Source of the DNA: Patellaria atrata CBS 101060
Taxonomy: Eukaryota
Direction: 5' to 3'
DNA: 64,000 nt
NCBI GenBank assembly: GCA_010093705.1
Contig: MU006097.1
Span: 197,905 to 261,904 of the forward strand
Of this stretch, positions 1 through 64,000 are shown piece after piece (position 1 is the first letter of the stretch; each line of letters opens with the position of its first letter). The notes under the pieces are model-generated. The model was not told where the DNA came from and did no database searches. It worked only from the letters and a program-made list of their open reading frames with translations. A program made the position numbers and the translations under genes.

Positions 1-47
1 TATATTTTCGGAATGAACTGAGGCATATGCTGACAATGGGAACGCAG

Positions 48-808
48 CTCGGGCGATTCAAAAAGAACTATTAGAAGACTTCGCAAACAAATCCGATCTG
101 TCCAACTGGTTCAATAGGGTACGTATCAGTCACTACGTCACATTCCGGCTATACCATACTAACACACAACGCAGGAAGACTCGGCATCCTCGTCTATACC
201 GAAGAAACCGAACCCAGTAAACGTAAAACACGCACAAATGCTCCAAAACCTGGAGCAAGAAGTCAAACGGTCCGCAGCCCTTCTATGCCCTTGTACAACA
301 ACACACAATTCTAACACCAAACAGCCTCCAAGACGAAAAAGAAGCCTGGCAACGCATCCTAGGAGACTCCCAATCCATCCCTCCCCTCCCATCTGAACCC
401 CCCTCCACCTCAAACACAACCCCTCATATCGATCCCTCCTTACTCGACCCCTCCCAAGCCGCCATCCTAACCTCCCTATCCAACCTCCACGTCTACCCTC
501 CACTATCACCCGACCCCTCAACCGACCGACCATCACAACCCGCACCCTCGATATCCAAAACAGCCCTCGAGACCCGCCTCACGACCCTAACAACGACTCT
601 CGAACCCACCCTCGACATCTTCGCAGACGGCGTCCATCATCTAACTCAATACCGCGTCGCGGCCGAGCGCGTCGCAACCCGCGTCCTGGCCTCCGCGGCC
701 GAGAAACTAGAACGGCGGGACAGAGCCGGGAGAAAGGTGGCTGGCAGCGAAGACGTCGGCGTCGGGGACGTGCTTGTGGGGTTGGGGAGGGTGTTGGGGG
801 AGAGGTAA
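48..808 (+). CDS. 3' part of Dsn1/Mis13-like kinetochore (Mis12/MIND complex) subunit; gene starts left of the window
   Basis: Hand-spliced exons read RAIQKELLEDFANKSDLSNWFNR / EDSASSSIPKKPNPVNVKHAQMLQNLEQEVKR / LQDEKEAWQ...LEPTLDIFADGVHHLTQYRVAAERVATRVLASAAEKLERRD...; short GT-AG introns with CTAAC branch sites; TAA at 806-808. Resembles fungal Mis13/Dsn1 C-terminal region from memory. Confidence 0.7.
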
Positions 809-1357
809 CTCGGCTGTTGTGTGTGTGTGGGCTGAGATGGGCTGTTATGAATTGATTTTTTTTTAGAACTCTGCGTGTTGCGGGGTGGGGATACTGGGTT
901 TGGATTGGATCTGAGGCTCTCATGTGGCGTTTTTTTTTTTTTTTTGGTTGCTTAGTCTCGTCATGGACATCGAGGATGTTGAAGTTGTCATTTCCTTCCT
1001 CTTACTTCTTGCGTTGGTGCGGGAGTCGGCGTAGCATGGATGGCAGAGCATGGGGAGACGTGTGCATATGGGCGTTCCTCCTCTCCGTGGCTGGGGATAT
1101 CATCGTGTCGGGTGCTTCTTTCTTTTCTTCGGTTCCCTTTTTTTGAACTATATACGCCGATTATGTCGTCTATGCCATAACAGTCGAAGGGAGTGTCTGC
1201 AAATTAAATCACAACTTCACTGTCTCTCTAAATCTCCCACGTCCTGACAAACATCGAACATCAAACGCCTACGAACCTTCATAGAGACCACCACAACCCG
1301 TCATTTTCTTCGCTCTCTTACCCTTTCCTCACGAATTCCGTAGACTTCCTGATAGCC

Positions 1358-3306
1358 TCACACCCTAACCCCCCAAACACACAACCGCCCCATGCCCTCC
1401 GCGCCCCCAACCCACGCAAAGCAAACCGTAACTCTCAGAAACAGCAGCCGCGCTTCTAGGTACCGCAGCACCTCGGCGCTCGAGTTGACCAGCTGCTCCG
1501 GTGAGCGTCCGAGGAGCTGCGCCCACGCGGTCGGGGAGAGGATCAGTTTCCCCGCTGCCGTCGTGGCGGTTTCGTCAACGAGGGGGCCGAGCTGTGGGGT
1601 GTGAGGGGTGGTTGAGGGTATGGAGAGGGGAAGTATGGAAAAAGGGGGCGCTTACGAGACGGGGGTTCGTGCTTAGGGGTACGGGGCGCTCGCATTGTTT
1701 GCACGTTGCTGTGGTTGCGTTTGCGTAGAGGGGCACGCCGCAGCTACGGGGTCGGTTAGGGGGGTTGAACATAAGTGAGGGAAGGAGGGTGGAGGCGATC
1801 GGTACCATTCGGTGCACATGAGCATGTTGCGGCGGTGGAGAGACATGATGTTGAGTTCCATTATGATGGTGCTGAGGTAGCCTGTGAAGGTTTCTAACCG
1901 AATGAGCGTGTGTGGTGAGGGGTTGGGGAGTTAGGGTATCTTACCACCGGGGGCGGCTCTAATACTATGAGGAATTAGGAAGAGACTCCCCTTGTTGAGA
2001 TATGACGGGGATGACTTACAACTCATCCACCTCTGCAAGTGTATACAAAACACGAATAGGGGAAGTTTTTGCCGCTTCGATATCGAAAGCTTATTGTTAT
2101 ATCAGAAAATATGCTCCCCGGTGTGATCCATATTTCACTAACCGCCTTCAGGGAAAGGAGGGTTGATATGATCCCGTTTCGTCAACCGTTGTGCAAATGC
2201 TCGAAGCCATTCCGCGTCCGTCATACTAGGATCGAGATCGACATAGGTATTCGCAGTCAAAGAGATCCACGCTCGTCGTTCGATCCTCCAACCGGGATTC
2301 GATATGAGAAGGACGGTAGAAGAAACTTGCCATGGTGACACTGAGTTGACGGCAGATCCCCAGAGTGTGAGTGTTGCTTCGGCGGTGTCATCGAAGACGA
2401 TTACATTGACGAGCTCTAAAGTTGTTCCTTTTTTGTTGTTTACTTGTATCGGTTAGTTCTCGTAATACTCTAGAATTAAAATATCCGATGGAACTAGGCT
2501 TCACAGAAATAGGGTGATGACGGAAGCTGGGTCTGAATCTGGGCAACACCTACGTTTCTTCCTGGCCCCTATACTCTTTACACAAACAAGTATTCTGCTA
2601 TCAGAAACATCATATCCTCCCTGAATGAAGTTATTGAGCGTCATGAGCCCAGTTAGCTCATGTCCATCACGATATCCGAGTGGAGTCTTGCACAAGATTC
2701 CGTCGTCACTGTTCTCATGAATCATGATGTGACAACACCGATCTCTCTCTGGAAAGATGCTGGTATACAATGGAGCAGTTGGGAGCGCTAGAGAACCTGC
2801 TTCACTATTTGAGATGTGAGGCGTCCATATCGTGACTAGGTGTCCGAGACGAAGCTGGTACTGCATGTTTGCGTACCACAACTTGACCTAGTTCAAAGTC
2901 ATCACAAAATCGTTCATCAATGTTGATAAGAAATAATGGTCTCCGTTGGGTGATAGAAAGATCTATTTACCATCGTGGCACCCGTATCATCTCTCACCAT
3001 AAGCTTGATACATCCCTTAGCAGCCTGTGCCATCTTACTGGAGCTCGTCTGGTCAAAGAGATTCACAACACGACCCATGAAGGTTACACATCTCGGACCG
3101 GTTTGGAGAGCAGATATTTCTAGTTCCTCGTATTCCTTGGGAGGAGTCCAAAACTGATTGACTGAAGGGCTCAAGATAGCATTAACTTCTTCTGTGGTGA
3201 ACCCATCGCCCACCTGAGCACTCGTAGACTTAATGGTCTTCTGAGGGGGGGACGAGGATTTGGTACTTTGAAAGAATGACTGAATAGAGGGGAACTGCGG
3301 AGGCAT
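1358..3306 (-). CDS. Multi-exon OB-fold ssDNA-binding protein with C-terminal Cys4 motif, MEIOB/RPA1-like
   Basis: ATG 3306 (MPPQFPSIQSFF); exons give VTFMGRVVNLFD, ILVCVKSIGARKK, VIVFDDTAEATLTLWG...PWQVSSTVLLISNP, YVDLDPSMTDAEWL, CCGVPLYANATTATCKQC, LGPLVDETAT; stop TGA 1358-1360; about 7 GT-AG introns. Confidence 0.75.
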
Positions 3307-3729
3307 TTTGCGATAAGAATTCAATGATGGATCATACAAGCATATATTTGGGATGGAGGAATATGTCACTACAGTTGTAGGAGCGTGGAACATCGTAAAG
3401 ATACGGGAGCCGTTAAGCTTGAGATGGTATAACTTTCCCCTTTCGATGTGTTCTAACCGGGCAGGTGCCCTGGGCTTGAAATCTCAAAAGGGAAGTGACC
3501 CATCGATAAAACGGTAAGATATGCCAGGTCACACAAGCCAATGAAATTAGTTGCACTCTGAATGATTATTTTGAATATTGTATTATATTAGATTGACTGA
3601 TCAAGGAAGGAATGTAGTTGGTATACTCCGATTAGAGAAACCCAGGTGAAGAAGCCAGATCAGTTCCCTACAATCGAGAGAGACCGGCGACACTGGGATT
3701 TGTGCATACTCCGATAATAGGGAAATTTC

Positions 3730-5395
3730 CTAGAAGAGCTTGTGCTCAAGGGTCATGTCCGATTCTGGCTCAAGACCAACGCAAGCACGGAAGATGTTAG
3801 TGAGAGCGTTACGCTGCTTGGCAAGAGCATTGACGACTGGGGTACCGGAGGGGGTAAGGGGTGCTTTGAGCATATAGCTCAGGACACTGAGGACACTGTG
3901 GAAATTACCGTAATCGGTATTCTCCTCTTCGGACTCAGACTTCCATTGGATACGAGTCATCATCTCAGCGACGACAACAAGATCAATGATCAGAGGCGAT
4001 GCCAAAAGAGAATCCTCGCAGATGTTGAACAAGCTGATAGTCTGATGACCACCCATAAAGATCTCAGCATAGTACTCATCTAGAGCACGCTTGTTGTCAC
4101 CAACTGCGGGCATGTACTTGATGACAACCGTGTGATCTGGATGCTCGCCTTCCTTGTAAAGGACGGTGTTGGCTGCGACCATGTCGTCGACGACGTTGGA
4201 CTTGGAAATCTCCTTGGAGCGGAACTGCTTCTGCGAGCTCAAGTTCATGCCATCGTTGTTACCAAGATGGTTGTAGCTCGCAATCGAGGTGAGTTTGATA
4301 CCAGCGTTGATGAGGAAGTCCACGAGAGCGGACTTCATCTTGGTCTGACCAGACTTGAAATCGTCTCCGCCAACGAATGCTCCATGCTTCTCAGCGAGCT
4401 GGATAGCGCCGGGGACGAATGTATTCTGAGGAGAACCGTTGATGAAAGGAACCTTGTCCAGAATACATGCTACGGCGAAAACAGTTGAGGGAGAAACCTC
4501 TTCATGGCCCTCCTCAATGGACTTGAGAAGATTATCAGCAGTGTCGTTGACGCCCTCGATGATGTCAGCGTAACGCTCAGTGTTAGCGGTCCACTGGACA
4601 ATGACTTTGTCGAGCCCATTGTTCTCCTTGAACTCCCTAATAATGGTGTCAGTAACTGATAATGAACTTTTTGGAGAGGAAGGATTACCGAATATCCTTG
4701 CGGATCTGTTCAACGTGAGCCATGGAAGCCTTAGATCCAGGGATCAAATTGTCCGCACGACCCTCCTGATTGGCGGCAATGAAGTCTGGATAGTAGATAC
4801 TGGGAAGTGGGACCATGGAGGCCATCTCCTTCCTAACCTGATACTTCAGAGTGGGATCCAAGACAGCAGCCCTGTCCATAGCTTCAGCAAGGTTCATCTT
4901 GGAGATATCCCAACCGCCAACGACGAGATCATTTGGATGGACCATAGGAAGGAGGTCGTGGAAAGGTATGTTGATCTCTTTTCCGGTCTTTGAATCAGTA
5001 CCGAGCTTGACTGTTGAGCTCATGACTACGGAGCCATAATAGTTGGAAGCACATTCGCCCTCACGAGTTTCCCACTTGAGCCCGCGGCGGTTAGCCATGA
5101 TACCAGCTGTGACAGTGGTACCATTGTTTCCACCCCAGCCAATAAGCATGACGCCGACCTTGGGCACTTTACGGTTCACCTTGAAGTTGTAGATTGTTTC
5201 CTTTGGCGTGGCGGTATACTTGCCATTACCATCCTTAGTTACGGATGTAGTACGATAAGTGTACTTGCTCCTGATCTCCTCGTCGGTGTAGGTCACATTT
5301 GGAGAGTTGACAATGAAGAGATCATTGTTGGATGAGGTGCTTGCAACACCGTTCCCGTTCGCATAGCCGACGCTATCGTTTGCGTGAGGTGCCAT
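3730..5395 (-). CDS. INO1: Myo-inositol-1-phosphate synthase
   Basis: ATG 5395 (MAPHAND); hallmark motifs [37 protein letters not shown]-terminal LEHKLF; one 52-nt intron 4637-4688 joins the two ORF-track pieces in frame. Confidence 0.98.
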
Positions 5396-5441
5396 ATTGA
5401 GATGTGGTTGAAGTTTTGCGTTTACGTTAGGCGGCAACGAT

Positions 5442-5628
5442 TTATTTTACGTATTTCGGCCCCGATGCTCCTCCTGAAGGGGAAGTGCGTCGGCCTGCGA
5501 ACGGGTGGTGCACACTGAAAAAACACATGTTAGACTTGATCACGGAATTGGCCAATTGATATAGGAATTGCATGGAGGTCGCTTATATGAGAAGTGTACA
5601 CGTACGAGTTCAAGAGATTGGAAAACGT
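5442..5628 (-). CDS. Candidate near-cognate (ACG)-initiated spliced uORF in the INO1 leader, 31 aa
   Basis: GTCAAG-ACG-T start context; exon 5628-5606 + exon 5514-5442 = 96 nt, open, ending TAA; intron 5515-5605 has GTACGT...CTAAC...TTTCAG. Confidence 0.6.
5515..5605 (-). other. 5' leader intron of INO1 (91 nt)
   Basis: GTACGT donor, TCTAAC branch site, T-tract and CAG acceptor between the TATA box and the INO1 ATG. Confidence 0.85.
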
Positions 5629-5781
5629 CTTGACAACGGGGCAATGGCCCTGGTAGAACTGTTCAGAGGTGGATTTGAAATTGCCTTGTGTGTTGAGCTG
5701 AGTCCTGTCAGAAGAATCGTCTGTCAAAGTTTGTTGTTGAAGTTTTTCGGGGGTGCGAGGGGGGCAGAGGGGGGCATGTGA

Positions 5782-5789
5782 TATTTATA
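5782..5789 (-). promoter_or_regulatory. TATA box of INO1
   Basis: TATAAATA on minus strand followed by a C-rich tract and a CAA-rich start region. Confidence 0.65.
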
Positions 5790-8359
5790 CTCACGAAGTG
5801 CCCCTCCGTCCTTCCTACACAAAAAGATAAGGGGTAATTTACCAAAGATCCGCCGCAACCCGCAACTAACTATCACAGTAGTGTTTGCGAGGCCAGTCAC
5901 CGCTTCTCTGCATCTCAAGGAGCTAGAGCATAGCGTAGAGAAAGTAAATGGAGCCAACACAGTCGTTGGATGCGTTCCAGCTCCATGTACGCGCCTTCTC
6001 GAACCCCCCTACCCCTCCTACCCCACTGTTCATGCCGGGTATCGACATGACATCCACCATAACTTATGTCAAAACACTCCGTAGACACCTAAGGATAGCA
6101 AATCTAAGATGGTGTATGGTAGACTCACATGGACGATTGTGCAATTGTCGACTATGCGGGGTGTTGATAAGCTTGCAGCCTCCACTTGTTCTCGTCTCCT
6201 GAATGATATGATATTGAGGAGATGGTCTGAGGATGACAACTTTTTCTGTCATAGTTTCAGCATTGTAATCCTTGTGCTCGATTTTCCACCACACTATTTC
6301 TTCCCGGGCACGATTAGTTGGCGTTTGTCGAACCTTAGATACCATGGTGAAGTCCTCAAGTCCCAGGCGTAGTGTCCCGTGGGTTGTTCAATCTATTCCT
6401 GCTAGATTGTGTGTGAAGTGCTGTACAGTACGTGGGTACCTAAAGCTCGGCGTCGATCGGCTGCAAAATCCCTAGTAAAATCCTTTTCGACGTGTCTTTG
6501 CGACTGGGTACTTGTGCAGCTAGAAGGTCTTGAAGAGAGTCGAGAACTATGATATGATCTATCGCACATGGGGATAGTGATAGCTTTTTACGTAACTATG
6601 GTTCTCTACGAGTCGGCCCTTTCGTTGCTCTTTCTCTAGTTTTCAACAGCAAAATTGCCTCTCCATGTTGGCCACCAAGACTTCGTGATACACCATCGGT
6701 CCCGGATCGGACCGCAGATGTCGTATACCGAAAAAAGGGTTCAGCGTTTCACAATGCACTCCAGTTTGCAGCATGCACGTAGACCCTGAAGAAGTGAAGA
6801 TGGGGTCTGTTGACTGTAAAAGAATATCATCATAACATAGTTCTCACTGTCACTATGGTGACCATCTCACAAATGATGTTTGGAAAGGAGGGAAGCCTTG
6901 GAGCAAGATCTCACATGATACGAGTTGTACAGTACTCTTGCATTTCTGAAAAGTACGGAGTATCAGAAGTTCAGAACAGCTTCACCAATCATAACAATGC
7001 AACTCGACAAATGATGGCTACAGATTGTTCAAATAATTTGAGTAGTTTGCTAGCTTGATCCCGGATGTCCGTCGGTATTTTTAATTATTTTGAACATAAT
7101 TAAGGGCGGCACGACTGCTTTGACCTTATGAAGTTGTGGCTTCTTGAACTTCCCAAAGCGGCGATAGATCATCAGGGACATCGCGTAAATAATTGGGTGG
7201 CATATCGAATCGAATGCCGAGAGGAACGTTATGTCGTTATTGGCCGCCCATGACTCTCATTTTGCTAATCGCCCTCCAAACCTCAAGTTAGGGCATCATA
7301 CTGGTGGTACCTTAGGTAGGCGTTCTTTTAGGCTCTCTGCCGTGCGCGGTATCCCCTATTCTTCCACTTTGGTACGCTACACCAATTGTCAACAGGATGA
7401 GAGCTACGAAATAGCGACGTAAGAGATCTCTAAAGTCAGGTATAGAAAAAAACCCTGTGTCTCTTGATGTTGTTGTGGTGTAACGGCTAGAGTAGTGAAC
7501 TGTTCCCTGTCGTATCTGTATACTCCACACTTGATACTTCGCCTGTGTTTCAGAGGCCTGCAGAAATTGTAGAATATACCATCGGTCTTTAGCTGCAAAG
7601 AGCCAAAGTGGCATCGAGGAGAAGCCACAAGTCTGTGCACAAACTGAGAACGGTCTGAAGGATGATCAAAGATCTTGTCTAGATATACCCAAGAGGAGGT
7701 TAAGGGCCTAGCGAATCCCTCGTTGACCCTTTTGGGGGCCCTGGCATGGCGGATGGATGGTGATAACAGAGCTGATCTCCTGCTAGACTGATGGGGCCAA
7801 CTTCAGGACTGTGTGCCTTTGTATCGTCTTTCGAAGCACGACATCTACGCATTTCCCTGCTCTTTACCCTGGGAAATCGAAGACGCTGAATGTTGATGAA
7901 CTTCATGTTCGGCGTTCTCATCGCAGCTTGTTGATCTTCATTATTCCTTTTCGAGAAGCTCACACAGCTGTTCCAATCACATAATTGCGCGTTTTTCTTT
8001 GTCTTCCGTATGGTCAGGGGCCGATACAGACAAGCCAGTCATTTCGCAAGTCGGCTCGGTCAGCCATACACCGCACCCCTCAGTCTTAAGGGACGAGCAA
8101 ACCAAACATCGAGCGCCTAACACTTCCGTTGTCACAAGGTGTGATCCTTTTGTTAAGGCATCAAGTTGTTGGTTCTTGTCGATTAGAACCAACATCGCAG
8201 TCTCTTACACATCTTGGAAATCTGTTACCGTGAGCTCATGCAACGCGACGACGGACATATGAAAGAATACAGATCCCCTACTTTGTGGCGTGTAATCGAA
8301 CAATTGTGACGGAGGACGGACTTCGAGCTGGTATATTCCAAGACCAGAAGGAAAAAATC

Positions 8360-10731
8360 ATGTCGGATACAATGAGGCCGGCAAGCGTTTTGCCTGCAAT
8401 TAAATGCTCAGATTGCGGCGCTGAGATTGAAATCGCTCTGATGGGTGAACACATTTGCGCTCCTCAAAGTACAGGTACGTTCGAGCTGTCCGGAAACCCG
8501 CAACCACCAAATTGACCCATATACAGAAGCGAAAACAACAACTAGCAGGTGGAATTTTGCGAAAACAGCAACTTTAGCCAATGGATTCTTGAATTCTGCT
8601 CGACCGACACCACCTCCGAGGATAGATTCCTCTGCTGCAAGTATGTTGTGCTGGTTCGTAGGTCGTGTGTTGTGCAAGCTGATCGGAATGCAGATAAACC
8701 TTTTACCTCAGATGAGCAATTGACACCTGCAAGTTCAAGCAGCAACTACTCCAAGACCCTCTCACCATCACCCATGTTCTCCACTTATGCGCAGAAATCA
8801 CCCAAACCCGGTGCATTACCGAAGAGTGCGAAGGACCAAAGGCCGCTTTCTCCTCCGTCTCCAGATCTTCCCTCAAACCTTGATTGCGCATTTCCCCCTT
8901 TTCCAACAGCTTCTAGGAGTGGTACACCCGCCGGGATGAAGAGTAGGCCCAAAGATAAACCGGAAAGACTAGGAACGCCCTTGAATTATAACCAACTAGA
9001 TTCTTCTCTTGCTCCTGTTAGCCCAAGGATGACTGGTGGTGAGAGCGTGATGAGGAGGATGAACACAATTGCGCCAGGCCCTTTTGATCGGCGGAGGGAA
9101 AAGATGTTGGAAGGGAAAGGGTCGGAAGAACTAGGACACAAGAGAACGCCAACATTAAAGAGTATCCAGGATCGTAGCGGTACAGGACACATTCAAAGGC
9201 CATCAACAGCATCAGAGTTATCTCGGAGCTCAACGTATGCTGCTGGAACCCGAGAATATCCAAGGAAGTCAAGCAAAGACAATATAGACTTTGACAAGGA
9301 CAAACTTGGTCTTCCAAACCCCCGTCCAGGGCCACCACCAAGACCCGTTAGGACAGACTCTATTGATGGATTTATACAGCAACTGCAGGACGAGGGAAGA
9401 AGGCTTTCTCCAGAGCCCTTGAATTCGGACGGCCGTTCTCGAACCTTTCCCCAGAGGAAAGAAAGCAGCGATGAGGTGGCAAGACCTTTACCAGCTGCTC
9501 GTAGACCTTCTGAACCATCATCAGAGAGCCGCCTTACCATTGATGAAGCATTGTCGAGTTCCCTTCCTAGTCCCAAGTATGGCACATCTTTGGGGAGCAA
9601 AGCATCATTTCCCAACCTCCTTTCCATTCGGAAATCATCACAAAACAGCTCTGGAGACAGAAGTAAACCTCTACCCGCACCAGCGCCGTTGCATGTACAA
9701 CAGCTTAGAACTTTCCACAATCCTACCGGTTCTGCATCATCCGACGATTCATCCTATGTATCGGATGCTCGAAGCTTTAGTTCCGTGTCCACTCCCCCAC
9801 CATCAGAATCCTCGAGCCTAGGCCGGAGGCCGTCGAGACCTAACTTTGATACGTCACCTCAGAAACTCAAAGAGAGTGAAAAGGCCAACTCGGCTCTTCT
9901 CACCGATCTGCTATCACTACCAGCTAATATTAACCGGAAAAACACCCCTGAACCGCTTGTTCAACCACCTCAAATTAGGGCCTTCTCGGAAGTACCTGAA
10001 TCACCAATGGATCCTGCCATCCAAAGAGGACTTTTCAGTCAACGGAGACCTTCTAGAGATGCGGTTCCACCTATTCCACGAATGTCCGAGAAACGAACTA
10101 TTTCAAGTGTCCCTGAGCAACCAGCCATACCAGCCGTCCCAACCGCTCCTAAACAGCTTCCCACACCTCCACCTGAACCTGCAAGATCCCTAACACCTAA
10201 AGCCGCAGACTCTCTGAATAGACGACCTACCACAGCACGAGCCAAATGCAGAGGGTGCAACGAAGTTATCATAGGCAAATCTGTTAAGGCAGCCGATGGT
10301 CGGTTAACAGGCCGGTATCATAAGCAATGTAAGCTATTCTCACTCGCAACAACATGACTCCAACACTAATTCCTACCTTTTTAGGCTTCGTCTGTAAAAC
10401 CTGCCGACAACCATTCGCGACAGCCGATTTCTACGTCATCAACAACTTCCCCTACTGCGGGCAGCATTATCACCAACTCAACGGCTCCCTTTGCCAGTCA
10501 TGCAACACCGGCATTGAAGGACCTTACTTAGAAACAGATCACAAGCAGAAATTCCATCCGAATTGCTTCAGCTGCAGTCAGTGCAGGAAGGTTCTTAGCG
10601 ACGACTATTATGAAATAGGTGGTCGTCCCTTCTGTGAACGGCACGCATTTGCCGCAGCTTCCCGAAACAACTACCCCGGAGCCGGGAGAAGAAATATGGA
10701 GAGGCGAACCACGAGATTAATGATGATGTGA
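8360..10731 (+). CDS. LIM-domain protein (N-terminal CxxC...HxC motif, long Ser/Pro-rich middle, two C-terminal LIM domains)
   Basis: ATG 8360 (MSDTMRP..KCSDC..GEHIC); introns 8475-8526, 8641-8693, 10329-10384 keep frame; CRGC...YHKQCFVCKTC...CGQH and CQSC...FHPNCFSCSQC...CERH LIM patterns. Confidence 0.85.
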
Positions 10732-11427
10732 ACCTAAACATTCTCATCTTTTCCTTTTCCTCAAACCTACTAACTTTGTAATTTCACGTCTCTCTCATCT
10801 TTTATATCCCTCATTACCTACCTTAACTAATTTTTACCCTCCTGCGAGCGCTGTGCGCCATACCTCCCATACCTCCCATATGCTTTTCCCCCCATCTAGT
10901 AGTTTCATATTTCACTTCGCACTGGTTCTATTCAGCGTGCATACGGCCTTGGTGGTCGTAAGGTGGTGTTTTCCTTTTTTTTTTTTTTTGATGACCAATT
11001 CGCTTGAGCGGTTTACCATTGCTGCATTTGATGCACTTGCAGGCAGGAAGTTTGGATTTGTTATACCCCTTCGTTGTTAAGGATGGCTGAGGAAAACTTC
11101 CTCTTTATACCCTTTTTTAGCATTAGTGCGAGATATACTGTTTTGCATTACTTTGCACTTGGATCGTTATGTTTCTGTCGGAATGTATAGTAGAGTAGTT
11201 GGGTTTTCTTTAAAGAATGTAGGATAGGTTAGTTAGCCAGCGCAATACTTTAGAGAGTACGCTGAGATCTAGCAAACAAGAAGAATTTACACTCAAATAT
11301 CAAGGTTACTTTGAATATGAGGTTAAAAGATGGTATATTGTACAGAGTCTATTGCTGCCACATATAAACAAAGGGTCCCTTTCGTCTGATCACTCGTTCC
11401 ACGACCAAAACCTTGTCAGTGGCTCTA

Positions 11428-11950
11428 TTATTCTGCCTCCTCTGCAAATTCCTGGTGGCCCGCTTTCGAGTTCAGATAATCGTTCCTACGTCAAGTGTTA
11501 ATCTCAGATAATCCCAATACAATCCAGCCTTTCCCATCCGACTACATCCCTATAACCTCCAAAAAAAGAACAGCATTATAGAAGCATCTAGCATACCTCT
11601 CAATGGCCCACGACATTATTGCATACGCCGCCACCATCGGAGGTGCCCAATACAAGATCTGACCTGCGGTCCGACGACCGACATTGAAGAACGCTGCGTG
11701 AAGTGTTCCAGCGAGCGGACGCTGTCGATTCTGTGCGAGACCGTAGGTTGTCACGCCTTTTTGAGGTGGGGAGCCTAGGTTTCCCCACCATCCCATATAC
11801 CTGCGAATGGGTATTAGCATAGGAATTAGGAGGTAATTGACTTATACTCGGAATGAGAAGTATTGATGGAGTTGAAGGGCTCATGGAGCTTTGTTCCGGA
11901 AAAAGGTGTACATACACGCCTGGGACCTTTCCGCCGCCGCCGCCACCCAT
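11428..11950 (-). CDS. QCR8: Cytochrome bc1 complex subunit 8
   Basis: MGGGGGGKVPGV/YMGWWGNLGSPPQKGVTTYGLAQNRQRPLAG...WAIER/NDYLNSKAG; introns 11801-11915 and 11486-11596. Confidence 0.93.
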
Positions 11951-12284
11951 TGTCTCGGTTTATCAAGAATCGATTGGGACTTTTGCAATTGAAGTATAGA
12001 GGTATCGCGGGAGGATCGTTGAAGCTGGCGATTGAGTATGCGGGTAAGGTTTATGGCTTTGGTCCGGCTTTGATGTCGAGGTTGGAGATGGGAAGATATG
12101 TAGCTTGGCACGCCTTACCCAATCAGTAGCTTCGAATTTCTGTAAAGGCCATCACTTTGACTTTAGAAACTTGAGGAAAGGACGTCGTATCCTCATATCC
12201 CCCATTCAGCTCATTCTCTGCAGGCCATTTCTCTTGCTCTCTCGTTTATCTTGCTATCTCTCAAGCGTCTTACACACCCTCGAA
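11951..12284. promoter_or_regulatory. Compact bidirectional promoter between QCR8 and PHB1 with a central CCAAT
   Basis: 334 nt between divergent start codons; CCAATCA at about 12119-12125. Confidence 0.5.
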
Positions 12285-13237
12285 ATGGCACAACAAGCAC
12301 TCGGTGCCCTCTACAAGGTCGCCGTTCCGGCAGCGGTGGCTCTCTCAGTGGCCAATGCAGCAATATACGATGTCAAAGGTGGAACGCGAGCTGTCATCTT
12401 CGACAGACTGTCCGGTGTGAAAGAGCAAGTAGTGAATGAGGGGACGCACTTCCTCATCCCCTGGTTGCAGAAGAGCATCATCTACGATGTCAGGACGAGA
12501 CCAAGGAACATCTCGACGACCACGGGGAGCAAGGATCTACAGATGGTCAGCTTGACGCTGAGGGTACTGCATAGACCAGAGGTCAAGATGTTGCCGAAGA
12601 TCTATCAGGTATGAATGAATCCCTATTCCACTGGGTCTGCACGCTTCGAACTTGTGAATATCTGCTTGACATTTGCTCTATCCAAAACAACCACTAACCC
12701 TCTTCACAGAATTTAGGCCAAGACTACGACGAGCGTGTCCTTCCCTCAATCGGTAACGAAGTCCTCAAAGCCATTGTCGCCCAATTCGACGCCGCCGAAT
12801 TGATCACCCAGCGTGAAGCCGTCAGCAATCGCATCCGTACCGACCTCCTCAAGCGTGCGCAGGAATTCAACATCGCGCTCGAAGACGTCTCCATCACGCA
12901 CATGACCTTCGGTAAGGAGTTCACCCGTGCCGTCGAGGAGAAGCAGATCGCACAGCAGGAAGCCGAGCGTGCTAGGTTTATCGTTGAGAAGGCCGAACAG
13001 GAGAGGCAGGCCAGCGTTATTAGGGCCGAGGGTGAGGCCGACGCGGCGGATACGATTAGCAAGGCCATTGCCAAGAGTGGAGATGGTTTGATCCAGATCA
13101 GACGGATCGAGACGCAGAAGGAGGTTGCGGGCTTATTGGCGGGAAATCCGAACGTTACTTGGATACCTGGTGGTTCGAAGGGAGAGTCAGATGGGAAAAG
13201 TGGAGGGAACTTTTTATTGGGGTTGAGGTCGGGATAA
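12285..13237 (+). CDS. PHB1: Prohibitin 1
   Basis: [66 protein letters not shown]; intron 12609-12709. Confidence 0.96.
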
Positions 13238-13781
13238 GTGTAGGTTTAAGGGGCACATTGTAAAATAATTGCATTGGGATGGTATGGAGAATGGGCACGT
13301 GTAGCTCCTTTGTAGCGTACCTTAAGGAATACATTCTACTCTTGTCTCTATGCCGCTGTATGCAGAATATAAGGTAATTGCCATGGAATCCGACCAATTC
13401 GTAACCTAATACTGTCGCTCATATAGAATTCACGTAAGTTAGAGATATACTTCCTAAATTCAGGAGGGTTGCTTAGACTCGGTTTTCTATCCAACTTTCT
13501 AAACGGTCTCGCAAATTTGGCCTTCCCCTCCCATTTATGCGCGAGATTCAATCACGAGCATTATTTCCTAATCAGGTGATCCAGGCTTGACGTCAGTACT
13601 GCATATTTCCTACCTTAACAACTACCTCTCTAATTGCTACTCCATAACTAAGATACCTTAACCACAATTCCCTATCCCGTCATTTCAAACCACACCAAAG
13701 CAACACCACTCAATTACCCCAAAGCAGCCCCAATCCCCTATCCTCATACAAATAACCCCCCACCTGATCTTTCATCCCAGA

Positions 13782-14497
13782 ATGCACCTCACAGGCTCCT
13801 GCTACTGCCGGTCCGTCGAGTACACCCTCGACCTCGCCTCGGCCTCCGACGCGCGCACTAGCCTCTGCCACTGCCGCAACTGCAAGAAGGCATTTGGCGG
13901 GAACTACGGTCTCACGGCCAAGGTCCCCAAAGAGACCTTCAAGTACACGAAAGGCACGCCTAGGGAACACAGGGCTGATAATGGGAGTGGGACGCAGTTG
14001 GTGAGGGAGTTTTGCGCGGAGTGTGGGAGCTTTATTTTGGAGTATGGGGTACGTTGACTTTTTGTTTTTCCTCCTTTTATGTGGGGTTTGGAATGCAGCA
14101 GATTTTTCTTTTTGTTTTTTTTTCCCTGGAGTTCTTTCTTCCTGGTGTTAAGACAGCGGCTGTAGATTGGGTAGACGAGAACGTGGAGAGTACGACGGTT
14201 TTCTGAATCTAGGGTTAACATCACACCTCGCCCATAGGAGCCCGCAGAACCCAAATTCCGCTACATCGTCGTCGGATCCCTAGACGAGCCTGAAGCGCTC
14301 CCGCCCAAGGGCGAGTTCTTCTGCAAGAGTCGCGCGAGCTGGATGCCTGAGATCCCCGGTAAGTCCTGCGCTCTTCTCTAAGATTAATTAGGCTGGGGAA
14401 GCGCTGTGTCCCTTGCAGGTCATGTGAGAGCGAGCAAGTTGTGCTGAGTCGAATGTGCGTTCTAGATGTGTTTCACAAGCGCGAGATCAAGGAGTGA
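13782..14497 (+). CDS. GFA / CENP-V / Mss4-like Zn-binding protein
   Basis: LTGSCYC...LCHCRNCKK...REFCAECGS; exons about 13782-14048, 14239-14358 (GSLDEPEALPPKGEFFCKSRASWMPEIP), 14466-14497. Confidence 0.88.
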
Positions 14498-15517
14498 GAA
14501 GGTAGAGCTGAGATCGCGGGACGAGCGAGGCGTTTGAAGGCGGTGGAGGCGTATCGGGGGAGTTTGAGGCGGGGTGGAGGCGTGAGGTCGGAGGGGGGAT
14601 ATTGGGAGAATGGAGTACTGGGAGGGATGTTGACAGATTTGGGTGGAAGGGAGGGATGTTGAAACAAAAAGCCGAGAAGATGTTTCGTCTGGTAATGACG
14701 TGAACGCACGAATTTTCACGTGTGCTGGGAGGTACCTTGATGGGCTGGGCTCTGACATAGTAATACGATCGAGGTGTGCTGACTGCGAAAGTTACTAGCA
14801 CCAATTGATCATGTGATGAATAGGAAGAGCTAGTAGTATATTGTAGATGGAATTGAGATATGAATGTCGGTTTGCCACTTGTTCTATTAGGGTGGTCATG
14901 GTATATGGCCTGATTATACAAATATTCGCTCGAACGAAACAAGTTAATATTAAAATTGCTGCCCAAATCGCCGCAATACCACGTCATGTACAGTATAATC
15001 GAAGCAGGGTAGAAAGTTATCAATTGAGCTTTTTATACAGAAGTGCAATAATTTTAGAAAAGCAGTATAGACAGTGAGGGTATCATAGATAGCAAAGCCC
15101 AGCCCAACAAATCAGACGCCTTAAATTCACAATAGGATTCCATCTAACACTTTGAGCGCCGACGCTTTTTTTCCTAACAGTAATAAGGCACACCGTAAAC
15201 CGCGTGCTTATACCAAGTCTAGCACCGGAACAAACATGAAAAAGAAAGAGAATCGAAATGATAAGAGACCGCGATGTGCTTGCCCAAAAAAGCACCCCAC
15301 GGAAATCCGTTACGGCGGAGGAGAGGGTTGAAGAGGATGCAGTCCGAGCACAGGTTCGGTGGCCTAACCGAGCGTGAGATGCATGCATGCAGAGCGTGAG
15401 TAAGAAGATGAAATGCAGCCCTGAGAGAAGATCATGTCCGTGCATATATTCTTTGATCCACACGATTGCTCAGTGAGAGGTAGACGATCGGGGTCGGACC
15501 TGCACAGAAAGTGGGAT

Positions 15518-16261
15518 CTAGTAAGGCGTAGCAGCTTTCTCCTGCATGACATCCACATCGCTGTGTGCAGTGTTCGCATCGCGATCCCTAGAATATACCG
15601 GACTGGACGGTCGAGTGCTCGCACGTGATGCAGTGATAAGACTGGGGTTCCTGAGGCTCGAAGGTCGTGTGGATGGTTGAGAAGGCGCACCGCCGATGGT
15701 ACTGTTGTCAGCGCTCGTGAGAACGTCGCCGCTTCTCACTGAGCTCTCGATGCTGCGACTGCTCCTACGACTCTGGAACTGCGGGTCGTCGCCTTTGAGC
15801 ATTTTGCGGAAGCGGTTGATCCTCTTGTCGAAGCACCAGAGCTCGTATGGGCCCGGGATGAACTCGCCGTTGCAGTCCCAGCAGCGAACCCAAGCGACGT
15901 CGTCATCGAGGCGGAAAAAGCCTTCTGCTTTGTTTTTCGTTTTACATTTGATGTCGGCGGGTTTCTCGCCCTCGACGATTAGTCCGTAGAGCTTGCGATC
16001 GTCATAGTCGGGTTTCAGGAGGTGACGTTTCAGGACTCGAGAGTAGATGACTGGTATGGGATTGGAGAGTCGTTGCCCATCATTGGTCTCGTCAGGGTGC
16101 GTCAGATACCACCCGCGACCAGGAATGTACTCGTAGGTACCAGGAACTGGGGTGAACCAGTGCTCAGACCTGCGAAGTGACTTTGGGGTTGTTTGTCGCT
16201 TGAACCATTTACGGGGTGATACGAGAGTTTGAGCAGCAACGAAGAGATTTGGGGTTGGCAT
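15518..16261 (-). CDS. Hypothetical protein, 247 aa, intronless
   Basis: ATG-initiated ORF with aromatic-rich globular-looking core and Ser/Arg-rich tail; upstream CT-rich leader and TATATA near 16470; no family recognised. Confidence 0.65.
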   Translation of the reverse strand: MPTPNLFVAAQTLVSPRKWFKRQTTPKSLRRSEHWFTPVPGTYEYIPGRGWYLTHPDETNDGQRLSNPIPVIYSRVLKRHLLKPDYDDRKLYGLIVEGEKPADIKCKTKNKAEGFFRLDDDVAWVRCWDCNGEFIPGPYELWCFDKRINRFRKMLKGDDPQFQSRRSSRSIESSVRSGDVLTSADNSTIGGAPSQPSTRPSSLRNPSLITASRASTRPSSPVYSRDRDANTAHSDVDVMQEKAATPY

Positions 16262-17893
16262 TCTCTAGTCCGAAGACTCTAGATTCTGCTTTGAGAAAGG
16301 TAATTGGATGAAGAGAGAAAAGGAGTGGATGATGGACGCAATCGCGGCTGGAAGTAAAAGGTTTTATAGAATGATACGAATGTGCAAAAGTTTCTTATAC
16401 AAGAGTACAGAGGCGTAGAATTTGCTGGAATAAGAGTGGAAAAAGATTATGGGAGGCAAAGGAAGGGGGAATATATAGTAGAAGGTCAGTCTGAGTGTGT
16501 ATTACGATATTGACTATATACGAATGGTAGGGTGGTGACTCTGATTCGCAAAAAATTCTGACGCGCCTGTGCTGGGGGGAATTTGCGGTTACGGTAAACT
16601 AATGGATCTTCCCGTTGAACCAGTACGAATTCCTGGATTAGTGGAGTCACCAAAGTGACAGGATCACAGGAAGTGATACTTGCGCTCCTGTAAATCATTG
16701 TGAAAAAGAATAATTATGGGGAGAAGATAGGGGGAGGAGGTGTGTGTTGTGCGCTTCCACTCTTTTTCGGGAGGTTAAGTTTCTGTACTGTTCTTCTCTG
16801 GGAAGCAACATAACAAAAAACATCTTATCTCATATTGCGTATCAAGCTCTCTACCGACCAATAAAACGGCCATGTCCAGCACCGTGGTCATCGGGAAAAG
16901 TCGTACGACGGGCATTTGCAGCTGACATGCAACATCGCAGATAAATAAACGGGTTTGAGGAGGTTGGTAGCGGTGAAATAAGATGTGTGGGAACTGGGAA
17001 AGGGAAAAGGAAAGGGGATCATACTGGGAGTTAGAAACAGGGAGATGGAAACGACATGTTGCCAATCCGCCAAGTGTTCATGTCTCAGCACATCTCTCTC
17101 TCTCTCTCTCGCTTTAGAAGTCAAGAGATACCTTATCGACGGGAGCATATGCAAGTACACGGGCCTTGAAACAAGCTATACTTACTCAATCATATCCGTC
17201 GATAACACTGATAATCATAATTTTCACATGCTTCTATACAGAGAATTCAGCTGTTGCTGAGATCCGCCCTGCATCAGCACAGAGTGCAGACACGGTAAGC
17301 TCGTGGAGATGTGGACTCCCAAGCTTACCATCGATCCTTAGTAGATCCCGATGGGAATCAGAGGATTCTGTCCACTATCATGGTCACTTTGCTCATTCGC
17401 GGAAGCGGGAAACTTTTCCTAGTTACCCAATGCACATCCATGCTAAAACGATACAGACCACGCGCCGTCGTTTGTTTAAGGTATGTGTAGTTCCCACCTA
17501 TCCCGATGGTGTGGTGTGCAGATTTTCCTTTTGACTTAATATCCCATGCCGTAACATTATCCGATCAATATCAGAGACCTGCCTGGAGAGGCTGTGTCGC
17601 CAATGTCTCCGTTTACCCATTGAGAAAAACATGCATAAACCGATTTCCAGTTCCTCGAGGGTTTGAGCAAGTATTTATGGAAAAGCGAAACGAGATTTAA
17701 AATTCCCAGGTGAGATCGAGCGATCCATTGTGTAACCTTGAGTATCACTATCACCATAAATTGTAACTTCACTGTGACGAAATCAATACTGGTCATGATA
17801 GAGAATTCGTACATGCTGCCCAATTTTCAACTTATCGAGCTAGCTGATAAACTCCGATACTGGAAATGTAATTATCCGATCCCCTCAACCCAT

Positions 17894-18559
17894 CTATGAC
17901 TCTGTCTTAACCTTGGCCTTGCTATTCGTCACCTTGACACCTAAAGCTTTCGCTTTTGCAATAATTTCTACTCTCTTTCGCGCAGATACAGCGGAAGCGA
18001 TTCTGGAAGTGTATTAGTAACCCATCGTTGTCCCAGTAAAATTGTAGATATCGTACTCTGCAGCGAATGTCCTGTTGTGCATAAGGAGGAGGTCGACATC
18101 GCGAGTATTCTTGACAAGGAAAGCCTTGTGTCCAGAAGGCATCAGATGGCGGGTTTTCTTGTTGGAGCCATAACCGATCTATGTAACCCAAGGCGTATCA
18201 GCATGACATGTCCGGACATGACCGTAGAGATTCGAAAGCTCTTCAATTCTGCAGATTCTTTCATACACGCCATCCTGTAGTTGCGTACCTTTGGCATGGC
18301 AGCCTGTCCCTTGAATCGTCTCCTCACACGGTTATCAATACCCTTTGGCTTCCTCCAGCTTGGGTCAACGCATTTGAATCGGTCGGACTGATGACGGTTG
18401 AAGCGCGCAGTGTCTATGGAGATATACCGTTAGTTTAAATTCCCGCTGTAGATTATATTCTGCTCTCCAGGAGGCCCTTTTGTGAGGAAAGGTGTGGATG
18501 AGAGATCGAACAGACATACGCTTCTTGACGATCGGGACGTGCTTCTTTGCGGAAACCAT
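17894..18559 (-). CDS. RPL32: 60S ribosomal protein L32 (eL32)
   Basis: [13 protein letters not shown] / [33 protein letters not shown] / [17 protein letters not shown] / [14 protein letters not shown]; three coding introns plus a 5' UTR intron 18560-18629. Confidence 0.96.
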
Positions 18560-19773
18560 CTGTCAGATCAAACCACGGTCAATATATCTTTCGGATTCGC
18601 CGTTGTTCTGGGTTTTGTCAGGTACGTACTTTGTCGTCGATATCACCAATAAATGCGTCGTGAAGTCGTCGCTCGAAATTGGGTTTGCAAGTTGCAATGT
18701 GTGCCGCGCTAACGACCCGAATGGGTTAAGTCTTGGCATATAAGCGAACGGTCTTCAACACCCCTGTCTTTATGTTCTAAGTCCAGTCTGATCACTCAAG
18801 CCCGAAACTTTTACACCAATGCATGTAATGTCATTACTATATTCTTTTGAAGTCATTGATCGTTGGAATACCCAAGTTCTATGCATCAATGGCCGTAGGA
18901 TCAAGAAAACAGAAGGACCGACTCAGTGACCAAAGCACATGCACAAGTTACAATAGTATTTAGGAATTCTCCGCTATAACAGCAAACCCTCTGTCGACAG
19001 GAATAACGGACTTTTTCCCCACTCTCCTCCGGGAAATAATTCAGCATTTGCTTCTTCTCATTTTGGCTGTTTGCTTATTTCAATCATCAGTGCTCGAGCA
19101 GTAGCAACTTCATCAGGGTATGTCTAACATCCTCCAACTTTGAAGGCATTTTCTCACCATAAGCAGAGCCATAGCACGTATGATAACGGCCTAGTGAACC
19201 TGGAGCGTGGTTCCGCAATGACAGACTTGCGTATTATACGCCAGACTATCCCGTAGTTCCGATAAGTGTTTGTAAATTACTACTCTTCATCTTTGATCTA
19301 CTGAAAACGTTAATATGGTTTCATATAATTCGAGCCTTCCACGAACATCAATATACCAATGCAATTTATTCTGGCATTCTTGCCTTATCTTCAGCTTTCC
19401 TACGCCGCAGGATAAAGCTTTCGGAAAAGCTCTAGATTTGGAAGGCTTATAGGAGTATTTTCACTCACTAGAAGAAGTATTCATAGCGATCGCTGCCTTC
19501 ATATAGTCCTTACTACTTGTCATATATTGACGATTTATACGTTTTCCGAGAAAGAACATTCTATTGCACCTTTGATGGTATACGACAAAGAACTTGTCCC
19601 CTTCCTTGATGTGAAAGTTTCTTTTTTGGGAAGTAAAGCTTTATATTTCTTGATTCGGATCTAGTAAAGTGAGATTATACAGCGGGGTTTGTTTCCTGGT
19701 TCACGATTGGAATCCTAGGTGGATAAGGGTTTGATCTGTGATTCATTGTATGGTACGTTGCTATACCAGGACC

Positions 19774-19926
19774 GTAGAAGACAACTGGACTGTAGAAGAC
19801 AACTGGACTGTAGAAGACAACTGGACTGTAGAAGACAACTGGACTGTAGAAGACAACTGGACTGTAGAAGACAGCTGGACTGTAGAAGACAACTGGACTG
19901 TAGAAGACAGCTGGACTGTAGAAGAC
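19774..19926. repeat. 18-bp minisatellite GTAGAAGACA(A/G)CTGGACT, 8.5 copies
   Basis: Head-to-tail near-perfect units read directly; two units carry A>G. Confidence 0.97.
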
Positions 19927-20611
19927 TGTACACAGCGATTAGACCATCCATATAACTGGACTTGATGGCTGTTGATATGTATCCAGGACTGGGACAGACG
20001 CTTTTTGGAGGCCGTGTGAACATACAGATATATCAACCCTGCGCACGTGGTAGCAGAGATTGGATGAATGGCAGTCATGGTCTTACAACAAGCGGGGAGT
20101 GCTGACAGGGACAACGAAGGGGAGGGATGGTTGTGATATACACACTTAGCTTTAGGTACGAATCTTCGACTCTCTGCGTTTCTTGAATCAGTCTCTTGTT
20201 CCAAAACCGTTATGACTTTAGGAACAGAAAATGGCATCAGGTTGTCAAACGTATCATTGGCGGAATATATGACATATGATGCTCCGATTCTTCTGACCGG
20301 GTAACTGAAAATCTAGAATCAAGTTCAGCACAGGGAGTGCTGGCTTTTTTCGCCTACTCGTCTTTTTTAGTGTTAGTGAGGTTGAACAACAAAATCCTTC
20401 ATCGGGTACCCCTCAGCCGCCCAGGCCAAGCAACCTCCAAGACGTCCTCTTGGTTCCCAAGGACCCTTAATCAGCCCCAACCTCATCTCTTGTTCACGAT
20501 AAGCTTCACTGCATCTGGAGGATGTCGTGGAGATTGTCGTACCCTCGATAGCAGATACAACAATCAACGCGAGCCCACGAGAGGCGTCCGCGACGCCCTG
20601 TACCCTCTGGG

Positions 20612-22978
20612 ATGCTGCCTCCCCCGAGGCTACCAGACCGACAACTATGGCCGGCCACCACCACGAGCAGCCATCGTCAAGTAAGTCGTACTAATTGCCA
20701 AGCGCGTTCCAGCTTCCGTCTCGACATAAAGAAAAGGACAAAGTGAGATGCTGACGATGTTGAAAAGCTTTGCACTCCATTCACCCTCCCGTCAGCCGGT
20801 GTAGTTGTCCTCAATCCCTCCAGCACTATCACTCTCGTTTCCGATGCCGTCTTCACACCCCAGTGTACTACCGTGAACTCCCTCGATAACCCACAAAGCG
20901 TGGTCGACGTGCGAGGCTCCTTCCATGCCTCCATTACTCCTCAAGCATACGCGACCGGCGCGGCCACGGTCATCGCGTGGATGCTTGTCATCATGCTGAT
21001 AATCACACCCCGCACATTCTTCGTAGGAGGCACTGGAGGAGGTAGGTCCGGTCTATTAGGACGACGAGGTATGATCAGTGGTGCTACAGGCGGCGCGTCC
21101 GTCATAGGAGTTGGATCGCGGCCATGGTTACAGAAGGTTGCTGCTCTGACCGTCGCTATTTCTCTTACCATCGCCACGGCCGATACGTTCAAAGTAGCAG
21201 AGAAACAGTACAACAGCGGATATATGGACGCGCTAAAACTGCGGGATGAAGTTGTTGGAGGCATGGAAATTCGAATCAGTCGCGTAATTTCCGACATTTT
21301 TCTATGGCTTGCCCAAGTCCAAACTCTGATACGCCTATTTCCCCGTCACAAGGAGAAGGTCCTAATCAAATGGGTTGGATTCGCTCTTATCGTTTTGGAT
21401 ATGACCTTTAGTTGTTTGAACAGTTTTATGGGTAACCCTGTTGGGAGACCGGAGAGATTCGTGGACGCGATACCAGCATTAAGCTATCTTTTCCAACTAG
21501 CACTCAGTATGCTTTACGCCGCATGGGTGCTATTTTACTCTTTTACGAAGCGACGTTATGCTTTCTATCACTCTATGATGTGGAACATGTCCGTCGTTGC
21601 GTTCGTATCGATAATCGCTATCCTTACCCCAGTTGTCTTTTTTATAACGGATATTTCGAATTACAGTGTAGCAGGCTGGGGGGACTACTTTAGATGGGTG
21701 GGTGCGGCAGCGGCCAGTGTCATTGTTTGGGAGTGGGTAGAGCGTATTGAAGCGTTAGAAAGGGAAGAGAAGAAGGATGGGATATTAGGAAGAGAAATAT
21801 TCGACGGAGATGAGATGCTGGATGTAACACCTTCGCAAGAAATTAACTGGCCCCGTCACCGTCACGATAAAAGTCAAGGCGGGCGTCCACCCGGTGGTAC
21901 AGGGGGCGCATTCACCTCTGGCACAAGTGGTCATCGGTTTAGCGTAGGCCAGCGGATTATTCGACCGGTTCCCGTGGAAAATGGTGCCGTTATTCCTCTA
22001 GGTAGAGCACACTCGCAGTCTACAGACCAGCGAAACGACGGTACGCCTACCGAAGACCAGTCATCCAGCTCCTCTGGTCCTTCTATTCCGACACCACCTC
22101 CCGCTGTGGCTTCACCGGTTAGTAGAACCGAAACTACTAGTGCAGATAGCACTGTATATACTGTTCGGTATCACGTTACTAGCGAGCCAACGGTATCGGT
22201 GCCCGAACGCCGCCTGGAAGATGAACCACGGGGTGGAGATCAAATCTCGCCTCCCAAGAAAGAACAGGATTCGATAGGCCAGAAGATCACTTGGTCTAAA
22301 GACTTGGAGACGCAACGGAGAGATTTAGAAGCTCTAGAATCGGTTGGAAGTAACAGGTTGCGATGGCAAGCCTTGAATCCATTCAAAAGGCGGCGAGCGG
22401 AGCCACCACCAGAGGTTCAAAGTGCTCGTTTCATTGAAACAGCGGTATTTGACCGCAACGAGGAGAAAACGTCAGCGCACAACTTTTCCCGTTGGGACTT
22501 GAAAAGCAGACTTGGGGCGTTTTCAGCGGAGAAAGCGGAACGGTTTCGCGAGAGACAGAGTGGTCGCCAAGTGGAAATGACACTTCCAGTCACAATCGTT
22601 CCGGCTCAACCCCGTGGGCGAACCTGGTCACCAGAAATATTGAACCAGCAAAGAGGTAGCCCTGAGCAGGAGCAGACCGATAATGGGCCGCAGACTTCTC
22701 AACCTGTTACCGTAGGGGATAACGAGAGCGAGCGTCTGTCATCGCAATCGAATCCTCAACAAGATATTATTAAAGAACAACCCGAACCGAGTGACCCCAG
22801 TTTCGACTCCAGAAATGACCAATTACCGGAATCACAGCTTCCTGTTCAACAGTCACGTACTGGGCCAGGTTCGACTCAGCTCTCGCAAACCAGCCATTCT
22901 TTGAGGAGGGGATTTCTAGATTCCCCTAACCCACCAACCGCACACTCCTCGCATAGTTCTAGGGATCGGCCACCTTAG
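20612..22978 (+). CDS. palH: Ambient pH sensor PalH/Rim21 (multi-pass membrane protein with long hydrophilic tail)
   Basis: Exon 1 20612-20680 (MLPPPRLPDRQLW), intron 20681-20767, then LCTPFTLPS; SRPWLQKVAAL, WLAQVQTLIRLFPRHKEK, VWEWVERIEALEREEKKDGILGRE motifs. Confidence 0.93.
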
Positions 22979-23612
22979 GTTTGAGTTTACGGGGAATTTA
23001 TGCTAGCATTTTGCGCTGTGAACACGGCGTTTGGGACTGGTGCTCGGAAAGGGGGAGTATTATGACACTGCATATGTCAGCTGCATTTAGCATCTATCTA
23101 AGGCGCATTTGGGAGGCTTGTTCGTATCAAAATGGATCTGAAGGAAAGATACCCAGGGTTATTGGAGCATGAATGCATGTTTGGGAGAGCTTGTTGAAGC
23201 TCTTAGTTCATCTAGTTGTAGTGTATTGTCTGCTATCGCAACGCAGGCAACTCTAGAAATGAAACATGAATGTTACAGAATTTATTGTTGGCTATTACTA
23301 AATTGACGTTAGGGTCTATAGATTCCTATATAATTTTAGCGCTATATGCGATGGTAGTTATAGTTACCAAGGCGGCTATCTTAAGATATCTGGAGCTACG
23401 AGCTTGGGCCATGTTCGCATCTCGCGCAAGCCTCTCTTCCTACGCAATCGCTGGTAACTAACATCAATACTACCTTTGAGGGATCATAATTCCACCTACA
23501 AGCTTTTGCTGTTCCTTGTAATTCTACGTCCTCCTCCCTATTTGGACTTTGCGGATAAGACACTCTTCTCGTTGATTTAAACCTACACTTTCACTGTTCT
23601 AATCTATAAACA

Positions 23613-26018
23613 ATGTCTTTATTTGGAGACTCGACTGACGATCTCCCACGGCGGAACAAGCAATCTGCTCTCTTTGATGATGACCATTCTGCGGTTCCAG
23701 CCGCTCGCCCTAGTCCAAGTCTCTTCGCGGACGATCTCAACGAAGGAGGTGATTCTCCCTGGGCTTTCCCGACTCCTAAAAAGGCGGCGCGAAGTTCGCT
23801 AGTCAAGAGCTTATTACAAGGTGCCGAAGTACCTGAAAGCTACGTTGATGCATTTGATGCTCTAATAGCATCCGGCGATCATACTGGTAATGGAGTTAGC
23901 TTAACGGGGGTTAAAAAACTATTAGTAGAAAGCGGAGTGGATGCAGATACACAAGCTAAAATTCTGGACATTGTCCTCAGCGGTGGACAGGAACCTGCCC
24001 AAGGAATAGGGAGAAATGAGTTCAATGTGTTTATGGCACTAGTGGGGCTAGCTCAAGAGGGTGAAGATGTGACGTTGGATGGTGTCGATGAGCGAAGGCG
24101 GAGTAGGTTCAGAGACTTAGGAAGCAATAATCATGCAACACCCGCAGATAGCTAACGGTCATCCAGATCTTCCACACCCCCGACTCGCTTCAATCAAGCA
24201 GTCCAGTCAGCCTAAAGACCCCGAGACGCCACAAGCTCAGCAAAGTGCTGATATTCCTACAACTCCCACCCCAGCTGCGAAACCAACACCGCACAACATG
24301 CGGAAAACGTCATTTGGATTTCCAGAGACAGATCCATGGGGTGCTCCAGAGTTACACAGAGGCCACAATCACCAAGAGGCTAAAGTTTCTGCTACTCAAT
24401 CCAATGGCACCAATGGTCTTACCGGCCCTTCCATTCCTACAAGGACCACAAGCGACTTCACGACAGCGTCTGCCCAACCAATTTCGAACCAGGATAGCGA
24501 TACATCACGGGGAAGAGCTTCAGTAGGCGATGATAGTCAAGGATGGGGCGGCTTCGGTGCTTCAACAGGGGAAGGCTTTGATGGGTCTACGCTAGGTGGT
24601 GACGCATTTGGGGGGTCGACAAGTGGGCAAGGCAGCGGAGGTCATGATCCTACCGGGCTTGGACGATCTCTAGGTGGAGGTAGAGTTGCTCACCACGGTG
24701 TGGAAGAAGTGGTCACGGTTTCGATCATCCCGGAAAAGGAGGGTGCGTTCATGTTCCAACATCACAACTACCAGGTCACTAGTGCTAGGCGGAATAGCAA
24801 AGTCGTAAGGAGATATAGTGACTTTGTATGGTTGCTTGACTGTCTGCATAAACGCTATCCATTTAGACAACTGCCTCTTCTACCTCCCAAACGAGTTGCT
24901 AGTAAGTTAGTTCAGCTGAACGGCTGAAGTATTACTGACAGTGTATAGTAAATGGAAACTACATAGCAGCAGACAAGTCCTTCATTGAGAAGAGGCGGCG
25001 GGGCCTTACTCGTTTTGCAAATACCCTAGTCCGACATCCTGTTTTGAGCCAGGAAACGCTTGTTGTGATGTTCTTGACGGTTCCGACGGTAGATGTCTGC
25101 TCTTTGCCGTACTCCAGAGGAGCTCATTACTGACACAACTATAGGAACTGGCTGTATGGCGCAAACAAGCAACAATATCGGTACAAGAAGAATTCGTAGG
25201 CAAAGTACTACCGCCAGCGTTAGAGGACTCACTTCCCCCGACATTACAGGATCTTTTTGATACCGTGCGTTCCGGTGTACGAAGATCTGCTGAGATTTAC
25301 ATCAATCTCTGTAATCTTATGGAACGACTAGCCAAGAGAAATGAAGGGATTGGGGCCGAGTACCTTCGATTCTCGCAAGGATTGTTGTCTCTTGTCGAAG
25401 CATCTTCAGATACGTACGCTATAGACAGGTCTGACGTAGCGATGCTTAACGAAGGGATGAATTCTACAGCAAAGCATCTATCTCAAAGTCAAGCTTTGCT
25501 GGAAGACGAAGCCAAAGCATGGGACGAAGGCGTGTTAGAAGACCTCAAGAGGCAAAGGGATTGCCTGGTTAGTGTGCGAGACATGTTTGAGCGGCGGGAC
25601 AAATATTCGAAGGACAACATCCCCCAGTTAGAAAAACGTATCCAAACTAATGAAGCTAAACTTGCTAACATTCGGACAAAACCGCAAGATCTACTGAAGG
25701 TCGGAGAGGCGGAGAAAGTCGAGGAGGCAATCTTTAAGGTTAGTATTTCAAATTCTCTTCTCACTTTATTCTCATGGTGAAAGTAACTGACATGTCCGGT
25801 CTATACAGGACAAACAAAGCATAGTCAACCAGCACGCGCGGGGCGTTTTCATCAAGGAATGCATTCGGGACGAACTCATCTATTTCCAGCAAAGTCAGTA
25901 CCATGTCAGTAAACTGCACCAAGATTGGAGTCAGGAAAGAGTGAAATACGCTGAACTACAAGCCGACAACTGGCGGGGGTTGAGTGAGGAGGTTGAGGGC
26001 ATGCCATTAGGGGAATGA
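23613..26018 (+). CDS. MVP1: Sorting nexin Mvp1 (EH-like N-terminus, PX and BAR domains)
   Basis: MSLFGD start; FMFQHHNYQV...RRYSDFVWLLDCLHKRYPFRQLPLLPPKR PX motif; helical C-terminus ending VEGMPLGE; four GT-AG introns. Confidence 0.93.
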
Positions 26019-27083
26019 TTTTTCATCGTGGATAAAGTCATTCTACTTCTTTTTCTCTCATTTTCAGCCTTAAACGGTGGTACGCGCAAGTATATACGGT
26101 GAAGCGCATCTCTGATCCTGAATATTTCATTGTATTCCGTTCTACTTTCAGAGATACCTAACGGAGGTATGGAGGGCAGCACTTTTATCTGCGTCATTGG
26201 ACAAACGTATCGTATCTATTGTAACAAGTATCTCAGTGGGACAGTTTATTTTGACAAGTCGCTGGGTATTTCTTCCCCCGTCATGACATTCCTACACTGT
26301 ACGCTCGCTCCTAGTAGCTACTGACTTACTCCGCGAAACTCCCCACATACGGAAAACGCCAGCTATACGTAACGCTAGAGCATACGAAACTGTGGGATTA
26401 ACAGTCCGCAAGTACCTTTTTTTTCTTTTTTTTTTTTTTTTGCAAGTGTACAGATGTTGAAATAATAACCGGGACCGGGAAGGTGATACACCATGCTCTT
26501 TCTTTCACTTTGGGGGTGTCTCGTTCCTGACTCTGGTGACCTCAAGGCGTGACTCTACGTTATTGATCTTCCGCTTCAGCTAACTTAAGCTCCTCCTGGA
26601 CGTCAAACGACTTCTCAGGGGCATTCTTCTTAAGAAACAAAGACCACCCTCATATTTCTAACCGGCATATCTTTCTCGAAGTACACCGACATCCACCCTC
26701 GAATAGGGGCAACATGGCAAAACCGAAAGGAGAAGCGAGACTTTCATATGATGGAGGTGGTCCTATCGGGGATAGGGTGACAAAGAGTTCAAGAGGTAAG
26801 AAAGTTCAGGAGTGTAGTCGTGATATCAAATATCAAATATCAGATATCAGATATCAGGTACTGTACCTGACTCGCGTGCTCTGAGGCTACCTTTAGAATT
26901 GCGCTAGTGATTGGCCTGTCAGCCTTCCCTGCGTCACTCTTCAACTTCGAACTTTGAATTGTCCCGCGATCGCTACTTATCACTCTGCACAATTCTTCCA
27001 CCTCGTTGCTTTCAAAAATTGATTGTCTTTCTTTTATTTGTTCCTCTCGCTCCTTTGCTATCCCAGCCTATCGCTAACTCACG

Positions 27084-29391
27084 ATGCCTCCAGCGTACAC
27101 AGCTCAGCAGAAAACGGCAATAGTGAACTTCACTTCGATAACTGGCACCGATAGGACGAGCGCTGCTAGAGTACGTACAGTGCGGTTTCTTCGTTTACGA
27201 TTATATGCGCCTGCATGTCTATCTACTGCTTCTCCATTATTTGCCTGCTTTTTTGGCTAGGTCGCCGTACCTTCTCCGTCAACTTCTACTTAACATTGTT
27301 TAACTAATCCTTGTCTTTACTATTTTTCGCATCCCCCAGGGGTCCATCATGTTATACATTATTCGTCGCTATTAACTAACTCGATTATCTCCCTTTAGAT
27401 TCTTAAGGCTCACAGCTGGAATGTCGAATCTGCGATAAACGGGTAGGTTTCGAATTCTTTCCTCGTTACCATTTCCTTTCTTTCCAAACCCTTTTCCTCC
27501 CAGGATATATCTTTGCACGATTCGAATCCTTCGGGAAACGGCAGAGATAGTCCGTCGAACACTGGTAGAAGGGAGACCGTTGATCATTCGACCGGTGTGC
27601 AGATTCAACTACAATCATCCATATATGCGTCCTACGCTCAACGTGTTCTCCAAAGTTCGGTAGGGTCGGTCGCTGCGTCTAGACAGAACATGTCTGTAGC
27701 CTCCGCATATAAGACTGTCACCCGAGCGAAACCGGAGTTTAAACTTCTTCTAGGACACGAATACTGCCCCCAGCAGTCTCTTAATGTTGTGGGATATACA
27801 GGAGATGGCACCACAATCAGCAGTCTCAAGGTGCTCCAAGAGCTGGATATCCCAAGTAGCAGTCTCGATATACTCCAGGATTTAAACCACCCTTAAATTC
27901 GGGGGAAACTCATCTTAACCGTTCTCGCGATATTCAGTCTGGAAATTTGCCCTACCAGGGCCTTGTAGATTTATTACTGAGTCATAGATTACGCCGCGAA
28001 ACGAAAACTGGCTGCATTTTGCAGAAACCGCGTCGTGAGAGCATATGGAAAAGATGCTCTATCAACCTAGAGAAAAGAGCAAAGCACGTGTTTACGGGCC
28101 TAATCGCAAACTCGCCAGGAGGCTGTTCCCGATCTCGATGCGATGTTTGATGGAAGCAAGGTCGGCAAGTTTGTAGAGCAGTCAGGATATACCTGGTCCC
28201 TGGCTGAATATATCCTGACCAAGGACAGGTTGACGGTACATTCAAAGGCTTCAGTTAGGAAACGGATGCTACGACTTGTGTAACATGGAATTATTAACCA
28301 TCCCATAGACCCTATGGGTATCGTTGATGACAGGGTATTGGTGCTTGTCAACTACAAAGTGGGACTAGATCCGACTACCATCGGAGTCCAGCGAGGTTCA
28401 TCTAGACCCGGAATCCATCTTTTCAATGATATAAATGGAACCCTTCTACTGGAAAGCCCAGGCCCGTGTTTTCTGCGTCCCATGAACAAATACTTGGAGG
28501 TCTCTATAACATGGCACTATCATTACGCTAATTTCTTTGCATTGCATCCGTGTGAAGATATACAGACAGCTAACATAAATTATTCATAGATACTACTCAG
28601 GTAGCATCGCCCCAGCAACCAACCCTCATGCCCCAAGTCTGAACAAGATCTTTGACAAATATCGAGGTCAATATCCATTTATTATATTATCTATCATTGT
28701 CAACTAATCGTTTGATCCAGATGCTCCGAGCGACAGTCCCGATAATATTAACACTGAGGGCATGATGGAGTTTCTCGAAGCGATCAAGGTTCCAGTAGAA
28801 GACATTGGCATGCTCATCGTGTCCGAAATCGTCAAATCCCCCTCAATGGGCGAGATTGCACGCGACGGCTTCGTGCAAGGATGGACTATAGCAAAGTAGG
28901 TCATTTATCCATCAAAACAGATGCTCCCCAGAATATCTCGCTAATTCATCTCTTGTAGCATTGGCGATCTTAAATCGATGGCTGCCTTCGTCTCAAGACG
29001 TCGCGAGTCCCTCTCCAACGAATTATCCACATTCCGTCGCATATACAAGCACAGCTTCTTCGTCGCCAAGCCACCGAATCAGAAATCCGCACCGCTAGAG
29101 AGCGCGCTCGAGTTCTGGAAGGTCCTATTCCAGTCTCCAGGTCTGGAATGGAGATCCGCCAACACGCCCTGGCTCGACTACTGGCTCGAGTTCCTCGAAG
29201 CGAAGTGGAAAAAGAGCGTCAATAAGGATATGTGGGATCAGACGCTCGCTTTCGCAGAGAAGACCCTTCTTGACGAGAGTCTGAGCTGGTGGGACGAGAA
29301 TGGCGCATGGCCGGGTGTGGTGGATGATTTTGTCGAGTGGGTTAAGGAGAGGAGGGGTGATGCGAAGGAGGAAATGGATTTGGATTACTAG
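27084..29391 (+). CDS. DCN1: DCN1-like cullin neddylation E3 (UBA-like + PONY domain)
   Basis: MPPAYTAQQKTAIVNFTSITGTDRTSAAR / ILKAHSWNVESAING / YYSG..LNKIFDKYR; C-terminal SVNKDMWDQTL...WDENGAWPGVVDDFVEW; second intron 27443-28589 is 1147 nt. Confidence 0.9.
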
Positions 29392-30473
29392 AGCCGTCGC
29401 TGCGGTTACGTACGATTTCTTTCTTTATGTCTTGTCGAGTATTGGGAAGGCGACTGGTCGGATTCAGACCGATTGGTTTCATGCGGACGACTTTACATGA
29501 AGCAGGTTTCCGAATGGCGCCTGAGGGGTTAGACACGTCCTTTCTCATTTGTAGTGCAGCTGAGGCGCTTTCGCTCCTCTATTGGGAAGAGCTCTTTTAC
29601 GGGCGAGGAAGATTGAGTATGAGCGTTATGTGCTAAATGAATTATTTGATACTGATGTTCTGCAGCTTGATGTCTGACTGCATATGGCTCTTGCAAAATG
29701 CGCATCTATTCGCCTTTTTGTGACTCCTGGTGTATGGTACTACTAAGGTACCTCTAAAATCTCGTATTTCGAGCTAAAATGAAATAGCCGGGCTTAGACA
29801 AGACTGGATCCATATGATGGTTTCACCTCGTACTGTACAGCACGGTACCAAAGATTGCCCTATAGTGAAGATTGGAAATTCAAAAACACCGAGTTTGTAC
29901 TTAGACAGAAACTCTGCCGTACGAACCTTCAGACTATACTATACGGATCTCTGAACTGTACAAAAATCCTCTAGCCGTACGGACCCCCAGACTTTGAAGA
30001 GTCCCTAGCCCATATGCTTCTTTCCTGTATCACATGCAGGAACGACGCTTTACCCTACCACCCGATGACTCGAGGGACAGTTATTGCCTTGATGTAATAA
30101 GGGTCACTTCTTTCGGTTTTATTATTGCTCTCCCTCTTTTCCTCTCCAGGCGGTAGGTGAGGGTATGGATGTTCGAATCTCTTGTCAGTCCGGCTTCTCT
30201 CGTTCTCCCGCTCCTTCAGGGGTTGAACTATTGGGTGCATAGATTTTGGGTTTACTGTTCTCCCCTCCTTCTATTATCCTTATTTTCCTACCCTCTGATT
30301 AGAACTTTCCCGTCTTCGGTTGCGGGTTCAGGTCTCTTTAGGTTATGAGCCCCTGGATCGGGTAGGAGGGATGCGCCAACATCATGGAATAAGTGAATTC
30401 CTCCCTTTTCGATGACGATTATCACGGCCAACGATGTAGATTACGCATTTCCCCTTTATCTCGCAAGAAATCT

Positions 30474-31673
30474 TTATATATTCTTCCTCCTAAACGCCCA
30501 ATACGCGTTCCACGGCAACCTCCAATCGCTCCTTCTCAGTGCCTCATTGAAAACATCAAAGTCACTCTTCTCTAATCTATCCAACCACAATTGTGTCGGT
30601 ACAGCTTGCATATAGACGCCCCATGCTCTTTCCACATCACTCCACTCTCCTTCTCTTGCCGTCTCCTCGGGTGTTAAATCATACCCTTGCTCCCCGGAAT
30701 GCTCAAACTCATGCCCCACATTCCTACCCGCTCGAAGATTCTTTATCATCTCCCGCGCCGTGATGAGATGATCGTTCGCTCTCGTCGCGACCTCAAATAC
30801 CGCATCTCTCAACCCGGACGCGGAGGGACCCTGCCGTAGCACATCTTCTTCCCTGACGCATGCACTCGCCATAACATCCAGTGGTAGATTCACGATTCCT
30901 TGTCTTTGGCTCCCTCCTACACCTGCCACACCTCCCAGACCATCACGGTTTAAGGAGTGATGATTCGCCGGCCTAGGGAAGGCAAGCAAAGGTAATCCCC
31001 GCAACGAAGCAACGATACCAGCGGCCTTGCCGATATGACTAGCAACATGGTCGGCAATTACACTATGCATCGGCAGCGCCGCCAACGTCAGGTACAAGAG
31101 TGTCGAGTACGTATTCTCCGCATAGCCCTCCAAATCCTTGAGGTCTACAAATGGGCGGCCTCCGAATCTCTTCTCGCGCTCGTTGATCATTCTATGCAGC
31201 CAAAGTTTTGACCAGCCACCGCCGGAAGGGTTTCGCGTGCGGAGGTTGGCTGCGGCGGCGGCGAGGAGGATGGCGACGGGCTCTTTTGGCGGCTTCCCGG
31301 AGAGGGAGGAGGAGATGGAGTCGCGCCAGAATTGGTAGCGGAGAGAGGCGACGGCGGGTGCGGAGGTCGTGTCGGCTATACGTGCGATGTCGATGTTCAG
31401 GGCGCGGAGGGCGATGTAGGCCTGGCGGCTGGAAGAGGGGATGAAGGTTTGGAGGAGGTAGGAGGGGGAGTCGTGGTGGCGGAGGAGGGTTAGGCAATAG
31501 GATTGTGCGGATTGAATTTCGGCGTCTGATATGTTCTGGAGGGGGGAGGGGGGGTCTTTATTGGTTTCATTGCGGGTGGGTGAAGTTGAAAAGGACCAGC
31601 TGTGAGGATGGAGTAGAGCTGTTGTGCGGGTGTGGTGATGAGCTATCCGGCGGAGGGGGGTGGATATGTTCAT
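30474..31673 (-). CDS. Complex I assembly factor NDUFAF6-like (squalene/phytoene synthase fold), mitochondrial
   Basis: Arg/Ser/Thr-rich presequence; YIALRALNIDIA, LRYQFWRD, LEGYAENTYSTLLYL, HIGKAAGI, FEVATRANDHL, LEKSDFDVF. Confidence 0.9.
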   Translation of the reverse strand: MNISTPLRRIAHHHTRTTALLHPHSWSFSTSPTRNETNKDPPSPLQNISDAEIQSAQSYCLTLLRHHDSPSYLLQTFIPSSSRQAYIALRALNIDIARIADTTSAPAVASLRYQFWRDSISSSLSGKPPKEPVAILLAAAAANLRTRNPSGGGWSKLWLHRMINEREKRFGGRPFVDLKDLEGYAENTYSTLLYLTLAALPMHSVIADHVASHIGKAAGIVASLRGLPLLAFPRPANHHSLNRDGLGGVAGVGGSQRQGIVNLPLDVMASACVREEDVLRQGPSASGLRDAVFEVATRANDHLITAREMIKNLRAGRNVGHEFEHSGEQGYDLTPEETAREGEWSDVERAWGVYMQAVPTQLWLDRLEKSDFDVFNEALRRSDWRLPWNAYWAFRRKNI

Positions 31674-31915
31674 GGATCTTATTAGTCGTGAAGGAAGTGA
31701 AGAAAAATGTGCATCAGTATAGATTTATGATTAAAGAGGTCCAATTGATGGGATGGAATATGAAGAAGTATGCAATTTCGTCTCAAAAGTTTCGCCTCAA
31801 ACGCTCGAGCTCACAGTGAGCTCATCAGTTTCCCGCAGCTCACCTCCGTCTTGGCAACCAACCTCCAGATCCCTATCATCAACCTCATCCTTCTTATCTC
31901 CAGCTTACTCCCCTA

Positions 31916-32744
31916 ATGAACATCTCAGGGACACTAAACGTCTTCCGTCTCATCTCCAATCCATCACTCTGTCTCCCTCACTATACAGTCTCAACCTTTA
32001 ACCAAATCCCCATCCCACTCAGTAAAGCATTCGCCAAGGATGGAGGGAAAGGGGCGGATATTCGCGCCGTGATATTGGATAAGGATAATTGTTTTGCTGT
32101 GCCACATCAGAATGAAGTTTATGCGGATTATAAGGTGCGCATTCTGAAACATATCCAAAAATCACGGATAGAATTTCACATGATATTCACTCAAGTTTGA
32201 ATGATTCTGATGTATGATGAATAGGAGAGGTTCAAGCAACTTCGCGAGGAGTATCCAGGATCACGTCTCTTAATCGTGTCCAACACGGCGGGTACTACTT
32301 CAGATAAAGGTCTCGAGGAAGCTAAGTTGTTAGAAAAGAACACCGGGGTAAAGGTCTTGCAACATAGCACTAAGGTAACCAGGTCCTTCTCCCCATTTAT
32401 CCCTGAATCGAGGACTAAGTATGAAAGAAACCCGGTTGCAAAGATGAAGTACTTGAATACTTTCGGACTGCTCCAGACGTGACTATTACTTCCCCATCAC
32501 AGATAGCTGTTGTGGGTGATCGATTGTTCACGGATGTTATGATGGCAAACATGATGGGTGCTCATGCATTATATGTCAAAGATGGTGTTGTTGGGCAGAA
32601 GGGTGTGGTGAGTTGCTTTCATCCTTATGTTGGTATTCTACACTGGACTCACGTTCTTAGTTTGTAAAAGCAGAGAGTGCCTTAGCATCATTCCTGCTAC
32701 GCCGACGATACGTCGCGCCGAATCCGTTGAGCGACTTTGAATGA
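31916..32744 (+). CDS. GEP4: Mitochondrial phosphatidylglycerophosphatase (HAD family)
   Basis: MNISGTLN..PSLCLPH; VILDKDNC (DxD), IVSNTAG, HSTK/KPGC, VVGDRLFTDVMMAN; three introns; TGA 32742-32744. Confidence 0.92.
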
Positions 32745-33040
32745 TATGGTCGAGTGTGTATGATATGTGAAGATATACCCATGTAAGATTAAGGATTGAA
32801 CCTTTTGATACCAATTTCGACCTACCTGCTTTGCTGTTTTCAAAAACGTGAGCTTATAACTAGTAAGCAGACAGGATATCGCTGCAGCTATAACACTCAA
32901 CTCTACACCTACGATGAGTATTCTCTGGCAAAGAGTGTAAAGCGGGTATTGCTTTCGTTAGGTACGATGTTCACAAGCACTTGAAGGCGCCCAGGTAATT
33001 GTATTGGTATTTCATGTTCTGCGTACGCTCATAGTTCAGT

Positions 33041-33225
33041 TCAAGTAGGGAAGTAGACTATGTCAAGTAGGGGAGATGAATAGTTGAAGAAGGAGAAATA
33101 ACTAATCGAAGAGGGGGGAGATAACCAGTTGAGGAATGGGAAGTAGGCCAGTTAGAAAAGGGGGGATAACCAGTTGAAGAAGGCGAAACAACCAGTTGAA
33201 GAAGGGGAAATAACCAGTTGAAGAC
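33041..33225. repeat. Degenerate ~22-bp purine-rich tandem repeat (consensus near AACCAGTTGAAGAAGGGGAAAT), about 8 copies
   Basis: Recurrent (C)CAGTTGAAGA...ATAA units at roughly 22-nt spacing. Confidence 0.8.
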
Positions 33226-33695
33226 AGAAAAGTAAAGAAACTAGTATGCAAGATAACCGTCTGATAACTAGGGCACTATATAGTTACACAAAACAAGAGA
33301 AAGAAATCCAAGGGTTCTTATACCCGCCCAGATCGTCGGCCAGCTTCGTACGTGCAATGCAACCATGAAGACGTCAAAACTCTCATATCCAGCAGCATAA
33401 CGTCAAGGCCTTTTATCTCCGATAGCGTAATTCAGGACGGTGTCAAGTCCTCTGTTTTGGAACAATGTAGCCAGAAACGATGTCAAAAACGCCCATTTCT
33501 TGAGGTTCGATGGGGAGCGTGCTTAGACAATGATTTATGACGGAACACCAGTCACAGCATCGAATACTGTTCAGTTTATCCAAACCAGAAAGGGGACTGT
33601 AGATAAGCGTCCTTAAGCTTAGATGAGGTAGAGTGGGTGCACTTTGATAAAGTAATTCTGTCCAGTAAAACTAGACAAAATCAATGCCGTTACAT

Positions 33696-35102
33696 TCAAC
33701 GTAGCATTACGTATCTTTTTTCACCAGGAAACGAGAAACCTGACGGTGGGAGAGGAAGTGGGAATCGTGGAGGAGGTAGGGAGATAAGCTCATGAGTGAC
33801 TTTGATGCCGGAGTCCTGGAGTCGGGACATCCACACGGAGGGCAGAGTCCATGGTAGACACTTCATCCTAACTTCGTTACCGCGTACGTCTTCATGCAGG
33901 ATAGCTTTCGGAAGAATCAAGGTGATATGTCGCAAAGACGGCAGGTTCCCTGCGTCTCTTGCGTTGGCGACATTGTCCAACGCCTTGAGAAGTACCTTGC
34001 ATTTTTCCGAGTTGGAAGGGGGCCCCAAGGTGACAACCTCGATATTGAGGTTTTCAAGCGACCTTGGAAAAACGTGTTGCCCATCCAATGGGTCCCGCAA
34101 TCCCGAATTTCCGGTCATACTGAAGGAAATCGTTGAAAGACGGGGGCAATCCTTAAATCGCGCCAAAAATACCACTTGCAACCCTGTTTGTTCCTTGTTT
34201 GGGTTGTATTTTTCCCTAAGGTCGAGATCTCTGAGGTGAAAACTTACCGAATGGTCCAAGAAGAAAGCAGGAGGTGGTTGGAGAGTCTCAGTCCTCCGAA
34301 ATACCATGTTTCTAGCTTCTATCTTCTCGATTTGCGAATTTTGGAAGAAGAAATTCTTTAACTCTCGAGCCGAAACACGGCAGCCATCCAACACTAAGTG
34401 CTTCAGATGGTATCCTGACGCTTGCAATTCTTTTGAGGGTTCAAAACACAAGTTCCGAATCTCCTTCAGCCGTAACGTCTGAACACCCGGTGGTACGAAC
34501 AGGGTCGTCATTTTACGACAATCCCAAGCCCCGTCAATGCATAGGATTCCGAGTCTATCAAAACGCGAAAATTGTGACTGTACAGATGTCACACCGATCT
34601 CGATAAGATTGAATAAAAACTCAAACATCTTAATACTCTTGAAATGGAGATGTGCAATATTTGGTAGCTTCGTAATAAGGAGGGCCAGGAGGGCCTCCCG
34701 GTCTTGGAAATGTATCGCAAGTTCCCAATTTCCAAAACTTTGTATGCGACCTTTTGGGGAACGGATTGATGTGAGTTGGGTAAGCTCTTGAGCAAGAAGA
34801 CTCTCATCGTCAATACGAAAGGGACGTCTACCCTTGACCCCGTCCACACGAAGAGAGGTGATGCGTGCTGCTAATTCTGGTCTACTTCGTGTTGTTTTGA
34901 GGAGGTCAAAAAGATTGTTGCATTCTGACACATCTATAGACGCATAAAGAACTTTAGATGCCATTACATTAAACCATTTGGATGTACGGGAGATGGATGA
35001 AAGTGCAGTCATCCTCTCCTGGTTGACGGCAACAGTTTTAGACAAGTCCACTTCTAGGAAGCCGAAAATAATCTCTAGGAGCTCGGTAGGTAATGTATCC
35101 AT
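33696..35102 (-). CDS. F-box-like protein with LRR-like C-terminal region, intronless
   Basis: N-terminal MDTLPTELLEIIFGFL...LSSISRTSKWFNVMASKVLY F-box pattern; repeated LxxLxL segments. Confidence 0.8.
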   Translation of the reverse strand: MDTLPTELLEIIFGFLEVDLSKTVAVNQERMTALSSISRTSKWFNVMASKVLYASIDVSECNNLFDLLKTTRSRPELAARITSLRVDGVKGRRPFRIDDESLLAQELTQLTSIRSPKGRIQSFGNWELAIHFQDREALLALLITKLPNIAHLHFKSIKMFEFLFNLIEIGVTSVQSQFSRFDRLGILCIDGAWDCRKMTTLFVPPGVQTLRLKEIRNLCFEPSKELQASGYHLKHLVLDGCRVSARELKNFFFQNSQIEKIEARNMVFRRTETLQPPPAFFLDHSVSFHLRDLDLREKYNPNKEQTGLQVVFLARFKDCPRLSTISFSMTGNSGLRDPLDGQHVFPRSLENLNIEVVTLGPPSNSEKCKVLLKALDNVANARDAGNLPSLRHITLILPKAILHEDVRGNEVRMKCLPWTLPSVWMSRLQDSGIKVTHELISLPPPRFPLPLPPSGFSFPGEKRYVMLR

Positions 35103-36063
35103 ACCTTTCCCGTCGTATGGAACTGATGGAACGGCGTAGGCTGTGATGCTAGGCGAAATTTACGGCAGCGCGACGCGGTGCGTACAGCAATCTGGAAGAT
35201 GCGTAATTTCTTTAGATATAACCGTACCATCCGAGATAACGAAAATACATTTTACCCTTGCGAAGGGACATCTACCAGAGGCGAAGTTGGACATTCCGGG
35301 TAAGGGGGAAGGGCGAGGATTAGACGCATCCATCTCGTGGCTTGGAATTTCTTCGAATCCCGTCGTGCAACTGATTACACGTGGAGACCGAAACCACCAA
35401 TTTATGCAAACTCTGATTGCGAAGAAAAAGTGGAGGGAAATTTAATCTGATTACGACACTAGAATGAAAATGAGTTTGTGGGTGCGGAAGATGTTTTGAC
35501 GACGATGTCAACAAATGAGGAAAACAAGACGTCCAGGTCGTGTGACACATGACCAAAACAAAATCAACAGAGACATTTGAAATCTTTGCAGACCTTTGAA
35601 ATTCGACATTGTCTTCATCCTCTTAATCACTTCATCAAGAGTACCTCACGGAAAGAGATATGGGCGATACACCAGATTGTTGACCGGACCACTTTGAGCG
35701 AATGTATAGTCATCTTTTAGGTTTGAATTTTTGGGATTTGGAACCCACTATGCTACGCTTTGGTGCATGCCCTACCCCGACCTTTGCTTGCCTGCTATTT
35801 AGACTTTTATCTTCTACAATTACTCCTTAAACCTTCACCACGCAATTATGCATCCGGTACAACTATGTGAGACAGGAATCGTCGTGTAGAATAGCCGTTT
35901 ATCCAAGCCATTTCGGAGGATCTCGACTTAGACCTATTAGGCCTTTCATTTAAATCGTGTAAAGGGAGTGCATGGACCTAAAGGACTTGAATTTTCGTGG
36001 CAACAGTCCATCGAATCGATCGAACGGGAGCTCAAAGGACGTTAAGGATCTGTTCAAAATAAT

Positions 36064-38462
36064 TCATCTCCGTGTGGCAAGCCATGTGTTAACTTCGTCC
36101 CATGTCGACTGGTCTTTCACCAGACGATCCGCCACCTTCACACCTGCATAAACCTAAGGGTTATCGTATTAAAACGTGTCTCTACTGAGCTATACCGGAA
36201 TTTATACGTACTGCATCCCACAGAAGCCACGCTGTTTCCAGATCTTCGCTGTAGTTTTCGCTTTCTGGGAACCATTCTTTAGTTGCTTTGGCCTTGATCA
36301 AGTTCCTCATCTCTACAGAAGAAGGCTCATCTGCGCCAGCAACCTCGTCCAAATAAGCTTTGACGGCGATCCCAAGGGCACAATCGGTGTCTAGAAGGAA
36401 AGGTAGGCTGATGAAAGATTAGTTGAAAACGTGAGTGAGAGATACAAGAACGAACTAGAGATACGTACTCAAGGCTGATATCAGTAAGGTCGGTACGGTC
36501 CTTTGACGCATCACCGTTCAACAAAAGGGTGGTCACGCATACTTCCGTAAGGTCTCTTAGACTACGACGCACAGCAGATATTATGGAATGATAAGCAAGA
36601 TGATACCTACTTAGAGGGCCTGTGAACCCGATGGAATGGTGGCGAAGTTTTCCTAGACACGCGATACGAGACACAAGGACATTATATGTCTTATCTTCGT
36701 CACTACCGCGCGTAGGATACCCTCCAAAGCTCGGTGGAAGATTTGATTTGTAGTTTAGAAGATCAAGACGAGCGAGTTCTACAGCTAGGAATGCGGCTTC
36801 TTCAAGTTCGCGTCTGCCTCCAAGAGCGGATAAAGTCGTCTCAAGGACCCTGCCCCATGCCGTGAGAGTATGTTTCGCGTCCAAGTAACCACGTAGGTGG
36901 AGAAAGCGCCATACAGAGTTGGTCATAATCTCCTCTTTAGTCTTAAGAATGTTAGAGGAGTTCTTAGAGGTAATGGTCTTCGCAGCAAAGTCGGGATCCT
37001 TGAGACTCTGAACTGCTGATCCTAGAAGACCCGACTTTACAAATTTGCTTAAAGGTGCCTGAAAGATACCGGCATGCACGTTCCAGCTAGATATCATCGG
37101 TTTTGGATCTTCTAGGTCTCTCATGCTGATGATCTGACTATTGTCACGATCAAACCAACACCGAAGGGTGACGTCGTTGTGCTGGTAGAAACGGTGAAGG
37201 GATGAAGAAAGAAGAGAAAGTGCGGATGTCCGCAGGGAAGTTAACTGATCGCGAACGAGAATGTGATACTCCTCCGAGTCACCGCTATCTAACGACGGCA
37301 GCTCAAGAATTTCTCCAGATGTTCTCCAATAGAGTATTTTAGGATTGATAAGAGCTCTGGACAGATAGAAATAGACCTCTTCTCCCAGACGCTGCCCGAT
37401 GAACTCGTGAATGTCTCTTGGAGCTTCCTCTTTGTCGAATGGGATAACCCTCCCATCTTTGGTCATGATGACATGGTGCTTGATAGCAAGTCGACTCTTC
37501 TTATACTTATCGATATAATCAAGGCTCCGTACTTGAGGATCGTCTTGATAATTCAAGCAAACGGAAATACCATTGCGCCCAAAGCTCATCATCAGTTCCA
37601 GTGCGCCTTGAAGTTTGTTCTTGTTTCTCTGACCAGGTCCGTCAAGTTGGGGTAGAGCTGGTAGATACGAGGAACCCGAGAGGAGGCAAGCATCAACAAA
37701 CATATCTGGATGGATATTCCCAAGGCCCTTGATACATTTCTCCCGACTGACCCATACGAAGTCTCCACGGTCAAAGTTGATGTCTGTGATGACGGATTCG
37801 ATATCGTAGACGAGCATCTCAGAAGAACCAGAGACAGCATCGATGAACTCAGCTCCTTCTTTCAGGAGATAGGAAAGCTTGATATCTATTAGTGACATCC
37901 ACATGCGACATATTCATTCTAATAAGTAGGTACGTACCTGCGCCCAGGCGCTGTAGGGCGCTACTTGAAAAATTATTCCAGCATCCCGTAGAATGAGCTG
38001 AAGGGAGCGGTAGAGGTTGTCTGGTTGGATAGCTGCCATTTCCCCCTCCGTGACGCCAGTCAATGCACGGTATATCTTTTCCTGGCTGCAACCGGAACCA
38101 AATGTTTCAACGGCCCTCTCCGCATCGTGCCGATTGTACAGGTCCCACGCTTGAGCATTCAGGCGGGCAACTTTATCTGCAGCATCGAATGGTCTATCCT
38201 TCCTCCCTATATCCATTCCATTGAAAACGAACACTGGTGTAATGGCATGCTGTTTGAAATGGTTGAGATCGGTTTCGACAAGACGTCGCATAGCAAATGG
38301 CAAGCCACCCAGCGCTGGAAGGAGGTATTCCTTGTACTGATCATGGGTGAGAATACGACTGAGGTAATGGGCAGCTTCTATCGCAATGACTCTACCATGG
38401 AGTTCGTCGAGCGAGGAACTATTCGCATGATTAAGGCTATGTTCTTCGATATTGCGGACCAT
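36064..38462 (-). CDS. MKT1: Mkt1-like XPG/PIN-fold protein
   Basis: IAIEAAHYL, LLPALGGLP, ITPVFVFNG, VAPYSAWAQ, FVDACLLSGS, DIHEFIGQRL, WRFLHLRGY, GFTGPLSR, FLLDTDCALGIAVK; 5' UTR intron near 38503-38565. Confidence 0.9.
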
Positions 38463-38903
38463 GGCGAGAATTGATAGCTAATTCGTGGCAGCTGAGGGAT
38501 CCTATAAAACGATATGTGTAGGTAGCTAAGGTAGGTACTGGAAATTTAAGCTTCGAGTCGCATACCGAAGATCGATGTAGGTGACCAAGAGCTGCGTGAA
38601 ATAAGTGACTCCAGGCTCAGTCAGAGCAAGATAGGAAGTAAATTTTATTCTGTAATTGTACGTTGTAAGCAAATGGTGGTGAATGTTACGTGCATCTGCA
38701 CTTAAGGTCTGCTGTTGAACGTGACGAGCCTTGAGGAGGTTGTGTCGAGTGAGATAGAACTAAAAAACGGTCGGTTGGTCACAGGCTGATCCGTGTGCCT
38801 TATTATTTGGGGGCGCTAGTAGAGCTACCTTCAGGTAGAGAGCTACCTTTAACCTCAACATCTCACATCTCACATCTTACTTGCCACTGTTCACTAACAT
38901 AAC

Positions 38904-40346
38904 ATGAACGGAGACTCAGCAAATATTCCTGTCATCGACATATCCTCGCCAACTGTTGAAGTTGCGAAAGCTCTCGTGAATGCATCCTCCACTTATGGAT
39001 TCGTATTTGTGAAGAACAATGATATCGGCATCCCGCCCCAGGATATATCAGACATGTTTGAATTGGTAGCTCTCATGAATTTAAGACATTCAAAGTAAAA
39101 ATCTGACATAGCAAGTCTAAAACCTTCTTTCAATCTCCAGTCGAGATCAAAGAAGAATGTTCGATTAATTCCGCCAAATCCGGGAAGAATCGAGGCTGGC
39201 TATCGATGCATACAGAAACATTAGACCCAAGCAATCAGAAGGTAGGATCGCAGCCTTTCATTTATCATCCGGCTTGGTTCTGCTCGTTTTAGATAGAGTC
39301 ATGTTTTTCATAATGACTTATACTGATTTCCCAGGGTCATACATCACTCTCTTATCTTTCCTCTTCTTCAAAATCATAAGCGCTGTATTTATATATCAAG
39401 ACATAATCGAATAACGTCTCTAACCAGAAAGGCGATTACAAAGAGTCAGTATCCTTAGGACCCATACAATTTCAGTCTTTAACGAGAAATTCAGAGCCTT
39501 CAACTTTGGCGAATTCGTGAATGGTAAGGCCGACCAGCCTCTCCCTGGACCTCTCGCCGCTCGAGAGGATGACATAGGCCAATTCATCGACAAATGCCAC
39601 AATCTCTGTATAAAAATCCTTGATTTATTCGCCATCGGTCTCGAAGTAAAGTCTTCTTGCAGTAAACCCCTATTTATTGCGCAGGCCCCTAACGGAAACA
39701 TAGATTCCCGAATCGGCAGGCGGGCCATCCTTCTTTACCACCCGACATGACCGTTCGAAAGGACCTTCAGGGAGTGTCTTTAGGCTGCTCTACGTACCTC
39801 TCCTCCCGACATCACCCATAAATCTGTATTCTAAATCCTATATAGTATCCCACTCTCCCCTTCCTCCCTACTGACCCCCTCGATATCCGCGCCGGTGCCC
39901 ACTCCGACTACGGTAGCATAACCCTCCTCTTTCAACTCCCAGGCCAACCCGGTCTCGAAATACTTACACCATCCAACACATGGGCCTCTGTTCCCGTAGA
40001 TCCCTCCCCTTCTTCCAACCCTAACCCCTCAAGCATCCCAATTCTAGTCAACATAGGCGACCTCCTCTCCTACTGGACCGCCGGTCTTCTCAAGTCGACA
40101 GTCCACCGGGTTATCTTTCCCTACGCTGAAGAGAATAAAGGCGCACAGGACCGATATTCTATCGCCTATTTCTGCCATCCGCTGGACGACGCGACGTTAG
40201 TCCCGGTACCCGGACCGGTTGTCGAGGAGCATGTGAAAAGGGCAGGCGAGGAGATGAATGGTGCGCCGATGACGGCAAGGGAACATCTGAATGCGAGGTT
40301 GGAGGCAACCTATGGTGCGAAGGTGAAGTTTGAGGGATCAGGATGA
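38904..40346 (+). CDS. 2-oxoglutarate/Fe(II)-dependent dioxygenase (DIOX_N + 2OG-FeII_Oxy)
   Basis: IPVIDIS, YGFVFVKN, RAGAHSDYGSITLLF (HxD), LKSTVHRV, RYSIAYF; includes a 17-nt microexon 39428-39444. Confidence 0.92.
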
Positions 40347-41424
40347 TACAGGAGTCATGTACTATACAGTAAGTCGGGAGAACCAGGGTGCCATATCGGT
40401 TACCTAGGCAACTAGAGGTTACCCGATGAGCAAGCTTTCCACCATTTTCGTCGAACATCGACCGCGAAATTTTATTTTCACTTTGCGCACGGACCCGATG
40501 TTGCAAAGGGTTTGCGGTTTGTGAAGAGAAGTCACGCCTTAACTCCCATTAACCCAATCAACTAATCTCCGTCCCAAAAAGGCAATAACTGCGGTATCAG
40601 TTGCACGTGTTATTAGGTTATGCCTTCCATTCTCGACATGGGCCTGAAATTAGATGGTTCAAATAATGAGTCATATCTGCTACCTCCTGACCAGACCATT
40701 GACTCAATTGCCTGATATACGCCCCAAAACAGTAATTCCTCCACTTTCCATCGAACATCTTCGCGTCTATTTTAAGTCCACATTGTCCACACCTCCATAC
40801 CGTGAATAATATGAAAGTCGCTGACGAATGTTAATCTACCCGTTACCCCGACAACCAATCTCTACCCCAACCAGGCAATTTTCGCAAATTTCATCGAACG
40901 TTTAAAGCTCTACCACTCGTTTCACTTCCGCACATGTGGTACGGTATGGGATGATGTTAGAAGTTGGTTAAGAGATAGCGTAGACAGCGAACCGCTAAGT
41001 AATCAGGAAATTTCTGGAATCTCTCTTTGCTTTGCCGCATTACATGTTCGATTTACGCACAATGCTCACGTCATGGGAGAGTTACAGGTTGCCATTACCA
41101 CCGCCGGCCAATTGTAGGCGAAAATGGCAATCTCTACAATTCTCGTATAACATATAGGGAGTTCCAGTAATTTAGTCTGCACACGGACCTTGAAGCCTGT
41201 GATTGAGTTTGAGACCAATCAACGCTAAGTTCCAGTCACCTGAACAAAGTCGGGAAGGGTCAGGTTAAGAGAGGTGATACATTAACGTTAAGACTTGTAC
41301 ATTACACGTCTTTATCACCAACAAATACTGTGTTATGCTAATATACCCATCCTCACAAACGCTATGCCCACTATGCTACACGACCTAATATACACTCATA
41401 CAATCCACGCTTATTCACTGACTA

Positions 41425-44181
41425 TCATCCCCTTCTCCTCCTCACCCTCTCCCCAACGCCCCCACCACCTCCGCCAACACCGGTCTCCACATCCTTCACC
41501 GTTCCAATTCGTTCTACCTGCACCCTCTCCTCCACCCTCCCACCCATCCTTCTAATCACCTCCTCCCTCTTCACCCTTGCGTCCTCGTCCTCATACCCGA
41601 GGCGCTGACTCGCATCCACCTCCTGCTCGCCCTTCTCATAACCGGACCCGTCCCCCCCAGCCAAAAGTTTCTGACTGTTACCGTGTTCTATAGAGCTGGT
41701 GGCAGATAACGACCGTCCGCTTCCTTGGCCCGACTGTGCACGACCCAGCAGACCCTTACGGCGGCGATCTCGTCGGTTCGACGCGGTGTCTGGTTTGGGT
41801 TTTGCGAGCTGGGCTTGCTTAAGTGCGAAGAGTTGCGCGATTTGCTGTTGGAGGCTTTCGCTTTCAGTTGGGGGAGGGTCAGCTGGGGAAATCGTCTCAA
41901 CAGGATCGTTGGACGGTTTAACTGCCTGTTCTGTAGTAGAGGGGTTGAGGGTTTGGCCGAATAGTGACTTTTTTGGGGAGTTCATTTCGGGCGGGAGGTC
42001 TTGGAGTGACTGTTTCGGTGGGGAGCTTGAGCGTGGTGTTGAGGTGGATGTTTTGGAGGAAGTCATGTTCGTACCGGGGGCAGAAGAAGATAATTCTTGG
42101 TGGTTGCCCCTGGGAGGATTTGGAGGTCGACCCTCGGATATCGAGCTATTACACCATGTAAGTAGATGATCTTTTAACGAGCAATGCTAGTCGAGACCCA
42201 GCACTGTACATTACCCCCAGTCGCCTACAACTCAAAATATGCTTACTTCTGTGGACTTTGAGCTTTTATTACGGGCTCTGTCCGCACAATGGACTCGTTG
42301 GGTTGTCCTACTCGCTTAAAGTGGGCTAAATCTCGAGGCAATGGAACTGGAAATTTTTCAAAAGGTTGGACCTTATAGTGCCCTATACTGGACCAGAGCC
42401 ACTCGGCGTCAACAATGTGGATATTGTGTTCTAGAGCATATAGGAGTTTTTCCCTTTTGGGTGCTTTTGTATTACAAACCAAAACAGAAACGTCAAAATT
42501 AAGGAATTCGCTATAAGTAGCACCTAAAGTAATATCAATGAGGTGTTACAGAGAGAAATTGTTGTCGAATGCTTACCCATAAGTTTAACAACTTTTGAGA
42601 CATGCAATACATCAATGTGCTCAAATGATGTTGAAGCTATGGTCAACTTATTAAAACCTAAAGAGATGAGCCGCTGAAAATCCACGAAGTACGTAAATAA
42701 CATACCTTCCACTTCTAGCTTAGAAAATGGCTGACATAACACGTTGAGCATGGGATCGAGCAACTGCTTGCGATGGAGGCACTTCTCGACCCAAAGAGTA
42801 CTCACCACAGTGAGTTTGGATACGGATATGGATCGATAAGTGGAATCCTGAAAAGGAATGTCATGGGGCAAAAGTCGAAAGCCACGACCTTGGGTCTCCT
42901 CCGGAAAGGAGTCGAGATCTTGTGGGTCCACCATCACGAACGCTCCATTGTTGTACAGATGATCTTGCAATACAGAACACTAATGGAATTGTCAGCTTCC
43001 TTAGTCCCAGCAATAAAATGAAATGTGGAACTACCTTGCTGGAGGTGAATCCTTCTATAAGTACAATTCTTCCTTCAAACAGGCCAACATTTTGGCTGGG
43101 TTGAGTACCCTTGTTGCCATGGGACACAGATGCTTCTTGGTTGTCCACTGTGTACACATCATGGTTGGACAATTTATGCCCAGGATGTGGAATATTTTCA
43201 ACATCTTCCTGGGCCGTCGACTGTTTATCAGCGAGTTTCTGCGCACCACCTGCTAAGGTAATGTCAGCCCAAATCGCCTCGCTTTGAATCTCTAGCCTAA
43301 CGCTTGCTGTTCGCCGTAATTTTTTCCTCGTATTCTCCCTTGTATCAACAGTTCGCGCGGATAACGATCTCGTTACCTCTGAAGCTGAGTTCGTCCCTGG
43401 CCGTTTCCACGCTCCGTTTCCACGCTTCTCGGGTTCTTTAAGAGGACTGTACAGTTGTTCCTCTAGAGTCATACCGCGCTCAATACTGTCGTGCAGCCAT
43501 TCTAAGGAGACTATTTTGATATTCCACATCATTGCGTGTTCATATTTCTTCCCACTGGGATTCGCGGCGATCAAGTGTGTGATGCTTCGCGTTAGATCCC
43601 CTTGATATCTTCCACCATTATTTTGAACTGATTCGATTATTCCGCTCCGTTGCTTCACTACTACGGTCAGTCATTTTGACAGCAATGACAGTCCCTCTGT
43701 ACGCACGATCTTCAAAACCAGTCATGCAGATATGCAATCCAAAGAAGACAGGCGCCTTGTGCTTCTCTTCCAAAGCGGAAACGTCTGTATGACCACCTTG
43801 CATCCACGATTGTCGAATTGCCTCTACCCACTCTGGTAAAACAACTTTGACATCTTGGCGTTCTCGAGCTACGTATCTATATTTGGGGGTATCTATACTT
43901 CCGACGATGAGGTGAGTGACGTCCGAAGTGAGGTCGTATTTGTGCGTCGCGCCCATTTGGATGGCAACATCTGCAAGTTGGCTCTGGTGCAAATTTTAGC
44001 TGGTCACTTTACCAATTTCTTTCCTGTACATACGCGCTCTTCCGGGCTGATAGAGGTACAGCACATAATAACCCCCGCGAGGGGTTGCTGTGCCAAAACT
44101 ATATATAACTAGTCGGCCATTGTCCTATTAAGATACAAGGTATCCGAACTTACCATCGATGTCTTCTTCCGGTTCCGTCAT
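41425..44181 (-). CDS. Multi-BRCT replication/checkpoint scaffold, Dpb11/Rad4(Cut5)/TopBP1-like
   Basis: QPLAGVIMCCTSI, MGATHKYDLTSDVTHLIVGSIDTPKYRY, GGRYQGDLTRSITHLIA..GKKYEHAMMWNIKIVSLEWL, WVEKC, IVDAEWLW: four BRCT-like repeats over several exons. Confidence 0.88.
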
Positions 44182-44256
44182 GATTTATGTGATAAATTTC
44201 CCCTCCATTGTTAGGTTGTCCCAACTACCTTAGATGGGTGGGATGTTTTCCGCAAG

Positions 44257-44337
44257 TCGCGACAGTTTGGGCTTGGCGAACCGCGCGACCGCGCCTGCAC
44301 GTGATATGGATTCTTAGAGAAATCACACAAGCGCGAC
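44257..44337. promoter_or_regulatory. Cluster of CGCG (MCB-like) cores upstream of the BRCT gene
   Basis: TCGCGA, CGCGCGA, CCGCGC and GCGCGA within 80 nt, 75-155 nt upstream of the ATG; consistent with G1/S regulation but untested. Confidence 0.3.
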
Positions 44338-46563
44338 TACAAAACAAGAATTCTCTTAACGTGATATCTTGTTTGTCAGGCGTCTTTTCACGTCTGGGCA
44401 GCGAAGGGCTGCGCTCGGATCTGGCATCTTAACATCTTGTTTGTTTCTTTATAGATGTCATACTGCATTGAGCTGCATGCTAGCCAAGTCCCCACAACTA
44501 CCACAATCCATACAATCCAGCCATTGGAGGCCACATTCGCTTTGCTTCTGCTCTAATAAAATGTAAAAACAAAGATTACGTTCACCATTGTCCACCATTG
44601 TCCACCATCGTCAGAAACCGTGAGAGATGATTGAGGTCATACATAAAATAGAACAGGCTAGTTACCATAAGCTTCATGACAGAAGAATCGGGTACCGTGG
44701 TTTCTAGCCCTAGGATGTGCTATCACAGAGTAACCGCGAATCCGCGATAATCCTCGGAAATATATAAAAATCATTTCTAGATGCGCCCACGGAGTCGAAA
44801 ACATTTCAGTCGATTTTTCGTCCATTATGATTCTAAAGAGGAAAGCGGAGTCGCGGATCGATAACGGTTTTGAGATAACGCCATCCGAATCTCGCTAGAG
44901 CTTAATTTCGACCATCTTAGGCATCTCTTTGCGCCGACGGGGGAAGACACCACAAGTTTCTTATTATATACCCATCGAATATGGATGGCCGTCCCCGTAC
45001 GCGACATCAAAATTCGACTCCAGCTGATGACAGGAGGTGTTAGAAGCCGACAATGCGGACTGTGGTGCTGAGTAGTGACTACGGACTACACTCTGTGAAA
45101 GGCTCCGGATGAGAAATAATGAGGAAGGCTCTTCTCAGCGTGAATCTTACAGCTATCGTTACTGTTGCTTGAAGGCGAGATTGGAATATGATATTTCGCT
45201 TGTGTTAGGCACTTCATGTCTTCTGTGTAGTTATCTCCAAGCCGTTGTAAGTAGCGAGACACTGTGCTGCCCTTGGCGGCTTGCGTGTCCTGCGATCAGC
45301 TTTTACCCTGTTGACCCCAGGATTTCCTCATTCAAAGCTGATACTTACTCTCTTGGGCCTTGGTTACGGGCTGTGCCTGCACCTCCGTATGTGACTTTGC
45401 GAAAGCAGGTACCTTGTAAGAGAGACGTTGTTAGCTCTGCCGAATTGGCCGAATTGTTAAGAGTTAGTTATGTACAGTACCAGGTCACGCAGTGGAAGTA
45501 CTCTTATTTCCAAGGTCTTCGACTATCCGATGCAATCAATCAAGTCTTGAGTGGACAGTCAAGTTTCGACCAGATATATTGTTCATGTTTACGATATGTA
45601 CATATGCTTGATGTCATTATTAGCATCAGGAAAAACCGGCAGTCTGTTAGAATCATCAACAAGCGTTCGAAAAGCCTCCTTTTCACTGTTATCCAATCCT
45701 TTTAGCCTGGTGCGTATCCGTCGGCGGAAATTTGCCTATAAACTTATGGGTATGCCCGAATCTTTTTCCTGGTTGTCACGGTTGTTACGGTTGTCTGACC
45801 AAGGTTTCTCATCACAACACGCAACAACCCATGACCATCGGTCAATGTTAGTGCCACTGTACCAGTCCCCAAGGGCCCGTCTCCGCGTCGTAAAACCCCT
45901 CCAACACGCTCCTTGACGCTATCCGCCAGGTTTAACTACGCATACAAAGTAACCCGTACTGCGCATCATCAATTCATTATTACTTCACCACTACTTGCAT
46001 ATTTGAATTTTTTTTTTATCACAGCCCCCTTCTCAGCGAGGACTACTGGAGTGGATCTCTAAACTAAGCTGTCTCTCTTCTGCCAACGAAGCAAAACCTG
46101 AAGTCACCACTGCGTAGTCCAGTAACAGGGTCCTTGTCCTTACCCGCACACTTCCGTCCCAGTTGTATTCCCTGACCGCCGCATTGAGACAATAGGGCAT
46201 GTGTTCTATTCGAATTTCCTCACCAACTTGACCTTTAGAGCTATTCGTGTCACTCGTGTCATACCAAACAAAGCCGTTCCCGTATGTAAGTTGCGCCTTC
46301 TCTCTTTGTTCCTTCCCCCAATTTTTGGTCCCCTCGGTCGTGACTGCCGTACGCTTTCGCAACATTTCACACGTTGCATCATCTACACGTTCATGTACCG
46401 CGTACGGATGATTACACAAGATTCTTGCATGCCTCACACCTACCTACCTCGTACATAATCTGTACATACGGAACTCCCCAAATACCCTGAAAATTCTCCG
46501 CTCCTTTTCAATTGCATACACCTACCACTTCTGCAACCATATACCCTACTTACCACTGTGAAC

Positions 46564-49128
46564 ATGACAGAAGTACGCACGATACCGTCAGCGAGAGGTC
46601 GCCTTACCTACGTTCCAGAACACCTCCACGAATACCCTGAACGGCCATCGGCCTTGTTTCTAGGACGGAGTCGAAGGCCACAGCGAATATTGATCGCTCG
46701 AGTACCCCCGGAAGCCACTCCCGGAAAGAAAAAGAAGTCGAAGGAGAAGAAATACAAAAAGTCCAAGGGTTGTGACAGTGAGTCACTCCCCGTAAGAAAA
46801 GTGGCGCATCCCGCGGAGAACGCAAAACGGTTCATCAGGTCGTTCATCGCCTCCTCAGCAGGCTCACAACAGAAGGTGTCGAGCCTCCCGCTCTCTAGAG
46901 CTCCCACTACAGATACTCAAGGTTCCTCTCTGTCTGTGGGGTCGGGGGAGAGGGGTACGATGCCAGTAGACGTCATGAGACCACACTCGCGAAGCATAGT
47001 GGGAGGACCGATTAGCGGTATGGTATCACGCCCTGAATTGATGGAGGATGTTCGAAGGGCATCCGGAGCTGCAATTGTACGGAACTCGAGTCCAATAAAA
47101 AGTATGGGACTCCAAGGATCAGAGAAGCCACTTGCCTCTGGGAATGGTGTCAGCGTTTTTGTGAACCTAGCGGAGCCCCTTTTATACCTTCAGGGTTTTG
47201 AGCCGACAGATACAGTGTCCCGAAGTACAGCGATGCTCCGAGGAAGTTTGATGCTGCGCGTGTCTAAAAATGCTAAAATCCGGGGTATTACCTTGAAATT
47301 CAAAGGACGTGCTACAACTAAGTGGCCTGAGGGTATGTTATTTAGGAAGTATGCTAATCGTTGTTCTCTAAACTGACACGATCCAGGCATACCTCCAAGG
47401 AAGACTGAATTCGACGAGACCGATAACATCATGAGCCATACATGGCCCTTTTTTAATGCGCAGTTTCCCAATGCTGAGCATGGAACTGGGGCCGATAGTG
47501 TGCAACTTAGCAACGGCCCATCTCCGTCCTCTAGCAATCTATACATACCAAAAACTGGGATTACAATAGGAGCCTCACCCATGAGCTCGAGTATGAACCT
47601 TAGCTCCAAGGAAGCAAAGAAATTGTCTCTTCAAGTAAACCAGTCTCGAAGTTTTGGGAAGGGCGAATCAGGTTCAGTAGCTCAGAAAGGATACAGAACG
47701 TTTCTTGCTGGGGAATATACGTACAATTTTGAACTTCCACTGGACAGTCACCTCCCCGAGACCATTGATGTGGACTTGGGTTCAGTAAAGTACGAGCTCG
47801 AGGCGACTGTAGAACGCGCTGGTGCGTTCAGAGCAAACTTGGTTGGGACTAAAGAGGTGGTGTTGATCAGGGCTCCTTCAGAAGGGTCTCTTGAACAGGT
47901 GGAGCCTATCGCTATCAGTCGAAACTGGGAGGATCAGCTTCATTATGATATTGTGATATCTGGCAAATCCTTTCCACTGGGCGCTCAGGTACCTATCGCT
48001 TTCAAGCTTACACCGTTAGCCAAAGTTCAATGCCATAGGATCAAAGTATTCGTTACAGAGAACATCGAATACTTTTGCTGTCAGAAACGTGTTCATCGGA
48101 TGGAGCCTACAAGAAAGGTTTTACTATTTGAAAAACGCGCGGATGGTCCGCCTCAGAGCACATTTCCAGGTAGTACGATGAGAATCACAGCTGGTGGCGG
48201 TGTGCCATATGACCAACGTGCAGCAGCAGCGAGAGGGGAACATGTCCCACCTACAGACCCAACCAACTTACTCGGATTACTTAACTCTGATTCAAATGTT
48301 GGGCCTACAGAAATGGAATTCAACGTGCAACTACCTAGCTGCATGAATATGAGAGAGAAAGAAAAGGCTCACAAACTGCATTTCGATACGACATACCAAA
48401 ACATCCAAGTACATCACTGGATTAAGGTGAGATTCCCAATTCCGAACCCGGATTCCTCCGGACGCTAACTAAGGGCCTTACAGATTGTGATGCGCTTATC
48501 TAAACCAGATCAAAATGATCCCACGAAGCGACGCCATTTTGAGATCTCAATAGACTCCCCATTTCATATTCTATCGTGTCAAGCTACGCAAGCAAATACA
48601 TCGTTACCCGCATATTCCTCACCACACCCTGTAACCGACGAGGCACGGTTACCCGAATGTGGATGTCCCGGTGCCGCAATTCGGCGAACCACGCCAACTC
48701 AGTTTGTTCCGACACTAAACTCCCTTAATAGCGCAAGAGAAAATGGAACAGATCCTCCAGAGAGAATACAGAGCCCGGGACTCGCAAGACCCCCGCAAGC
48801 TCACATAGGAGGCCCGATTGACCCAACTCTTGCGCGGCCAATACATCTTGTGCGATCGCCGTCCTTCAATCCGCCTGCGTTTGAAGAAGACGAACCCCCA
48901 CCACCCCTGATCACGCCGCCTCCAGAATATGATAGTATAGCAAGTCCGACATCGGGTCTAGCAGATTACTTTGCCCGTTTATCGGATGCTGGTTACGATA
49001 CTGACAGCGATGACGGGTCAAGCAGAAGACCGGCTCGGATCGACATACCTCTTACACCGGGTAGCCGAATCAATCGGAGCATGGATGAGCCCCGTCTTTG
49101 GCTTCCCGTTGGGCATCCGGACCGTTAG
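46564..49128 (+). CDS. Alpha-arrestin (Aly1/Aly2/ApyA-like Rsp5 adaptor); true start uncertain (46564 or 46960)
   Basis: LAEPLLYLQGF, LRGSLMLRVSK..ITLKFKGRATTKWPEGIPP, YNFELP, SRNWEDQLHYDIVISGKSFP, HHWIK, FEISIDSPFHILSC; PY motifs LPAY and PPEY; two introns. Confidence 0.9.
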
Positions 49129-50839
49129 AAAACCTATAAATTACGATGAGATGAAAACCGTAACTATACGAGATAATGCATTTGACGATATTAAGAACAC
49201 CCACAGCCACTTAATAGGGGCTCACTCTTTCGACACGGTTTTCCTATCAGCGGATCTTTCGTTATAAAGCGATCACTTATTGCATGTAAGCGGGATTACG
49301 GCGCATAGAAAAATTCCATGCGTGATTATAGATTTCTCTTTTGCATTTCTAGAAAGTCGAATGACAACTTTTGCATAGGCGTAATGAGGTATTGGAAGGC
49401 ACATAGTCGGCGGTGGTGAGGCTCCGATAGCAAGATTTGTACATTACCACCAGGATACTTGGTGTAGCGTGTCGGAGAGACTACGGGCGAATATAGCCTT
49501 GTTTACAAAGTGCTCTCTATCTTAGTTGAATATCGTGTCTTTTCAATACACCACGGACGTTTGGGTACTCTACATAGTAGACTATCGAATTATACTGTAC
49601 TATTGTACTTCTTTCCCTACATGATCCATAAAGCTTATCATCCCTTTCATCACTCACATGCTGCCGATCTAAGATAGTGGGTGAGGTCGCTCATGAGGAT
49701 GATAATTACACTATACATATAGTATACCTAATATCACAACGACCGATCAGTCAGATAAGGTAATCAGTTCCCTGCATTGATCTATACTTGGCACATGACG
49801 CCGTTAGTTCTCCTTCTCTCGGCGTTGTCATTGTAGACTTGGAACTTCCACTATGGACGACCCGAGGGACTATCATCTGTAGTTAATTGTGACATAGCTT
49901 AAGGGGTATATTCCTCGAAAGAGATGAAATGTCGGCAATTGAGCAGATAAGCAGCAGAAGGCTGAGATTCAAGACTGTATAGGTAAAGCAAAGCGACTGT
50001 CTTACTGTACTGATTATCTATCGCAGGAAGCAAATCAAGGGAACCCATGTGGCATTGTAGCACGAGAATCTATTATCTACCTTAACTTCGTACTATAAAA
50101 GGTTGTACTTCGTGATCTAAAAAACTGCTACTTATGATTCGGTGGATTCGTGATATGGCCGAGGACCAAGACAGAGCAGCCAAGCTCCAAGACTGTCTAT
50201 AAAATCTTCCTTCTTCCATCTTTCCCCCAATTCCCCAGATCTTGCTCTCTTCGACTCTCTATCTTTGCCCATTGACTTTACTTTCACTTTGGAAACCCAG
50301 ACCCTGTAGTCGAAGTCCGATCCAACCTGTCAATTGACACGAAATCAGTGGAAAACGCAGACCCGGCGTACCTCCCGGCTTTCGTCGTCCCAAGAACGTT
50401 AGGATTATGACATCCCGAACAACCCGATTTCGCTCTTGAATCTTGTGAATACGTTCAAATATACGAACGACTCTAGATCTCTTACCTAATAAAAACCATT
50501 CCTTGGTCTTTAAGGGAAAGCTTGGTAAATGCTTCAAAAACCTTATCCCCTCCAATGTTTTACCCTCCACTAAGTAATTGTGTGGCAGTATTGTAAAAAC
50601 GCATTGGTTTTTGACCATACGAAACACCTTATAAAACAAACTGGAGCGGCGACTGGGCGCGACCGGTCACTTTATGGTTCTAGAATACTTTCGCATTTTT
50701 CTGGGGACAGACGCTCCCGTAGCGTTCGCATACATTAAACCTTTCGCCGTTCTGCCTACTTGAAGTACAAAGAGCGTTTTGGATAGCCACCCTTATCAAC
50801 AACTCTCATAGGACTCAACATCAAACGAATACCTTAGTT

Positions 50840-53800
50840 ATGGCCTGGGAGCATCTCTCCATCAACAAGCCACATCTGGTCTACATTATACTGGGTGGCT
50901 TCACTAGTTTGTTCATGCTTTGTTCCTCTATCATAAAGGAAAAGTTTTATATCGGTGAAGCTACGGTAGCAACGATATGTGGTATAATATTCGGACCCCA
51001 CGCGGCGAATCTAATTGACCCCTCCACTTGGGGTAATGTGGATCAAATTACCCTCGAATTCTCCCGCATTGTTCTGGTGGTCCAATGCTTCGCCGTCGGT
51101 GTGGAATTACCAAAAGCATATATGGAAAAGCATTGGCGATCGGTAACATTCTTGCTAATACCTGTTATGACATTCGGTTGGCTCATGACCAGCTTGTTCA
51201 TATGGTGGATTTTACGTTCACATCTTGACTGGCTCGATAGCCTTTGCATCGCTGCCTGCGTCACTGCGACCGATCCTGTCTTGGCCTCTTCCGTCGTAGG
51301 AAAAGGCAAGTTCGCAAAACGTGTACCAAAGCATCTTCGCGATCTTCTTTCCGCAGAATCTGGTTGTAACGATGGCATGGCTTTTCCATTCATATATCTT
51401 GCGGTATATTTGATCCGCTACAGGCCTGACGCGAGCGAAGTTGCATTTCATTGGATTTGCTACACTGTCTTGTACGAGTGTATCTTTGGCGCCATATATG
51501 GTGTTATAATAGGCTACCTCGCGCGACGTGCTATTCGATATGCTCATGAACACGATCTCATAGACAGGGAGAGTTTCCTTGTCTTTTATTTTGTCCTTGC
51601 TCTGTTTTGTGCTGGATCAGGCAGTCTTCTAGGCATGGATGACCTTTTAGTCGGCTTTGCATGCGGTGTCGGTTTCAGTAACGATGGATGGTTTTTGGAA
51701 AAGACCGAAGAATCACACGTTTCCAACGTCATCGATCTTCTAATCAATCTGGCTTTCTTCGTCTACTTCGGCACTATCATTCCCTGGGCATCCTTCAACT
51801 CGGAGATCTTAGGACTAAGCCCTTGGAGACTCGTCGTTATTGGCATTCTCGTTCTTTTCTTTAGACGTATCCCTATCATGTTAGCCCTCAAACCAGTAAT
51901 ACCCGATCTTAAAACATGGCGTGAAGCTATGTTTGCTGGTCATTTCGGCCCCATCGGAGTGGGTGCTCTCTTTGTGGCTATCTTGGCGCGAGCAGAGTTA
52001 GAGACTGAAGAGACGACCCCTTTAGCAGTAATTCCGGAACCGGGATTTCCACATCTAAATATCATCGAGATAATCTGGCCGGTAACGACATTCCTCGTCG
52101 TAGTTTCGATTGTTGTTCATGGATCATCCATCGCTGTGTTTACATTGGGTAAACACATCAACACTCTAACCATCACTCTCTCGTATACCCAAGCCAATGA
52201 AGATGGTCCTAAATGGATGGAGCGACTTCCACGCATCCAATCGCGCTCAAAGAGTTCAATGTCATTGGGTCGAGCGGACGATTCTTCAATGGATGAAAAG
52301 ATGGATTATCCTCCAGGATCACTTCCACCGGTTGGCGTTGCTGGCCAATTTCTACGCAGACAGAAAGAAGAGGATCCGTCTCAAAGCAGGTCATCGAGCT
52401 TGAAGCCCTCGCGGCGAAAGAAATGGGACGCCGGCCTTGGCCCTGGCGGGCCAATCAGTCAATCCGCCATTCATCCTCAAAGACTACATCGTGACCAATC
52501 AGACGTAGGAACGGCTGGTCAAAGCGGATCAGACACTATCGCCATAAATAGTGATGAGTCTCCCGACGGAAGTGGGCAGAGAGGAGAAGACGTAGAGGAA
52601 CCGGAAGGTGAAGTTTTCGAGGAGGGTGACAAGACTGTGTACGAAGATGAAGAGGGAAATGTATTAGGCGTGGAAGACCACGCAGGTGAGAGCGAGGAGA
52701 CCAGGAAACGGGAGCAGAAGAAAGAAGGAGCAGAATTGCTGCGGGAAAAAGACGTGCAGCACGGCGTTGCTCAGACCGAGGAAATAGAGCCGGTCGAGGA
52801 GACCAAGAAACTAGGAAAGGACTTCAAGGAAGGTTTGGCGCATCCTCAAAACCGATGGCGGAATAGAGTGAACAGGGTCCAGTCTTACAGCGGCGGGTTG
52901 ATGGCTAGGAAGGGTGATGGGGCTGACGCTTCAAAGAAACCAGAAGTGGTCCCTAAGCGTGGCCCAGCCCGAGCATATCAATTCGGAAACACCGTCATTG
53001 TCGAGGACGAGGATGGCGAGGTCATCAAAACTTACACTATGCCTGCCCATGAGGGAGCCGATCGGAAGAAGAACCAGGGCGATCCCGCAAGCACGCGACA
53101 GAGACTAAACCGCGTGGTCTCATACTTCGGTCCAGGAAGGGATGAACCTGAGTCGTCTAAGAGTGCCGCGGATGGCAAGAAGAAGAAGGTTGCTCAAGAT
53201 GATGAAGACGACGACAAAATACGCTTCACAGTAGAAGCAGGTGGTCGCCGTATGAGCAAATTGGAATTTATCAAGCAGATCCGACAAATGGATCCCAAGG
53301 CGCGAGCCCAACTTGTTGAAGAAGCCGATGCTCCTGAGTCGGTTATACACGAATCAAGAATGGCTACTGGGCGTCGACAAACGGATCCTCGAGCTGACGC
53401 AGACGTTTCCATCGAACACGTTGCTTCTCACGAGGAACGTCCTGCTGGTCCAGGCGGTTTAACGCTTGTCGATTCACGGAATGAAGATATCCCTTTCCAT
53501 TCTGTGCATGATGATCTAGCACGATATTCCATGGGTGGCCAACAAGAGACAGCTGCACAACGCCGTCGTCGTCTTGCGTCGCCAAGTGGCGATACTACAT
53601 CCGGGTCTGAAGACGAGGGACCTCGAGCACGGCAAAAGGAACGCGCAGGCGATGCTGGCAAAGGAAAAATCATCAATCCCGCCCACATAGATGAGGGTGA
53701 AACGGCTGCGGAGAAGAAGCGTCGAGAGGAAGCTTTAGGTCTCACGAAGGACGAGGACACTGATGATGATGAAGAGTCGAGAGCAACTCCGGGCTTAAGA

Positions 53801-53980
53801 CAACCTCCGGCACAAAAGGCGCCTGGCATCAGGTTCGCAGAGCAAATTACCCCCCAACAGCAAACTAAAGAAAGGGGTGAAGAGGATCCCCTCGCAGAGA
53901 AGAGTGCACCAGGACCGAGTTCACCTTCGGGATCAAAATTAAAGTGGGCAAATCATCTGGGATGGAAAGGGAAGAAATGA
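50840..53980 (+). CDS. NHA1: Plasma membrane Na+(K+)/H+ antiporter with long acidic C-terminal tail
   Basis: 1046-aa ORF; ATDPVLA, LLSAESGCNDG, MDDLL, GHFGPIGVGA, VHGSS motifs. Confidence 0.95.
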   Translation: MAWEHLSINKPHLVYIILGGFTSLFMLCSSIIKEKFYIGEATVATICGIIFGPHAANLIDPSTWGNVDQITLEFSRIVLVVQCFAVGVELPKAYMEKHWRSVTFLLIPVMTFGWLMTSLFIWWILRSHLDWLDSLCIAACVTATDPVLASSVVGKGKFAKRVPKHLRDLLSAESGCNDGMAFPFIYLAVYLIRYRPDASEVAFHWICYTVLYECIFGAIYGVIIGYLARRAIRYAHEHDLIDRESFLVFYFVLALFCAGSGSLLGMDDLLVGFACGVGFSNDGWFLEKTEESHVSNVIDLLINLAFFVYFGTIIPWASFNSEILGLSPWRLVVIGILVLFFRRIPIMLALKPVIPDLKTWREAMFAGHFGPIGVGALFVAILARAELETEETTPLAVIPEPGFPHLNIIEIIWPVTTFLVVVSIVVHGSSIAVFTLGKHINTLTITLSYTQANEDGPKWMERLPRIQSRSKSSMSLGRADDSSMDEKMDYPPGSLPPVGVAGQFLRRQKEEDPSQSRSSSLKPSRRKKWDAGLGPGGPISQSAIHPQRLHRDQSDVGTAGQSGSDTIAINSDESPDGSGQRGEDVEEPEGEVFEEGDKTVYEDEEGNVLGVEDHAGESEETRKREQKKEGAELLREKDVQHGVAQTEEIEPVEETKKLGKDFKEGLAHPQNRWRNRVNRVQSYSGGLMARKGDGADASKKPEVVPKRGPARAYQFGNTVIVEDEDGEVIKTYTMPAHEGADRKKNQGDPASTRQRLNRVVSYFGPGRDEPESSKSAADGKKKKVAQDDEDDDKIRFTVEAGGRRMSKLEFIKQIRQMDPKARAQLVEEADAPESVIHESRMATGRRQTDPRADADVSIEHVASHEERPAGPGGLTLVDSRNEDIPFHSVHDDLARYSMGGQQETAAQRRRRLASPSGDTTSGSEDEGPRARQKERAGDAGKGKIINPAHIDEGETAAEKKRREEALGLTKDEDTDDDEESRATPGLRQPPAQKAPGIRFAEQITPQQQTKERGEEDPLAEKSAPGPSSPSGSKLKWANHLGWKGKK

Positions 53981-54287
53981 TTCTTCATTCCCCACATACC
54001 GTACCTTCCCTTTGCGTTTTACCTCATGTTGCATTTGTAGCTGAGTCTGGTGTGTTTATCTTGCTTTGTATCCAGTTTAGCGATGTTTGTATATATAGAA
54101 CTAACAATTCGTTAGTGCAGTACAAGTAGATACTATACGATTAATTGCTTCAGCCACTGTCAGAGCAAATGTAATTTATCCAAACTCGACTCAAAAACCC
54201 CAACTCGTAAAACACAGGGCTGTTGACGGGATATTCATATCTGAGGTGAGCCGTTCAAGGGAAGAAAAAATATACACAGAATTATTT

Positions 54288-56618
54288 CTAGTGTATTGCG
54301 AAGTCTTCTTCAACCACATCTTTCATCTTCATCGCCTCACCATACATCAGTCCATGGACGTACGCCGGGCCAATCAACTTATAACGCCCATTGACAGATG
54401 GCCGTAAAACGTAGGGAGTCCTCCCTCCGTACAAGATGCAGATCAAGTCTCCTGGTTTGGCTGGATCGGGAACCCATCCCAATCTATGTTCGACCGTACA
54501 GCAGAACCTTTTTCGTCGACTTTCTGCCCAATAAGTTACCATGATTCGCCATCTGTGCTCCTCCTTCTCCGATAATTGTTGTGGGAGAGGACCTGCGTGA
54601 GGAACATTGGTACCCCAGCGCATAATCAGCGATACCTGTTGACCCGGATTGTCATCCTCAGATACAATCCTCTTACCATTGCGCAGGCTATCAACAAAGT
54701 GGAGATGTTCGTCAACCATCCATTTTGCCCATCGTGGAGCAGGCTCACCCTCCACTAACTTATTGCATAGCAATGTCCGCCAAAACTCTTCGTGACGTTC
54801 TCGAGACATGATGCCTGTGCCCCTCGCAGCAACCTCCTTGCAACTTTCAATGAACGTTACTTCTTTCATCATGTGGAATGGAGTTGTGGGTTTTATATGT
54901 CTTCGAGCAAGTTGCAGGGCCGGTACGAGCCCATCCAGATACTGAGGTGCTATTTTCTCGCTGTACTTCCAAAACTCAAGCATTTTTTCTTTTTCCTTTT
55001 GAGTGACACCAGCTTCTAGACTTCTAGCGTAGTTCATGAAGCATTCCAGAAGGGTCAATTGATAATATGATACAGCGAGAAGATCCACTTTGTCAATCAC
55101 AAACCCCTTTACGGAAATAGTATTCTCATCTGTTTCGGAGATAGTATATTGGGGCCTTGCACCGCCGGATGCTCGATGATTGGGGTTAGGGGGGGTGATG
55201 TCTCTTTTCCCCCCCACATCTGTCCAATCTGGTATCCAAGAGGGAAGTGAGAGCGTCGAAAACACTTTATAATCCCTTACACTAGAGAAGATGTCCAAAC
55301 TATTGGTTTGCTTGATACACCAAAGTGCGAAACGCCTAAAGACTTGCTCGACAGACTCATCATACCTCGGGCTAACATCTCGGTCATCTGCCGACACATC
55401 ACTTGCCAGTCCCAACAACCCGTAAATCTTATCCCTTGGATTTGTGCAGTTTCTAATGTTATTAACCCTTACTAGGTTAAAAAGGCTTGCGTGAGAGGGA
55501 ATTGGGGAGAAACGCCGCATACCCAGTTCTTTAATCGCCCAGACCTCGTCCAAGGGAAATCTGCTCGATAGATTGATCATTTTCCCTATTGGACTTGCTA
55601 TAACCTGGGTGTAGAATTCCGAAACCGGCACTAATATCTTGTTGAAGGGTATGACGATATCGCCGCATACAAAATCAGCATTTTGTGCTCGAATATACTC
55701 CTGTGTCGTCCAGATCCTGGAGAACCACGGGAGATTCAATAACCATGCCAACTTATCGCAGTCCAGTTCTTCCAGTTCCTTCATATACTTTCTAGGAATC
55801 GGTGGCAGAGAATTCAGCCTCGCCCGTCGTTTGAAGTACGTTGACGGATCACTCGAGTAGTCTCTAATGTTCCTTTTAAAGAAGCTATCCAGCTTTCGCA
55901 GCACTTTGAGGGCCTCCTCGAGTTTCGGATGCCTTGGCCCCAACCAAATGAGCACCTTGTCTGCCTGAGAATAAATTGCACCCATGAGAGGCACCTGTAC
56001 GTTCTTCTCTTGGAGATCGGCCTGGTTTATGCAGACAGCATCTGCCCACAGTACACGCTCAGATTTCTCATCTCGAAGCTGCTGTAAAGCCTTATGTAGG
56101 TTGGGAGTAATGGAAATAGTTCCTCCCGAGCAAAAGATTTTCTCAGTGACGTTGGGATCTCCCCAGACGTAGGAAATAGCTTCATAATGGGGCTTGGAGC
56201 TCAGCGTTACATGTTTGAGATAGCAGCGAACAGATTCATCCTCGCGGCCGGGCTCTAAGACAAGGACTCTGATCTCATTAGGATTTTCCAATGGTCGATA
56301 TTCATACTGTGGGTCGTCCTGATCTGCGAATCTCAGATATGCAAAAACTGACGTCCCAATAACAGCGATGAGGGCGACGGGAAGGCGCCATCTATTGTGT
56401 TGTTTTGGAGTTGGATCTTCATGATCAGCTCCCTCTGAAGTTACTTTTGTGCGAATGCTCTGTAGCTGAGGCCGATCGACTCTCGCTGGTCTTCTACGGA
56501 GACCGCGAGTTAACCGGATCCTGTCGGATCGAGCAACGACAAAAGGTTGACATCGATATAATCTTGCTTCACGCAGAATACCATTGGAAGTGGACCGTAC
56601 AGTAAGGAGCGAAGACAT
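54288..56618 (-). CDS. HET-domain (HET-6-like) protein with N-terminal presequence and transmembrane segment
   Basis: YRPL..EIRVLVLEPG, YEAISYVWG, LWADAVCINQ..EKNVQVPLMGAIYSQADKVLIWLG, PWFSRIWTTQE, CTNPRDKIYGLLGL, LPSWIPDW, GDLICILYGGRTPYVLR, LIGPAYVHGLMYGE. Confidence 0.93.
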   Translation of the reverse strand: MSSLLTVRSTSNGILREARLYRCQPFVVARSDRIRLTRGLRRRPARVDRPQLQSIRTKVTSEGADHEDPTPKQHNRWRLPVALIAVIGTSVFAYLRFADQDDPQYEYRPLENPNEIRVLVLEPGREDESVRCYLKHVTLSSKPHYEAISYVWGDPNVTEKIFCSGGTISITPNLHKALQQLRDEKSERVLWADAVCINQADLQEKNVQVPLMGAIYSQADKVLIWLGPRHPKLEEALKVLRKLDSFFKRNIRDYSSDPSTYFKRRARLNSLPPIPRKYMKELEELDCDKLAWLLNLPWFSRIWTTQEYIRAQNADFVCGDIVIPFNKILVPVSEFYTQVIASPIGKMINLSSRFPLDEVWAIKELGMRRFSPIPSHASLFNLVRVNNIRNCTNPRDKIYGLLGLASDVSADDRDVSPRYDESVEQVFRRFALWCIKQTNSLDIFSSVRDYKVFSTLSLPSWIPDWTDVGGKRDITPPNPNHRASGGARPQYTISETDENTISVKGFVIDKVDLLAVSYYQLTLLECFMNYARSLEAGVTQKEKEKMLEFWKYSEKIAPQYLDGLVPALQLARRHIKPTTPFHMMKEVTFIESCKEVAARGTGIMSRERHEEFWRTLLCNKLVEGEPAPRWAKWMVDEHLHFVDSLRNGKRIVSEDDNPGQQVSLIMRWGTNVPHAGPLPQQLSEKEEHRWRIMVTYWAESRRKRFCCTVEHRLGWVPDPAKPGDLICILYGGRTPYVLRPSVNGRYKLIGPAYVHGLMYGEAMKMKDVVEEDFAIH

Positions 56619-57185
56619 CTCTCATATCAGGGCTCAAGAATGACAGAATGGCATTTACATGTTACAATAGCGCCATTCAACATACTTTCCCACATGAATC
56701 TCCAGCTATAGTGGAGTAGCTGAAGGTGGGGTACTTGCATGGCATACTCAGAGTCATCTAGACTTTGCAGTGCTGGTGAGTGGCTAGCTGAGTAGCTGAT
56801 AACTGCACGAGCTGCTGTCGATGCAGTTTCGATGGTTTTAAATATTGCTATTCGCTACTATTTCTAGCCTATGGTGGCTTGCATACAGGCGAGAATAACC
56901 ATCCATTCTCGGACTGCTACTTTCGCTTTCAGCCAGCCTTCCCTACTCTAACCGTCATAGTGAGCGGCCCGCAGCCGTAGATCTCCACATGGGGAGCCTC
57001 GAACTTTTCCAGTAGCATAGGCGATGCCGAAGATACGTGCTCGAAGTGGGTTGAGGTACTGTATATATTTCAATCATGTCTCTCGGAATGCGTGGAATGT
57101 ATTTCCATTCTATCCTCAATTCTTTCTCTGTATTTCTTAAATTCAGTATTTTTAATCTCAGTATACTTAGTCCTTGATATCAAAT

Positions 57186-58973
57186 ATGGCATCCGCTTTC
57201 TACGACAAAGTGGCTATCTCGTCAGAGGTCAAGCCACAGCCAAAGAGAATCATCATATGCTGCGACGGGACATGGCAGAGCGCAGTCTCTCTCGATCCCA
57301 GCCAAGGTTGTCCTTCCAATGTAGCCAGAATAAGCCGAATTATTGCAAAAGCAGGTGTTGATCAATCAGGGAAGGAGTGGCAGCAAGTCGTCTACTACGA
57401 TGCTGGTGTTGGATCTGGTGCTATCACAGAGTATGAGAAGAAGAGACAAGGTGCGTGTATACACTGGTTCATGACCGAGAGCCTCAAAGCAAACCTTTGT
57501 ATTATCCGTTACACCACTGACCTTTTCCAGGTGGTCTCGGTATCGGTCTGCTAGAAAACGTAATTGAAGCGTACAACTTCATCGTCAACAATTACAGTCC
57601 CGGAGACCAGCTGTTCTTCTTCGGTTTCTCTCGTGGAGCATATACCGTTCGTGCTGCCGCTGGCCTCGTTATCGAGCTTGGAGTAATCAAGCCATCATGT
57701 ATGCGCCGATTCCTCGAGATGTACAGCCACTACATCAAGGCCGAGAAGTTCGAAGAGGGTTTCAGCAAATATTCCGAATGGCAGACGTTCACAAGCAAAT
57801 ATCCCGTTTATATCGAACGGGCCGAAGCGGTCACCATCCAAGCTATCGGCGTTTTCGATACGGTGGGCGCTCTAGGTGTACCAGACGTGGGACATATATT
57901 TAGGAAAGACAATTCCCGGCTGAGGAAAGCGTACCAGTTTCACAACACGAACCTATCGGACAGTTAGTACTCCTCTTTATCCGTGTCAACGTTCGAAACG
58001 CTAAAATACAATAGATATCCTCCACGCCTATCAAGCCCTGGCTCTTGATGAACGCCGCGAGCCCTTCGAGCCTTCGATCTGGAAACTGAAGTCCGGAGCC
58101 AAGACCAAGCTCTGCCAGTGCTGGTTCCCCGGTGCACACGTTAACGTCGGCGGCGGTAGCTCCGACAACGCGGATGAGGCGAATCCAAAGGGCGACCGAG
58201 AACAACTCGCCTCGATCAGTTACGCATGGATGCTCGACCGAGTACGCCCTCACTTAGCCTTTGACGAAGCCGCTCTCGAAATCCAGAAAGTGGAGATCAG
58301 GGCGAATGCACAGCCGCCCCCGGTCAAGGTAGAAGAGAAAAAGAGCGAGGGCTGGTTCTGGGATAGCTATAACTACGTGAAGGATACTGTGGTTGGAGGG
58401 ACGAAGAAAGCGGCCGAATATATTCCATACGGTATGGGGCAGATCGACGACAGCCATACCTTTTTGTACGATGTCATGGGGAACCCGAAGGATAGAGATG
58501 CCAACGTTATCAACGCGAAACAGATCAAGAAGAGAATGGCTATTGAAGAAGGCAAGTTGGATAGTAATACGAAGGACGACTTCGACGGCGAGTACACCGT
58601 CGAGCGCGTCCATCCGAGTGTGTTCTTCAGACAAGTGTATGAGAGGGAGCAAGCGGAAAAGGCCGGGAAAAAGGGCAAGGATGTGAAGTACTATGAGCCT
58701 GCAGCCATGAGAGGATGGGAGAGGATCTATGTGAAGGGTGACTCTGGAAGAGACTTTAAGGCGCGGAATGGGTTCAAGTGGGTTAAGTATGAGAAGGATA
58801 AGAATGGGAAGATCGTGAAGGATAAGCAGGGGAAGGACAAGATCGTCAATTTCATGTGGGAGTTTGAGATTGGACATATGCCGGAAGCTAAGAGCGTGGA
58901 GAAGTTCTTGATCGATCAGAGTTGGACTGAGAGTGTACATAATGAGGTCCAGAAGGGGTGGAGAGATTCCTAA
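57186..58973 (+). CDS. DUF2235 / Tle1-like alpha/beta-hydrolase (putative phospholipase)
   Basis: KRIIICCDGTWQ, YYDAGVG, FFGFSRGAY (GxSxG), GVFDTVGALG, ALALDERR, WFPGAHVNVGGG; introns 57451-57530 and about 57963-58014. Confidence 0.9.
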
Positions 58974-59406
58974 GGGGGACTGTCGGGTTTTGATATTGGT
59001 GGAGTACAGTGGACTTGAAGGAGACTGACAAACCTCGCTGTCCCAGATTTAGGATGGAGTAACGGGTGTTGTTATATTTTTGGATAGAATAATTGAATGG
59101 ATTGTGGTGTTTCCCCATGCTCAAATTACTTGAAAATAACTGAACTGTGAGGTGCTGAAAAGCCATACGAGATGCCACACATAGCTTGAGAAAATGGATA
59201 AGTGAAACCACACCATACCCACAATTCTTCTTGTGGACAAAATATCGACTGTGATCCTGCTATCCTTTACGGTAGGACTTATGTAACTTTCCCCTATCTC
59301 GCTCCCCTGCCCTGCCCCACTTTGTATGCACGCTATACTTCAGTCCTTTCCCGGCACCGCTATTTGATAGTTATAAATTATTTTACACGTCGACAATTTT
59401 ATCGAA

Positions 59407-59492
59407 GCCCGCTTAGCTCAGTGGTAGATGCGCTCCACTAGTAATTCATTACTGTTATGGAGAGGTCACTGGTTCAACTCCAGTAGTGGGCA
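59407..59492 (+). tRNA. tRNA-Thr(AGT) with 13-nt intron
   Basis: Acceptor GCCCGCT/AGTGGGC, D arm GCTC-AGTGGTA-GA(T)GC, anticodon stem CTCCA/TGGAG with AGT at 59440-59442, intron 59444-59456, T arm ACTGG-TTCAACT-CCAGT; T-run at about 59528-59534. Confidence 0.93.
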
Positions 59493-60679
59493 AAAGGAAG
59501 TTAAATTTTGTTGTTCGAACCTCTGTCTTTTTTTGGTTTGTAGGCTCTAGAATTTTCTTTTTGTGAAACGAGAGTATGAAAAATTTGATCGGCCGGCTTG
59601 GCCTTTTAGGGATTAGATAAGTAAAGTTAGTGTTATACTTTATTTAGCTGCCTTCTTCTCAGCTCCTCAATTACTCTCCAAAAGATTGATTATTCCTGTT
59701 TTGAAAATGGCTGGTATATGTGAAGTGTTGATTTACGGACTTTACGATTAATAGTTCCTTCATTTGGGAGACATTGCTATGTGAGCAGATCGTGTAGTTT
59801 GCATTTCTAGCCTCAAGAAACTAACGATAATACTCCATACTGGTACACTGGTACAGCTGTTTTCCTGCGGGAACTAGAATCATCAAAAGACAATCCAAGA
59901 GAGCGATTTTGGACACCAAATCACGGTATGTATACCTTTTGCTACTCTCCAGCATCACTCGACTCCTTCGCAGGAAACCAGACCACAGCCGCTATTGATA
60001 TTCCGCTTTTCACTCGTCCGCAACGTATGCAACCGCGCTCGGGTTTCTACATCAAACATTATTTAGCTCTCAAACGATGGGAAGGGGCGGCTGAATTGGA
60101 TGAACGTCCTAGGTCAGATCGATAGTTTGATTGTAAGAGCTAGGGATATGGAGCGGTCCCGCGGATACATACTTACCCAAGGAAGACCGAAGATGAGCGA
60201 TTGGTATCCGGCTTTTGGTGGTATCGAGCAGTGCGCGTTCTTTCCCAGAGTGTTCGTAACTCTCTCTTTCGCTGAAGTCTGGCTATCTGCATACTGCCTG
60301 CTAGCCGATATTGCGAGAGTCTGGTTTTGGCATTGCAGTATAAGGGATATTCATAATCTTGGATGCTGCGCTTAATCGGTAAGGGCTAGATGGTTGACTT
60401 TCAGATATCCAGTGGGAACTATCTAGAGGTAAGATTGTGGGGAGAAAGTTCTCTTGTCAGAAGACAGAAAAGACAGTCTAGGCGAAAAGTGATGGTTCCT
60501 TTCTCTTCAATTCTCTGGAGACTCTTCAGTTGGCACAAGGGTAATATTTTGCGTTTTGACTCATTTTCCTAGACAGTCTCAAGAGGATCATTATGCAAAT
60601 GTATAATGAATGCTATTTCATAAGACATTGACCGTGATAAAAAGCGTAGCATTCACAACTCTTATTCTATACTATACCT

Positions 60680-63600
60680 CTCCTAGCATTCGGCTAAAAT
60701 ACCCGAGCGAGAATTCTTGATCCCCCTGCCAGGGTAGGACATACTTCATGGGGAATCCGACAAGGAGTAAGGTTCCATCTGATCTGTCCATTCAAATCAA
60801 ATGTCACGTGAATTCGTGCCCCATGCGTATAAAATTCCCCCCACCATTTCTACCACCTTTATCATCATTTCTTCAAACACTAATACCTCTATTATCTTCT
60901 ACCTTTATCTTCGTTATGGGCTTCAGCTGCTGCGCCTCCACCTCCTCCTCCACCTACTGGAGGCTCTCGAATTCCAACGGGCGTTCCACTTGAAGATCCG
61001 TCGTTTTGCTCTCAGTGCGGCAATCTGAAAGATGCCACCGTCGATAAGTTCAAAAACGGTCGTTAGATGGCAACCTGCTCTCGCTGTCGTCCTACTAAGT
61101 AGTTGTCAACTGTAAGTAGTTCTAGGCCCTGGGGTGTTGTGGTCAGCGGTGGGAGGGGGTTCCGGGGGTCTCCCCCGATTTTTGAAATCACTACTAATTT
61201 GATTTTTAGAAACGTAAAGCTGTTGGTCAACTAGAAGGTCAAACTCCACGCTATCTACAGCCTACCAATGCTTCGATTGGGCGTTCCGCCACTGCTACTT
61301 CTCGCTCTGTGATACCTCAGTTCTTTCCACGCGGCCAGCGTAGTCAAGATACGCTTGCTGGAGCAACTGCTCACCGTCAATAGGTACAAATATCTCGCGA
61401 GCATTGAGCCCAACGTCATCGTGGTAAAGAGCCTTCGCCAACTCCTCCGATACGACAATTGATGCCCTCAACTCCGACATGATTCTCAACCTCAACAGCG
61501 GCACCGGCAACGTCTCCATCGATAACATCGAATTAAGCCCTACAGTCTTTCGACGGCCGTCATTACCTTCTTACCGTGGCCGAGATCTTACTCGTAGAGC
61601 ATCCGTCTCTTCCACACGTTCGACATCTCGCCCTGTAAACCCAACGGCTTCGCAATACTTCATCTGCGACGATTGCAACCTAGCTCGTGGGGATAGTCGT
61701 CGAATCGCTCCGGAAGCGGAACTTTGCTATAACGATAACCGCTATACCCCTATAGCCGAGCAACACAAATATTGCGTAGTCGGTAAACATGAACTTCCGC
61801 GGCCGGAGTTTGACGAATCTCAAGTTGAACACCCAGCTTGCAACACCTGTCGTCTCGGATCGAGTAGTCAAGGCCCGTTATCTTTACCATCGTCTCAACC
61901 GGTTACTCGTGCTTGTCCACTTGCCATCAATCTTACCGCCTCTGATCTAACCTTACGGCCTGGTTCACCAACTGCTATGTCTGATCCGGCTCTTCGTGAT
62001 GCTGATTGGCAACATATCCAGGCTTTCCATACCGAGCTTGCACGAGATAGACTAGAAGAGTGTAGTCGATGCTCTGAACGTTGGTTTGATATGGGTCTCC
62101 ACGAATCTGTCTTTAGCTCTTGCCATCGTTCTGATCGTTCGAAGCAAGCTCACGAGCCCTTTCTCTTTACGAGTGACAACCACGCCGATCCTGGTGATGT
62201 TGATCCAGATCTCCCCGAGCTTACTCAAGTCGAAGAGATGTTGATAGCCCGTGTGCATACGTTTATCGAAGTTCGACAGCATAGGGGCGCTCAATATAAA
62301 TATACAGGACATATCTGCAACTCTCTATGCGATACAAACAAGGTTTACAATAAACTTTCCCTTTTGTCACAAGATTTAGATATCATTGTCCTCCGTCCGT
62401 CAAACTTTGATCAGATTCCGCGTATCCAGCGTCAATTCCGTAGAGATTACCGCGTTCGGCGGGATTTAGTAGCTAAATGGCTGGATTACTTGTGGCGAAA
62501 TCACCCTGGCTATCGTGATATCACTGTCGATGGTGAAGCCCTATCTCAACTTCCGGAAGATGGCTTTGTCGACGACCAGTTGATAGTCTAGCAACTCGAA
62601 GCTGAGGGCTCTGATACCGACAATACGGATGAAGCTGACCCCCTTCCAGAGAGCGTCGCAATTCCGGATCTGGTAGCTGAGAACAACGAGATTACCAAGC
62701 TTCATCGACAGATCCAAGGCCGTCAACCGGAACAGTTACCAGCTCTTACAATGCCTTCGTACCGCGCCACCCCAATCTCCGAATTCAATAGAAGTCAACA
62801 ACTACTTAGTATTGCTTTTCCAACCCTCTTTCCTCGCGGTGAAGCTGAATTTGTTACTCCACGTATTCGATCAATTGAATATTCGGAGTTTGTAAGGCAT
62901 CCACTACTTTGTAAAGATGGTCGTTTCGCTCGACATCCACGCTTCCGGTATGTTGTTTTCAACACTATTATGAGAAAGCAGGTGAATATTCGCGCTGACT
63001 TCTTCGTTCGGAAGCTCTCACCTCGAGATCTTACACTTGAAGATCTCCGCCGTGCTTTCCAAGATGACTCCGTTGAAGCCCAAGCTACTGTCGATTCCGT
63101 AACCCGTTATTCTGGATCGTTACGAGGAACTCGCCCATTTTGGGTGGTAAAGATCGCCAGTTAGAAGCAACTGTCCATCAACTTGGTTGCCCGAATCTAT
63201 TCATCACGCTCTCGGCGGCTGATTACCATTGGGACTCTCTAATGAAGCATATGCCTCGCTACAACGAGTGGCTCGATGGTAGCCCTGACCAGCCTATTCG
63301 GATTGCGCGAGAGCTAGTCAGAGATAACCCAATGATTGTAGCTTACTACTTCTATCGGCGCTTTGGCGCTTTTAAGAAGAACGTGTTGCAGCCAAAGTTC
63401 AACATAATTGACACCTGGGACTGGTTCGAGTGGCAAGCTCAAGGTAGTACGTATAGCCATGGCGTCTATTGGTGCGATGGACCACTAGAGCCTGAAGTTA
63501 GTGGTAATACCAGCGAGGAGGTTCGTGATGCTTTTGCGAACTTCTGGGGCATCCATATCTCTGCTATTAACCCCGAGCCCTACCGTTGGCGCTAGTAAGG

Positions 63601-64000
63601 TTCAGGTGGTATTGGAACTCGACAACGACCGTTCGATGAGCGTTCAGCACTCTCGCTCTCTACTAACGAGTTAACAAACTCCTTCGAACTCCTGTCGGAT
63701 GTCGTCAACCGGCTTCAATCTCATAACCATGATAAGGGCTATTGCTTACGGAAGAGCAGGTTGACAGGCGAATAAGAGTGCCGATTTGAATTCCCCAAGC
63801 AGCATCGAGATACCCCTACAGTTCTCCCCGAGTCTGGAAAGAGCTGGTCGAAATTCAGACCGGTCCGTAACAACGCGATGCTCAATCAGTATAACCGCCT
63901 TATTATGCTGTCGTGGCCTGCGAATACAGATATCCAGCCTTGCACTGGTAAAGAGGGTGTTGTCGAATATACGGGAAAGTACGCAGCAAAGGCTGAGAAG
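60680..64000 (+). mobile_element. Decayed Helitron-like rolling-circle transposon, 5' part; continues beyond the window; left boundary approximate
   Basis: Rep/helicase polyprotein fragments: LPELTQVEEMLIARVH (DUF6570-like), AFPTLFPRG..DGRFARHPRFRYVVFN, Rep motifs LFITLSAADYHW, EWQAQGSTYSHG (damaged HuH) and YTGKYAAK. Confidence 0.88.
60916..64000 (+). pseudogene. Disrupted Helitron RepHel gene
   Basis: In-frame stops at 61064, 61100, 61381, 61405, 62589, 63593/63596, 63773 and frameshifts near 60919 and 63143; intron 61112-61209. Confidence 0.85.

What the first reader, a model, noticed from the sequence alone, without database searches (positions are those of the whole stretch)
5442..5628. 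Spliced ACG-initiated uORF in the INO1 leader: candidate inositol-responsive translational control peptide
Seen: after removing the 91-nt leader intron (5515-5605), the INO1 leader downstream of the likely start region has no AUG. It does have an ACG in a typical fungal initiation context (GTCAAG ACG T) opening a 31-codon frame, MFSNLLNS|VHHPFAGRRTSPSGGASGPKYVK*, that crosses the splice junction and stops 46 nt before the INO1 AUG. The frame is also open upstream to a TTG at 5727. The ORF track misses the spliced peptide. Established: INO1 is the committed step of inositol synthesis and is inositol-repressed in fungi, and fungal metabolite-sensing uORF peptides exist (arginine attenuator peptide of arg-2/CPA1). 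Inference: this is a nascent peptide that stalls ribosomes in response to inositol or a derived lipid, with the weak start allowing leaky scanning when inositol is scarce. I have an unverified recollection that a non-AUG upstream coding region was noted for fungal inositol synthase mRNAs, so check the literature before claiming novelty.
Basis: partly seen in the sequence, partly recalled or inferred. Interest (0 to 1): 0.9.

Follow-up and report, generated by a model that had tools for sequence, protein, structure and literature searches.

The report
Conserved ACG-start uORF before INO1
A tiny coding region that starts at a non-standard ACG codon and is split by an intron sits in the leader of a fungal inositol-synthesis gene, is conserved as a peptide across many related fungi, and probably throttles translation of that gene.

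Summary
INO1 (Pfam PF07994) lies on the minus strand. Its leader has a canonical 91-nt intron (5605-5515). After splicing, an ACG (5628-5626; A at -3) opens a 31-codon frame that stops 46 nt before the INO1 AUG.

In the window alone this is not beyond chance. The comparative evidence is decisive:
- The same split uORF occurs in 73 of 80 INO1 upstream regions examined. Five of the seven misses are truncated contigs.
- It evolves under amino-acid-level purifying selection in this frame only (dN/dS about 0.21; other frames above 1).
- It keeps 31-32 codons and the same phase-2 intron site.
- Its start codon is ACG in 58, ATG in 14 and CTG in 1. Every ATG has a weak -3 T and every ACG or CTG has -3 A.
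- Spliced leaders are almost AUG-free (1 ATG seen, 90 expected), while the introns are not.
- Five intronless transcript-like contigs join the exons at the predicted junction.
- A covarying hairpin lies 7-17 nt upstream of the start.

It is therefore a real non-AUG conserved-peptide uORF. Its response to inositol is untested. Ten literature searches found no description of it.

The parts
5782..5789 (-). TATA-like box of the INO1 promoter
   Evidence: Read directly from the sequence. Its function and a transcription start roughly 30-60 nt downstream are inferred. Transcript-like contigs of relatives extend 86-217 nt upstream of the uORF start.
5639..5650 (-). Short hairpin (4-bp G+C stem, 4-nt loop) ending 10 nt before the ACG
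   Evidence: Predicted, but not significant on its own in the window (z -0.2). This short form is kept nearly unchanged in the window's clade. Other clades carry 6-10 bp stems of different sequence at the same place: 37 distinct stems among 56 sequences. On the model-fitted alignment, 85.7% of cells pair against 23-49% when the partner is slid, 7 of 9 pairs change on both sides, and 0 of 500 shuffles reach this. The window-type short hairpin falls in gap columns of that alignment.
5629..5638 (-). Spacer and initiation context (A at -3 = 5631)
   Evidence: A at -3 in 58 of 58 ACG versions and in the one CTG version; T at -3 in 14 of 14 ATG versions.
5626..5628 (-). ACG start codon of the uORF
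   Evidence: The same codon is ACG in 58 relatives, ATG in 14 and CTG in 1. This needs 4 changes on the INO1 tree. Four unique ATG versions (five loci: L045, L056, L059, L061, L071) have TGA directly upstream in frame.
5606..5628 (-). uORF exon 1 (23 nt, codons 1-7 plus two bases of codon 8)
   Evidence: Conserved DNA block 1. The codon wobble pattern is visible. dN/dS for codons 2-17 is 0.12.
5515..5605 (-). Leader intron, 91 nt, phase 2 within codon 8
   Evidence: Canonical splice signals. It is not conserved in sequence. An intron sits at the same site in 49 of 49 unique genomic versions, 52-467 nt long. It is absent from 5 transcript-like contigs, which join the exons exactly here. Introns are rich in ATG: 114 seen, 67 expected.
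5442..5514 (-). uORF exon 2 (third base of codon 8 to codon 31, plus TAA stop at 5444-5442)
   Evidence: Conserved DNA block 2. Peptide alignment. dN/dS for codons 18-33 is 0.31. The stop is TAA in 49 of 54 unique versions.
5396..5441 (-). AUG-free spacer between the uORF stop and the INO1 start (46 nt)
   Evidence: The spacer is 31-202 nt in relatives. Only 1 ATG is seen in 8,724 nt of spliced leader from the uORF start to the main ATG, against 90 expected.
3730..5395 (-). INO1 coding region (exon 1 5395-4689, intron 4688-4637, exon 2 4636-3730)
   Evidence: Searches give 537 aa after splicing. Pfam PF07994 at E 1.6e-63 on exon 1.

Best explanation
The spliced INO1 leader carries a translated conserved-peptide uORF of 31 codons. 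Initiation is at ACG, presumably decoded as Met by initiator tRNA. Selection keeps the start deliberately inefficient. Most scanning 43S complexes pass the ACG and reach the INO1 AUG through an AUG-free leader, and a minority translate the uORF.

Because the peptide sequence itself is under selection, the uORF most likely acts in cis. The nascent peptide would slow or arrest its ribosome, either during elongation or at the TAA stop. That ribosome would block the scanning complexes behind it. It could also queue them over the weak start, raising uORF initiation further and so lowering INO1 translation. The upstream hairpin and the invariant intron site, 23 nt after the start, probably tune start-site use.

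The most plausible signal is the pathway's end product, inositol or a derivative, giving feedback on the committed enzyme.

Shown here:
- the uORF exists;
- it is constrained at the peptide level in this frame;
- the start codon is identified and is kept weak;
- the leader avoids AUG;
- relatives are spliced at the predicted junction.

Inferred: translation in this organism, cis repression, stalling, queuing, and the identity of the signal.

My odds:
- translated and peptide-selected uORF: about 0.95;
- cis regulator of INO1 translation: about 0.8;
- peptide-dependent stalling: about 0.6;
- signal is inositol-related: about 0.4.

The confidence figure given for this explanation (0.6) is for the cis-acting, peptide-dependent reading as a whole, without the identity of the signal.
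For: 1. Conservation maps onto the uORF. BLAST of the leader against 80 INO1 loci from metagenomes (70-81% identical in exon 1) hits only two intervals, window 5661-5589 and 5533-5440. These are the two uORF exons; the intron does not match.

2. The complete split uORF is present in 73 of 80 upstream regions (72 loci plus the window). Five misses have 203 nt or less of upstream sequence. One (L044) shows exon 2 only. One (L040) has a decayed relic.

3. The constraint is on the peptide. Codon-position entropy is 23.5, 19.2 and 40.4 bits for positions 1, 2 and 3. In 27 nearest-neighbour pairs, pN/pS is 0.26 and dN/dS 0.21, with a binomial p of 3.6e-39 for a synonymous excess. The two other frames give pN/pS of 1.68 and 1.87. 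No conserved RNA fold lies inside the uORF.

4. The start is identified. The same codon is ACG, ATG or CTG in different relatives. In-frame stops lie close upstream in many versions.

5. The start is kept weak. All 59 ACG or CTG versions have A at -3. All 14 ATG versions have T at -3 and T at +4.

6. The leader avoids AUG and the intron does not. Spliced leaders have 1 ATG against 90 expected. The 120 nt upstream of the start have 5 against 57. Introns have 114 against 67.

7. Splicing is seen in relatives. Five contigs of about 2 kb lack all CDS introns and the leader intron. L017 differs from its genomic relative L050 by the predicted 175-nt intron.

8. Length is held at 31-32 codons in 53 of 54 unique versions.

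9. A covarying hairpin sits upstream of the start.

10. Precedents exist. In Pezizomycotina cpc-1, a conserved ACG initiates translation in N. crassa extracts (passages). Queuing behind a slowed ribosome raises use of non-AUG starts (Kearse 2019 passages citing Ivanov 2018). A stalled uORF ribosome can act as a roadblock, as in the plant GGP non-canonical uORF (review passages).
Against: - There is no direct evidence of translation, stalling or any inositol response, here or in relatives. No RNA run exists for this organism.
- The most conserved part is the N-terminal half (codons 2-17, dN/dS 0.12). The last five or six residues vary most. Classic arrest peptides usually depend on residues near the C terminus.
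- One genomic relative (L040) has lost the uORF, so it is dispensable in at least one lineage or gene copy.
- The link between start codon and context rests on only 2-3 independent contrasts (sign test p 0.5).
- The codon alignment was built from a frame-0 peptide alignment, which may slightly favour frame 0. Codons 2-17 have no gaps, so this part is unaffected.
- Only the best 80 of 442 related stretches were available, and they carry no taxon names. The phylogenetic range is therefore unknown.
- A weak start is also what a bicistronic mRNA encoding a trans-acting micropeptide would need.
Confidence: 0.6

Rival explanations
1. The mRNA is bicistronic. The 31-residue peptide is a functional micropeptide that acts in trans, for instance on the INO1 enzyme or on lipid metabolism. 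The weak start only shares ribosomes between the two cistrons.
For: Peptide-level selection fits a trans-acting product equally well. Conservation is strongest at the N terminus, which is unusual for arrest peptides. A conserved Met-Phe or Met-Tyr N terminus is a typical substrate for N-terminal acetylation; this point is recalled knowledge, not tested here.
Against: The peptide has no Pfam family (0 families for 5 peptides). By inspection it is short, rich in Gly, Ser and Ala, and has no hydrophobic segment. The co-conserved features (AUG-free leader, hairpin, fixed length) point to control of scanning.
Confidence: 0.15
2. It is a cis-acting uORF that reports the general stringency or capacity of initiation (eIF1/eIF5 balance, eIF2-alpha phosphorylation, ER or nutrient stress), not an inositol-related metabolite. 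Alternatively it is a constitutive damper that also marks the mRNA for nonsense-mediated decay.
For: Use of near-cognate starts depends on start-codon stringency (introduction passages of Ivanov 2017). In Cryptococcus neoformans, INO1 mRNA rises in a upf1 deletion mutant (passages). That fits an NMD-sensitive INO1 mRNA, though it is another phylum and no uORF is mentioned.
Against: A pure ribosome trap or NMD tag does not need a conserved peptide. The measured dN/dS is 0.21, and 0.12 in the first half. Length is also conserved.
Confidence: 0.15
3. The conserved blocks are non-coding DNA or RNA elements, such as transcription-factor sites, a structured RNA or splicing enhancers. The open frame would then be incidental.
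For: An inverted repeat lies just upstream, and its strand cannot be assigned: sense scores better in 22 cases and antisense in 22. Exon ends next to an intron can carry splicing signals.
Against: Substitutions are concentrated at third codon positions in one frame only. The stop codon and the length are conserved. ATG or CTG replaces ACG at the exact start. RNAalifold finds no consensus structure in the uORF. Rfam gives no match reaching a family threshold in 5300-5900.
Confidence: 0.03

Closest known systems
Plant GDP-L-galactose phosphorylase (GGP) non-canonical uORF (Laing et al. 2015, as described in review PMC10069634; passages read)
   Same: A conserved-peptide uORF with a non-AUG start lies in the leader of the enzyme that controls flux through a biosynthetic pathway. 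The end product represses main-ORF translation through ribosome stalling, and the effect is lost when the uORF is mutated. That the GGP start codon is ACG is my recollection; it is not in the passages I read.
   Different: It is in plants and its peptide is 60-65 residues against 31-32 here. The pathway is ascorbate rather than inositol. No sequence relationship could be tested. The element here is split by an intron and preceded by a hairpin.
Fungal arginine attenuator peptide uORF of arg-2/CPA1 (Wang and Sachs 1997; Wei et al. 2012; seen only as citations, details recalled)
   Same: It is a conserved-peptide uORF in ascomycete leaders of a biosynthetic gene. Its start is leaky, and the nascent peptide stalls the ribosome in response to the pathway's end product, which blocks scanning ribosomes.
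   Different: AAP starts at AUG, has about 24 codons (recalled), sits before a different gene and senses arginine. The peptide here could not be compared with AAP by any tool, because no AAP sequence was at hand.
Non-AUG upstream conserved coding region of ODC/AZIN1 mRNAs (Ivanov et al. 2008 and 2018; reference entries, and the mechanism as summarised in Kearse 2019 passages)
   Same: A near-cognate start in good context is conserved over long evolutionary distances. A paused ribosome inside the uORF queues scanning complexes over the weak start, raising uORF translation and repressing the main ORF.
   Different: That element senses polyamines, and its Pro-Pro-Trp pause motif (recalled) is absent here: none of the 54 aligned peptides contains Trp. 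The genes and the lengths differ.
Conserved ACG start (NCC8) in Pezizomycotina cpc-1 (Ivanov et al. 2017, PMC5487733; passages read)
   Same: An ACG start is conserved in 98 of 100 Pezizomycotina species and was shown to initiate in N. crassa extracts. This shows that such codons are used in this group of fungi.
   Different: There the ACG makes an N-terminally extended protein. It does not open a separate uORF.
Saccharomyces cerevisiae inositol regulon (UAS-INO with Ino2/Ino4/Opi1) and the INO2 uORF (Eiznhamer et al. 2001; reference entry only)
   Same: Same pathway and the same target gene, INO1. A uORF is already known within the regulon.
   Different: The yeast control of INO1 is transcriptional, and the known uORF is in the regulator gene INO2, not in INO1. 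The CATGTG core of the yeast element (motif recalled) is not enriched in 50 promoters of the fungal loci studied here: 14 seen, 14.5 expected.

Membership tests
Conserved-peptide uORF (CPuORF) | ORF lies wholly in the 5' leader, ends before the main ORF and is not in frame with it | tested here: met
   The stop is 46 nt before the INO1 AUG and the frame differs. The spacer is 31-202 nt in 73 relatives.
Conserved-peptide uORF (CPuORF) | Amino-acid-level purifying selection among orthologous leaders | tested here: met
   dN/dS is 0.21 in frame 0 against 1.78 and 1.98 in the other frames. 27 independent nearest-neighbour pairs, p 3.6e-39.
Conserved-peptide uORF (CPuORF) | Direct evidence of translation (footprints or peptide) | not testable with these tools
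   No RNA or ribosome-profiling data are available. The evidence is indirect only: start-codon swaps and AUG avoidance.
Conserved-peptide uORF (CPuORF) | Peptide-sequence-dependent repression of the main ORF in cis | not testable with these tools
   Needs reporter or toeprint experiments.
Non-AUG uCC of ODC/AZIN1 type | Conserved near-cognate start in strong context | tested here: met
   ACG with A at -3 in 58 of 58 versions, and CTG with A at -3 in 1.
Non-AUG uCC of ODC/AZIN1 type | Pro-Pro-Trp pause motif near the C terminus (feature recalled), upstream of an ODC homologue | tested here: not met
   None of the 54 aligned peptides contains Trp. The main ORF is inositol-phosphate synthase.
Arginine attenuator peptide (arg-2/CPA1) | Located in the leader of the small subunit of arginine-specific carbamoyl-phosphate synthetase | tested here: not met
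   The main ORF matches PF07994, myo-inositol-1-phosphate synthase.
Arginine attenuator peptide (arg-2/CPA1) | Sequence similarity to the AAP consensus | not tested
Yeast-type UAS-INO transcriptional control of INO1 | CATGTG-core elements enriched in the INO1 promoter (motif recalled) | tested here: not met
   14 occurrences in 29,631 nt of 50 promoters against about 14.5 expected. The window has two.
Known RNA families (Rfam 15) | Match reaching a family's gathering score in the leader | tested here: not met
   Only two sub-threshold plus-strand matches (E 0.6) in 5300-5900.

The most novel reading that the evidence does not exclude
Filamentous ascomycetes sense inositol, or an inositol-derived phosphate or lipid, inside the ribosome. 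The 31-residue nascent peptide arrests its own ribosome when the metabolite is abundant. The uORF spans 93-96 nt, about three ribosome lengths, so scanning complexes queue back onto the weak ACG. This switches INO1 translation off through positive feedback. The hairpin would re-form behind the scanning complex. An exon-junction complex, deposited over the start codon because the junction lies 23 nt downstream, would set the basal use of the ACG. On this reading, translational feedback takes the place of the yeast Opi1-Ino2/Ino4 transcriptional circuit in these fungi.
Probability: 0.25. Interest if true: 0.9.

Novelty: new member of a known kind. Interest (0 to 1): 0.78.

Why it matters
INO1 is the textbook example of metabolite-regulated transcription in budding yeast. 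How filamentous ascomycetes control the same committed step is poorly understood.

A deeply conserved non-AUG peptide-coding uORF in the INO1 leader gives a concrete, directly testable candidate for that control. It would add one of very few fungal conserved-peptide uORFs beyond the arginine attenuator peptide.

Several features make it a compact natural system for studying how start-site strength is set:
- the trade-off between start codon and context (ACG with A at -3, ATG with T at -3);
- the fixed length;
- the invariant intron site;
- the upstream hairpin.

There is also a practical point. Gene models and ORF finders miss the element because it is spliced and lacks an AUG.

Tried and rejected
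- Whole genome of the window: not held.
- RNA evidence: no RNA holder is listed. The two runs that hold the stretch are DNA contigs and show no joints.
- Earlier notes of this scan: none for this genome. A word search returned only two unrelated notes on prokaryotic ino1 leaders.
- Peptide binding to the INO1 protein (complex prediction): no verdict.
- Assigning the upstream inverted repeat to the sense RNA strand by G-U versus A-C asymmetry: inconclusive, with sense better in 22, antisense better in 22 and 12 equal.
- MAFFT alignment of the hairpin region (A1): too inconsistent for pair counts, so I replaced it with a covariance-model alignment.
- Conserved RNA structure inside the uORF: none by RNAalifold, and mean fold z is -0.48.
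- Rfam: nothing reaches a family threshold.
- Pfam on five peptides: no family.
I did not pursue it.
- Independent-contrast test of ATG start against -3 T: all contrasts agree, but there are only 2-3, so it has no statistical power.
- Yeast-type CATGTG promoter motif: not enriched.
- Taxon labels for the related loci: none are available.
- Ivanov et al. 2008: not held.
- Rejected idea, an N-terminal extension of the uORF from the upstream TTG: in-frame stops lie within 20 codons in 18 of 54 versions.
- Rejected idea, an N-terminally extended INO1 isoform: the uORF is in a different frame and ends in a conserved stop codon.

Full report
**1. What is in the window**

The gene on the minus strand from 5395 to 3730 encodes a 537-residue protein once a 52-nt intron (4688-4637) is removed. 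Its first exon matches Pfam PF07994, myo-inositol-1-phosphate synthase, at E 1.6e-63. It is therefore INO1.

Upstream lie these features:
- a TATA-like box at 5789-5782;
- a 91-nt interval, 5605-5515, with a GTACGT donor, a CTAAC branch site and a CAG acceptor;
- an ACG at 5628-5626, preceded by GTCAAG and followed by T.

Removing the intron gives a 31-codon frame that crosses the junction in phase 2. It stops at a TAA (5444-5442), 46 nt before the INO1 AUG, and is in a different frame from INO1.

The spliced leader has no ATG between 5777 and the INO1 start. The ATGs at 5573 and 5528 are intronic.

Taken alone, none of this is beyond chance. By my arithmetic, a 31-codon open stretch has a probability of roughly 0.23.

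**2. Relatives**

No genome is held for the window. The only public runs that hold the stretch are DNA. I therefore scanned metagenome contigs with INO1 exon 1. Of 442 related stretches, the best 80 were returned. They are 70-81% identical to the query and carry no taxon names.

BLAST of the window's leader against these loci matched only two intervals, window 5661-5589 and 5533-5440. These are the two putative uORF exons. The intron and the rest of the leader did not align.

**3. The uORF is conserved as a coding sequence**

A scripted search looked for a start codon, 23 nt of exon 1, a GT...AG intron and exon 2. It recovered the complete uORF in 73 of 80 upstream regions: 79 loci with upstream sequence plus the window. 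The seven misses are as follows:
- Five have 203 nt or less of upstream sequence (L008, L030, L057, L064, L072).
- L044 shows exon 2 but ends 445 nt upstream.
- L040 has only a decayed, intronless relic.

There are 54 different nucleotide versions and 44 different peptides. Length is 31 codons in 31 versions, 32 in 22 and 28 in 1. The stop is TAA in 49, TAG in 3 and TGA in 2.

Variation is concentrated at third codon positions. Summed entropy is 23.5, 19.2 and 40.4 bits for positions 1, 2 and 3.

On 27 nearest-neighbour pairs, each sequence used once, the Nei-Gojobori counts give:

| Frame or region | pN/pS | dN/dS |
|---|---|---|
| uORF frame, all codons | 0.26 | 0.21 |
| Frame +1 | 1.68 | 1.78 |
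| Frame +2 | 1.87 | 1.98 |
| uORF frame, codons 2-17 | 0.15 | 0.12 |
| uORF frame, codons 18-33 | 0.38 | 0.31 |

The synonymous excess in the uORF frame has a binomial p of 3.6e-39. Codons 2-17 include a short F-S-N-L-L-N-S stretch and an H-H-P-F stretch, and they are the most constrained part.

RNAalifold finds no shared structure within the uORF. Rfam has no match reaching a family threshold. The conservation is therefore at the peptide level.

**4. The start codon**

At the aligned first codon, 58 of the 73 have ACG, 14 have ATG and 1 has CTG. On an INO1 exon-1 tree this needs four changes: three independent ACG-to-ATG changes and one to CTG.

Four unique ATG versions (five loci: L045, L056, L059, L061, L071) have TGA immediately upstream in frame. 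Overall, 18 of 54 versions have an in-frame stop within 20 codons upstream. One ACG version has it only four codons upstream. The ORF therefore begins at this codon, and the upstream extension to the TTG at 5727 is not conserved.

Every ACG or CTG version has A at -3. Every ATG version has T at -3. All have T at +4. This looks like compensation that keeps initiation inefficient. However, it rests on only 2-3 independent contrasts, and the sign test has no power.

**5. The leader is built for scanning**

ATG counts in the 54 unique versions:

| Region | Length examined | ATG seen | ATG expected |
|---|---|---|---|
| Spliced leader, uORF start to INO1 AUG | 8,724 nt | 1 | 90 |
| 120 nt upstream of the uORF start | 6,303 nt | 5 | 57 |
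| Leader introns | 5,624 nt | 114 | 67 |

This shows two things. The intron is removed before the leader is read, and AUGs are selected against throughout the mature leader.

**6. Splicing in relatives**

Five contigs (L017, L042, L055, L068, L079) are 1.9-2.3 kb long. They lack every CDS intron and join the two uORF exons exactly at the predicted junction. L017 differs from its genomic relative L050 by the predicted 175-nt intron. I read these contigs as transcripts. They extend 86-217 nt upstream of the uORF start and include the hairpin region.

All 49 unique genomic versions have an intron at the same phase-2 site, 52-467 nt long. The 54 genomic loci with a complete CDS all keep it. Three of them (L038, L063, L065) have lost all CDS introns.

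**7. Hairpin**

A hairpin is predicted 7-17 nt upstream of the start codon in almost all versions. There are 37 distinct stems among 56 sequences.

I built a covariance model on 16 sequences and aligned 55 matches to it. On that alignment:
- 85.7% of cells pair, against 23-49% when the partner is slid;
- 7 of 9 pairs change on both sides;
- 0 of 500 shuffles reach the observed values.

There are three caveats. The alignment is fitted to the model. The window's own short 4-bp hairpin (5650-5639) is not significant by itself (z -0.2) and falls in gap columns. The strand cannot be assigned, since sense and antisense each score better in 22 cases.

**8. Mechanism**

The data show a translated-type uORF with a start that is deliberately weak, in an AUG-free leader. 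A sequence-independent ribosome trap would not need a conserved peptide.

The best-supported reading is therefore cis regulation by the nascent peptide. A slowed or arrested uORF ribosome blocks the complexes that leak past the ACG. It may also queue them over the ACG, raising uORF initiation. This is the mechanism described for non-AUG starts (Kearse 2019 passages citing Ivanov 2018) and for stalled-uORF roadblocks (review passages).

Two geometric points are my own inference and are untested:
- The uORF spans 93-96 nt, about three ribosome lengths.
- The exon junction lies 23 nt after the start. An exon-junction complex would then sit over the start codon.

I have no evidence that the signal is inositol-related beyond the logic of feedback on the committed enzyme, so I put inositol or a derivative at about 0.4.

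One further point fits regulation different from yeast, though it is weak evidence. The yeast CATGTG-core promoter element (recalled motif) is not enriched in 50 promoters: 14 seen, 14.5 expected.

Arguments against a classic arrest peptide:
- The C-terminal five or six residues are the least conserved.
- One lineage (L040) has lost the element.

Rivals are a trans-acting micropeptide, a sensor of general initiation stringency or an NMD tag, and a non-coding element. The last is nearly excluded.

**9. Literature**

Ten full-text searches found no paper that links a uORF to fungal INO1.
- Ivanov et al. 2017 describes conserved non-AUG starts in Pezizomycotina cpc-1. It does not mention inositol in the main text or in the 10 held supplement files.
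- The known uORF of the yeast inositol regulon is in INO2 (reference entry).
- A 2026 preprint reports INO1 mRNA up in a Cryptococcus upf1 mutant and does not mention a uORF in that context (passages).
- Most subscription journals are not held, and bioRxiv supplements are closed. Prior description cannot be excluded.

**10. Verdict**

It is a new family of non-AUG conserved-peptide uORF, split by an intron, in the INO1 leader of a broad set of related fungi. The proposed inositol-dependent stalling is plausible but untested.

Noticed in passing
L040:1-2001 (upstream of its INO1 start): This is a genomic INO1 copy on a 50-kb contig. It has no introns in the CDS or the leader. Its only trace of uORF exon 1 is decayed: the start codon is changed to a non-near-cognate codon, there is a 3-nt deletion, and exon 2 is not recognisable. 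On the tree it nests inside a clade that has the uORF. It therefore looks like a secondary loss, possibly a retro-copied gene.
   Followed up: partly
window 5515-5605 and the leader introns of L001-L080: The leader intron is kept at the same phase-2 site in all 49 unique genomic versions. This includes three loci (L038, L063, L065) that have lost every CDS intron. The junction is always 23 nt after the first base of the start codon, so an exon-junction complex would sit over the start codon. That last step is inference only.
   Followed up: partly
window 5442-5628 (spliced length): uORF length is held at 31-32 codons in 53 of 54 versions, even though indels occur at two alignment columns. From start codon to stop is 93-96 nt, roughly three ribosome footprints. 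This would suit queuing of scanning complexes back onto the weak start.
   Followed up: no
L009-L012, L016, L019, L026, L028, L031, L045, L056, L059, L061, L071: Fourteen loci in three clades start the uORF with ATG. All have T at -3 and T at +4, and five have TGA directly before the ATG. Standard ORF finders would still miss these versions because of the intron.
   Followed up: yes
window 5524-5529, 5779-5774 and 6131-6126 (minus strand): CATGTG, the core of the yeast inositol/choline-responsive element (recalled), occurs in the leader intron. It also occurs twice within 600 nt upstream of the uORF. Across 50 related promoters the motif is at chance level (14 seen, 14.5 expected).
   Followed up: yes
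window 5572-5781 (+ strand): A 69-codon ATG ORF lies on the opposite strand and overlaps uORF exon 1 and the hairpin. Nothing suggests it is a gene. Conservation follows the minus-strand frame, and the blocks are joined by minus-strand splicing.
   Followed up: partly
L044 and L072 (sister contigs): L044 has a recognisable uORF exon 2 with an acceptor site, but no exon 1 within the 445 nt available. Its leader intron may be longer than 300 nt, or exon 1 may have diverged.
   Followed up: no
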